A DNA stretch of 63,448 nt, counting the filler, from Collodictyon triciliatum (lineage: Eukaryota), in the NCBI GenBank assembly GCA_043381765.1. It is 7 parts of 7 records of this genome, joined end to end, with 100 filler letters (N's around TTAATTAATTAA, not from the genome) between each part and the next. Parts side by side here need not be neighbours in the genome. Positions count along the whole stretch, not along the records: positions 22,815 to 34,110 come from JBHJMP010002438.1; 6 more parts are not named here. One strand, 5' to 3'. The notes below the pieces were generated by a model. It searched no databases. It was not told where the DNA came from and saw only the letters and a list, made by a program, of their open reading frames with translations. Within the stretch, counting starts at the first letter, position 1. The number at the start of each line of letters is the position of its first letter. Shown here one piece after another: positions 1 to 63,448 of this stretch. The position numbers were made by a program, and so were the translations under genes.

Positions 1-48
<48 letters not shown>
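1..48. repeat. (GA)n microsatellite, probably intronic
   Basis: Near-perfect GA run at the window start, beyond the splice donor of the last visible hemerythrin exon. Confidence 0.95.
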
Positions 49-49
<1 letters not shown>

Positions 50-119
50 TTCTGCGTAGATGGGGTAAAACAGCAGGATTTTTGAACCATTTTTATGTCA
101 ACCAAATTCTATATGATAC

Positions 120-3100
120 TTGAGCTATCAATCGCCTATGTAGCTCTTTGTGGGATTCGCATCCGGGGTACAGGTGATCGTTCATTAAGCCCTCCTCTTC
201 GGCAAAATGCTTCACTGTGTATTGAACGAGAGCTTCAAGAACCTTTAAAAATGTGATTGCTATGTTTATGAACAATTCGCCCCGAAAAGTATGTCGAACA
301 TATGATAAAATCAGCATTACGTTTGAGGGAAGTAAATTGCAGTATAAAAGAGGACCTCATGAAAAGGCGTAAATATTATCAATAGTCATGAAATTCCAAG
401 ATATGAAACCTTTCCGATGACATCGGCTCCCTTTAGATCCAAAACAGCACGATAATATGCATTAATCAGCCCAAGCAAAACTTTGTGTTGCTCGTCCATT
501 TTATTTATCCCAACGCTCAACTTTTCGGACCATTCGATAAGTGGGCGTGTCTCCCATTCATGTGGAATAATAGACAGTATTCTCGTTATGTTGTCACTCT
601 CTTCCTTCAGATACACTATGATAGGCCTTAAAAGACCCACTGAAGAACACAATTTATTAGAACTAACCTTGTTATTAAATATTTGATGGTATGGTCAGTC
701 AAGTTGGAGCATATGGATGAAAATAAAAGCACTAAATAGTGCCTACTTACTGTATGTAATGATCATTATGCAGATAGATGCAGCAAAAAGACCGTTAATT
801 ATGTTCACCATTTTATCAAGCCTTGATTTTCCGTCTTCTTGATAGAAAATCAAGGAAGAGTGAAGTGCATCATTGAGGTCATATTCCCCAGCAGTCCATA
901 TAAACTGAAAATCCTCGTTTCCCAAACCCAATTCCGTACTATTAACTTCGTATTGAGAAATTCTGAATCCTTTCGTTACATATCGATCCATCAATGAGTC
1001 GAGTCCAAATGAAACGACACCAGGTATTCTTTCATACTTACACATCGACCTATCATCAAAAATGACAAAGTCGGTGAGAAAATTGTAAATAAACTGAGAA
1101 TATAAAATAAAAAACATAAAATTATATACTCTTCTCTCATCAAACATGCTGTTGGGGTGTATAATAAGTCATGCTGGGGCTGATAGAACCGAGGTGATGG
1201 GAATTTTTTTCCGCCATACTTTAAATCCTCATGGATTTGTTTGAGTCTAAGTATTGAAGTTGTTTTGTTTTGTTTTTATTAAAAAAAAATGCAAGTCAAA
1301 ATTTTTTAACTATAACCGGTGCACCGCTTCATTGTTTATGAAAAAACGATATATATACAAACCTGATAACATCTGAGGTAATCATCTTCTTTATTTCGAA
1401 CCGAGTCCAAAAGGGTGAAGAGCCCATCATGTATTCTCTGCTGAAAAATCTAATTCGATTCATCAAAGCCCATCTATCCCCTGAATTGATGATTTCACGT
1501 TATATCTTTTCATTTTTCTTATAATATAAAGTTAATTTTTTGAAATAGTTTAATTTTGCTGAAATCACCAACACATCTGAAAAAATAAATCCTTCAAAAT
1601 ATCATCTCAGTATGACTTCCCTGAATATTTCCTTAGTAGATTCGATATTTCAATATTTTCAAAAGGAACTAGAGTACCTGCCGCAATTACAATTGCAACG
1701 GTGTGATTTTGTTCTTTTACAAAGAATAGCGGAGCAAGTATCAATGCCAGTAATGTAACTTGTACAATTATGATTCCCAGAGTGTGTCGAATGTGTATAG
1801 TTATGTCCTTCTTCTATGGATCTTATTAGTCGTGCCTTTTATAGTGTATTATATCATGATTAGATAATTAAATCATTTACCTTCTTTTTGAGTGTAGACT
1901 TCTCATCATTTGATATCATATTGGAAACGTCAGTTTGGTCTTCTGTATCAATTTTTCTGGGTTTGTATCTTTTTGATTTTACCCCCATATCACCCGTTCC
2001 TTTTAAGATATCCCTCTCAACATCATGGTTCACACTGACATTATTATTGGAGCTTTCCTCGACCCCATCATCGTATGCCAAGGATTCACGAGAAGCTGAT
2101 TGATTTGGTGTCATTTTTCTTTTTTGGAAGCTAGATTGTCGGGAAGTCTCCTTTTCTGAATCAAGAGCTCTATCTTCTGATGAAGGCATGTTCTCTTGTG
2201 ATTCACTAGAAACCAATAGTGCTATGTTATATTCGATTCAAATATATGTATCATTGTAAAATGTTTTAAAAAAGGATTCATTTAAGTTGATAATTGATAA
2301 ATTTTACTTTATAGTTTCTAATTCTCTATGACTTTCATCCTCATCACCCTCTTCGTCCTCTTCTCTCGCATTCTTCAGAGATTGAAGCAAATCCGATATG
2401 ACTGCATAACATATAATTTTTAATCACGATACCAATAACTAAGAAAAAAAATGGCAAATTCAAAGTTTATTTGAAAAAAAAAACCTGGTTTTGGTATTAC
2501 AAGGAATATATTTAAAGTCTTTTCTCGAAATAACTGTAGCTTCTCCAAAGTTTGTAGAAAAAAAGTATGAAATAAAATATTTGACCCGATTGAAAGGCCA
2601 AGCGCAATAACAAATATATTAATCCAGTTGGAAACTTCGGCCTCAAATTCTCTGACATATGATTCTTGGATCTCCTGATACATATTCCGAACCGTACTTG
2701 GCCCATTCATAAGAACATACCTACCCCAGAAAATCACAGAAAGGGTTAATGGAGCATAAGGTTAATACGTCTGTATTTGTTCAAATTCATTTTCTTTTTA
2801 AAATACAATAGAAAAGCATACCAGTAATCATCAGATATAGTTTTAAATCTAAAGCTTTCATTTGATCGAAGAGAGTCGTATGTTGTTCTCTGAGCATACG
2901 AATTTATTCCATCAAGGAATGTAGTTAATCGGTAATTAATCTGGGGTGGTGAAGTTGGCATATTATCCATGACTGTGAAATCATTTCTTGTCCAATAATC
3001 TCTTAGCTTCAAAGAATTTGAAGCATCGTAAAGTCTTTGATGTAAATACTGGTAATTATTCATATCTATCATTGCATCGCTAGAATTTTTTTGAAACTCC

Positions 3101-6100
3101 TTATAATCATGATTCTTTGATGCCAATCCCAATGACCTCAGATACATAAACGCCACCTGTACAGAAAATAATTTAACATTTTTACTTTGTTCGAATTAAG
3201 AGAGAATAAGTCATCGTTAAGATTAATTATTCATATTGAAAATAATATCCAATTTTATTTCATTATTGGATAGAGCTCAAACAGAGAATAACAATGTACC
3301 ATATATATATAGATAGAAATGTTAATACTTGAGAGTGCTTGGATGTCTGGGAGAGGTTTGAAGACGAATCCAAGAAGTCAGATATTATATTATGAGAAAA
3401 TCGACCAAGGACAAAAAAACAAACAGTCGTCAATGTTATAAAAAGCCCAATAATGTAAGTCCCTATTTGAAGGAGATGTACAACTTCTAACTTTGCACGG
3501 TCTCTGCGTTTAATCCAGTTTGACTGTGACCTCTGTTTCGGACCTACAGCGTACGATTGATGTGAAGTCGTTTCATTATCTTTACTCTTTTCAACACCCT
3601 TTGGGTCATCCAAAGCGTCTGCTTGCGTGTAATATTCCTTAGCCGACTCTTTGTCGTTTTTTACCACTTCGACAAATTGCCCATAACTCCTTAGAAGAAC
3701 TCGTGATTCGGGATAAGAAATCAATAGTTTTTGATAAGAATCTTCGCATTTTTTCTCATTTCGTACAATATCTGAAGCCAATTGAGGAAGCTCGACAACA
3801 AATTGCTCGTCTGTGGAATCTAATACCTATTTCAACGATTTAAATTTCATAAATTGATATTGTAGGACACACAGTATATGGTTATATCAGGTATCAAATC
3901 CTCAAGAAATGATTTGCAATATCGTGTTATGAATGTAAGATATCTCAGCCCAGGTAGGTTGATTTTGAAGATCTCACCCTTTCCCAAAATGTTTGAATCA
4001 GCTTGCGTGTTTTGGAGTAGTATGTTTTGGCGCGGTTATAATTGCTCTGAAAATCAACATAATGCATAACATCCATAAGACCTCCTCCTCCAAGCTCTTG
4101 TGAGTGATTACTTTTTGTCCTTCATTTCCGCATCATAACGTACGAGCCATAAATTAACATTTATCAAGGTTAATGACGGTTGTATGAATTATCATGTATA
4201 GTGTATTGTTTGTATGATTTCCCCTCACTTCAAAGTAAAAAGAAACGTAAAAATAAAGGGAATGCTTCGAAACGGTTAATTTCATTTTCTCAAATAAAAC
4301 CGCTCACCAATCAACCTCTGTGACATAAATCAAGAAACGAGTATCCACCATCAGTTCGAGTCTTCTCAGTGCACGAATAGGTTTGAGAGTCAACGGATAA
4401 TTCTTTTTAACAGTAGATATAAAAATTACGTAAGACTGGAGTATATATTGTGATTGGGGAAATAGTTTAATTCCAATCAAGTACAATCGGTGGGCATATC
4501 CAACTCGTGCTGGATGACTTTTTATAAGATTTCTGGGGGGAAAATTAAAAGGATTAGAAATTTAAATTTTATTTGGTGCCGTATGTACTTATTTATCCGC
4601 ATTCTGAAGGTATGCATAAGATATTACCTGATAGCTATTTCAACATCGGATTCAAAGTAAAAGGGATTGGATTCGGCATTGACGACTGTATCTAAGGAAG
4701 AACCCGCTAGAGTTGATTCTGGGTACATTTTTACTACCCTTTCTAGTAACCATATGTACCTCAATTCTACAGTATTAAAATTTTTTTAGTGATAATTACT
4801 TGAGTTTGTAATATATTTTCGATCGTTAACCAAAGACACAATAATTTTTTGATATACTGGATAATTTGTAGCCCATGTAAGCCGCAGGTGCAGACAATGA
4901 AAAGAATAATATTGGAACGAATTTAAGGTTTGTGTCATTCACTGCGTAACATATTGCCGTACATACGGAGGCAAAGAAAAATACAGAAAATGATGCCGAT
5001 GTCTATTTTAGATTTGTGTGATCAATTTAGCAGGAAAATGATAGTTAATTAAACTTTTTGTTAATAAAGCTATTTTTTTTCTAGTTAGAAAAGAAAATAT
5101 CATACTATATGATTGAGCCTTTCGGAGTAGTAAGGCTGAAAAGTTATGGAGGCAATAAGGAAAATGGAGGAGCAGATAACCAGGCAGATAATACGAATAG
5201 TCTGTATAAATATTATATTTGATATTAATACTAGTTTTGATGTTTCATAAATATTGTAATAATATTGTTTCATATAATTTTTTTAAAATAAATAAAGGAT
5301 ACAATAATACAATAAGTATCAATTCAGACTCCAAGATTTATCACTCACCATATATCTTTCCAATATGACCTCAGAGAAAACCAGGATTAACTTTGTAACA
5401 AGAAGTAAAAAGTCCAGTCTTCCATGGTGGCGAGCTGTAATATCTTTAGATTTAATATCCCCTTCGAAGTATCTAATTGAAGATTGGTTCAGAGAGAAAT
5501 TTATGCTTTTCCATATTATTTTTATTAATTTTTTTTTGAATTCATCAATTTTATGATATCTTGAACTTTAAAGAATATCGCAATTACACAAGAGATGTCA
5601 TCATCGCCAGAGGAATTAAACATATTAGTCCAAGGAGAGAAAGAGCATAAAGGATTCCATTAGGCCAACTGAAACATTCGATAGTGGTATAAGCACTTAA
5701 ATAAGGTCCTGTTGTTCCGCTGTATGAATAGTTTACATTTAATGTGAAACTTCTTGAAATCCATTGAAATTTAAATTTCTTTTTCATGGATGAATGATAG
5801 GCATAAATATCATGAAAATTTAATGATTTATCTCTGTTAAGGATAATACTATAAAGTAATGAGGCAATTATTTGATTACTCATTTAACGCTACATTATGT
5901 TAAATGAAATGATATCACGTACGAATAAACGCAATCCACGCTGACCAGAAACAAACGAACAAGAGGGATGAACAGGAAGGTAAATAAAGTTCCAGCAATC
6001 AACCTCAGCATTCTTATTGGCCAGACACTTGTAATAACAGATGACTATGATTAAGAGATTAAGTCATTCATCCATACAAATTACTTGAAAAAATGAATCT

Positions 6101-7654
6101 AATTAAACAAATTTATATTAAATCCAATATTCATCACAATTTTTTCAAAAAAATATATGTTAACCACGCTCTCATATAATAATTATTACATATTGAATAT
6201 GTCATGTTTTACCTGGAACATGTACATCACATAGACAAAGTTTGCACATGATGCAAACAAAGTAATAAAGGCTAAAGAAAAATATACTATGTGTGTCGAA
6301 TAAAGCGTATTTTGAGAGAAATTAAATTGTGTCCAGGCCAATAGGGTCTGAAACCATGAAGTAGCTTCTTGATTCCATGGATAGTCTCTATGGAATGCAA
6401 AAGCAAGCATTTCTTTCGAAGTGTTTTGTCAAGGACCACGAAGAAATAAACTAAAGATATAAAATATGAGGAATAAAGCACGAAAGAAATATGAATTAAA
6501 TCAAAGGGAAGCGATATTGATTATTGTCTTGGACTTATTGCATGTATAATGAAGATTTTTAATAGGATACGAAGAAACTTAAGAGGAATCAGAATGCGAC
6601 TGACAATTCTGTGCTGCGGTCTATCCTTCACCATTGTATAAAAGAGTCCAAATACACCTTGTTCGAAGCGATTTAGTGATTTATTCTCGAACCCTTTTGT
6701 TGTGAGCGTGCCTTGCACATTTGCTCCAGAACCCTCAAATAAATCATCCTCCCATGTTGAATACTGCCCTCCATTGATATTTCCTTGACTCGGAGAAGAT
6801 GATATAATTTTTGTCATATTGCTTGTAGAGAACGCCCTCGAAAGGGCTCCTGCTGTGCCCAATGGTGATGTATTTGCATGCGCGTTATTTTGATTTGTTT
6901 TGTTTGCTTCGTGAATTGGTAAATCGGCCAGATTTTTCAGAGAATTTAAATCATCATCATTGCCTCCTACGCTAAGTACTTCATTCGATCTCATAAAAGT
7001 GGCTTGTTGGCTACCTCTTGTATTGGATCCGGATGCTACTGCCTCCACCGCCTTGGTTTGTTCTTCAACATAAAAGATTGGTTTTTGCATAGCCTCAGTG
7101 ACGATGGCGCCGGGCTTTGTCTTCAAGGAAGTTGTAACTATAGCAGCAGCATCAGAAAGGAAGGCGGAATTCCTTCCTGAAATATCGACCGGATCTGCAG
7201 TCTTCGTACGGCTGATGAACGAACTTGGAAAATGAATCGTAGAAGATACGCTTGAAAGTGGGGTCATTTCTATTTCGTCAGGGCCAATGGGAAAGTTATT
7301 GAGGAGACTACGATGGATGGGTGCAGCAGTCAATGTCGCTGTTGTCGTTCTGTCTTTGTTTGTGGATATATCCGGCAATGCATTAGAAGATGGTTCAGAT
7401 GTTATTGCACCTGGTAGTGTAACCACTTCGGCTGCTGCAAGGGCGACTACATCAGGTGTTTCCTCTAATTCTTGTGTTGAATTAGATGAGGATTTTATCG
7501 GTATGATGTTTGCTGTGCTTAATTCCTCCATGTTCACAATAGTTTGTGGGACGTATGTTTTCCCTCGTGAAGGTGGCGGCGTAGGATATTCAGAAGATAA
7601 AAGATTTTTTGAACTTCCTTTTGTGTCAGTACTAGAACTTTTGGGTGATAACAT
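120..7654 (-). CDS. Multi-exon TmcB/TmcC-like polytopic membrane protein with C-terminal hemerythrin domain (3' end outside window)
   Basis: Long disordered exon 1 (to 7654); many hydrophobic exons (4300-6400, 750-2700); TmcB-type TPR segment CEDSYQKLLISYPESRVLLRSYGQFVEVVKNDKESAKEYYTQAD (~3620-3750); hemerythrin motifs WSEKLSVGINKMDEQHKVL (~480-535) and YTVKHFAEEEGLM..YP...HKELH (~135-225). Exons are bounded by GT-AG. Confidence 0.85.
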
Positions 7655-7789
7655 TATTGTGATGGAAATGGATGGCCTTCTGTTTCTGCTGTAAAGGAAG
7701 CAGCATTAGTCATGCGGACTGAGCACTGAGAGCCAAAATGCAGGCGATTTTTTCACGGAGTGTTATTTTTTAATATGATTTTCATCATG

Positions 7790-7870
7790 TTTTTTTTTTT
7801 TTTTTTTTTTATTCTTCCTGTCAACTTTTGTGCAGGACCGAGGGGGGGAGGGGGTGTTGGCTTTGATGAT
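7790..7870 (-). mobile_element. Decayed LINE-like 3' end with poly(A)
   Basis: ~T21 followed by attcttcctgtcaacttttgtgcagg...tgttggcttt, similar to 9537-9600 and 17704-17760. Confidence 0.4.
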
Positions 7871-8851
7871 TTTCATCTTGTTAATGATGCTTAGGTGGTT
7901 AGGTACTTTGTAGCCACCAAGAAGTACAGTAATCGCTTCAGGCTTTGAATTTAAGACGGAAAATAATATCTTCGATATAGTATACAAATTCTCACTTGAA
8001 TTATATATTTGATTGTCTGTGAAATATGCCGTTGTGTGCAATGATGGAAGTATTGTTAATAAAATATGGACATAGAAGAATAAAAAGGGAAGAGATGAAA
8101 AGATGGGATGATTGAACAGAGTAGACGTGAAGAAGGGGGGTTTGATAGTGTAGAATAGTATCAACCATATATTTTCATGAATTGAGAAAATGTGAAAAAG
8201 CCTAGGGCCATCCTTATAAAACAAAAATTAAAAGGTACAAAGAACTCTGCGGTATTGCACTCGTCGCATGATAGAATTCTTTTTTTTTCCTGTTACATAT
8301 AAATCATTCAATACAAAAGCCATTCTTCCACAAGGGTTGATTTAGCTGCGTAATTTAATAAGCAGTTCAGCTGGTCACCATTTGAAATATCTAGTCCGTG
8401 GTCCAGAGGAGAAGAGGGTTCCATTTCTTTTCCGACGTACCTCTCCTTATGTTTAACACCAGTGGGGAGCAAGGCAACGTGACGGTATATCGCATACTAT
8501 TGTCGTCGCTATGATTTGATTTTAGCGCATCACCAACGCATCCCATATGCCCCAACATGAATCGTGCCGTCGTCATTTCGCTTCACTTACCCTGGCGAAC
8601 TTACTCATCCAACCTTTATATTTACTCTCCTCGCTGACTCGAAACGCTGTCACGCTGTCGAATTATACCCTCACTCTACGTCATTACTCGTCACACCCCG
8701 CAACATCACGCCAAGATAGGCAGGAAATTAGGAATGCTGCTGGGTCAACAACGCGCGTCCAAGAGTTGGTGCAGGGCGGAGGGCACCAAAGTTGCGTGTT
8801 TGTGGGTGGATGAAGAGGTACGAAGGATACAAACAAAACACCAATTCAAAA

Positions 8852-8879
8852 AATGATGATGATGATGATGATGATGATG

Positions 8880-8958
<79 letters not shown>
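8852..8958. repeat. Compound (GAT)n(AAT)n microsatellite
   Basis: Direct reading of tandem trinucleotides. Confidence 0.95.
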
Positions 8959-8959
<1 letters not shown>

Positions 8960-8984
8960 GTAAGGTTAAGATACAAACTAATGT

Positions 8985-9269
8985 GAAACACGCCCGCGTT
9001 CGTCGTTACTCTGACCGCAAGCGAAGGGAGATGTGGGAATGTGTCGTGCGATATCTCCCACAACGTATCCAACCACTGCTACCCACGCAACCAATCAACC
9101 AGTTGGGACGCCCACCTGACCAACTCGCTATCACTGACTTCTTTCCAGTGCTAGCCTCTCCACGGTAGTTTCTTCTCTTACTCGCGTTTGCTCTCTCCCA
9201 TGCGCTCCCATCCCGCCCCCTTGTATGGCATAACCTCGCTACACTTTGAATCGAATAAAGGAAGAAAAA
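8985..9269 (+). mobile_element. 5'-truncated non-LTR retrotransposon 3' end (subfamily A)
   Basis: Closely matches the reverse complement of ~35335-35545. Encodes RYSDRKRREMWECVVRYLPQ...ITDFFPVLASPR*, then AATAAA and an A-rich tail. Confidence 0.85.
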
Positions 9270-9404
9270 TATATACTTATGTATTTAAGCTTGCATTTGT
9301 TTACATTTACATTTTCTGTACCTCGAAAATACCAGATAGCGGATAGCAAATAGTGCCACATATTACTAAAACATAAATTTTAACTGTTCAATGAAATCAG
9401 TGTG

Positions 9405-9477
9405 GCCCGGTTAGCTCAGTCGGTAGAGCGTCAGGCTTTTAACCTGAATGTCGTGGGTTCGACCCCCACACCGGGCG
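9405..9477 (+). tRNA. tRNA-Lys (anticodon UUU)
   Basis: GCCCGGT/ACCGGGC acceptor stem, D arm TAGCTCAGTCGGTAGAGC, anticodon arm TCAGG-CTTTTAA-CCTGA, T loop GGTTCGACCC; 73 nt, followed by T runs. Confidence 0.97.
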
Positions 9478-9536
9478 TTTGTTTTGTTTCTGCGTGCCTT
9501 CTTGCGGCAATCCCTTATAACAAGATATTATCACCG

Positions 9537-9965
9537 TTTTTTTTTTATTATGATTATTTCCCTTTCATTTTTGTGTGGTATGGTGAGGATGTTGTTTTTG
9601 GTTCGCTAGCCATCGTTTGCATGGACGCTACTTGGTTGCCGAGTGGCGGAGAAGTAGTCAGCAATCAGCAATGGCATCCTGCGGTTTGGCCTGTAGCCTG
9701 AGTCTTGTGCTTGCATGAGAGATACAAGGCGAGGTTTAATATCCTTCTCAGCTTCTTTCCGCATGTCTCTTCTCACAGGGTCGGAGTAGTAGAGAACGTG
9801 CAGGTGGCGAAGAAAGCTGATGAGGAAATAGATTTGTACGATGTCATCCAGCCTGTTATCAGGAGTAGGTGTCTGGTTGTTTAGTCTTGCTTCGCGTGAG
9901 TATATGCGTGCTATCCACATAGTCCATAGCAAATGGCCTCGTGTGATTACCCAGAATGTTTTTAC
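9537..9965 (-). mobile_element. 5'-truncated non-LTR retrotransposon 3' end (diverged subfamily B)
   Basis: Translation FWVITRGHLLWTMWIAR...HVLYYSDPVRRDM...LIADYFS aligns with LWTVTKEYKLWALWSVR...PCYSDLKRREM...ITDFFS of the 35.3-36.6 kb element; ends in AAT+A10 at 9537-9549. Confidence 0.7.
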
Positions 9966-10292
9966 CCGTCATAGCAAATTCATACAAACACATCAAGGGA
10001 AACCACAATGAAAATTCTAATATAGTAGTGGATGCCTTCTTTATCTAAGTTTTTTACATATAAAAAAATCGAACTTGGTTACTAATGATTCAATTAAACC
10101 TAAAGAAATAACCAAGCGACCCGTCACTTTCTTAAGAAATGACTGTTTCTGATAGAGTGTGTTTATGGTGCGTAATGATTGCATGGTAAATGGAGCGAGG
10201 CTTCACCTCTTCGGCAAAGAGAGACGCCCTAGGAATGCTCAACTATATTCAAATTCCATACAACACGCACTCACGCATGAGTTAACCACCAG

Positions 10293-10973
10293 TCACTCCG
10301 TTTCAAGGGTATTAAGGGAAACCTCTCCAGGAATGTGAGCAGTATCTTTTGGGATATGCATGAAGGGCTGCGACTCCAGCGCCACAGAGACGAAGCGTGT
10401 TCTCCCTTTGATTGGACAAGGCCATGGTGCGCTTTTGAGATTCTGTAATATTTCTGAGCATGTGTATTTTGGGCTCAATGTGGTGAAGCGCAGAAACGTA
10501 GAATGCTTAATCCCAGGAATGTGGACATGGCGCATCAACTCATCGAAAACTTGGGGAGTAATCATACTTAAAGCTGCTGGAAGAGACGGCGGATGGACTA
10601 TCCAATCCTTCAGATACCGGGCAAGAACCTTGCGCACCTGTTCGATAGGGTCACTCCCTTGATGTCCACGAGCTGTTACCATGAAGAACCCGGCGTTGGG
10701 GGAAACAACAATGTCATCAAAAGAAACCTCGAACTCGTGGGTTGGAAACTCTTCATCTTTGGAAAGAATTTCTAGAAGATGGGCCCACAGAGACGCGACT
10801 TGTTGGTACATCTGACTCGGCTCCGAGCTTTGCGTAATCACTTTTGGTGGCGTGCGGAAGTTGGAAAGCGTTGCTATTGTCACATGAAGGTGGCTGCTTG
10901 GGTAGATATATGTCCCATTCATAGCTGGGATTTGGCCTGCCCATCGGCCATAGGCATTCTGCAATTTCAACAA
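10293..10973 (-). CDS. 2H phosphoesterase superfamily protein (5' part probably missing)
   Basis: Two HxT motifs ~125 aa apart: YPSSHLHVTIATL and IPGIKHSTFLRF. No in-frame ATG at the ORF start; upstream is low complexity running into a gap. Confidence 0.75.
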   Translation of the reverse strand: MLKLQNAYGRWAGQIPAMNGTYIYPSSHLHVTIATLSNFRTPPKVITQSSEPSQMYQQVASLWAHLLEILSKDEEFPTHEFEVSFDDIVVSPNAGFFMVTARGHQGSDPIEQVRKVLARYLKDWIVHPPSLPAALSMITPQVFDELMRHVHIPGIKHSTFLRFTTLSPKYTCSEILQNLKSAPWPCPIKGRTRFVSVALESQPFMHIPKDTAHIPGEVSLNTLETE

Positions 10974-11079
10974 ATGTGTGTTGGTGGAGATGATTATATG
11001 TACCTATGTGTCTGTGTATATAAAACAGCTCGTTCCTTTTTTTTTTTCGTAGTGTTCTTTATGTTCGTTGTTTTCGTTT

Positions 11080-11310
11080 CTTTTCTTCTCTTTCTTCTTT
11101 TTCTTTTTTCTTTTTCTTTTTCTTTTTTCTTTTTATCTTCTCTTTTTATCTTCTCTTTTTATCTTCTCTTTTTATCTTCTCTTTTTATCTTCTCTTTTTA
11201 TCTTCTCTTTTTATCTTATCTTTTTATCTTCTCTTTTTATCTTCTCTTTTTATCTTCTCTTTTTTTTTCTTCTCTTTTTTTTTTCTTCTCTTTTTTTTTC
11301 TTCTCTTTTT
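11080..11310. repeat. Pyrimidine-rich minisatellite (~13-mer TTTTTATCTTCTC) at segment end
   Basis: Tandem copies seen directly. Confidence 0.85.
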
Positions 11311-11410
11311 NNNNNNNNNNNNNNNNNNNNNNNNNNNNNNNNNNNNNNNNNNNNTTAATTAATTAANNNNNNNNNNNNNNNNNNNNNNNNNNNNNNNNNN
11401 NNNNNNNNNN
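11311..11410. other. Artificial contig linker N44-TTAATTAATTAA-N44
   Basis: The same 100-nt spacer recurs at 22715, 34111, 45493, 56884 and 59693; its 12-mer gives stops in all six frames. Confidence 0.97.
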
Positions 11411-11806
11411 CTGGTTGTTGTGGAGGAGGCTGTCTTCCGTCCGGAGCAGCCAAAGTCCTTCACAAAGAAGGAGGTGACGCGCCGCAGATCAAGCGTCAGT
11501 GCCATGCAGAACGTCGGCGCACAAATCGGCTCTGTGCTGAATCTGACCGAGCGCTCAGGCTCCGTCAGCCAGACGCGCACAAAGTCTGTGAGCGGCCAGG
11601 ACAGAAAGGAGAGCCAGGCAGTCGGTGGCGGCTCGGTCTGGTCCAACCCCTTCCGCACAAGTCCCTCCAGTCGCCCGGCAACGCTGCGCTTGGGTCAGGA
11701 AGGCGACTCCTTTGAGATGAGCCCACTCAGCCCGCCCCCGAGGCGCGAAAGGGCAAACACGCATGAGTCCATCGCGGAAGTGGACGAGGAGGCCGGCAAT
11801 GTCTAG
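11411..11806 (+). CDS. 3' fragment of an unknown gene (Ser/Arg-rich disordered tail)
   Basis: GC-rich frame open from the segment edge to TAG at 11804-11806. Confidence 0.6.
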   Translation: MVVVEEAVFRPEQPKSFTKKEVTRRRSSVSAMQNVGAQIGSVLNLTERSGSVSQTRTKSVSGQDRKESQAVGGGSVWSNPFRTSPSSRPATLRLGQEGDSFEMSPLSPPPRRERANTHESIAEVDEEAGNV

Positions 11807-12053
11807 CAAAAAGGAAGTCTCTCACGCATCCAATCTTTTCCTTCTGCTCATTCACCGCTTTTATTCTCTCCTTTTTTTTTTTTATTTCGCTCAATACTCC
11901 TTGGCTGGCTTGTTTTCGCGCAGTGAGACAAAAGAACTCCGTCCCAACTCCCTTTGCTTTCCTCACAAACCACCAATAACAACAAGCGAGAGAAAAGCAA
12001 GAACGATGTCGCACCTTCGTGCTATGTGAGTCTTTGTCAATAATTGTATTTAT

Positions 12054-13800
12054 TTATGGTGATGTACCAGTACAGAATCTGTTTGCATACATGCGTGTGG
12101 TTGCTTCGCAGTCAGCGGACGGTCGAGCCCTTCGAGTACTTTCTGACGAGCCCTTCGATCTTCCCACGACGCTGGTGATTCTGCGACAGAACGCCGAGTT
12201 CCAGGCGACGGCCCTCCGACGAGATGATGTGCTCCACAACTTTCGGACAAGGCCACCCAGACAAGCCATGTGCGTGTGTGTATATGGGTTAGATTCTTGC
12301 TTGCTTGTTTGGTTGCTTGTTTGGTTGATTGTTTTGTTTGTTTGTTTGCTTGTTTGTTTGCTTGCTTGCTTGGGAGCCACCTTCTTTGCCTTTTGCCTTG
12401 CGCAGGCGCCTCAAACCCTCGGTCATGAGTTCGCACGAGAGACTGGCCAGCGGATCGCTCACAATGCGGTGCTTCTCCAGATGCATGGCCTGCATGATCT
12501 GCTCCAGATCGCGCTGGTACTTTTCCAGGCCCAGTGTCCTGTGTGCCGGAGGCCCAGGGTGTGAGTATGGCGATTCATGAGTCGCGGTTGTTTATCCGAA
12601 CAGCTGGTAAATGAGAAAGAGAAAAGATATTGAAAAAAAAAGGAAAAAATAAAAGGATATATCTAATGAGATTTAGGTGGGCTGCGCACTGTATCAGCAG
12701 GAGACTGTCATCCTTATTGAGCGTCCCTACAGTTTTGGTTGGGTGTGTGGGGTTGGAGCCGATGAAAAGACAAACTCGAGTACTGCGTCATGGAGCAAAA
12801 GCACATAAAATGAAATAAAGGCAGTTATTGGAGATTCGTACGAACCGTCCTTGCTGCAACTGAGCCGAGAAAAACAATCAGCCAGAATATCCACAATCTC
12901 CTGAGTCAGGTCGCTGCCTGTCCCGAGATTCCGCCGGGTCATCCACCGTTCTGTCTCAAACTTGATTGTCGGACTCGGAAACTGCAAAGGAACAAACGGA
13001 TGTGCGTGAGTAACAAATGAATGATATTGCCAACCTCCATAACAACAGCAACCAACATAAATAGAATAGGCACAAGTAAACAGAAAAATGAATAGAAAAA
13101 TGAATAAAAAGAAAAAGAAAAGAGAAGGATATAAGGGGTATATTATTTCATCTTTTGCACAGTTATATGTGGATGATTCATAAGGCTATGCAAAACATGG
13201 ACAGGAGCAGAACGCCTCACAAATGGAATCGAGTTTATGTTGTGCCTCTCCAGAATCTCCATGGCCGACGGGCGGCCGTTTGCGCCATGCGCGGCAACCT
13301 CGGACAGCATCTGCGAGTTGGACGGGACGCTCGACAGCACCTTGCGAAGCCACATCGCATCGGCACTCGGGGACTTTGCCCGGGACGTTTCTTTTGTGCG
13401 GCTCTTTGCGGTTCCCTGCGGCGTCTTGTCAGGGCTGCCCTGGGCCGAGGACCGAGAAAGCGGGGATTTCGGGCGTCCAAGATGCGCGCTGGACGGGCGA
13501 AGGTGTGCGGCCCGGGTGGCCGATGAAGCGTCGCGGCCGGGATCTGCGGTGTTGTATCTGCCGTGTTGCGGCGGGGGTGATGTGCGGATGGCCAGGCGGA
13601 GGGCGGAGAGCCGCAGGCGCAGGTCGTCCACTGTGGGGTCCTCGCCAAAGGTGTCGCCGGCAATGACGGTGTTTGCGTGCGATGGCGGCAGCGGCAGTTG
13701 CCTTTGGCCCGGCCGATGATGTCCTGTGCGTGTTGGTGAGCAGATGCAGGGCGATGGAGGCGGGGATGCCTCGTTCGAAACCGCACCTGGTGTGCTGCAT
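12054..13800 (-). CDS. Unknown multi-exon protein; may extend to exons at ~14100-14680
   Basis: GC-rich coding-like blocks (~13170-13800, 12830-12985, 12375-12600, 12054-12260) separated by AT-rich or microsatellite introns. No family recognised. Confidence 0.45.
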
Positions 13801-14205
13801 GGTGTTTGCAGGGCGCGGGTTGTCTGCCGGAAGCGCGATAGTGGGTCCGGGGATGGGTTCTCTGGGGGGAGGACAAAGTTTCCTGCAGGCCGGGGAGGGC
13901 GGCGGTTGTGTAAACCGGATTCAAGAAAGAAAAAAAAAAAGAATGAATAATTGATGACATAAAAAAATTAGCATGAAAGATTAAATCAAATAATTAGAAA
14001 TGAAATGAGCATGTGGTGTGGGTGTTTCTGTTAAAGATACATAGCCCGCTACTTTGTTAATGCATGTTTTTTTTTTTCCTTTCTCTTTGGGGGGCTTACC
14101 AGACACAGCCATTGGGGTGTTTGGATGCTCACTCCATTTCGGGGACGCTGAAGACGGTCGCGATATAGTCTGGGTTGCGTGCATATTGCATTAGTTCGTC
14201 CTCAT

Positions 14206-14206
<1 letters not shown>

Positions 14207-14289
<83 letters not shown>

Positions 14290-14290
14290 T
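14207..14290. repeat. (TTTC)n microsatellite
   Basis: Direct reading. Confidence 0.95.
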
Positions 14291-15110
14291 TTTGTGTGTG
14301 TGATGGAACGATCGCTGTTGGGTCCATGGTTGAGAGGAGGCGGTTTAGCAAAGTTGTGTGTGTAGAGAGACTACAGATTATTATTATTATTATTATTTTT
14401 TTTTTTTGAGTTATAAGAAGGAAAATGAGTGGACACCACGGCTGTTGCCTTTACGTTCGAAAGTATAAACGAAAATAATGGGTACCTGCGCCAGAAGCGG
14501 TGATGGCCTCTGTTTTTGAAGCATTGTGTAGATTCCTTTTTGTTGCAGCGTCCAACTCTGTGCCACTTTCTTTGTCTTTGTCCTGGACTCTGGCGAAGGA
14601 TGAAAACGCGGCCGCTCTCACGCGTGGACTTTGCGGTTGCTGTTTGGCAGTCTTGGAGCATCCTGCTGCATGATACCACAAAAAAAGAAACGATGATTAT
14701 ATGCGGAAATTATTATATATGCCATAATTTAATGTCAAATACCGTATCATTAAGATTGAATAATTAATATAATGATAAAATATGCATAATTGTATTAATT
14801 TAAGAGATGTTCTGGAAGAGTATACATACCAGGACATTTTCACAGCAAGCTGACTCACACAGGCGGGTTCATATTCGCGCGACAAAACAGGAAAAACTCT
14901 GATGTACGGCAGAGACGGCAGAAAAGAAGAGTTATTTTTTTTTTCCTTTTTTAAAGAAATAAAAACAACTTGGAGGCCTGGCTTATGCGTTCGGGTGAGG
15001 CAGCATCACCTTACAACGTCTCGAGAAGCAAAAAAGGCCCGGTGCGCACAAGGGTCTCGAGTACTGAGCCACATGGTTTGTAGGAAACACAATTGGTGGA
15101 AGGTTGGTCT

Positions 15111-18100
15111 ATGGAGAGGCACGTCTTCGTGAATGGAGGGAAAAGCACAGCCGCAGTAACGGAACTGCACGTATCTGATCTCCTAAGTGAAAGTCCACAT
15201 GATGGTGACGAGGCTTTGAGAAACGGACGCGACTTGGACTCTCCACTTTCTATGCATGGGCAAGACCACCCCTTGCGAGGCAGAGAGTGGCTGTCATCTT
15301 ATTTAAAACAGTCCAAGTTCACGAAAGATACTCTTTTAACGGACAAGAGGAGGGAAATACACCCAGAGCTTCTTTCGTAAAATTTTATTGACTATAAATA
15401 TTCATTTTATATTTCACGTTGGTTTTATGACGTTCAAACTAGTCGAAAAGGTTATGCAAGGTGTCTGTTCCTCACCGAAGGCCATCAACATTATTTGAAG
15501 TTTGAAAGTCTTTTTTTTATTTGCCTTTACATACGATTGAATAGATTCCTAGATGATAAGATGGAAAATAGTTATCGTATTTCAATGTCAAAGTATGGTG
15601 TGCCCATCGCCTTCTGTTCATCTATACTTTGCTTTGCATTCGGGGCTACATCTGCACTAATGCAGTTAAACTTCAAACAAAAAGGAAAAATAGGAAAAGA
15701 ACCACAATATGAAATATGCATTCCCATTCTATCGAAGAATATTGCACAATTTATTAGCCTTATTTTAAAATAATTTCTCATCACGAAATATCATTATTAC
15801 CAACATATATAAAAACTGATTGGCTATGTGCACATTTAAGGTTCCAGGCATATCAATATTCTGCTCTTGTGTATGCTTTGCTCGCAGTAGTATGCGTGAT
15901 ATTCGGGGCTGCATTTCTTGACATGTGGCTTAATATAAAAAATAATCGTTATGAGGATATTGATAAGTTATTCTTTTTTTTTTAAATTTTGACATAATTG
16001 TAAACCCCAAATGTAACTAGTATTTCCATTTTTTCAGACAATATTCGAACTCAATTGAGTGATCAAAATAATTATAGGAAGTATTATCGCTTAGTTGGGC
16101 TGTTTCTCTTTTTATTGGTGACTTTATTCAGTCTACAAATTGTGGTACAGGAAGTAGACAGAGTCCTTTCTGAAATTGTGATATGCATAATGGCGAGCAT
16201 TTTTTTTTTTAGTTTACAATATACACGAATGATTTTTTTTTTAAAAAAGGAAAAGATGTAACGAATGATTTAATTGAAATAATAAAACCTTAAGGTTTTT
16301 TTTTAAAAAATTGATAGCAAACTAACAGGTTCTTTACAATGTTTATTTTGTAGGTTGGCAATATCACCGTACCTGGGGAATATCCAGTCCAAAGGAAGAT
16401 AACATTCTATGGAAATATTTTCCCACTGTTGCTCTTATTAGTAACCACATCTGAACCTCCAGTTATATACAGGTGTATAACACCAGTTATTTTGAATTCC
16501 CTCCTTGCCATTTCGATTGCGAAAGGGATGGAAAAACAAAAGAAAAAGTAAGAATTATTTTCAATAAAACAAAAATTCAAGTTCAAACTTAATTTCAAAA
16601 TTTATGTATAGTTCATACTACGCGAGGGTAATATTGAGAGAAATTAAATCGGATGTAAACAAAGCTAAAATACAAACCAAATCCTTTCTATCAAACTTGT
16701 ATCCAATGTGAGTAAAATGTTAATATTTTTTTTTTTGGTCTGGTGAACTGCAATTTAAATTCAATATTAAACGCATGTACTTTGAATCGAATAAAGGAAA
16801 AAAAAATTAAACGAAAGTAAAATGACATTTTTTTTTATTAAATATAGACCAGTAATGAATTTGATGATTGAAAATTTGAGCGCATCGTGTTATTACGAAA
16901 ACAAGAAATGTGGAGTCATACTCGTGCATATAAACTCATCAATTATAAACAAAAAAAGTATAAGTACAGTTGAAGACGAAATAGAGAGGGTATTTAGGTA
17001 TATTCTATTCTCAATTTCAATTACCCTTTTATCTACTAGAAAGAATGATTTTCATGCGTTATGTTTATACTTACTAAATTAATATTTCTTAATTATTTTC
17101 AGTACAATCATCAGCGTCTTTAAGAGGTTCATAATTAACTTACTTTTTAATGTGAAAGAAGACAATGAATACATATATTCCATACAAATATAAGAATAAA
17201 TACATTCGTTTATAAAAAAAAGAAAGAGGATTTTAAAATACTAATTTAAATTCTTGGTTGAAATATAGATGTGGCGTCCACAAAATCAGTTCTATAGGTT
17301 AGAATATGATTTCATTTAGCAATTACAATAATAATTTAACCTAAAAGACGTTAATTGTTTACGCAGGTCTTTTAACTACGGTAAATCAAATTAAATAATA
17401 TAATCATATGCAAATATATTGATTAATATAATATAATATTTTATATCATCCATAATTTAAAGTAAATAACGCTCAGGGAGTCACAGGACTTTTCGGAGAA
17501 ACTCCAGTCAATCTGGTTGAAGTAGCGGACAAATTATTAAGGGAATGTTGTCTTCCTAAAAAATGCAAAGTATGATCGTTTATTATCGTAAAGTGATAAT
17601 AATTTATTAATTATTTATATAAAATGATTTAAATTTAAATTTTTTTTGGAGTTTGCCTTTTTTCCGGTTAATCTAATTAATTTAAATGATTAATAAATCT
17701 ATGTTTTATTTATTATTCCTTTCAATTTTGTGCAGGATGGTGGAGATGTTGGCTTTATTTATAAACCTATGTTAATATATTTTTCATTTGAGATAGATTT
17801 CGATTACAGTGGCTCTGGGATACGGCCCGCTGTACGGAGGGATTGTGAAGTTCTCAAAAACGACATTTGAAGTATTTGGGGAAGGTTGGACATCATTTTA
17901 AAATAATGTTTTCTTTTTTAAAATCAACGGATGTCTCGTAGAAAAATGAACATATTTTTCAATTTTATTTGTAATAATTAGCGCTTGAAGAGGCTAAAGG
18001 ATGCATCGACGTAACTCATAGCCAAGAGATAATGATTGGAAATGAAGCTAAAAAAATATGGGTTAGTAGATATGAAAAGCCACAAAAAGTAGTACTTGCT

Positions 18101-19259
18101 AAATTAAAATGGAAATTAACAGATTGGGACATCACATTTACACAACGGTGTTGCTGTTGATGATAAGAAAGGAACTTGGCTTCTAAATTATCAAAAGCTG
18201 CATACTAATGGAGCTCACGAAGGAGTGGCGGGTGTTGAAACGGGATTACGTGAAGATAATCTTATGGACCATACAGATTTCGAATTCCTTTCCCAGAAAG
18301 AAATACCGGATGAAGTTTTTTTTTAATATAAATATGCATTTAAATTTTTGAATTTTAATATATATGTAGAGACATCAATATTGAAAACCAACCAGTTATA
18401 TTATTAGAGATACCAATAACGATATGGAAAGAAAGATACTACAGTACTGCTAACATAAAGTAAAACATGCAGCATGATTATATGTCAGATCCACTATTAC
18501 GGTCCCGAAAAGAGAGAGGAATCGTAGCCTTTCTAGGGGATTTTCGGTTTAAAGACATTTTTCTTGAGAGAGAGTTCCAAAGGGCCATCAGAAATGGAAA
18601 TACTCTAAAAGCAACTATGTAGGTGACGTATAATATAGAAAACACAGTCATATGAATTAGGTTACCGTCATTAATTTTTTAGGTTTTTTTTGAATTTTTT
18701 TTTTTTTACTTGCATTGTGTCGATTTTTTTTTTTTTTTACACATACAATCACTTCATAGAGTTCAGATTTATATTTTAACCATCGGATGTGCACTGTTTG
18801 GATTGACAGACTTGAGCCTTTTGAAAAATTCAACAAAATTCGATTTCAAAGACCAGTTTTTCCTTTTTGCTAGATTCTATGTGCTGATTCCTCTTATGAT
18901 TTCATCCTGGGCTGTGTTAATCCTTTTTCAGAATTCAGAATCTGAGCGGCAGTACAAATTTAACGCGTGGAATATACCGCAATTAATAGTTCTGATTTAT
19001 GCGTACTACATTCTCTTGCGCACTTACTTCGTTTATGAAAACCCTGTGTTTACTAAAGACAAGACATTGTCTCAAAATTTCTTCTTCTATTCTGAGTTGT
19101 ACGAAGCTGGTCTATTGATGGTTTCTCTCTTGACAGTGATTCCAATACACGCTTCAATCAATTATTATTTGTGGATATTCTTTACTTGTTACATCTTCAC
19201 AGCTTTTGGGGAAAATATGGGGTATTTTTTTTTTGGTTCCGGAAGAAAAAATTTAGGTC

Positions 19260-19358
<99 letters not shown>

Positions 19359-21129
19359 CAAACCTTCCTGTTTCATGTTCTCAAGATTCATGGGTATTTA
19401 ACCCCATAACTTCGCATCTTTTACAAATTGGAAGCAATATATATGTATTAAATGCAATAATATTTATGTCGTTCTTAGTACTGACAAGTCTGGTATCGTG
19501 CCTGGTATAATTATTTGGGCCCTAGTCCCTATGTCAGCATTTTCACTATTTGTTGTTTTTCGGGATTACATATCAAGAAAAGAATTTCTGGACGAAAAAA
19601 ACTTAGAGAGGGTAACACACTCGAACCTTAGGAAAAAGAATACCAAACTGAAAATGAAGTAACATGCATGCTATACCACTAAACTTTATTTTGTATAGGT
19701 GATAGAAAACATGCTAGAAGAACATAAAACTGCCGAACAAACCTTAGCCTCTACCCTCACAGATGATATTATAAGTGACCTAAAAGGGGAAAAAGTAACA
19801 TCTCGGCGCCATTTTCATAACACTGCAGTCATAAACATTAGACTGAACGGTCTGTATGTCAAACCAAACACTCCAGACTTGTTTTCTCAATTTGAGTTCA
19901 TATCAGGTTCCTTTGCAAATCCCACAAGATTATTCACATGCTCAATCATAAGAATTATTTCAATTTCCTTAACACTTTTCAATGTCCCAAACATTTTAAT
20001 AAATCAAATAAAAATAAAACGAAATAGAAACTAAACTGCAATAAATATGATTATAATAGACACTATAAATATCATTGAAAAAGAAAGTCAAGGATTTCAT
20101 TTAGAATTTCTTAAGGCTACATCTTCAAACATTATAGTATCTTTATGATAGATTTTTTTTTGATAATTATGCCATTATGCACCTCTCATACAATATTTAC
20201 TGTATCTTCAATGCATCTTGGTGGGTATAGAATGATTAAGATAGTAAAATTGGGGCAGGTTATATCCAAATCAAAACAAGAGGGTAAATTGTCAAACAAC
20301 TCTGACTCATCCCATATTGAAGATGCTATACTATTCTCTCTTCAGGTAGGAAAATCTTTGATAAACCAATATTTTAATGAAATAATTATTTTTTTTTAAA
20401 TTTTTTTTCCCAATTATGTACTCAACAAACCACCCTAGTATATGTGCTCAAACCTCCTCGCCAAGATTCAAAATAGGTTCTCAATGATGAGTCAGTTTCG
20501 GGAAGGAGAAACCTTAAAAATTTCGATAGCTATCGATGTTGGACAATTCAGCTATGGGGTAATAGGTGCGTTATTTCTTTAATTTATTTTTATTGCATCA
20601 GCTTTACGATATTTAATGCAATTATGTAATATATAGGTACGCAAACGTTTGTGTGTGATTGCTTTGGAGATACAGGTGCTTTCAAATAAGAATTCCCTTC
20701 TTTTTAAATAATTTTCGGGTGTTTTGAATTCATTTTAAATTAATACATCAAACAAGAATAACCGAGTTACATTTGCAGTTTTCATGACCTCTCTCATTTC
20801 AAATTATGTAAAGGACAATACAATCAGGGTATCACAATAATACTGTGCAAATGAATTAAATTTGGCGCAAATTTAGCAATTGGATATTATCAGAGGTAAT
20901 ACATCACGTTATTCATTAACATATCATATTGGTTCAGGTTTCATGTAATATCTACGAAAAGCTTCGGTATTGTCCCTCCTTTGCGTTGTGCCATGCAGAA
21001 AGGATTTCAACGGGTTTGGGAAATGTATCCCTCTTCAGCATTACTGAAAAAGTAGACCCGTGGGAAATGTTTCTAAGGGAAATAGACTGGATTGATGACG
21101 AGGAACTTGTGCTTAGTCCGATTCCATGA
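15111..21129 (+). CDS. Membrane class III adenylate/guanylate cyclase-like protein (TM-C1-TM-C2) with degenerate active sites
   Basis: Two hydrophobic clusters. C1: ISITVALGYGPLYGGIVKFSKTTFEVFGE/ALEEAK (17797-18000). C2: linker EEHKTAEQTLASTLTDDIISDLKG, then LKISIAIDVGQFSYGVIG/TQTFVCDCFGDT/VFMTSLIS..IR/VSCNIYEKL. These joins use GT-AG sites in phase. Confidence 0.8.
16766..16813 (+). mobile_element. Ultra-truncated LINE insertion (~32 nt) with 8-bp target-site duplication, intronic
   Basis: actttgaatcgaataaagga is identical to 9243-9262; it is followed by poly(A) and flanked by ATTAAACG at 16766-16773 and 16806-16813. Confidence 0.75.
19260..19358. repeat. (ATA)n intronic microsatellite
   Basis: Direct reading. 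Confidence 0.95.
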
Positions 21130-21418
21130 ACACTCATATGATTGTTGTGTTTCATAGTTTGGATAATATATTAATAAACTGACTGAAGAACACGCTGAGT
21201 ATTCTCTCGTTAACGTTCAAATCCCTTCTTATTTCAAGTAAGTAATCAAAGAAACATAGCGTGAGATAAATGGGAGGTGACAATACATATAGTTGCTACA
21301 CCGAAATGTACTATTATATGTGCTTTTGATTATATCTACAAATTTATTAAAAAAAATAGTGAAAAACATTGCGAACCGAATTTTTTTCTAAAAAGTGTAA
21401 AATCGAAAACTGAGATAT

Positions 21419-22550
21419 TTATTCCTCAGATAATAGTATATCACACGAATGCTCTATACCTTTAACCACAAAACGACACAAAGGTTCAATATGGGTTTGC
21501 ATATGGCATTCCTTCATGATTTTACTCCATAGAACATGGAACGACTGTGGATCATCAAATCCTTTCGGGGTAATTATGGGAGGCAGTTGATTACTTTGTA
21601 GCACATAGTTTCCTATCAACCACGAAACAGCTAAATTCTTCTCTGCAAAAGGTGCAATAGATAGAAGATTGAAGTAGGCACGAGATGCAAGGATGACGAC
21701 ATCTTCCAGAGATGATGCCTTCGACTGTTTAGCTTCATTATTTAACCACTCCCAATAAATCTCCATCAGAGCAGGAACTTCATGCGGAGTTGCTTGCACG
21801 AGCGCCCACTGCGACTTTGTGGAGGGCCGAAGTAATGCCTGCTGCTCTGATGGTTTACATTCTTGCACAAGCATCGGACGATACAGCCCAGTCTTGAAAG
21901 CTGCCGTTTGTCGTGCACATATCATGTGTAAGCGAGTTAAGTGGGTGTGTGATAAAGTCAAGTCTGATATTCGAGACCATGATTGTATTTGCCGAACTGC
22001 AGCCAAACAATCATTATAGAGATGAGTACTTTCGGTTGATACCTTGGGTGTCACCAGATGTGGGTATGATTCTATCAGAAAAGTAGTTTTTGCAAACATA
22101 TCGGTAGTCTTTTGCACGTTCTGGTGTGTAAGAGGAATCCTCTTGTTCTGCAACCTGTGCACTTTTTCTTTCAGTTGGCCAATACCCCCAGGAAAGATAC
22201 TGGTGACTGTAAAACATGACTGAGCTTATTAAATGCTAAATACTTGAATAAAAATAAAATTGTTCTTAATCTCCATCCGATATTCTATACTTTAAGAAAA
22301 CGGTGTACATAGATATGCAAGAGGACAAAAGAAATTGACGCAATCACCGTTTTCATTTGGGTTTGAATCAAAAAGGCGAGTCTTTTGTAAGAAGTATATC
22401 CCTGCATGAAGGTCATCAATAGCCTCATCGTATTTTTCAACGGGGAAATCATCAATATTGATGTATTTCTGAAAAAAAAGGAACAATTATTTTTTTTTTA
22501 AAAAAAAACTCTTGTTCTGAATGTCTATGTTCATATTTCTATCAGGCTAA
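21419..22550 (-). CDS. Fic/Fido-domain protein (FICD/HYPE-like) with degenerate catalytic motif; 5' truncated
   Basis: LTLSHTHLTRLH, TGLYR, PHEVPALMEIYWEWLN and ASRAYFNLLSIAPFAEKNLAVSWLIGNYVLQSNQLPP follow the Fic core. An upstream exon is TPR-like (EKYDEAIDDL). Confidence 0.75.
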
Positions 22551-22552
22551 AC

Positions 22553-22714
22553 AAAAAAACAAAAACAAAAACAAAAACAAAAACAAAAACAAAAACAAAA
22601 ACAAAAACAAAAACAAAAAACAAAAATAAAAAACAAAAATAAAAAACAAAAATAAAAAACAAAAATAAAAAACAAAAATAAAAAACAAAAATAAAAAACA
22701 AAAATAAAAAAAAA
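22553..22714. repeat. (AAAAAC)n and A-rich minisatellite at segment end
   Basis: Direct reading. Confidence 0.9.
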
Positions 22715-22814
22715 NNNNNNNNNNNNNNNNNNNNNNNNNNNNNNNNNNNNNNNNNNNNTTAATTAATTAANNNNNNNNNNNNNNNNNNNNNNNNNNNNNN
22801 NNNNNNNNNNNNNN
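22715..22814. other. Artificial contig linker
   Basis: N44-TTAATTAATTAA-N44. Confidence 0.97.
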
Positions 22815-22918
22815 CCCAATCCCAATCCCAATCCCAATCCCAATCCCAATCCCAATCCCAATCCCAATCCCAATCCCAATCCCAATCCCAATCCCAATCC
22901 CAATCCCAATCCCAATCC
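22815..22918 (+). repeat. (CCCAAT)n hexamer repeat, read as (Gln-Ser)n in the giant ORF
   Basis: CAA TCC codons are in the same stop-free frame as the ATG at 23105. Confidence 0.85.
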
Positions 22919-25900
22919 TCGTTTTATTATCCTCTTAATTCCACTGAAATTCTCCTCTCAAAATCTGTACAAACATACACCAAGACACGTAGTCTGACAT
23001 TTTCAACATCAATCTCGGAAAAGCAGACTTCGCCAGGCCACAGCCAAGGATTTTCAGAACGTATAATTTCGGAGACGCACGATGGTTTCTTAGAGAGTTC
23101 AAATATGCACTCCTCTTACACCAAAAGTTCAGAACGAAGTCGGTCCAGATCGGGTACTCCTCAAAACCTGAGAACTCCATCTATACACTCTCTCTCGTGG
23201 GCACAAAGGTCAACTGATGACTCTCCTGTATTTTCCCACGTGTCTTCAAAACATCATACCCGGTCAGTGCGGATATCGAAAAAAATGGAATCTAGTTCCA
23301 TGGATGAAAATCTTACCACACCCATAAACAGCCTGTATCTGACTCAATCGTCATATGGAATCGTTTCGAAACAAGCATCTTCTAATCATGGAACTAGGAT
23401 TCAGTCAACAAGTACTCATCTCAAGCAAACACCTAGCATTAAAAATACCAATGTAAAAGCAAGTGAAGCATCAAACTTCTCAAAATCAAATCCATTTAAC
23501 ACACTCTATTCAACAAAGATGTCCAAAACAATAACCGAATCTCGAGTTGGGAGCCAGAGTGTGAGTGATGTTAGGCGGACACATTTGAAATCCGATAGCC
23601 CTTCCATTCGCAAGAATACAGCAGTAACGAAAACGCGCTCTCCTATCTCAGAATCAAAATTACATTCGCTCTCAAAGAGCCATTCTCGTAGCCCTTCCAA
23701 CTCGCAAACTATCCCAAAAACACAGGATTGTCCTGGTAATACCACACGCAACATATGTGGTACTTGCAGTCTAGCTGAAGGACTCATTATACTGGAAACG
23801 AAAGGATTAAATAGTCAAACAAACATTGAAACCCACATAAACACAAATATTCACGGGCAACGATTCTCAAAATTCGTTCATACTATGCCAATATCCCCTA
23901 GTTGGGATTTAGTCGATTCGATAGGGAATATCAACCTACATCACAGCCAAAGTAATGACACATTACCGATGGAATCTATTTTCGGAGCACTGCAATCTGT
24001 CTTTATATACTCTAACAATCCGATTTTATCTATATTTGTGTGGGGAACAAACTTCTTCAACTCAACAAAGACTCAAGGGAAAATAGAGTTTGCTTTTCTG
24101 GAGGCACCAGAAATATATGGCTCATGCATATACGTTGGCTTGAAACCTTGCAAGGTTGAAGTTAACATACCTTCACAGTTGTTTTTTTCAGACATCAAGA
24201 AACTCACTGCTTCAATTCGACATGAATCGATATCCAAGACTTTATCTGAAGTGGAATTAAGGTTAATAACTACTCAATCGTCAAGTAATGTGATGGAATT
24301 CATCGGCGCATACATTCCTCAAGCTCCGGTATTTATTGGAGAAGAGTGTGTAATATTAATCAAACTAATGAGATATAACATCAATCCTCAAGCATACAAC
24401 GTGATTGACTTTTCACTAACTTTCGATTCTGACAATTTCCAATTCCTCCGATTTGAATCAGTAAATCCAAAATATACATTCACATTGAGCAACCAAAATG
24501 GAACATTAAACTCGGTTTGGCTGTCGGGGTCATCGAATCTATCCCCAAATAATCAGGTTGATGCAGAACTTACCTCCATGGTTTTTTTGTCCAAGAACAA
24601 CTCAAAGCCCGGAAACTTTAGTTTTGCATTAAATGTAAAGAGCATACTAGATAACACCTACGAACGTGTGGTGACAAATAGCCCTGGATATTTTTATGGA
24701 GCCAGTACAAATATCGGGGAAGGATTTATAATAACTAAATATGATATCCCTGTGGCTTATTTTATTACTAGTACGTATGACAATATAGCTAATATGAATC
24801 CTGTGTCTCCAAACTCGACGTATGTTGATTTCTATGTTTACCAAATTACAGAGCGCACAGGATTGTCCGAAATTACTGCCGATATTGATTGTATAATTGG
24901 GGATACCACTGTTCTTGGCTGTAGATTTTTATTGAGTTCAGATATCATCAACGCCCAAAGAGAAGAAAATGGTCTTCATATCCTAAGTGCAAAATATAAG
25001 TCTGCAACAACAAACATTATTGTGTGGCAACCAGTGTTTCCGTTGCTCATTCGAGTAATAGATTCTATACTAGAAGGAATATGCTGTGTCGATGATGCAA
25101 CTTCAAAAAATCCAGGTCCACTCCCAAACTTGTATCAATCTACCAGAGCAAGTGTTTTATGTAATTTTACCAATGGAATAAATTCATCGGTTACTATGGA
25201 CATAGCCAACTTTGTTAAAATTGAAGCATCCCGCCAAGATATAGTTTCTATCCAAAATAATTTGATCACTGGGCTGTCTACTGGAAAGAGCGATTTGTTC
25301 ATCAGAGGTCTCCCTTGTTTGACTCAAACCATTACGGTTTCATCAAGTACAGTTACTATTTTGAAATTTGAGTCTATGGCTATAGCATCATGGGGCTCGG
25401 ACCAGGTCTTCATTCCTCGAACCTCATCATCCATCATTAGTAACTATATATTCAACGGCTTCTTTGAACAAACATTTAAACATGAGGACCAGATTGGCAC
25501 CTTGGTAGCTTTTATCACATTTTCTGATGGACAGCGTTATGCAGTAACCAAAGAAATGGGCATAACATTTGAGTCAAAGTCTCCATATGTCCATATTGAA
25601 CAAGAACAAAACCAAATAACTGTGAAAGAGACAACATGTGCCCTTCATGTTATTGCACTATGGAGATATGGAGGATATATCGTATCAAAATCTCAAACGG
25701 TTATAAGAAGCTTATTACCTGCACCAACAAGGATTCAAGTGACGGTAAGTCAGACTCGCATAACCCGCTCTGGGGATATGGCCTCGACTGTTGGAATACC
25801 TACAGAATCTATTCTCAGTGTCAAGGTTTTTTTTGACGATGGAAGTTCTAATGACTATACCCTTGACAATCGAGTAAACATCGATGATAGCAGCCTAGAC

Positions 25901-28900
25901 CCCTTGAATATATTGGTGTGTAAGCATATCGACACAGGACTACAAACAGAGAGAAAAGTGCTTATGGCCAGTGGAAACGGGAACGGTATTGCTAATCTTG
26001 TTATCTCTCTAATACTTCATCCTGAAATTCCCAGTGTAACCACGCAAATACATGTTGTTACCTTCTCTCAATTGGTTGTAACCTTCCGTCCATACCCACC
26101 CTATCCTGGTTCGGACAGCATAGTAAAAAATACTTTGCAATTGCTACCGTGCGGAAGTGTATATGAAAAGAGCACCATACATCTAAGTGCAGTTCTTTCT
26201 GATAATAGCGACATAGATATTACTTACAATACAAATACAGCCTTTTCAATACCAGCCTTGAGTGCAAATAAGATATCCATCACCGATCGCAATGTCATTT
26301 ATCCCAACGGAAAAACTGTCGGAAATGCAGTCGTTCTTGCTTCGTATATGACACAAAGAACTTCTGGTTTCGTGACAATAAAACAGTCTGAACTCGAAAT
26401 AGTAAGCTTGTCTTTAGTATACCCAAGTATCGCAAAAGGCATCACAAAATCCTCTCCCGGTACTGTCGCACTAAAAGCCGTCTTAAAAAATGGAAACGTG
26501 GTCACCCAATCATCTCTTAGTAAAGGAGCAGTACTTTTTTCATCAAGCGCTCCAGATAATCTATGGATAAATTCCACCACTGGTGAAACAATCATTCTTG
26601 ATGGATACTGGTCTAGTATTACAATCGCTGCAACGACTTGCACAGGAATCTCGGCCACTGTAAACACTTTGCCCGTTGTTCTACCTGCTGTAGGGGATGT
26701 CGGGCTATTACTCCCTTCAGGTACCCAGTTGTGGAGCTCGACCATACAGCAGACACAAGATATTAATGTACTTTTCAATTCTGGAGGAAAAAATCTGAAA
26801 GGATTTGATATTAGTATTACCTATGATTATTACCTGGTAAGTTATGCTGGATATAAAACAGGAAATAATTGGTCTGGAGGACTTTTGGATGTGAATGCAG
26901 ACGATTCATCTGGAGTTATTCGTATTGTTGGGGTAATCAGTCCTTCATCAACTGTTGTGGGTGAATCGATTCACTTAATTAGCATAAAGATGAAAGCACA
27001 GTTGAACGGGTTCAGCAAAATCACTGGTTTCATCAATAAACTGTCGTCAGTTGATTATCCTGGTATCGTGAGGGATATAGGACTACCTATCGAGCCGTAT
27101 TCATCAAGACAATTTGTATCTGGGGCGATTTATGTGAGTATTGGTTCATCATTCAGTACATCTCCGAGAGGTTCAGCGTCCATAGGAGCTGGCAACACGG
27201 TCTTCCGTGAACAGAAAAATGAGACCATTTCAAGGACAAATATGCCGTCCCTTGCATCTAACATTACAGAAGACCATTCATTGAACAATACACAGAAAGG
27301 GACTAAAATACAAAGAAATAATGCACAGCCATTATCTTGCGTTGATAACAGTGCAAGCATTCGAGGAGATGTTGACGGGGATTGTGAATTTTCAATCAAA
27401 GATGTTGTTTATGGTGTTCACTATCTATCAAAGATTTCTGGGTTTACCATACCCCCTGAAAGATTGGCTATGGCTGACAGTGATAAGAATGGGATAATTC
27501 AAGCATCAGATATGGTATATTTGATACGCATTATATCTGGAAAGCTTAGATTTTTTGAACTGCTTGTACAATCTCCATCAAAGCAATCACCAGCGTTTGG
27601 GGTATCAATTGCATCTTATGATTGGACGGGTAAACAAGTCACTTCAAAGATGGGGTATGTTGTTTACCTTTTTACATTTTTGAACAAGAACATGTCTGTT
27701 ACAATAGGCTCTGCACGAAAAACAACAGCGACTGGGGTATCTATGAACGCACTACCAGTTCAAGATAGTAGCCTTGGAAATATATTCAAAGTTTCTGGGT
27801 TTATGGGTACAATCGAAACGTCAGTAGGTGTGTCAATAAAACAAATTACTTACACTGATGGACTCTCAACACAAAGTGATCGCCAGTACACATTCAACAT
27901 AGCTAACGACGGGGTGATGAAACCAATATCGTACATTTACCCACAATATGACGGGTCGTTACCGCCCGTTATGATATCGGCATTCTTCAATCGAGACGGA
28001 GACGCTGTTCGGATTATCTTTGATAAAGAAACTAATCGAGGAAATTTAGCAACAAATTTTGACTGTGGTAACCTTTTCGAAAATATGACCAGTTTTCGAT
28101 GTAAATGGGTCTCGGAATCTCAAGTAGACGTAAACTCGGCATGTTCACCCCAGGTCCAAGTGGGTTCTCAACTTATATTGGTGAAGAATACCATCAAGTC
28201 GAAAATATCATCCGATTCATCTGTATTTTCTAGTGGGACCATTTCAATTGATATGGGTGACCTTGACATTTACTTTAGTGCCGTAATTAGCGGTCCACAA
28301 TCAATTGGCGTATGCTCTCCTTTGGAGCTAGATACCTACCAAACTACATTGAGTGGGCTTGCATGTACCAATTTAACATACATATGGTCATTTTATACAT
28401 CCAGACCGATCGAAGTGTCTGATAGAGAAAAAGTCCAGCAAGTCTTGAGTAGCTCGAAGGATTCGCTATATCTGGGAGAATTTCTCCCACCAGAAATGAC
28501 TTATATATTTACTGTAAAAATAACCACAGCAGTTGGGGTTGCAAGTGTAGCTCGGTATACAACCACAAAGTATATAGACGCATTACCTATTGTTGGTATT
28601 AATGGACCTCCTCAAATGAACATATACCCATCTACTGCATTTTCAATTGGTGGTTACGCTTCTATACCTTATTGCGTCAATTCAACCAAATTGAACTTCT
28701 TATGGTCAGGAGTGCAAGGTCCACCGATAGAATTTAATTCCATAACAAGAACGACCAGAAACACACTTGTGGCAGCGTATTCGCTGAAACCATTTGAGAC
28801 TTATGTAATTCAATTTCAAGCTTGCTTCGTTTCAACTTCCCAAAGTTTGTGTAACAACGCTTCTTTGGTCGTTAATGTCCTTTCGTCAGGACTACGGGCA

Positions 28901-31900
28901 AGTATAAGTGGTGGTAGCTACATGTCCATAGGAACCGTCGGGGCGTATTCCGTGGATGCGTCAGACTCCCTAAATCTTGACTTAAAGAACCAGGGCGATA
29001 ATCTCGTTCGGTATTACCAGTGGTCTTGCACTGAGCAAGGGACTTCGTCTCCATGCAAGTTACGGATAAATGAAAACAAAGAAGAGGTACTCAACATCCC
29101 TAACGTAGCCACATTTGATATCATTCAATCAAAGGAGAAGTTCTTAAAGCCTGGTATATATACTATGAAGCTCGTATTCTATACTGATGATTCTCGGTAT
29201 TCCTCGGTTTCTACGTCAAAGACTGTAGAGGTCGTTGAAGGCTCGCCGCCACAGTTATTCATAACTTCTCTGTCTAAAACTCGTCCATCCCCTTCCAAGC
29301 CACTCAATATCCAAGTCAGTGGAAGACCAAGCTCTATGGGCAACATCATAAGCTATTTTTGGGTAGTTACTGAGGGTGCTGCTTCCATGACCAACTTGGG
29401 TATCGATGAATATGCTGTTCGTTCCCCGCGTTTTACAATTCCTTCAGGGTCTCTTGCACAAAATTCTGTTTATAATTTCCGAGTTACAGGTATTGAAAAT
29501 GGAACCAATGCTGTAGGCGTATCTGAAATCAGATTCCAGACTGATTTATTGCCTTATGGAGGTGATTTCGATTGCCCAGATCAAGTGAACTTTATGGAAC
29601 AAAACACTGTTATAGCCAGGGGATGGAAAACGACGGTCGAAAATCTTCCCCTAAGCTACTCGCTTGGGTACAAACTAACTGTTGATTCATTTGTTCAATA
29701 CATATCTGGATACTCTTTGAGCCCAAAAAGGACTATTGTTTTACCTCAAGGTGGGATGGACAGTCCGTATCTAGGCTCTGGGAGACTGGAGCTAATTCTA
29801 TTTATCAGAGATAATACTGGGAACCAAGTGTCATATTCATCGTACATCGATGTCAAATCTATTCAATTCTCGAGTGACGATGAAAGAGCCGAAAAGGTAG
29901 CGGATTATGTAAGAAAAGATATGTCCAATCTCATGGATATCGGGGACTACGAAGCTGTTGGGCAATATTCAATAGGATCTATCGGATTGTTGAATCAGAT
30001 GTCTTTATCGCGCTCTGGTGCTGTTGTCTCAAAGGATGAGCATTTACTGAACTCAACTCATGTTTCAAAAGTAAACATGACATTCCCTTTATCACACAAC
30101 AAAGGAGAAAATAATAACTCTATACGTTCATCAAAATTCCAAAGTTTTTGTGATTCGGTCACACAAAGAAAAGGGGCATTGTTGAGATACGAGATATTCA
30201 AGATTTTGCAATCCTGTAACTCGAATCAGAAATTCTACATAGCTGAAGACACGGATTCCAACATTAAAAAGTTTTCCTTCCTATTCCAAACTGACTGTCT
30301 TAGCTATAACTTGATTGAAGAAGGAGCTTCTTACTTTGAGTCACTCTCAAGTAAGTTCTCTCCATATTTTCTTGTTGATTTCTTGTTGCTTTCTTATTGT
30401 TCTCTCCTCGTCCTCATAGAATCATAATTTACGTTTTGTTACTTTTTTTCTGAAATCTATGTTAAATACATTGTTTTTCAATTAGAAAACTCGCGTGATA
30501 CATCAGTCATGCTCACTACAGGAGATAGTATTATGGATGCGTTTTCGTATATGTATAAATATGTGGTAGCAACCTACAAAAATGCAACTCTTGTGAACTC
30601 TATCGTTATGACCAAGGCCAGTGAAAGCGGGAAGGCAATCGGAAGGGCTGGAATGATAGGTTCTATGTGTGGTTCTTCATATCTATCACGAGCTTCATCT
30701 TCGATAACAGCCTCTTATGATGATGGAATACTACCTGTGGTTGTGTCAACGAACTGGATATGTCAAGACTTTGTTAATTTGAATGTTACTCTACCAACAA
30801 GTTCTGCACATACCAGCGTTTACCTGAAAAAATCCTCCGACATGAATTCTTTGGATCATAATGGTATCTTTGTGCATTTGACCCATCTCAACCCCAAATC
30901 TTTCGCTTTCAACCAACCAAATGTATCCACAGGGGTAATTAGTATTAGTACGGAATCATACGATGCTGCTTATTCTTCGGTCGGAACGAAAAATCCTAAC
31001 TTGGGCCAACTATTTGAGCATGCAAATATCCACCTTGTCAGGTTCAGCGAGGATGGCAGGTCTTATTCAAGAAATGACGCGTCCATTCCACATACCCGTT
31101 TTGCGATTGGTACTACAAGTGTTGCACATAACAAAGAGCATCCTCGAAGATATATGAACGCCAATATTGATTTCACGCGCAAAAACCAGCAAAGGATGGA
31201 GCCTCGTTGCTTCCAAACAAATAACCCACTAAATGGTGCTTGGGGGTCTGAAAACTGTATTCGACTTGCATTCGACGCTCAAAGTTTGGATTGCTCTTGC
31301 GCGCTCTCCAATAATATCTCGTCCTCTTCATATGGAGGTGTCAACGAATTTATCATACTGACAACCACTGCTACTACTGCGCCTACCGAATCCAGGTCAC
31401 ATAGCCCATCACGTACACACACACATGCCATAGCGACCCACAGCAGAAGCTCAAGTGCTGTTCATACTCAAGACGCTGACCAAAACACTGATAGTGGGGC
31501 TGGTTCCGACTCGCAAATAGCCATTCTCATCGGTTCGGTTGTGGGGGGAGTCATTGGTGTTTTAGGTATTTGTTTCTGCGCATTTTTTCTCTTGCGTCGC
31601 CGAAAAGTGAACAAAAATGCACCCGAACAAGGACAATCACACGTTTCAAAAAAGAATTACGGTTCTACCAGAAAAGAAAACAGCTCTCTGATAGGAATGT
31701 TTGGTAGAAATGGAAAAAATAAATCAATTGACCATCCGAAACAAAACGCGACAAATTCCACGGATGGCAGTGGTACGGAAAACATTACAAAGGACAATAG
31801 CAACCAAGATAGGCAAGCAAGGTCCGATAAGTTACTTGGTAACAATTTTCTATCAACAGCTTCCTCGATTTCTTCGCATACACCGCGCGATGACTCAAAA

Positions 31901-33865
31901 CCGAAAGGTCTGCTGGGTCGAATATTTTCAGGTGGTTGGAGGAATTATTTTATACGAACTCGTTCAAATGTACATCGAGTATACTTATCTGCTCACTCAA
32001 AATTAGGCAGTTCTGATGTCATATTGAGCTCTGTTGCGGATGAGGCAGCGTCAGAAGGACTTGAAATTAATGAACCAAGTGGGTCGTATCCACCTAAACC
32101 GAAGCGTCCATCACACACGAATTTTAAACGTGGCGCCAATTCTTCCTTGAGCCCGAATTCGAACCATCAATTAATTAACTCGAGGGAGAGCAGTCAGAGG
32201 AAAAATGACAATTCAGGAAAAGGCTCATCCCAATCTCCATCCCGTTGGCGTGGATTGAAAGCTTTGCGGGTTTTTCGCTCATTTTTACCATCAGAAGGGT
32301 CTACTCATTCGCTATCATCTGCAAGTAGTAGTCCAACAAATCTAGCCAAAGTGAACAATCAATCTCAAGAGGTAGTCCGAGCCAAAGCAGCCCAAAAATC
32401 ACACAAAAACCGTCCATATCCCGCACCTCCAACTCTACCCCCAGAAATACGGAATCATACTGGATTATCTGTTCCCTCTCTTCCTCCGCTGGATTCTTTA
32501 CCGGAGGAGATTCCCATACCACACTCAGAAATTCAATCCCATGTCCAGCCACAAAGCCAAAACATGCTCAACTCCCACTCAGATGCGATTCCTTCTCCAA
32601 AGTCTCCTGCGCGCTTAGAAGAGCAAGATGAGCCTAGAGAACCACAGAAAGAAACCCCAGTCCAAAACAATCATATTAATAACGGCTCTCTCCATGTGCG
32701 CCCAACTTTGGCTCCAAAGAAGTTCGAACCTGCAAAACTACAGGCCTTGAACACGCCTGGGAAACTCGTGAGTAATGTCATATATGACGAACGTGATAAG
32801 AAACTGCATGCAAAATCTGAGTTAGCCCCAGTCCAACCAAAAGTTTTGCCGCATATGTCGGCCTCACACAAAGTGCGTCTCCCGTCCTTAAACCAAGACC
32901 CCCATCCACCTTCGGTAGTTCATCACGCACAGCAACTACCGACCATTCCTGACTCAGTCTCTGCTCCACCTTTCATCCCAGAGTCCAACGAATCATCAGC
33001 GTTGAAACCTATTCATCAACCACCTCCTTTGCCGCCATCGATGATTCACTCGCTTAATAGAACACCGCTACCATCTCGCCCTACAACTTCACTCGCACCT
33101 TCACCCAACCGTACTCCGTCCCCTCATCCAAGAGCGTCACCTTTGTCACACCCATCAGTTCAAACCCCTATACACCATGATTCATCGCACCAAACTCAAA
33201 CTCCACCTCCCAAGTCATCCTTCGTTTCACCTCCAAATGGGAGTGCGATACATGCTCAACCAATCCCACATGAGATACCAAACGGAATCCACACATCCCA
33301 AGCATCGAAAATGAACCAAGAAGCTGTCGCGCCTGCCACCCCCGTTCCGAAGAAGACAAATCATGCTTCCTCCTTAATTCCCAGAATGCAGGAATCGCAT
33401 GTGAGTCCAACTCCAAAGACAGTGTCAGTTACAACTCCGACAAAACTGGAGCCACATCCTACAGTCCACCCCAGAACAGCAGCCTCCTCCCACATGAATT
33501 CTCCGTCTACCCCAGTAACCCTTCATACACAACCCGTCAGTACACAAAACAAGCCCCAACCAGAGTCCGCGAAGAGGCCATCCCCATCACCAACTGCCCC
33601 TCAAAAGCCGTCCTCCTCCTCCATATCTTCAAAAGTTGGTAGCACTGTTCCCCATTCAAATGCAAGGCTGGCACAACAAACAAGCGTCTCAGCGCTTCCT
33701 ATGCCAATGCCTCTTCCCGCAGCAAACCACCCAAACCAGCCTGTTTTGAAGCCTAAGTTAACTCCCCTGACGAGGCCATCGCAACTCTCATCGAATCCGT
33801 CCCATGCTGCACTAAGAGCACCCGCGATGCTTCCACGCGACTTGAATCGGCCACCAAAGTCCTAG
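22815..33865 (+). CDS. Giant (>3600 aa, 5'-truncated) single-pass surface protein: Ser/Thr stalk, TMEM132-like cohesin/Ig modules, cohesin, dockerin, REJ, GPS, TM, Pro-rich tail
   Basis: Two exons (22815-30350, 30486-33865) joined in phase by a GTAAGT..TTAG intron. TMEM132-like VWQPVFPLLIRVIDSILEGI and LYQSTRASVLCNF (~25020-25170). Cohesin-like INVLFNSGGKNLKGFDISITYD (~26760). Dockerin GDVDGDCEFSIKDV...ADSDKNGIIQASDMVYL (27365-27544). REJ-like AVISGP, ASISGG, LPYGG (~28270-29850). GPS C..W...C..C-S-C (~31208-31300). TM IAILIGSVVGGVIGVLGICFCAFFLL-RRRK (~31517-31605). Confidence 0.88.
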
Positions 33866-34063
33866 GATTCCACGGACAAACTACCCAGTCTTCAAGCAAC
33901 CAATCGAACAAAAAAAAGTCACAGAAAAAAATAAAAGAAAAATACCTAGCCTCGTCTTGCATCTTTGAAGTGAGGTACCTTCCCACATTCTTCAACCTCT
34001 TCAATAGATATTTTTCCTTTTTTCTTTATCTTTTTTCTTTTTTCTTTTTTCTTTTTTCTTTTT

Positions 34064-34110
<47 letters not shown>

Positions 34111-34210
34111 NNNNNNNNNNNNNNNNNNNNNNNNNNNNNNNNNNNNNNNNNNNNTTAATTAATTAANNNNNNNNNNNNNNNNNNNNNNNNNNNNNNNNNN
34201 NNNNNNNNNN
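34111..34210. other. Artificial contig linker
   Basis: N44-TTAATTAATTAA-N44. Confidence 0.97.
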
Positions 34211-35082
34211 CCACCATCCTGCACAAAATTGAAAGGAAGAATAAAAAAAAATATAAAAAAAAAAACACGTCTTTGGAACATAGGCACAGAAAGCCAAATT
34301 AAAATGCATGATGTTTACCAAGCCAGTATCACAAAAGCTTATAATATTCGAGGTCCAAATGGTGAAAATTGGTTGGCGGCTTGTAGACGCGATAATAAAA
34401 TATCCATATGGGATATATCCACCGGTAACGAAAAGTATGTATTTAAAATAACAGATATTGCCTGTACACAAGGCAATTCTCTTGTTAAAAAAGATTTACC
34501 AAATGAAATCATTGCAATTTTTAAGCAAGGTAGTGGTATGGAGAACTTGTTTGACTCAGAAAATACAGAAAACGTTTATACCGACCAAATGAAGGGCCTT
34601 AGGAAGCTGATTGAGGGGAATATTCAAATCATAAATGCCTCTGGTTTGAGTATATGTAGCAAAACGGTTTTATTTTCGATTAGTGCCTTTTACTATCACG
34701 AAGACTTTGTGAATTATTGTGAGCTAGGTGCATTTACAAGTTTTCAGGCTAAAATAATGGCTGAGTGCTATGAAAATGGAAGGGGCGTTATGAAGAACAG
34801 CGAAAAGAAATACTATTGGGCAACTGTAGCTCCTCTAAAACTGTCACTGGATTTCGATGGACTGAAGCAGATTGCCCAAAAAGGGTCAAAGGAGGCGTTC
34901 ACAGTTATGAAAGAAATGGTCGACATAAAAAAGGATTATATGACATATGGGGCAATAAAACCGGAGAAGAAGATAGATACCCTCGTGCAATTTCTACTCT
35001 TGCCGAATGCTACGAGAATGGGTGGGGAACTGAGAAGGATGCCGACAAAGAAGTGGAATACAGGCAGAAAAGCTCGGCTTAA
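34211..35082 (+). pseudogene. WD40 + Sel1-like repeat gene fragment with frameshift (pseudogene or assembly error)
   Basis: WD-like PNGENWLAACRRDNKISIWDISTG. Sel1 repeat 1 (MAECYENGRGVMKNSEK) and repeat 2 (LAECYENGWGTEKDADK) lie in different frames. Confidence 0.55.
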
Positions 35083-35261
35083 CACGGTTAGATTGCATAG
35101 CATTATATCATTATGCCATTTTATAGTAATATAATTATAATATAAATAATAGAGCATGAGCCCCTCCTGGTTTTTTTCAGCCGGTCAAATCGCTTTTTTT
35201 TCCAGAGAACTCCGAAATACAATAAACAAAAATAAAAACGAAGTGGGATGGAATCACAACC

Positions 35262-36590
35262 CTTTTTTTTTAATATACATACTTTAAAGTTCAAGAAGGT
35301 TTACAAACCGAGAGTTAAAAAGAGTACACATGACAGAGGGCAAACGCGAGTGGGGGAAGACACTACCGTGGAGAGGCTAGCACCGAAAAGAAATCAGTGA
35401 TAGCGAGTTGGTCAAGTGGATGGCTATATTGGTTGATTGGTTGCGTGGGTAGCAGGGGGTTGGATATGCTGTGGGAGATATCTTACGACACATTCCCACA
35501 TCTCTCTTCGCTTGAGGTCAGAGTAACATGGAATGCGGGCGTCTTTAAGCAGGCTGTTCAGGAAGCTGTATTGCACGAGGCTTTCAACAATGGATACATT
35601 GATTTCTCGTTCGGGTGAATCATTAGAGCGAGAGAATGCACGCACACTCCATAGGGCCCACAGCTTATATTCCTTCGTGACTGTCCAGAGTATTCTAGAG
35701 TCGTGGGTCATTTGGTATTGTGCGCCAAACAGGATGTCTGACGCGCTGAGTCGGTTGGGAGCATAATCAAGCTCAGAGAGCATCTTGTGGGTAGACTCTG
35801 TCACTTTTTGAGCAAGAGAGCACTTCACAAATGCGTGTTCGATAGAGTTATCTCCACTATGGCACATGGTGCATTCTGGAGAGGTCGTTGCTGCATGGAC
35901 TACACGCGCACACTTATCCACAGCTCTCTGTTGGAGATATTGAGCAGTAGGGCGCGGTGTTTCGGAAGTAGCTGAGATATACGGACTTGCTTCCAGCTTT
36001 TGACTATCGGCGGGTCTATAATGTCTATAGTTTCGGCCCACCGACTCATCTTCTCCGGTTTGTAGGGATTCGGATTGATGACTATATATCCAAACAGCTT
36101 GGAGTACGCCATGGCCATCGAGAATTGCGGAGAATCAGGCGTAATGGACCGCCTTTGGTTTTTCAGGCAAAAGAAAAATGGTGACAGCGCTCCGTATGAG
36201 ATGGGGCGAAGTGAGCGCCATTCTCCTTTGTTGTTCAGGACGGCTGTGGTTGGGGTTGCATTCGAGGAGTGAGATATCGTTGCATTTTTCGACGGTGCGA
36301 AGCTCCCATCCTTTTGGAAAGCGACTTGTTGAAGAAAGAAGGAACTGCTTCAATCACCTGAAGCGAACATCTTAGCAGCAATTTAGACGAAGGAATGACC
36401 GAAGGTAATAGATAAGGGAAATGGTCTCGCAGCAACTATCTTGTGGAAGAAGGGGATAAGTAAATTCGACAATTTTTGATAGGAATTCGACGTTTTCAGT
36501 AGGAATGCTCCTATTGCACGGAAGCAAGTGGGCACTAAACCAAGGAAACCAGTCCTAGTGTTCGTTTGTTTCCAAAGGGAGTACATAGAC
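35262..36590 (-). mobile_element. Degenerate 5'-truncated non-LTR retrotransposon (L1/Tx1-like ORF2 C-terminus with zf-RVT)
   Basis: CCHC knuckle CTMCHSGDNSIEHAFVKC, then LSASDILFG and LWALWSVR, typical of the region after the RT domain; frameshifts upstream; poly(A) at ~35263-35271. Confidence 0.8.
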
Positions 36591-37444
36591 AGCGAAGCGA
36601 AGGCCAGACACGAAAGCTAGACACTGCCGACGATTAGGAGCTGGCTTCGGATATTGAAGGAAAAGAAAAAAAGACCATGCATCGATTATATTGGTACTTT
36701 TTACTTGTGAGGTATTTTAAAAGTCCCTCAGCCATGATTGCTTGAGTAATGTCCAGTATTTCGTCTGAGATTGATGGAGAAATCCTCTTCGGTGCCACCC
36801 GATGAACAAACCTTATTGCCCTTTGCTTTGATTTGCAAAATACTGAAAAAGTACGGAATGTTTCGTCATCTATTCAATTTTGGAATTTATGATATTGATT
36901 TATTTGAATGACTAAAATACTTATGTATTCTTCATTTATTATAATATATAGTATTATATATCATTATAATAATTCTTATATAAGATTTCGGTACCTACCA
37001 AAGGTATGTCGTCACACACCGTCACTTATACTCTAACCTTCCTATTCCTCCTGAATATCCATATATGTGAATTTGCTCCTATTATGCTCATCTGAGTCGC
37101 AATTGGTCGTGCAAATGCGGAATTTCCTTTGCCAGAAAGGATTCGAAGAAGAGGCAAGTCGCATTTTTCCCTCGGTGTGGCGGAGCCCAGAAGGCCAAAC
37201 CACGAGGTTTTCTTTATTTTGTGTTGACGAAAAAGAAAAAGAAAAGCCTGTAAGAGTGTGTTTGCTTGCAAACCTGCCTCTTTAAATTGAATTTTGATTT
37301 CTTTGGTATTTCTTTGACCAAAAGCAGCGAAATCTGGATGGTTGAGTTTATTTCCCCAATAGGATATCTCTTTACTTGGTATTTCTATTCAGGGCAAAGT
37401 CTCGCAAACCACGGAAATAAGGCAGAAGACGCTAGATATTTAAT

Positions 37445-37981
37445 ATGCGAGGGATTCGATTATCGAAGACATTGCGCTCCCCCACGACAACTGCAATGAA
37501 GGCTCTTAGCGCTCAGCTGGATGTAGGATGCCGAAAGGTGACTGATGTACACTTCTCACATTCGAATCTCGCCCGTATCACAGCCAACCTGCAAGAACAA
37601 GCTTTTCCAATGGAATCCTCCCTCACACCAGCCATCCAACCGAGAAGCTCAGAGATAGCAGCTGCAAATATCCCAAACACACTACCCCATCCAAATCAAA
37701 AGACAGATACCCTTCAAGACCTCATGCAATCGCTGTCGCTCAATCCTAAGCGAGGCAACACAGAGCTCTCGCAGAGCAGAAAGGCCTTCGTGTGCTGCCC
37801 GCCTGCTCCTCGCCTCTTCGCCAGACCGCCACCAACATCCCTTATAATGCGCCTGGAGATCTCTTACAGACCCCAACTGGCAGCTGATGAGGCAGCATGC
37901 CCGTCTCCTCCGATCAACATCGGTACCCTTCACGTAATTTGCATGATTCATTCCCCTATAATATCTTATGCGAATGTTTAG
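37445..37981 (+). other. Possible coding or element remnant (178-aa ORF), unassigned
   Basis: GC-richer open frame with no recognisable motif. Confidence 0.2.
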
Positions 37982-39726
37982 AATTAAAACTGAGCCATGT
38001 GTTTTATCTCTCGGATGCAATAACTATATCCAATCCAAGTGATTTGGCCATTACCCCACTAATATATATCATACAGTCTTAAACAATATCCTTTTCTTTT
38101 TGGTATTTTGATATTTTCTATCCTGTAAAAGCTTAGTATGAAACAAGTACAAAACGACCACCAAAAATATGTAGGCAGTGGAACAAATATTATTGAGTGA
38201 CGCCGAACATCTGGATTCTGATAGAGATGGCATGTCCGCAGATGGCACTGTATTGTAGCCACGCCAGTCAAAGACCAAACCAGGAAACTACCTGGCCAAG
38301 ACACGAACCACGTCCCTCTAACGTCTCATTTTCATCTTTCTATCCTACTTGACCTAAGTATCAAGTTGTTCTCTGAAATATATCGCTCAATATTCCTCCA
38401 ATCCTTATTTATTTCATTAGTGTTTGAATAGAGGGAAAGTATATAAACATTTGTCTGTCCCACCAAATCCAAAATTATGTGGATGGAAAAAAATCCAGAT
38501 AGTGTCCGAATCCATAACTTTCAAATAGCACACGCGATGTGTATCAGTTCATTGTTGACTCAAGGATCCATTATATTGAGGCCATTACAAAACCTTGCCA
38601 CAGCGATGGGCTACTGAACAAAAGCGTGGGTTGTGAATTGGGAAAATGAATTATACAGTTATGGAAACTATATTATATAGTTCTAATATTACAAAATGAG
38701 TTCAATTATTTCCATACAAATTGATATTTTAATGACTAGATAGTATGTAAACACTCAGAAAGTGAATATTTATTCCTTGACAACACATCGATGAAATTAT
38801 ACTAATGTGGAACCAGATGAACTACCCAAAAAAGGCCGCAATGTGGCGCAGCCCGACCGTTGTAACCGCCGTCCGAAACAGGCCGGGGTCATAGACAAAG
38901 CCCATCAACAAGCCAACCGACTTTCCCACATCTCACGCCCGCATTGTGGACGCACGAAAGAGACCCACGCGGAGAGAATGCAGGCCATTTCAAACAGACA
39001 AATACGAGTTGCGCCAAACATAGAGAAAGAGAAAGAGAGAGAGAGAGAGACAAAGACTTTCTGGAAGACATAGTAAACGTGGGTGTGTTTCTGGCTGGGG
39101 AGAGACGTGAGATTCGCTCCAGAAACACAGCGGGAGAAGACTCACAATGAAGAGTTTTGCGCTGTTTTGTGTGAGGCGGGCTTTCAGAATCAACCATTCT
39201 CTGTAATTGACCAGCAAGGTTCGATTCAGGATATGGCCGGGTGCTTTATTTAACTTGAATAACATAAAAGCTGTGTGTCGCAGAAGCGAAGACTTTTTGG
39301 TGTAGCTTTATTCCCTTGTCCTTCCATCTATCATAATGTCTTGGCATGTTTTACACTGATCTCGTATGTACATATATTTTTAATGAGGAAGAGCTCTGAC
39401 TCTCACTCCTCTCAAATCATTCTGACTCCGTTTGGCGTTAAGAAAATAATAATCATAATCAAGGAATAAGGTCCACCTCACCGATCTAGAAACGAAGTAC
39501 GCTAACAGCACTCATCAACCGATAGTTATAGGGCCACGCAGTCCGATAATAAAGCACGAGCCAAACGAAACCAAAGCTGCAAAGAGAATAGAATCCAGTT
39601 GAAGCCTCAAAGACAAATACTCTACTCAATCTACAACCGCTGATCAAAGTCAACGCCCCAACACACAGGCCGTGTTTCGCCAAGTTTTCTTCTAACAGTC
39701 CACACTAACCAGCCCTGCCAGAAAGA

Positions 39727-42532
39727 ATGAGCTGCTGCTTCGGACCGCGCAAGGGAAAAGTCGCCCCAACAAATCCAAGTCCAGCAGAACCTTCCCGCAC
39801 ACAGCCAGAACCTGTTGTCCAGAAGATTCCTCCTCAGAAAGCGCCCGAGACGATCCCTCCCCAGAAAGCACCTGAGAAAGCACCCGAGAAAGCACCTGAG
39901 AAAGCACCTGAGAAAGCAGCTGAGAAGGCACTCGAGAAAGCACCTGAAAAAGCACCTGAGAAAGCAGCTGAAAAGGCACTCGAGAAAGCTGTTGAGAAAA
40001 TCCCAGAGAAAGCGCCTGAACAAGCACCCGAAAAAGTAGTGGAAAAAACTCCAGAGAAAGCACCAAAGACGGAAGGGATCAGCGGGCGCGTGGTTCTTCC
40101 TGCGATCGAACCCCAAACAATTAACACTCCGACTAAGATGCATGATGAAGAGAGTAAAAATGAGGAATCCAAGGCCATCGAGGTGGCCGCAGATGAAGAG
40201 ACCGACACCGCTGCTGCTGCGCTTGTTGTGACAGAAGGTTTTTCATTTCATTATCATTATCATTATCATTTTCATTAACATTTTTCATTAACATTTTTCA
40301 TTAACATTTTTCATTAACATTTTTCATTAACATTTTTCATTAACATTTTTCATTAACATTTTTCATTATCATTTTTCATTATCATCTTTCATTATCATCA
40401 GCCTAACCCTTTGTTTAATGAAAAGGCATTACATAATTCAACCATATTTTATTTGTTAAAAGCCCTCATCTCAATTCAAAAAAAAATTACCAGAAACAAA
40501 TGACACCCCTGAAGCACAGCCCGACAATGCAGAGCCTAACATTCCTGTCCGTTCCCGCGCCAATCGCCACGGTTCCATTGCAAACATCCCCATGTTGGAC
40601 TTTGGTACAGAAGATATCACCGACCGCGAGCGTGATGCATCCACGATGCTCAACAAGCTACGACAGGAATACCAGCGCCTTGTGAGCTACAGAAACGGAA
40701 ATCAGCATCTCACAACCATCCTCGAGCGTGCAAAGAAGGGGCTGATCAACGCGCTCGAGTTTGCCACTAAAGACGAAGAAAAACTCTCTGGCATGTCCCA
40801 CGAGGAGCTTGACGAGCTTGAAGACGGACTGATGGGCGCGCTCAAGAGACTTGTGCAGTATAACACTAAAAAGGCCGAGTTGATTGTGGACACACAGCAG
40901 GCAGCTGACAAGCTCAAGGAATTTCAGGAAGAGCTCAAGAGTACTCAGAAAAAATTGGAGGAACATCTTCAGGCTGTTAACTCCAAGGATGACGAACTGC
41001 AGAAGGACATAGAGAAGTGCCATGCAAAGAAGGCCATGCTCTCTGAGAAGTTGAAGGATGATGACTCGGGCATCACTATTGCTCGGATTGGGCGCGTGGA
41101 CCAGGCTCTGGCCAAGGCCACCGAGTTCCATGCTGTCTTTGATGGCGTGCGCACCATCCTTGTTGCTGGAATTGCAGAAATCACAGATGTCTTCCAAAAG
41201 AACATCGACGGGGAAACGCAGAAAGTGTCAGCTACACTCGTCCAGCTGAATGAACCAGATGCTTGGGCTGAAGACATCGGTGCAAAGTTGCATCGCATCA
41301 AGTCTGAGGTCACAGAAGCGAAGAAAGCAAGCAGTACATCTAAACAGAACGAAGAGAAGCATGAAGAGAAGCATGAAGAGAAGCATGAAGAGAAGCATGA
41401 AGAGAAGCATGAAGAGAAGCATGAAGAGAAGCATGAAGAGAAGCATGAAGAGAAGCATGAAGAAAAGCATGAAGAAAAGCATGAAGAAAAGCATGAAGAA
41501 AAGCATGAAGAAAAGCATGAAGAGAAGCCGAGTGAGGCAACACCTGAGCAGCCAGTAGAGCCAGTACAAGAAGCGCCCCGTGCCGCACCGAAAATACCCG
41601 CCATGCCGATGTTTGTTGTCGCATCGGAGGAGGAAACCTCGAAAGAGCGCATCGCAGCGCAGCAAACCATGAAGCTATTATCCGAACTGGACGGATATCG
41701 AACGGTGGACGACCAATGCGGACGGACAATTAACCTCTCTGTTCGCTGCCGAAGGGCACTGGATAGCGACATCAATGACCTGAGGACATCGCTTGCACCG
41801 CTGGACCAGGACCCACCCGGCGAGGTTCAGAACGTCGCGATTATCAAGTCAATCATCCACTCTGCCGACAAAAAGTTTATCAGCTTCCGCAAGATGGTGG
41901 AGACGGCCAAGCGGGACGTGATGCAAGGAGTGCGCGGGAAGCAGGAGCTGAGCGAGCGGGCGGTGGATGTGCGCAAGGCCCTGAGCGAAGAGCTTGACGA
42001 AGTCAAGAAGGAGGTTGAATCCGAGGGGCAGAAGCTGGAGGCCAAGCAGAAGACACACGAGGCCATCAAGGCCCGAATCGAGGCAGAAGGAGACGCAGGA
42101 CTGCAGGCCGACATAGCCCGCTCCGAAGTGGAGCTGCGTGAAGTGGAGGACCATGTCCTTGCCCAGCAGAACCGCATCGAATTCCTCAAGGCGCGGCTGC
42201 ACGAGATCGACAGCCGCCTTGTCCCGCAGCTGGCCGCCTCTCGGGCCAAAGACGATGAGATGAACCCCGCGCTCGATGAGTTCCGAGCCTCCTTTGACGG
42301 GTACTTGGTCGTCCTTCGCGAGCTGAAAAACAAGATACGGACGCTGCCGGCCACCGAGGACGTCAAGCAGGAGGCCGACTTTGACAAGGAGTTTATGGCT
42401 GCGGTGGGCGGTCTGGTCAAGGACGAGGACTTTGACGATGCAAACGGGGCGGGCAGCCACGCTCCGGCCGGTGGGTTGTCTATCGGCCACGAGACGCACG
42501 GCTCTGTGGCAAGAGGGATGATGAAGGATTAG
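39727..42532 (+). CDS. Coiled-coil protein with N-terminal di-Cys, (EKAP)n and (HEEK)n repeats
   Basis: Exons 39727-40237 and 40494-42532 join in phase (GT 40238, AG 40492-40493). Starts MSCCFG; two long E/K/L heptad regions. Confidence 0.8.
40268..40385. repeat. Intronic 13-mer minisatellite (TTTTCATTAACAT)n
   Basis: About 8 tandem copies. Confidence 0.9.
41351..41528 (+). repeat. Coding 12-mer tandem repeat encoding ~14 x HEEK
   Basis: GAAGAGAAGCAT units followed by GAAGAAAAGCAT units. Confidence 0.95.
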
Positions 42533-43031
42533 CCTGGAGCTCTTTGTCTGTGCAATGAATGGACACGCTGCGCTTAGTATTATTCCTTCACCTTCCCCTC
42601 CCACCTTTTTATTTTCCCTATTCCGTTTTCTCTTTACTCTATTTTTGGAATTCTATTTGCCTCTTGCTCGCTTATTGCTGTTTCGCATCCACTTTTCTTC
42701 ATCTTATCATATTTTTTTTTCTCTCGCTCGCTCCCTCTCTCTAACACCCGATACACCATTCTGTTTCACATTGCTGCACGTTACAAGTTCGTTCTGCCTG
42801 TTTTTTTCTTCTTTCTTTCTTTTTAAACTCTCTTTCTTTAAGAAAGAATCATTTATAAACAAGATATCTCATACTTCTAGACGGATGGGGCCGGGTACGT
42901 GAGTAATTTCATAGCTTGTTAATGTACATTCCCATGAATGCATTTCCCGTCTCTGTCTCTCTGTCTCTCTGTCTCTCTTTCTGCCTCACTCTCTCTCTAG
43001 GCGCACCGGTGATTGCAATGCGTCTCTGCAC

Positions 43032-43851
43032 CTACGTGCCGATGTGGGGATGGTTCACGTACGACAGCGCGCGGGTGTTGTATGAGCCGCAGCTTGGGCA
43101 TTTGTGGTAGATAAAGTGGAACGAGGTTTGGGAGCGTTGTTCGCAATCGTTGCAGAGGATATTGGAGCGTGTGTTTCTTTGGGGGGATTGGTAAGTCTTG
43201 ATTTAATTTGATTGATGTGTTTGATTGATTTAATATGATTTTTTTGTTTGTTGTTGATGTTTTTGATTTGATTTGATTTGATTTGATTTGATTTGATTTG
43301 ATTTGATTTGATTTGATTTGATTTGATTTATGGGTATAATTACCTGTATTCGTGGGGCATGTCTTGCGTGGACATGAAGATGTCCATCTGTTGGATGTAG
43401 TTTGTCATGTTGCCGACGGACTTGAAGCAAATTGGACACTACAGACAAGTGTGTGCGTGAGTTCAAAGCCATACTCCCAGCATGGCCAGTTTTTTCGTTT
43501 GGAACGAATGCGCACGACAGAGGCCGAGTGAGCCGAGCAGAGTCATTATTGAAGCAAGGACGTTTGGCTTTGTGGGTGGGGCGAGAAGCATACCGTGTAG
43601 TTGTATTGGATGTACTGTTGGTAGCAGGAGCGGTGGATGCAGTGGCCGCACGGCATGTACAGCAGCGGCGTGGTTGAGTTGAACATAATCTCGTGGCAGA
43701 TGGGGCAGTTCGACTCGAGGGTGTGTTCGATGCAGCGATGCTCGCGCAGAGACATTGGCATGCAGGCGCTGCATTTCATGCAGTGGAAGTAGTCGATGCC
43801 GAGACCCTGAATGAATGAATGAATGCATCCATCAAACAAGCTAACAGGTCT

Positions 43852-43949
<98 letters not shown>

Positions 43950-45290
43950 CAGCCATAGATATATATATATATTCTTTTTCCGGCATCCGAAATCAATCCA
44001 CCCGCGTGAGTCGGGCGGTTGCTCGGATTGATGGGTATGTGGGAGGGAAAGGGTGTGTGTATGGAAAGAAGCCTTTGTTGCCACGGATAAGAGCGGTGTG
44101 TGTGTGTGTGAAGCGAAGCGTGTTTGCTTATTCTAGAGGGAGAATGAGGTGGATGTGGAAGAGAACGAAGAGGAGAGGGAAGAACTTGGCCCACGCGGCA
44201 GCAGTTGCAGTGGTAGCAGTGGTAGCTCGTTCTGCTTCTCGAGTCATCAAAAAACTTGCAAATGTCGCAGTAATAGAGTGCCACCCGAACGTGGCAGTCC
44301 ACACAATTACGACTCGTTGGCTGCACACACATACATGCCATGCACATCATCTCCTTTGTGGCATATCTGCAAAAAGTGTGTATTTGTGTCATGTTTGAAC
44401 TAACTGCGAAAGTACTGATTCATAAAATTAATTAACTAATCAATCAATTAATACCATTGTATGATTATTTTTTTTATTTTACTATGTTCGATAGTGCAGA
44501 ATTAATGATTCAGTATTTCTCTCATTTGTATATGCGTTTTTTTAAAATATAGAAATCATCACATATATTTCTTTTATTCTTTGTGAAACCAAGAAAAAGT
44601 ATATACAGTAACACTTTTAATCAAATGAGAGCGGAAAAGCAAAGTACAGTAGAATAAACCTGTCTATCTCATGGTCGGACGTCTCGTCGTGGCAAAAGCG
44701 ACAAGGGAAAAGGCGGCCACAGCACTCAGCACGAATCTTACAACCAACACGATAGTGTTTACATCCATAAACAGTTTCGGATGAATCCTGGTCAATATAA
44801 CAAGATTACCAACACATTTTTTTTTATCTAGCATCCAAATCAAAGTGAAAGAAGCAACCTGATAAAAGTATGAAGTCATCGAATTGGAATTAAAAAAAAA
44901 AAAAAAAGAAAAAAAAAAAAAAGGGTTGATACAAAACATCAGCACGTAAAAAAAAAATAATGTAAAAATAAAGATTAAAAAATAAAGGGTTGATACAAAA
45001 CATCAGCACGTAAAAAGATTAAAAAAGATTAAAAAAGATTAAAAAAGATTAAAAAAGATTAAAAAAAGATTAAAAAAATAAAGATAATCATTTTCACCCG
45101 ATAACTTGGCTGCAGGTCTTCTGGCCTTGTTGACCAAGTTTTCGGGCCTTTTGGTGAAGACGATTCAGCCACTTCGTATGTTCGACCCGAAACCAACGCC
45201 TGAGAAGTATTCACGGATAAACAATAGGGTTCGACATGCCTGACAGAAAGGTGCTGTCTTCGACTGTGGATTTGCTTGTCTGCCACATTA
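43032..45290 (-). CDS. RCHY1: RING finger and CHY zinc finger E3 ligase (Pirh2-like); 5' end uncertain
   Basis: CHY (GCKHYRVGCKIRAECCGRLFPCRFCHDE; CMACMCVQP..CVDC...YYCDICKFFDD), CTCHY (YHCYHCNCCRVG/GLGIDYFHCMKC), RING-H2 (CIEHTLESNCPICHE..MPCGHCIHRSC) and zinc ribbon (ILCNDCE...HKCPSCGSYNT). Confidence 0.93.
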
Positions 45291-45399
45291 CTTTTTGACT
45301 CCTCAGACAGGGTCGAATGATAGATTTTGGGCGGAAGAAAGAAAAGAAAAAAGAAAAAAGAAAAAAGAAAAAAGAAAAAAGAAAAAAAAGAAAAAAAAG

Positions 45400-45453
<54 letters not shown>

Positions 45454-45492
45454 AAAAAAAGAAAAAAAAGAAAAAAAAGAAAAAAAAGAAAA

Positions 45493-45592
45493 NNNNNNNN
45501 NNNNNNNNNNNNNNNNNNNNNNNNNNNNNNNNNNNNTTAATTAATTAANNNNNNNNNNNNNNNNNNNNNNNNNNNNNNNNNNNNNNNNNNNN
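45493..45592. other. Artificial contig linker
   Basis: N44-TTAATTAATTAA-N44. Confidence 0.97.
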
Positions 45593-46337
45593 GTTGTTTT
45601 GCGGATCAGACGGAACCACCGGCTTCAGCTGAGAATCCATCCTGCTTGTGAGGAAAAGGTGGGGTTTCTTCCTTTCAGTCATATGCTCGCACAGAGGAAA
45701 ACAAACAAAAGCGCAGCCGCCTACAGTTGGGCAGTAATTTCTTATATCGCTGCATTAAATAGACAAGAGAAAAGGGTGTCGCTGCTTGCCGTGATATGTC
45801 GCGATACGAGACAAGTAGAATGGTGCAGAACTTTGCTGCTTGTGATAAGAGGCAAAATATAAAAATAAAAAAAAATAGTTTGTTCGGTTGTGACTTTCTG
45901 AATGGCAAAGTATTCATTGCAAATGCGGAATTTAAAGCTCCAGATATCTTGAGACTCATTTTGTTATTGAATTCTATCAAGATACCAAAATCTATTGCAA
46001 AAATATATTTGATACTTTTTGTATATGTTTGATTTTTGGTGATAGGGCGTTGTCATGTTTCCTTCGCGTGGTTTGCCCACCATTCAAGCGCTTTGACTCT
46101 GATCATGATAGAAGAAAAACCCAAAAGCTTCGGAAAGCCCAGGGCGTGCGGGATGAGGGAGTGTTTCTAAACAGGCGAATCATCTTTGCCAATCTGTGGT
46201 TTTCCGTTGTTGTTTTATGTTCTTTGTCAAAGGAAGCGAGCGTCAAAGCCACAGGGCTATAGAGAAAGGATTCTACATAGGCAACCTTGCCGTCAGACAA
46301 AAGCGGGACCCCAGCTGTGAGAGATTACTTCCAATCT

Positions 46338-46827
<490 letters not shown>

Positions 46828-47899
46828 TTAGTTGGTTGGCAGGTTTTCGGGCTGGTCGCTGGGTTTATTTCACAGAACTTCCCTGTTTTCTTAAATGTGT
46901 AAACGAGTCCCACACGGACAAAAACTTCAAAAATATTGCTTCGCGCTTTATACAGCCGAAAAGTTCTGTGACAGGGCGACCGTTGGTAACTTCGGGTTGC
47001 TTATGAGCTGATATCCTATTGCACCTAACTGTATATCGAATGTTCTAGAACCGTGGGAGCAACGTGGGCGCTTCCTCCTGAATCGCACGTATGTGCGTGA
47101 GCTCCATTAGTTTTGTATTGACAGTTTGCTTCATCCCCTACTCATGCCAGTTTTATTAGCAATAAACTCCAATAATAAATATATTCCAGATATAGATACT
47201 ATTCTTTCTTGCTCTCTTATGTGGCAGTTTGTGTGCCTACGGGCAGTTTTTTTTTATGAGACACAAGAAGATGTGACATGTTCAATGAATGGATGGATAA
47301 AATAATGTGATTTTAGAATGGCGACCGCACAACAACACAACTACGTGAATTCGCCGTGACCCAACAGCCGGGAGAGGCCCACAACCTTGGCGACACAACA
47401 GCATTCTTAATGTGGAGAAATATATTCGATGACATACTGGACATGACAGCTGATATGTGTGACTCATATTCGCCATAATGTGTAAACTATGGATTTTGAA
47501 TGCTCGCTCGCTACTTAATCAACACCTTCCTCGGGCAAAAATGAATTCAGTTTCGTCGAACGGCACACACACGGCGACGTTCTATTCCACTTCAAAAAAA
47601 TTTCAAAATAGGATAAAAAGATTCATCTTACATAACTAGATTCTTAAATATGTATATCCATGAGAGTTGCGGAATGAGTTAACCTGATGATTTATTTTGG
47701 TGAGCACAAAGAAAAATAAGGTAAATCAGGCAAGGAAAATAGTACCGGGCTTGACTCACTCGGTGTATGTGTGCACGGGCATATATCAAATATGGTTACG
47801 AAATAAAAATTGGACGAGACCCTTTACCAGATTCGAATAAATAAAGCAAATAGAATATTTACAGATTGAGCTTCTAGTTCAAACCATCATAATATGGTT

Positions 47900-49910
47900 A
47901 CTTTATGAATATCATGATATCTTTTTCTTTCAAGGAATGACATAGGAGATAGCTAGGATTTGTAAATGACTTTGTTTTCAGAGTTCATTTATACTATTAT
48001 CTAGATACGTGTAAGGCAAAGAGAATATACAGCTGTAAAAAAAAGTGAAGTGGTTTTGACTGTCTACTTCGAGGTGATTATTTTACATCTGTCTGCATAT
48101 CAACCCAAATGAACTCAAACTTTGCTTTTTGCTGGGCATGCGTTTTGGCAGCATCGGACATGGAAATCGAGCCATCGATTAGTGCGCCGGTTAACAGGTC
48201 ATTCAAACCTCCTATGTGGATAATAGGTTAAGAAACTAGTCAAGTTGTTGAGTAATAAGATGCCAAAAGAAAAAAACCAGACTGGGAGAAATGTATTCAA
48301 ACCTTTTCGGCATCTCTTGGCATACTGTAGCCCACACGCATTGCACAATCTATTAGGGAGCATTAATTATTAGAGAAAAGAAAGTCCTTTGAACAGATAC
48401 CGCAATCAAATTGGACTGAATCATTCTACGAGTGAATGTTTTGCTTTCGATACACCACGTACGTTCTTGAACCGTTTGGTCCCTTTCTCCATTCTGGCGT
48501 GTCCGTAGCTCCGCAAAACTGACATACTATCAATATATCACCGTATCTCTTCTAAACAAATGATAAAATGTAAACATCATGCTAAATCAGCATGAAAACG
48601 TGATTATATTATTAAATTGTGATTAAGCGATGCTAAATATCCAACCTTCGTCTGACGAGCCTTCGATTTTTTGTGCGCTTCATCCAAGACAAGACGTTCA
48701 TCACTGATAGGGCCGTTGTATATCAAAGACGAGGGACCGGACGTAGCCCGACCCTCGCTGCTCTGAGATGGAGTTGCGGACTGAATGGTCTCAGCTGTGG
48801 GATATATGGAACAGCAATCAAGGTCCCTGTCGTCCAGCAAGTGTGAATGCTCCCTTTCCTTGTCTTTATCCTCCGAGCTGCCGAGAATTGACCTGTGCTT
48901 TTGGCAATACTGCAGAGCAAACCGAATCGCTGAGCCCAACTCGATCAGGCTCATGTAAGCACGGATCGATTCAACGCGGTTGATGTAACCATTGTCGATT
49001 ATTCTTGAAAGAGTAGGTGTCAGATCTTGGGTGAATTCAGTCACCTAAGGTAAAGGGAAAGGTTTGTTGCCCTCGTTAGCTGGCCTGCACGAGCGCGTTT
49101 TCAGCAGTCTCTCAAACATAGGCGTGAAGCCGTTATGGATTGCAAAGACAAACCCGCTTCCAGTTCCAATAGTTGTCTTCATCTATGAAGCTGTGGGCCA
49201 TTCTTGTATTTACGTCTCCTTCGGGTCTGATCTAAAGCAAGAGAGAGAGAAACAAAACAAAACAAAACAATATTTTTTTTAAAAAAAAAATAACTAGAGG
49301 TTCACAGATCAGCCATCGTAATGCCCCTGATCCAAACAGGAAACCACCACTCTTTTCACAACCCACTCGACCAAACAAACAAAGAGCAGAGCAAAAGAAG
49401 CGAGATTTTGCAGTCGCTTCTCCATTTTGATCCACACTGGCCAAAACAAATCGATGCTGGTTGAAGGGTTGCAACAAGTCCACTTTGGACGGACGAACCG
49501 GCTGCATGAAAACACCAGTGTCGAATGCGGGGCCAGCAATTGGGCTTGCGATCCGCTTCGCTTTCCAGAACGTGGGTCAGACGGAACAGACCCGAGATGC
49601 GGACGACCGTGGGACGAAGAGGTTGGCTTATGTATATTCTTTTGGTTTTCGATTTTGGTTTTGACTTTGGTGCTGCCAGCAAAGAGATTTGCGAGACAAA
49701 CTGGATCGATGTGGAAAGTGAAGAATCGCTACTCAATCGCAAATAGATTTTTTTTTGCTTTTGTTTCTTTAATGGAAAATCCGTTCTCCAAGGCTTTTGT
49801 TCCTCGGAAAACTGGAGAATAAATCTCGCAATCTGAACGCATTGACAGTTTCGTGCTCATCGCGCGATGCAATACCCGATTAGCTCGATTCAATCGAGAT
49901 GAGGACATAT
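47900..49910 (-). CDS. Unknown multi-exon protein
   Basis: Exon-like blocks with GT-AG ends, e.g. IRPEGDVNTRMAHSFIDEDNYWNWKR spliced to VTEFTQDLTPTLSRIIDNG... (~48645-49044). Family not recognised; ends uncertain. Confidence 0.45.
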
Positions 49911-50234
49911 GTGGAATGCGCAATTGCCTGTTTGGGTTTCGTCTGGCGATTCGAGGGTGCAGTGTCAAGACAAATGTGGAAGTGTAAGAAATTCCGAGAA
50001 GATAATCGAGATGCAGGCGCTTGCAATCGTGGCGTTTCCTGGTTCCATGTTGCGAGTTGCGTTCATTCGGTCGTGGGTGATGCTGTGGATGATAGTTGCC
50101 TGTAAGCCAACAGTGATGGATGTGAGAACAGCAAGGTTTATTGAAAGCAGGTTTATCTTTTTGTTGAGGAGCGAAGGCAAGTTAGTTTATTATGTGCGTC
50201 CAAGTCCAAGTCCAAGTCTAAGTCCAAGCTGGGC

Positions 50235-63448: not shown

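Follow-up and report, generated by a model that had tools for sequence, protein, structure and literature searches.

Predicted giant protist surface receptor joining a TMEM132-like unit, a cohesin-dockerin pair and a REJ-GAIN region

In the window that we analyzed, a stretch of 63,448 nucleotides from the Collodictyon triciliatum assembly GCA_043381765.1, we found one spliced plus-strand gene (22817-33865) encoding at least 3637 residues, the single chain of more than 3600 residues that an initial annotation of this DNA had proposed. The domain order runs from a QS/Ser-Thr stalk through a TMEM132-like unit, cohesin 2, a dockerin, REJ and GAIN to one helix and a 757-residue tail; our literature and database searches found no described protein combining the TMEM132-like, cohesin-dockerin and REJ-GAIN parts, in agreement with the annotation's remark that no characterized protein had this architecture. 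On balance we favor the reading that the encoded protein, from a protist multigene family, is a type I surface receptor serving as a long force-bearing adhesion tether with a calcium-dependent cis clasp between cohesin 2 and the dockerin.

The window is a string of contigs, including C2436, C2437 and C2438, joined by 100-base linkers, and the run of Ns at 22715-22814 is such an assembly linker between unrelated contigs. Because contig C2438 begins inside the QS repeat, the 5' end of the gene is off the contig, and the start codon and signal peptide, which lie beyond the linker, are not visible in the window; a paralogue (C1197) has a start that by eye resembles a signal peptide. The plus strand has two in-frame ORFs, 22763-30427 (which starts with N) and 30428-33865; exon 1 gives 2511 residues from 22817 and exon 2 gives 1125 from 30488, with one codon across the joint, for the total of 3637. 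The 135-nt GT..AG intron between them (30351-30485, plus strand), already predicted by the annotation, is skipped in one cDNA-type contig from run X1 and one from run X2, two runs of a single study whose RNA nature is presumed, but the loose ends of these contigs resemble a template-switch cDNA adapter. An X1 contig covers 29398-31951, starting where REJ ends and reaching past GAIN and the helix into the tail, in keeping with a single transcript. Alignment with the Diphylleia protein P0003 shows no gap at the joint, and paralogue ORFs are interrupted at the same place. Contigs of the cDNA type also cover the tail, where the listed changes in coding length total whole codons; gene parts without run coverage are evidence neither way. 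Lake metatranscriptome runs X3 and X4 gave short pieces covering 3 of 30 bins each, too little for evidence of habitat.

All features of the protein lie on the plus strand. The translation opens with a (QS)n repeat (22817-22921), carried by paralogues too, and a Ser/Thr-rich stalk (22922-23722; S+T make up 38% of the first 300 residues) that is probably O-glycosylated. The TMEM132-like unit consists of a conserved region, cohesin 1 and about six Ig domains. At the position of the TMEM132 "conserved region" there is a Cys motif with a beta domain (23723-24289), which shows beta strands in an AF2 model and aligns in P0003 and the paralogues. Cohesin 1 (24290-24745, residues 492-643) sits where TMEM132 has its cohesin-like domain and matches by fold (VIA-align Z 13.7, rmsd 2.6, 134 aligned; the 14 top rows are cohesins). 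It is followed by about six bacterial-Ig-like domains (24746-26686; model pLDDT 86; matches to LigA, SbsC and intimin), a count read off the strand pattern, the first three of which correspond to TMEM132 domains 4-6. The annotation had listed one cohesin-like domain; cohesin 2 (26675-27151; Pfam Cohesin E 0.047, under the cut-off) is indeed present, and with cohesin 1 the count rises to two. Beyond a long linker (27125-27331) lies a type I-like dockerin (27332-27571) that carries two calcium-loop motifs; its Pfam Dockerin_1 match is under the cut-off (E 0.002), and all four PDB sequence matches are dockerins (E 0.07-0.6). Sequence comparison places next a conserved post-dockerin domain, found in bacterial copies too, and a pre-REJ domain (27572-28261). 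The REJ module with its PKD/FnIII-type repeats (28262-29986) scores over the cut-off against PF02010 (E 4e-34, match 28673-29971). GAIN begins with its helical subdomain A at the end of exon 1 (29987-30350, by alignment to P0003) and continues at 30486-31363; its top seven Foldseek matches are all GAIN domains (best E 7e-5) from a weak query model (mean pLDDT 51). By hydropathy there is one transmembrane helix, with basic residues after it (31520-31591; a TM_ErbB1-like match is under the cut-off), and then a Pro/Ser-rich cytoplasmic tail of 757 residues with the stop codon (31592-33865). The stalk, Ig-like units, dockerin, REJ repeats, single helix and tail of about 750 residues that the annotation had described from sequence are all confirmed.

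The annotation's TMEM132-like modules are also supported, and its GPS motif proved degenerate in this copy. Pfam searches of the protein itself gave no TMEM132 and no GPS match, and these parts and the cohesin, weak here, are supported by homologues and folds. The P0003 transcript matches Cohesin (1e-12), GPS (9e-11) and the TMEM132 fourth domain (1e-9), and of the 41 members of alignment A3, the fourth, fifth and sixth TMEM132 domains are matched in 21, 10 and 8, respectively; the second domain is matched in only one, which leaves the conserved region as the least secure part of the assignment. Pfam and hydropathy found no PLAT, PKD_channel or seven-helix domain in the protein, cadherin repeats had no match in P0001, P0002 or P0003, and Foldseek with a 991-residue model returned generic multi-Ig matches only (TM-scores <0.2).

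For the GPS (31199-31363), the Cys/Trp frame is kept, the H-L-T/S site is replaced, and an insertion follows. For self-cleaving GAIN proteins, PMC13062082 gives the cleavage motif as H-X-S/T. Lacking H-L-T/S, this copy is probably not self-cleaving, and self-cleavage of the polycystin or adhesion-GPCR kind would be unlikely in it. A canonical H-L-T-S/T-F GPS is kept in P0003 and in seven contigs of the Collodictyon genome, one of which (C5321) also has a dockerin, REJ and one helix, and Pfam GPS matches are found in P0003 and paralogues.

This protein is one member of a large family and not a one-off. The cohesin-dockerin unit occurs on 30 contigs of the genome, where all 26 dockerin matches adjoin a cohesin match, and the Diphylleia transcript encodes the same chain (28% over 2373 columns). 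Locus L020, titled Bacteroidetes, was near-identical to the Diphylleia protein and lay on a 3.4-kb contig, and we treated it as a eukaryotic contaminant. The cytoplasmic tail in the TMEM132 family has PP1 (RVxF) and WIRS motifs; in the tail of the present protein we found no RVxF and one WIRS-like match, of a kind frequent by chance. RVxF, also a short motif, occurs in two of the seven tails compared (P0003 and C1011).

Support for the clasp came from a model of the complex of cohesin 2 and the dockerin, which scored 0.83 against 0.00 for the best of three controls, with at least 97% of contacts shared among runs and a partner pLDDT of at least 76. Among microbial pairs, 51 of 78 solved and 2 of 108 mismatched ones attained the mark (for eukaryotes, 39/65 and 2/126); the pass may nevertheless reflect memorization, because cohesin-dockerin complexes have already been solved. 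Modeled from separate chains and with cohesin 2 only, it indicates neither which cohesin nor which molecule would be bound. Cohesin-dockerin bonds are among the strongest known.

The order of cohesin and dockerin is constant across bacterial, algal and choanoflagellate copies. Dibasic sites occur in the linker of 110 of 114 other eukaryote-type copies (16/16 and 94/98 by clade) and of the one Diphylleia copy, as compared with 0/28 bacterial-clade copies, 2/16 from this genome and 0-8% of control windows; these counts are of related, partly repeated cassettes, most of the "eukaryote-type" rows having no named source. In 99 of the 114, paired basic sites flank a spacer. The present linker contains no dibasic sites, so that furin cleavage is not supported for it, and a search of this incomplete genome returned no furin/kexin P domain.

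We propose that a signal peptide would send the ectodomain outside, where the stalk and Ig domains would reach ligands on substrate, prey or another cell; cohesin 2 would bind the dockerin of its own chain, and this calcium-dependent clasp would bear load across the linker. REJ-GAIN would form a membrane-proximal pedestal, and the tail may connect to the cytoskeleton or to signaling. The receptor may also act in mechanosensing, as the annotation had proposed. In most other eukaryotic copies, with their convertase-type basic linker sites, the clasp would, like GAIN, keep the two halves of a cleaved protein joined. This copy shows no clear cleavage site in either its linker or its GPS and is therefore most likely a structural member that stays uncleaved, in a family whose other members would self-cleave.

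The dockerin could instead bind a cohesin on another molecule, on the same or a facing cell, to build chains, a coat or cell-cell contacts, with cohesin 1 as a second free docking site. Two cohesins per dockerin, some 30 paralogues that could supply specificity, and the repetition of the cassette in cadherin-type giants all fit this, and a model from separate chains is compatible with binding in trans and in cis equally. However, cohesin 2 and the dockerin are invariably adjacent, whatever the lineage, and paired basic sites surround the spacer; both facts are simpler to explain if the neighbors stay together, and we regard binding in trans as unlikely. Rather less probable still is that the protein acts as a "split" polycystin-1, a REJ-GAIN receptor that lacks its own channel part and would gate a separate PKD2/TRP-type channel. 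As in polycystin-1, REJ immediately precedes GAIN and the membrane, and PKD_channel matches number 53 in the genome, of which 32 cover nearly the full domain and contain no stops, but the protein has a single helix and no PLAT or PKD_channel match, and the breadth of PF08016, which also includes other TRP-type channels, counts against it; such a role can coexist with that of an adhesion tether. A cellulosome-like scaffold anchoring dockerin-bearing enzymes at the cell surface would suit the true cohesin folds and the dockerin with both calcium loops but is very improbable, given that none of the 26 dockerin matches lies away from a cohesin in this incomplete genome (a search that is itself incomplete, because it missed the known contig-edge dockerin of C5321), that the genome has no Pfam Dockerin_1 match, and that scanned family members carry no enzyme domain.

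Parts of the tether receptor occur far more widely. The TMEM132 architecture was dated to early holozoans, with dockerin homologues not detectable in vertebrates and the binding partner of the TMEM132 cohesin left open (PMC6030884); the text portion of its supplement makes no mention of dockerin, bacteria, Monosiga, furin or REJ. We found the TMEM132-cohesin-dockerin cassette also in choanoflagellates, one haptophyte, one green alga and 10 of 301 sampled genomes of the myxobacterial phylum; it is repeated in cadherin-type giants and joined to a 7tm_2 domain in P0028, a relative from the choanoflagellate Codosiga. The TMEM132-like part occurs in algae and myxobacteria and so is far more widespread than its assignment to the animal lineage implied, and this protein is, as the annotation had suggested, informative on the origin of TMEM132. 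Judged from these sequences, the part is a mobile cassette common to cadherin-type giants, algae and myxobacteria, and therefore only its union with REJ-GAIN appears narrow in range. A word-indexed protein search returned only P0003, for the cassette and REJ-GAIN alike, where a profile gave 10 proteins; the search is too insensitive to establish that no other lineage has the architecture. ESM Atlas gave leads only, to bacterial Big_2/dockerin/cohesin clusters (best score 0.86, recognition below the mark). A giant-virus source for unnamed homologues was rejected, as the named ones proved bacterial or eukaryotic, and a search of viral contigs kept no loci.

Under LG+F+G4, the clade of this genome and Diphylleia nests within bacteria (99.8/99), whereas LG+C20, run as a quick search with 6 of the 36 rows removed, puts the bacteria together on one side of a branch (97). 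The nesting thus depends on the model, and we claim neither a separate transfer nor its direction. The distribution itself points to transfer between bacteria and eukaryotes. We tentatively suggest, with somewhat more doubt than confidence, that the TMEM132 ectodomain is the shortened front part of an older cassette ending in the cohesin-dockerin pair; myxobacteria have this cassette too and would be its probable source. Convertase sites introduced by eukaryotes between the pair would turn it into a calcium-dependent, force-rated clasp that keeps a cleaved receptor together and acts, next to GAIN, as a release joint. Choanoflagellate-type cadherins, algal surface proteins and this family would all use it, and some members of the family would combine clasp and GPS as two successive release points. 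Because the TMEM132-like unit is accompanied by a dockerin in algae, on bacterial chromosomes and in this Diphylleia-like protist family, the dockerin would be a natural candidate partner for the TMEM132-type cohesin. Given the strength of cohesin-dockerin bonds, a cleavable self-clasp in eukaryotic receptors, if true, would offer a novel means of setting the force at which the ectodomain is released.

Among known systems, animal TMEM132 and the units of coherin, lefftyrin and hedgling (PMC6030884) have the same sequence of conserved region, cohesin and tandem bacterial-Ig domains on a single-pass protein. The present protein lies outside Holozoa and adds three Ig domains, a second cohesin, a dockerin, REJ and GAIN to TMEM132; the TMEM132 helix follows the third BIG domain, whereas here about 1900 further ectodomain residues (cohesin 2, dockerin, REJ, GAIN) intervene. 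Coherin, lefftyrin and hedgling have cadherin repeats, which this protein lacks. As described in PMC4700764 and PMC3321182, polycystin-1, PKDREJ and sea urchin REJ place REJ and then GAIN/GPS just outside the first helix, as here. Relative to polycystin-1, our protein has one helix rather than 11, no PLAT or channel domain, a degenerate GPS and other N-terminal modules. Sea urchin REJ1 is a single-pass protein. Adhesion GPCRs likewise mount adhesion modules on GAIN but have a seven-helix domain, absent here; their cleaved halves, which stay bound, are a likeness to the family, and this copy's GPS is degenerate. Cellulosomal and non-cellulosomal cohesin-dockerin pairs are alike in folds, calcium loops and modeled interface, but here one eukaryotic membrane-protein chain carries both partners, and no enzymes are attached. 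Myxobacterial giant surface proteins with Dicty_CTDC repeats (P0011, P0015-17, P0021-24; L011-L029) share the whole unit from the conserved region to the post-dockerin domain, and differ in having a short acidic linker, Cys-rich repeats where REJ-GAIN sits here, and, by eye, bacterial export signals.

The receptor gene occupies G000:C2438, an 11,296-base contig of the C. triciliatum genome (G000), the contigs of the window being unrelated and separated by 100-base linkers. Reading on the plus strand, exon 1 is an open reading frame from the contig start, within a (QS)n repeat, to 30350, and exon 2 an open reading frame from 30486 to a stop at 33865; the 135-nt GT..AG intron between them is absent from cDNA-type contigs. 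Translation of the two exons gave a product of at least 3637 aa, its 5' start lying beyond the contig edge, in agreement with the chain of more than 3600 aa in the initial annotation. That the two ORFs are transcribed together as one spliced chain was borne out as well: in each of the sequencing runs X1 and X2, one contig precisely lacked the intron, and a contig of X1 covering 29398-31951 linked REJ with GAIN, helix and tail (both runs are from one study, their RNA nature is our guess, backed by adapter-like loose ends, and their contigs cover the gene in pieces, none full-length). Also supporting a single chain, P0003, a single 2743-aa transcript from Diphylleia rotans, a member of the CRuMs, matched exon 1 at 28% over 2373 columns in an alignment that extended into exon 2 and was gapless across the joint. 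On this evidence the host is probably a protist allied to Diphylleia. The tail (31592-33865) was several-fold longer than the tails of paralogs (74-210 aa), and between X1, X2 and the genome it was much more variable than the ectodomain. Elsewhere in the window we saw, on the minus strand, a TmcB TPR-repeat match (3263-3826, E 2e-12), a weak Fic/DOC match below the cut-off (21419-22225, E 5e-4) in a 268-aa ORF of the neighboring contig, and a weak zf-RVT match (35424-36134) that is perhaps a retroelement remnant; the plus strand carried an Integrator subunit 3 exon (61391-61927, E 1e-10).

REJ, as annotated, was the sole above-cut-off Pfam match in the receptor itself (E 4e-34); the cut-off was missed by the dockerin, at E 0.002, and by cohesin 2, at E 0.047. 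The dockerin has both calcium loops, and all four PDB sequence matches of the receptor were dockerins. AlphaFold modeled aa 300-1290 (mean pLDDT 86, 41 sequences) as all beta; by structure comparison aa 492-643 matched cohesins (Z 13.7, rmsd 2.6, 134 aligned), and later modeled parts resembled bacterial Ig tandems. TMEM132 has the order conserved region, cohesin, Ig domains (accessible text of PMC6030884), and because of these cohesin and Ig-tandem matches we consider that the receptor keeps this order, which is followed by about three more Ig domains, another cohesin and a dockerin. The TMEM132-like part and the cohesin-dockerin pair proposed earlier thus held up, the one cohesin claimed being joined by another, and P0003 was above the Pfam cut-off for Cohesin, GPS, TMEM132 4th domain and REJ. 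The exon 2 model was weak (pLDDT 51, 7 sequences); its seven best Foldseek matches were GAIN domains, four with E < 0.001. As for the GPS, the motif within GAIN, its Cys and Trp were kept but its self-cleavage site, H-L-T/S, was missing, so that the claimed GPS has its frame but probably does not self-cleave. In latrophilin, mutating these GPS residues impairs cleavage (accessible text of PMC3321182).

A cohesin-dockerin query of G000 matched 56 places on 30 contigs, a lower bound with alleles counted together, while a REJ query matched 15 contigs and Pfam GPS 13; a dockerin-only query gave 26 matches, every one adjoining a cohesin match. Among the contigs read, C1011, C3396, C2501 and C1427 each have the cassette (TMEM132-like unit, cohesin 2 and dockerin), REJ, GAIN and one helix, as in the receptor gene; C3869 ends inside GAIN, and C5321 covers dockerin through helix. 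At least six TIG/IPT repeats sit between cassette and REJ in C505 (L034-L035), and C2850, C2001 and C7290 have REJ-GAIN with no cassette immediately upstream. The paralog ORFs are interrupted at the same GAIN point, consistent with a common intron. Among GPS states read from G000 contigs (four further matches left out), C5321, C1039, C2850, C1441, C11316, C9778 and C6224 were canonical, as was P0003, and the receptor gene, C1011, C3396, C2501 and C1427 were altered. By eye, the C1197 paralog has a signal-peptide-like start. PKD_channel (PF08016) was strongly expanded in G000: it matched at 53 places, mostly within open frames of 800-900 aa, and 32 of these matches were stop-free and covered nearly the full domain.

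Searching aa 549-1588 against 1.84 billion representatives, we obtained 250 proteins with E up to 0.001; among the best 150 of 250, only P0003 had REJ or GAIN beside the cassette. A Pfam scan of 16 cassette proteins found four cadherin giants, seven proteins with Dicty_CTDC repeats and one with a 7tm_2 domain, and some cassette proteins already carry the UniRef label TMEM132 fourth-domain. Five of 20 cassette proteins looked up had a named source: Prymnesium parvum, Cymbomonas (two), Codosiga and Barroeca. In P0028, from Codosiga hollandica, the cassette is fused to a 7tm_2 domain with GPS unmatched, and this could possibly be an adhesion GPCR with a clasp, i.e., cohesin-dockerin binding, in place of GAIN.

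There were 19 cassette loci in GTDB genomes, mostly titled Myxococcota or Deltaproteobacteria, one of them on a 9.3-Mb chromosome also bearing rpoB (above cut-off), and 10 of 301 genomes sampled from the myxobacterial phylum had the cassette. The Pfam TMEM132 4th domain passed in two of five cassette-bearing bacterial genomes vs none of 14 controls. Loci L014 (1-18943) and L015 (1-18928) were myxobacterial-type open frames of more than 6,300 aa with the cassette, and G267:C183 had a cassette-bearing frame of 11,115 aa. L020 (JAIYDG010000432.1), in a genome titled Bacteroidetes, was near-identical to the Diphylleia protein and is probably eukaryotic contamination. L012, L013 and L018 are titled Enterobacteriaceae; since the L013 genome (G004) was drawn from the phylum of a Myxococcota genome, that title is probably a placeholder. 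We found no paper on TMEM132-like units in bacteria in literature largely without subscription journals.

In a mixture-model tree of 30 cassettes, the bacterial, G000/Diphylleia, algal and choanoflagellate/cadherin groups were each set off from the rest by a single branch, G000/Diphylleia coming closest to the bacteria; a simpler model placed G000/Diphylleia inside bacteria. The species tree would unite G000/Diphylleia with the choanoflagellate/cadherin group. That union, imposed as a constraint, was rejected (p-AU 0.011; the tree was a quick one with long branches, and the group was defined once trees had been inspected). A single transfer between bacteria and eukaryotes, in either direction, would be enough for these sequences.

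We consider it reasonably probable that the receptor is a surface tether under load with a cis clasp, uncleaved in this copy and self-cleaving in some paralogs; ligand, cell location, cleavage and force are what we infer beyond the observed sequence, splice, folds and distribution. The stalk and Ig array would lie outside the cell, a calcium-dependent clasp would form in cis at mid-ectodomain, REJ-GAIN would serve as a pedestal, and the long disordered tail would be inside; this copy would remain uncleaved, with self-cleavage in some paralogs. When cohesin 2 and dockerin were modeled as two chains together with two calcium ions, the pair scored 0.83 vs 0.00 for the best control, runs sharing at least 97% of contacts with partner pLDDT of at least 76; among reference pairs, the mark was attained by 51 of the 78 that are solved and 2 of the 108 that are mismatched. 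Because cohesin-dockerin complexes have already been solved, 0.83 shows likeness, neither binding nor which cohesin. A clasp in trans seems unlikely to us. We give still less credence to the receptor being the partner of a separate PKD2/TRP-type channel, a reading favored by the 53 PKD_channel matches in G000. An enzyme scaffold is very improbable.

We also compared the cohesin-dockerin linkers, grouped on a FastTree tree of 155 cassettes and five more G000 loci, leaving out duplicates, rows containing X and those with little sequence upstream. Bacterial-clade linkers were short and acidic (median 24 aa), with dibasic motifs in none of 28 rows, half of these from GTDB loci. Linkers outside this clade were long and basic, dibasic in 16/16 of the algal clade and 94/98 of the rest, with control windows dibasic at 2-8%; two separate dibasic sites occurred in 13 and 86 of these, respectively, and R-x-K/R-R in 78 of the 98. 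The rows share ancestry, and some of them are repeats within one protein, so the counts are not independent events. We take the motifs to be of furin/kexin or site-1-protease type. The receptor linker has no dibasic site, and 2/16 of the G000 family have one, so that the sequence would argue against basic-site linker cleavage for the receptor itself. A search of G000, an incomplete genome, found no furin/kexin P domain, which also speaks against such cleavage; a site-1-protease-like fragment is present (L076). G000 also has six bacterial-like subtilases (L070-L075), of which five or more lie in one open frame. No paper on eukaryotic cleavage between cohesin and dockerin was found, again in literature largely without subscription journals.

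REJ with GPS is described outside animals in Ectocarpus (PMC4700764), and GAIN in Dictyostelium and Tetrahymena (PMC3321182) and in bacteria (10.64898/2026.05.12.724683), each in the accessible part of the source; that of PMC12484212 held nothing further on eukaryotes. The hybrid of TMEM132-like, cohesin-dockerin and polycystin-type parts initially proposed survives as a mix of modules. The architecture is real and is a variant of known receptor kinds, and its significance comes chiefly from how widely the cassette is distributed and from the pattern in the linkers. Relative to TMEM132, the receptor has the same order of conserved region, cohesin and Ig domains, with dockerin, REJ and GAIN extra; by their defining features it is outside TMEM132, coherin, polycystin-1 and adhesion GPCR, and combines modules of each.

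Follow-up and report, generated by a model that had tools for sequence, protein, structure and literature searches.

Which partner a cohesin binds in a eukaryotic protein that also carries a bacterial-type dockerin is the question raised by a locus of the freshwater protist Collodictyon triciliatum (GCA_043381765.1). The locus lies in a stretch of 63,448 nucleotides, here called the window, which consists of several contigs with N spacers between them. According to the available text of PMC4728124 and PMC6030884, cohesin-dockerin pairs link separate proteins in bacteria and archaea and rupture at more than 100 pN. Cohesins have already been described in choanoflagellate and sponge cadherins, and the same paper, on TMEM132, leaves the binding partner of eukaryotic cohesins open (PMC6030884). 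The first-pass annotation of the locus proposed a cellulosome-like assembly system and listed three options, an intramolecular clasp, chains or cell-cell zippers, and the docking of secreted enzymes on the cell surface.

Receptor gene and domain layout

Both modules belong to one receptor gene, which runs in the order TMEM132-like cassette, cohesin, spacer, dockerin, REJ, GAIN-like stalk and single membrane helix. The 5' end of the gene is missing, the contig edge falling inside a Gln-Ser repeat. The features are as follows.

22817..33865, + strand: gene of a single-pass surface receptor of at least 3,637 aa, two exons seen
24215..26680, + strand: TMEM132-like cassette, a first cohesin-like domain and then Ig/BIG domains, by family-built profile
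24311..24709, + strand: first (TMEM132-type) cohesin-like domain, divergent, no dockerin after it
26681..27148, + strand: second cohesin (Z 13-15), which would form a cognate pair with the dockerin and has its covarying Val at 26927-26929
27149..27337, + strand: disordered spacer of about 63 aa with three N-glycosylation sequons (model residues 166-214 with pLDDT <50)
27338..27544, + strand: type I dockerin, comprising leader Cys, loop-helix 1 and loop-helix 2
27548..27961, + strand: conserved beta-sandwich 3' of the dockerin, present in eukaryotic and bacterial members
28673..29971, + strand: REJ domain (PF02010, E 4e-34, above cut-off)
30002..30151, + strand: probable second spacer, basic and Cys-closed, at the start of the GAIN-like region, placed from paralogues
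30351..30485, + strand: in-frame GT..AG intron of 135 nt, absent from contigs of runs X1 and X2
31208..31306, + strand: degenerate GPS-like motif without the His-Leu-Thr/Ser triad
31517..31594, + strand: single transmembrane helix, then an RRRK stop-transfer (mean hydropathy 2.56)
31595..33865, + strand: cytoplasmic tail, 757 aa, Pro/Ser-rich

The intron at 30351-30485 is spliced out in frame in cDNA-type contigs from two runs, and the gene is transcribed; the host protein is thus eukaryotic, as had been claimed. Bacterial contamination of the window is ruled out by the spliced intron, the cDNA adaptor ends and the REJ/GPS architecture. A profile built from 110 upstream segments, the window's own among them, matched the TMEM132-like cassette at E 1.6e-155. 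The cassette of the window has no direct Pfam match; paralogue L030 matches Ig_TMEM132_4th (E 3e-11), and Pfam TMEM132 Ig matches are also found in the Diphylleia protein P0003. The first cohesin-like domain, about 800 residues from the second, matched the family cohesin profile weakly (E 6e-4) and scores better in P0003 (1e-9) and in paralogues. For the beta-sandwich after the dockerin, a bacterial model showed a weak macroglobulin-domain match (Z 8.3), and the ESM Atlas returned cohesin/dockerin clusters only, with nothing clear for this domain. PF01825 (GPS) has no match in the window protein and is matched by paralogues L064 (4e-11) and L065 (2e-4); the GPS motif is also present in P0003. 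The helix at 31517-31594 is the sole strongly hydrophobic segment of the receptor. Cadherin repeats gave no match in the window protein and were found in homologues P0019, P0020, P0033 and P0038. No carbohydrate module was found in the window protein, and no catalytic domain in it or in the scanned paralogues.

Cohesin and dockerin modules

A structural search with the AlphaFold model matched the second cohesin to type I/II cohesins at Z 13-15. The top 16 matches are all cohesins (Z 11.5-15.0) and share the nine-stranded jelly-roll fold, so the beta domain first described as cohesin-like has a true cohesin fold, while the Pfam Cohesin profile has no match to the window's own module. In the large plus-strand frame the dockerin has its loop-helix repeats GDVDGDCEFSIKDVVYGVHYL at 27365-27427 and ADSDKNGIIQASDMVYLIRII at 27473-27535, and the dockerin-type pattern occurs once across the six frames of the window. 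The residues at ligand positions 1, 3, 5, 9 and 12, which would bind calcium, are D-D-D-S-D in loop 1 and D-D-N-Q-D in loop 2, with Asp at position 12 in 98-100% of the family. The leader Cys probably forms a disulphide with the Cys of loop 1. Against PF00404 (Dockerin_1) the window dockerin reaches E 0.0068 and 17 bits, below the gathering cut-off of 22.9, and the gathering score is reached by homologues P0031, P0086, P0088, P0095, P0098, P0106 and P0127. In a search with the family profile, type I dockerins ranked highest (E 1e-7), cohesins followed at E 0.02-0.1, and no EF-hand protein appeared before E 0.2. The dockerin model superimposes on 2ccl_B with Z 10.9 and an rmsd of 1.2 A over 62/62 residues, in a three-helix dockerin fold. 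The profile ranking and this fold match exclude an ordinary EF-hand reading.

Both repeats having been located and matched in structure, the earlier type I dockerin call holds, as does its placement about 75 aa past the cohesin (75 residues separate the last cohesin strand from the dockerin). The domain calls of the feature given as 26745..27544 also stand; its start does not, the cohesin beginning slightly earlier, at about 26681. The window dockerin is among the most divergent paralogues, with 46% identity to a typical dockerin. Many paralogues of this genome have dockerins about 90% identical. In the divergent paralogues L042 and L044 the first calcium loop or the leader Cys has decayed.

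Distribution in the genome

In this Diphylleia-related genome 32 loci of the receptor type were found. All 23 cohesin matches and all 28 dockerin matches belong to this receptor family; 22 of the 23 cohesin matches exceed the PF00963 cut-off, all in paralogues, and the window itself is absent from the list. PF00404 has 14 matches, of which 12 were classified as 10 family members and 2 EF-hand proteins. An exon-wise search of the fragmented assembly yielded no dockerin-bearing enzyme among the 28 dockerin or 12 classified PF00404 matches. Cohesin matches are paired with a dockerin in 165 of 182 cases, the rest being mostly first-type cohesins or cut ends. Where a scaffoldin would be sought, there is one cognate and one divergent upstream cohesin, in a transmembrane receptor. 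The search for other dockerin or cohesin proteins, proposed in the first-pass annotation, returned receptor family members only, the other Dockerin_1 hits examined being EF-hand proteins. A cellulosome-like system, in which secreted enzymes with dockerins would attach to the receptor's cohesins at the cell surface, could draw on two genuine folds and on a first cohesin that has no neighbouring dockerin and could in principle be unoccupied, but the confinement of every match to one receptor family, the strict one-to-one adjacency and the lack of a catalytic domain in the proteins scanned make it very improbable.

Protease sites around the spacer

A word-indexed homologue search with the full-length protein region gave no match, and an unindexed search yielded 125 proteins. 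From 84 proteins, 118 homologous linkers longer than 24 aa were compared with same-length windows of the same proteins. Rx[KR]R occurs in 81 of these linkers against 0.7 expected, and [KR]R in 111 against 7.9 expected. The basic sites are fixed in position across the family: of the 118 linkers, 107 have a dibasic site close to the cohesin, 95 have one close to the first Cys, and 92 have both, compared with 11 (maximum 20) when composition was shuffled 1,000 times. Paired dibasic sites are separated by 6-93 aa. Many of the homologues join the TMEM132 cassette with cadherin repeats, and their domain content suggests sponge or choanoflagellate proteins. Among homologues with eight or fewer residues before the Cys none of 15 has a dibasic site, as against 114/122 with longer linkers. 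The short-linker class is bacterial, mostly Myxococcota/Deltaproteobacteria records, with about 5 residues from cohesin to leader Cys; a quick tree with no real root places this clade next to the present lineage (support 0.83). The furin/kexin-type sites that bracket the cohesin-dockerin spacer are the new element here.

In the window copy the spacer contains neither Rx[KR]R nor a dibasic site, so the paired dibasic ends are missing, and a furin site was found nowhere in the whole ectodomain. A single Arg lies near each spacer end, in SPR followed by G at 27161 and in KIQR followed by N at 27305. The 27 linkers of this genome have Rx[KR]R in none and [KR]R in two. Among 17 non-redundant linkers of the lineage, 11 have basic residues at both ends versus 4.8 by shuffling (P 0.0008, with the windows chosen after inspection of the data). 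P0003 retains KR ahead of the Cys, and L080/L081 have RxL motifs. An exon-wise search of the intron-rich, fragmented assembly revealed no P-domain or pro-domain of a kexin/furin, the pro-domain search having no control match. Nine subtilase matches, considered as candidate kexin/furin genes, were all secreted subtilisins or site-1 protease fragments. Given only single arginines in its spacer and no kexin found, the window copy may be an uncut loop.

Covariation and predicted docking

An alignment of 164 cis pairs (effective number 125) was analysed for covariation. Its strongest coupling overall links the two modules, joining cohesin column 83 to dockerin column 67 (z 9.4), with Gly-Phe present 74 times and Val-Ala/Val/Ser 46 times; the covarying Ser of the window dockerin is at 27536-27538. 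Eight neighbour-swap controls gave z 1.7-4.0 for this pair, no inter-module pair exceeded 5.7 in them, and the coupling persists without the paralogues of this genome. In 16 multi-unit proteins with mixed states, cohesins match their own downstream dockerin in 38/41 cases and other dockerins of the same chain in 26/74. Independent contrasts on well-supported branches number only 5 for the covarying pair, 4 in the same direction and 0 in the opposite (sign test p 0.125). The covarying residues are on cohesin strands and at dockerin positions consistent with binding of type I dockerins through helix 1, as given in the available text of PMC4728124. At the level of sequence this covariation shows cognate pairing and does not separate cis from trans. 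The short-linker bacterial proteins carry the same covarying states, so the pair can apparently work without the spacer, there probably in trans.

Judged by its pTM, the AlphaFold model of the window segment places the cohesin and dockerin rigidly together (mean pLDDT 87.6, pTM 0.84, 49 low-confidence residues). By the pTM formula about 0.8 would be expected if the halves are docked and about 0.5 if they are independent, so that 0.84 despite the low-confidence residues suggests two ordered halves sharing one frame. The short-linker bacterial segment had pLDDT 92.9 yet pTM 0.67, as for loosely placed halves. Model and covariation rest on overlapping sequences and are not independent; both favour the intramolecular clasp among the three options first listed.

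A proposed cleaved but attached receptor, and alternatives

Because the linker is bracketed by protease sites in relatives, the likeliest role of the pair is to hold a cut receptor together again, and not to build a cellulose-digesting machine. The candidate partner of the eukaryotic cohesin would be the same-chain dockerin, beyond the spacer with convertase sites. We propose, with a probability of about 0.6 and by analogy with Notch or SEA domains, that a convertase removes the spacer and that a calcium-dependent clasp keeps the severed ectodomain. The cohesin and dockerin would be a cognate pair binding each other inside one receptor, and during secretion a proprotein convertase would cut the disordered spacer at one end or at both. 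The calcium-loaded dockerin on the membrane-bound stalk would then retain, non-covalently, the severed N-terminal part, that is, the TMEM132-like cassette with the cohesin. Pulling force or calcium loss may free this part, leading to shedding or to a mechanical signal to the REJ/GAIN-like stalk. Cleavage is likely in the cadherin-bearing homologues; in the window copy it is the weakest step and somewhat doubtful.

The spacer may instead stay uncleaved in this lineage as a hidden loop, with the cohesin folded onto its own dockerin as a sacrificial bond, which force or low calcium would open so that the ectodomain lengthens by about 25 nm (63-66 residues at 0.4 nm) and nothing is released. The lack of a canonical convertase site in the window copy and in 27/27 linkers of this genome, the failure to find a kexin there and the docked model of the uncut chain all agree with such a loop. 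We consider it unlikely though credible, as spacers of the lineage still have basic residues concentrated at either end, KR precedes the Cys in P0003, RxL motifs occur in L080/L081, a second basic spacer lies at the GAIN-like region, and site-1 protease is present in the genome. Homotypic binding in trans, with the cohesin on the dockerin of another copy of the same or a facing cell to give chains or zippers, fits the cognate covariation equally well; the short-linker relatives, not confidently docked as single chains, point to trans there, and many paralogues have dockerins about 90% identical. It is nevertheless improbable for the window receptor, where the flexible spacer would give the tethered partner a very high local concentration and the single chain is modelled docked. 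In homologues, cleavage at the paired convertase sites would break the chain apart if the neighbouring modules did not bind each other. That the modules are merely inherited structural spacers, mutual binding having been lost in the window copy, might be read from its divergence, its scores below Pfam cut-offs and the decay seen in L042 and L044, but this is scarcely credible for a transcribed gene that retains every calcium-ligand position, the two Cys and the covarying Val-Ser state.

Relation to known systems

Bacterial type I cohesin-dockerin pairs (PDB 1ohz, 2ccl, 2vn5, 6kgc) have the same folds and the same duplicated calcium loop-helix, in which positions 1, 3, 5 and 12 are Asp. Unlike in bacterial cellulosomes, both halves lie here in a single chain of a eukaryotic membrane receptor, one to one and in constant order, with no enzymes or scaffoldin, and the spacer of homologues has convertase sites. 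The dockerin also differs from the bacterial type I form in its leader disulphide, its fixed downstream beta-domain and the lack of a Ser-Thr recognition pair.

TMEM132 and the coherin, lefftyrin and hedgling cadherins are likewise single-pass surface proteins with cohesin-like and Ig/BIG domains. The text of the TMEM132 paper places a single cohesin ahead of the BIG domains, states that dockerins are not detectable in vertebrates, and contains neither a second cohesin with adjacent dockerin nor a cleavable spacer (PMC6030884). In place of the cadherin repeats of coherin-type proteins, the window protein carries REJ and a GAIN-like stalk. The cassette of TMEM132 adjoins the membrane helix and the tail has RVxF/WIRS motifs, whereas about 1,550 residues lie between in the window protein, whose 757-aa tail has no RVxF motif.

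In REJ-GAIN receptors such as Polycystin-1 and in adhesion GPCRs the ectodomain is cleaved yet still attached. REJ is common to these and the window protein, and GPS occurs in paralogues and Diphylleia P0003; unlike Polycystin-1, in which a cleavable GPS precedes a multi-pass membrane region, the window receptor has one transmembrane helix, no PLAT or channel region and a degenerate GPS. The proposed joint would lie about 1,300 residues farther out than the GPS and use two separate folded modules plus calcium. The Notch heterodimerisation domain (furin S1 site) and mucin SEA domains are cut in the secretory pathway and held non-covalently, their halves parting under force or calcium chelation. 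There one domain is cut and stays folded, whereas here two autonomous bacterial-type modules would bind across an excised spacer, in a unit repeated up to four times per chain.

If the proposal is true, it would add a third route to a cleaved-but-attached receptor besides GAIN and Notch/SEA domains, one that a CRuMs protist and a green alga share with cadherin-bearing proteins. It would also provide natural cohesin-dockerin pairs suited to secretion in eukaryotes. A broader reading, which we regard as tentative and rather unlikely, is an ancient eukaryotic joint of bacterial type, in which convertase-cut giant surface proteins are re-joined by calcium-dependent clasps with swappable tips and TMEM132 is a remnant. 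Ectodomains would then be detachable and exchangeable, tips could be exchanged between the stalks of about 30 paralogues of this protist, whose clasps are much alike, a sequence code would order two to four segments in cadherin-bearing holozoan proteins, and animal TMEM132 would have kept the cassette and lost the joint.

Myxococcota-type giant proteins share with the window the TMEM132-like cassette, cohesin, dockerin and following beta-domain; they have a linker of about 5 residues without basic sites, several have lipoprotein-like N-termini, and their single-chain model is not confidently docked. Archaeoglobus fulgidus ORF2375 is a non-cellulosomal protein with a cohesin and a dockerin in the same chain, and the cohesin structure 2xdh is among the structural matches of the model.

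The receptor gene and its product

The receptor gene (+ strand) occupies the whole of contig JBHJMP010002438.1, and its 5' end is truncated within a Gln-Ser repeat. The gene is expressed: an intron (GT..AG) is skipped by cDNA-adaptor-ended contigs of two sequencing runs, and the long frames on its two sides join in phase. Pieces from two of three sequencing runs cover the cohesin-dockerin region. The predicted product has at least 3,637 aa. A Ser/Thr-rich start is followed by a TMEM132-like cassette with a divergent first cohesin, a second cohesin, a disordered spacer, a dockerin, a conserved beta-sandwich, and a REJ domain (E 4e-34). Next come a GAIN-like region, in which the GPS is degenerate, and a single membrane helix; the Pro/Ser-rich tail counts 757 residues. 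Among matches outside this genome, the best is a protein of Diphylleia rotans; its architecture is the same, and its GPS is intact. Because the window consists of contigs strung together by identical N spacers, the flanking genes are not true neighbours of the receptor.

Features of the window
11311-11410, 22715-22814, 34111-34210, 45493-45592, 56884-56983, 59693-59792: N runs
21419-22222, - strand: weak Fic-like match (E 5e-4), separate contig
27365-27427, + strand: first loop-helix motif of the dockerin
27473-27535, + strand: second loop-helix motif of the dockerin
30002-30151: second basic spacer, Cys-closed, where the GAIN-like region begins
30351-30485: intron of the receptor gene
35427-36134, - strand: zf-RVT retroelement fragment (E 6e-4), separate contig
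61391-61924, + strand: Integrator subunit 3 exon (E 1e-10), separate contig

Identity of the modules and their distribution in the genome

The first-pass annotation had described two loop-helix motifs about 75 aa after a cohesin-like beta domain. Both are present in a 2,536-codon open frame, and 75 residues separate them from the end of the beta domain. Searched alone against Pfam, the window modules gave no Cohesin match and a Dockerin_1 match below cut-off (E 0.0068). A PDB profile search with 64 aligned segments returned type I dockerins at E 1e-7 and cohesins at 0.02-0.1, with EF-hand proteins only from E 0.2, which upholds the annotation as a dockerin rather than EF-hands. In an AlphaFold model spanning 26681-27961 (pLDDT 87.6, pTM 0.84), the beta domain is indeed cohesin-like, the top 16 structural-match rows being cohesins (Z 11.5-15.0), and the dockerin matches 2ccl_B with Z 10.9 and an rmsd of 1.2 Å over 62 residues. 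The single-sequence scores are thus weak, and both calls become clear once relatives are included.

The cohesin-dockerin segment matches 31 loci in the genome, and another, at the edge of a contig, begins within the dockerin. These 32 loci comprise 27 with a complete pair, four truncated by contig ends, and one (L042) with a decayed first loop; near-identical loci may partly be alleles. This receptor family accounts for all 23 PF00963 matches in the genome and for all 28 obtained with a paralogue's dockerin. The 14 PF00404 matches include 10 from the family, and two that were inspected are calmodulin and another EF-hand protein. An exon-wise search of the fragmented, intron-rich assembly found no dockerin-bearing enzyme, which is evidence and not proof. 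With these 23 cohesin and 28 dockerin matches all in one receptor family, the cellulosome-like assembly suggested earlier is not supported, and that framing should be dropped for the window receptor.

Relatives in other organisms

A search of 1.84 billion representatives yielded 125 homologous proteins, among them named members from Diphylleia and the green alga Cymbomonas. Multi-dockerin, prokaryotic-looking proteins (one cluster named Patescibacteria) were set aside from the analysis of order. The order is almost always cohesin then dockerin, with up to four pairs per chain. Counting this genome's paralogues, a dockerin follows 165 of the 182 cohesin matches; most of the remainder are cohesins of the first type or lie at cut ends. 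A Pfam scan of 38 of the 125 homologues detected cadherin, TSP1, EGF, TNFR, VWA, and ankyrin partners, usually after the TMEM132 cassette; the cadherin-bearing homologues are probably of holozoan origin. In addition, protein P0157 combines cohesin, EGF, and tyrosine-phosphatase domains; it is labelled as coming from a Rhodobacteraceae genome bin, and its domain content looks eukaryotic.

One clade has only about five residues between the cohesin and the leader Cys that opens the dockerin. This short-linker clade is bacterial. Short linkers were present in 13 of the 15 loci found in GTDB genomes, ten labelled Myxococcota or Deltaproteobacteria or lying on a 9.3-Mb chromosome without label, and three labelled Enterobacteriaceae (64-66% GC). 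Loci L069-L079, L082, and L083 encode giant Myxococcota-type proteins with a full TMEM132-like cassette and cohesin-dockerin, several with lipoprotein-like N-termini. The presence of the cassette in bacteria has bearing on where the animal TMEM132 family came from. The other two loci (L080 and L081) lie on short contigs binned as 'Bacteroidetes' and encode the same type of receptor, in which Gln-Ser repeats, a GAIN-like region, and long linkers with RxL are found; both loci are probably stray DNA from a related protist.

Putative protease sites in the spacer

The spacer between second cohesin and dockerin was analysed in 118 homologous linkers of >24 residues from 84 proteins. The furin-type pattern Rx[KR]R occurs in 81 of the 118 and the dibasic pattern [KR]R in 111; windows of equal length drawn from these proteins would lead one to expect 0.7 and 7.9. 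A dibasic site lies 3-9 residues past the cohesin in 107 linkers and ≤8 residues from the first Cys in 95. Sites at both ends were found in 92/118 linkers, compared to 11 (maximum 20) in 1,000 composition-keeping shuffles of each linker, and the length between them ranges from 6 to 93 residues. No dibasic site occurs in 15 linkers with ≤8 residues before the Cys, compared to 114 of 122 longer ones. RRxL, which we take to be the pattern of site-1 protease, is favoured in one clade, that of the Cymbomonas protein. A disposable, variable spacer flanked by convertase sites would leave the chain severed between modules unless cohesin and dockerin bind. This putative convertase-site pattern is the new observation.

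In the window lineage, Rx[KR]R is present in 0 of 27 linkers and [KR]R in two. Arg is three times as frequent in this genome's linkers as in the rest of the same proteins. The window spacer carries SPR|G and KIQR|N and narrowly fails a test for basic residues at both ends. No furin site was found in the ectodomain of the window protein, and an exon-wise search of the genome gave no kexin/furin P-domain or pro-domain match; fragments of site-1 protease and six secreted subtilisins are present. The second basic spacer also occurs in paralogues L029, L031, and L064 (after REJ). It is a possible second convertase site, and its presence in several paralogues suggests that these receptors are substrates of some protease.

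Covariation between cohesin and dockerin

When 164 cis pairs (effective number 125) were put through mean-field coupling analysis, the strongest of all couplings was an inter-module one, between column 83 of the cohesin and column 67 of the dockerin (z 9.4). Cohesin 41 with dockerin 13 was second (z 7.0), and weaker couplings joined cohesin 74-76 and 121 with dockerin 71 and 21. The top pair is a size trade: 74 pairs are Gly-Phe, and in 46 a Val stands opposite Ala, Val or Ser, as in the Val-Ser of the window copy. The coupling persists after leaving out this genome's paralogues and falls to z 1.7-4.0 in all eight controls with dockerins swapped among near neighbours. The paired states switch 8-11 times on quick trees; well-supported branches give only five contrasts, four concordant and none opposite (p 0.125). 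Among the multi-unit proteins, 16 have mixed states; in these, a cohesin's state fits its own downstream dockerin in 38/41 cases, compared to 26/74 for pairings with the chain's other dockerins.

The covarying cohesin positions presumably lie on strands of the dockerin-binding face. The dockerin positions are consistent with the helix-1 mode in an excerpt of PMC4728124 and also fit the helix-end contact in an excerpt of PMC12484212. The pTM of the single-chain model, which draws on data shared with the covariation, means that both ordered halves must share one frame. A model of a short-linker bacterial segment reached a pTM of only 0.67 although its pLDDT was 92.9. These models suggest that docking in cis may require a long or cut linker.

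Earlier reports

Archaeoglobus has cohesin and dockerin within one protein, and Nichols 2012 and Peer 2009 may already have annotated a dockerin in coherins of Monosiga or sponges. Cohesin-dockerin adjacency itself may therefore not be new. According to the available portion of PMC6030884, animals have the TMEM132 cassette, which is also part of the coherin, lefftyrin, and hedgling cadherins, and cohesins occur in choanoflagellates and sponges; their binding partner is left open there, and Figure S2 of that paper might depict dockerins. A passage of PMC8164589 takes up again the idea that coherin cohesins arose by gene transfer. Our search of the open-access literature (subscription journals lie outside its coverage) returned no paper on a convertase-flanked spacer or cognate cohesin-dockerin covariation, or placing cohesin/dockerin in REJ-GAIN receptors or in CRuMs. 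The pair in the window receptor is a real feature, with known parts put to new use. What gives the proposal its value is the idea that ancient eukaryotic surface receptors may carry a calcium-dependent joint bridging a cleavable spacer.

A proposed joint and its alternatives

We favour, with a probability of about 0.6, a cut-and-clasp joint. The spacer would allow cohesin and dockerin to meet within the secretory pathway, and a convertase would then cut it. The outer part of the receptor would stay bound to the dockerin, calcium-loaded and seated on the membrane stalk, until freed by force or low calcium. The analysis shows the two folds, the architecture of the receptor, its expression, the pattern of spacer sites, and the covariation; that the modules bind, that they need calcium to do so, that the spacer is cut, and what the joint does are inferences. 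Bacterial cohesin-dockerin pairs of related kind rupture at about 104-140 pN, as given in an excerpt of PMC4728124.

The main rival keeps the same clasp with the loop left uncut in this lineage, as the lack of Rx[KR]R in its linkers and of a detected kexin/furin would favour. However, basic residues stand at both ends of 11 of 17 non-redundant lineage linkers compared to 4.8 in shuffles (windows set post hoc), which points to a faint form of the basic-site pattern, and we consider the uncut loop possible but distinctly less probable than cut-and-clasp. Chains formed by trans-homotypic binding are unlikely. Docking of enzymes, for which the exon-wise search gave no dockerin-bearing candidate, is very improbable, and equally so is a pair that persists as a relic.

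The divergent paralogues L042 and L044 have lost the first calcium loop or the leader Cys, and their spacers end without basic residues; they are natural controls for the clasp. In another paralogue (L016:370-9999), the dockerin unit is separated from the REJ-type stalk by an insertion that comprises long Gln-Ser repeats and seven IPT/TIG domains, and Gln-Ser repeats occupy the same place in many paralogues.
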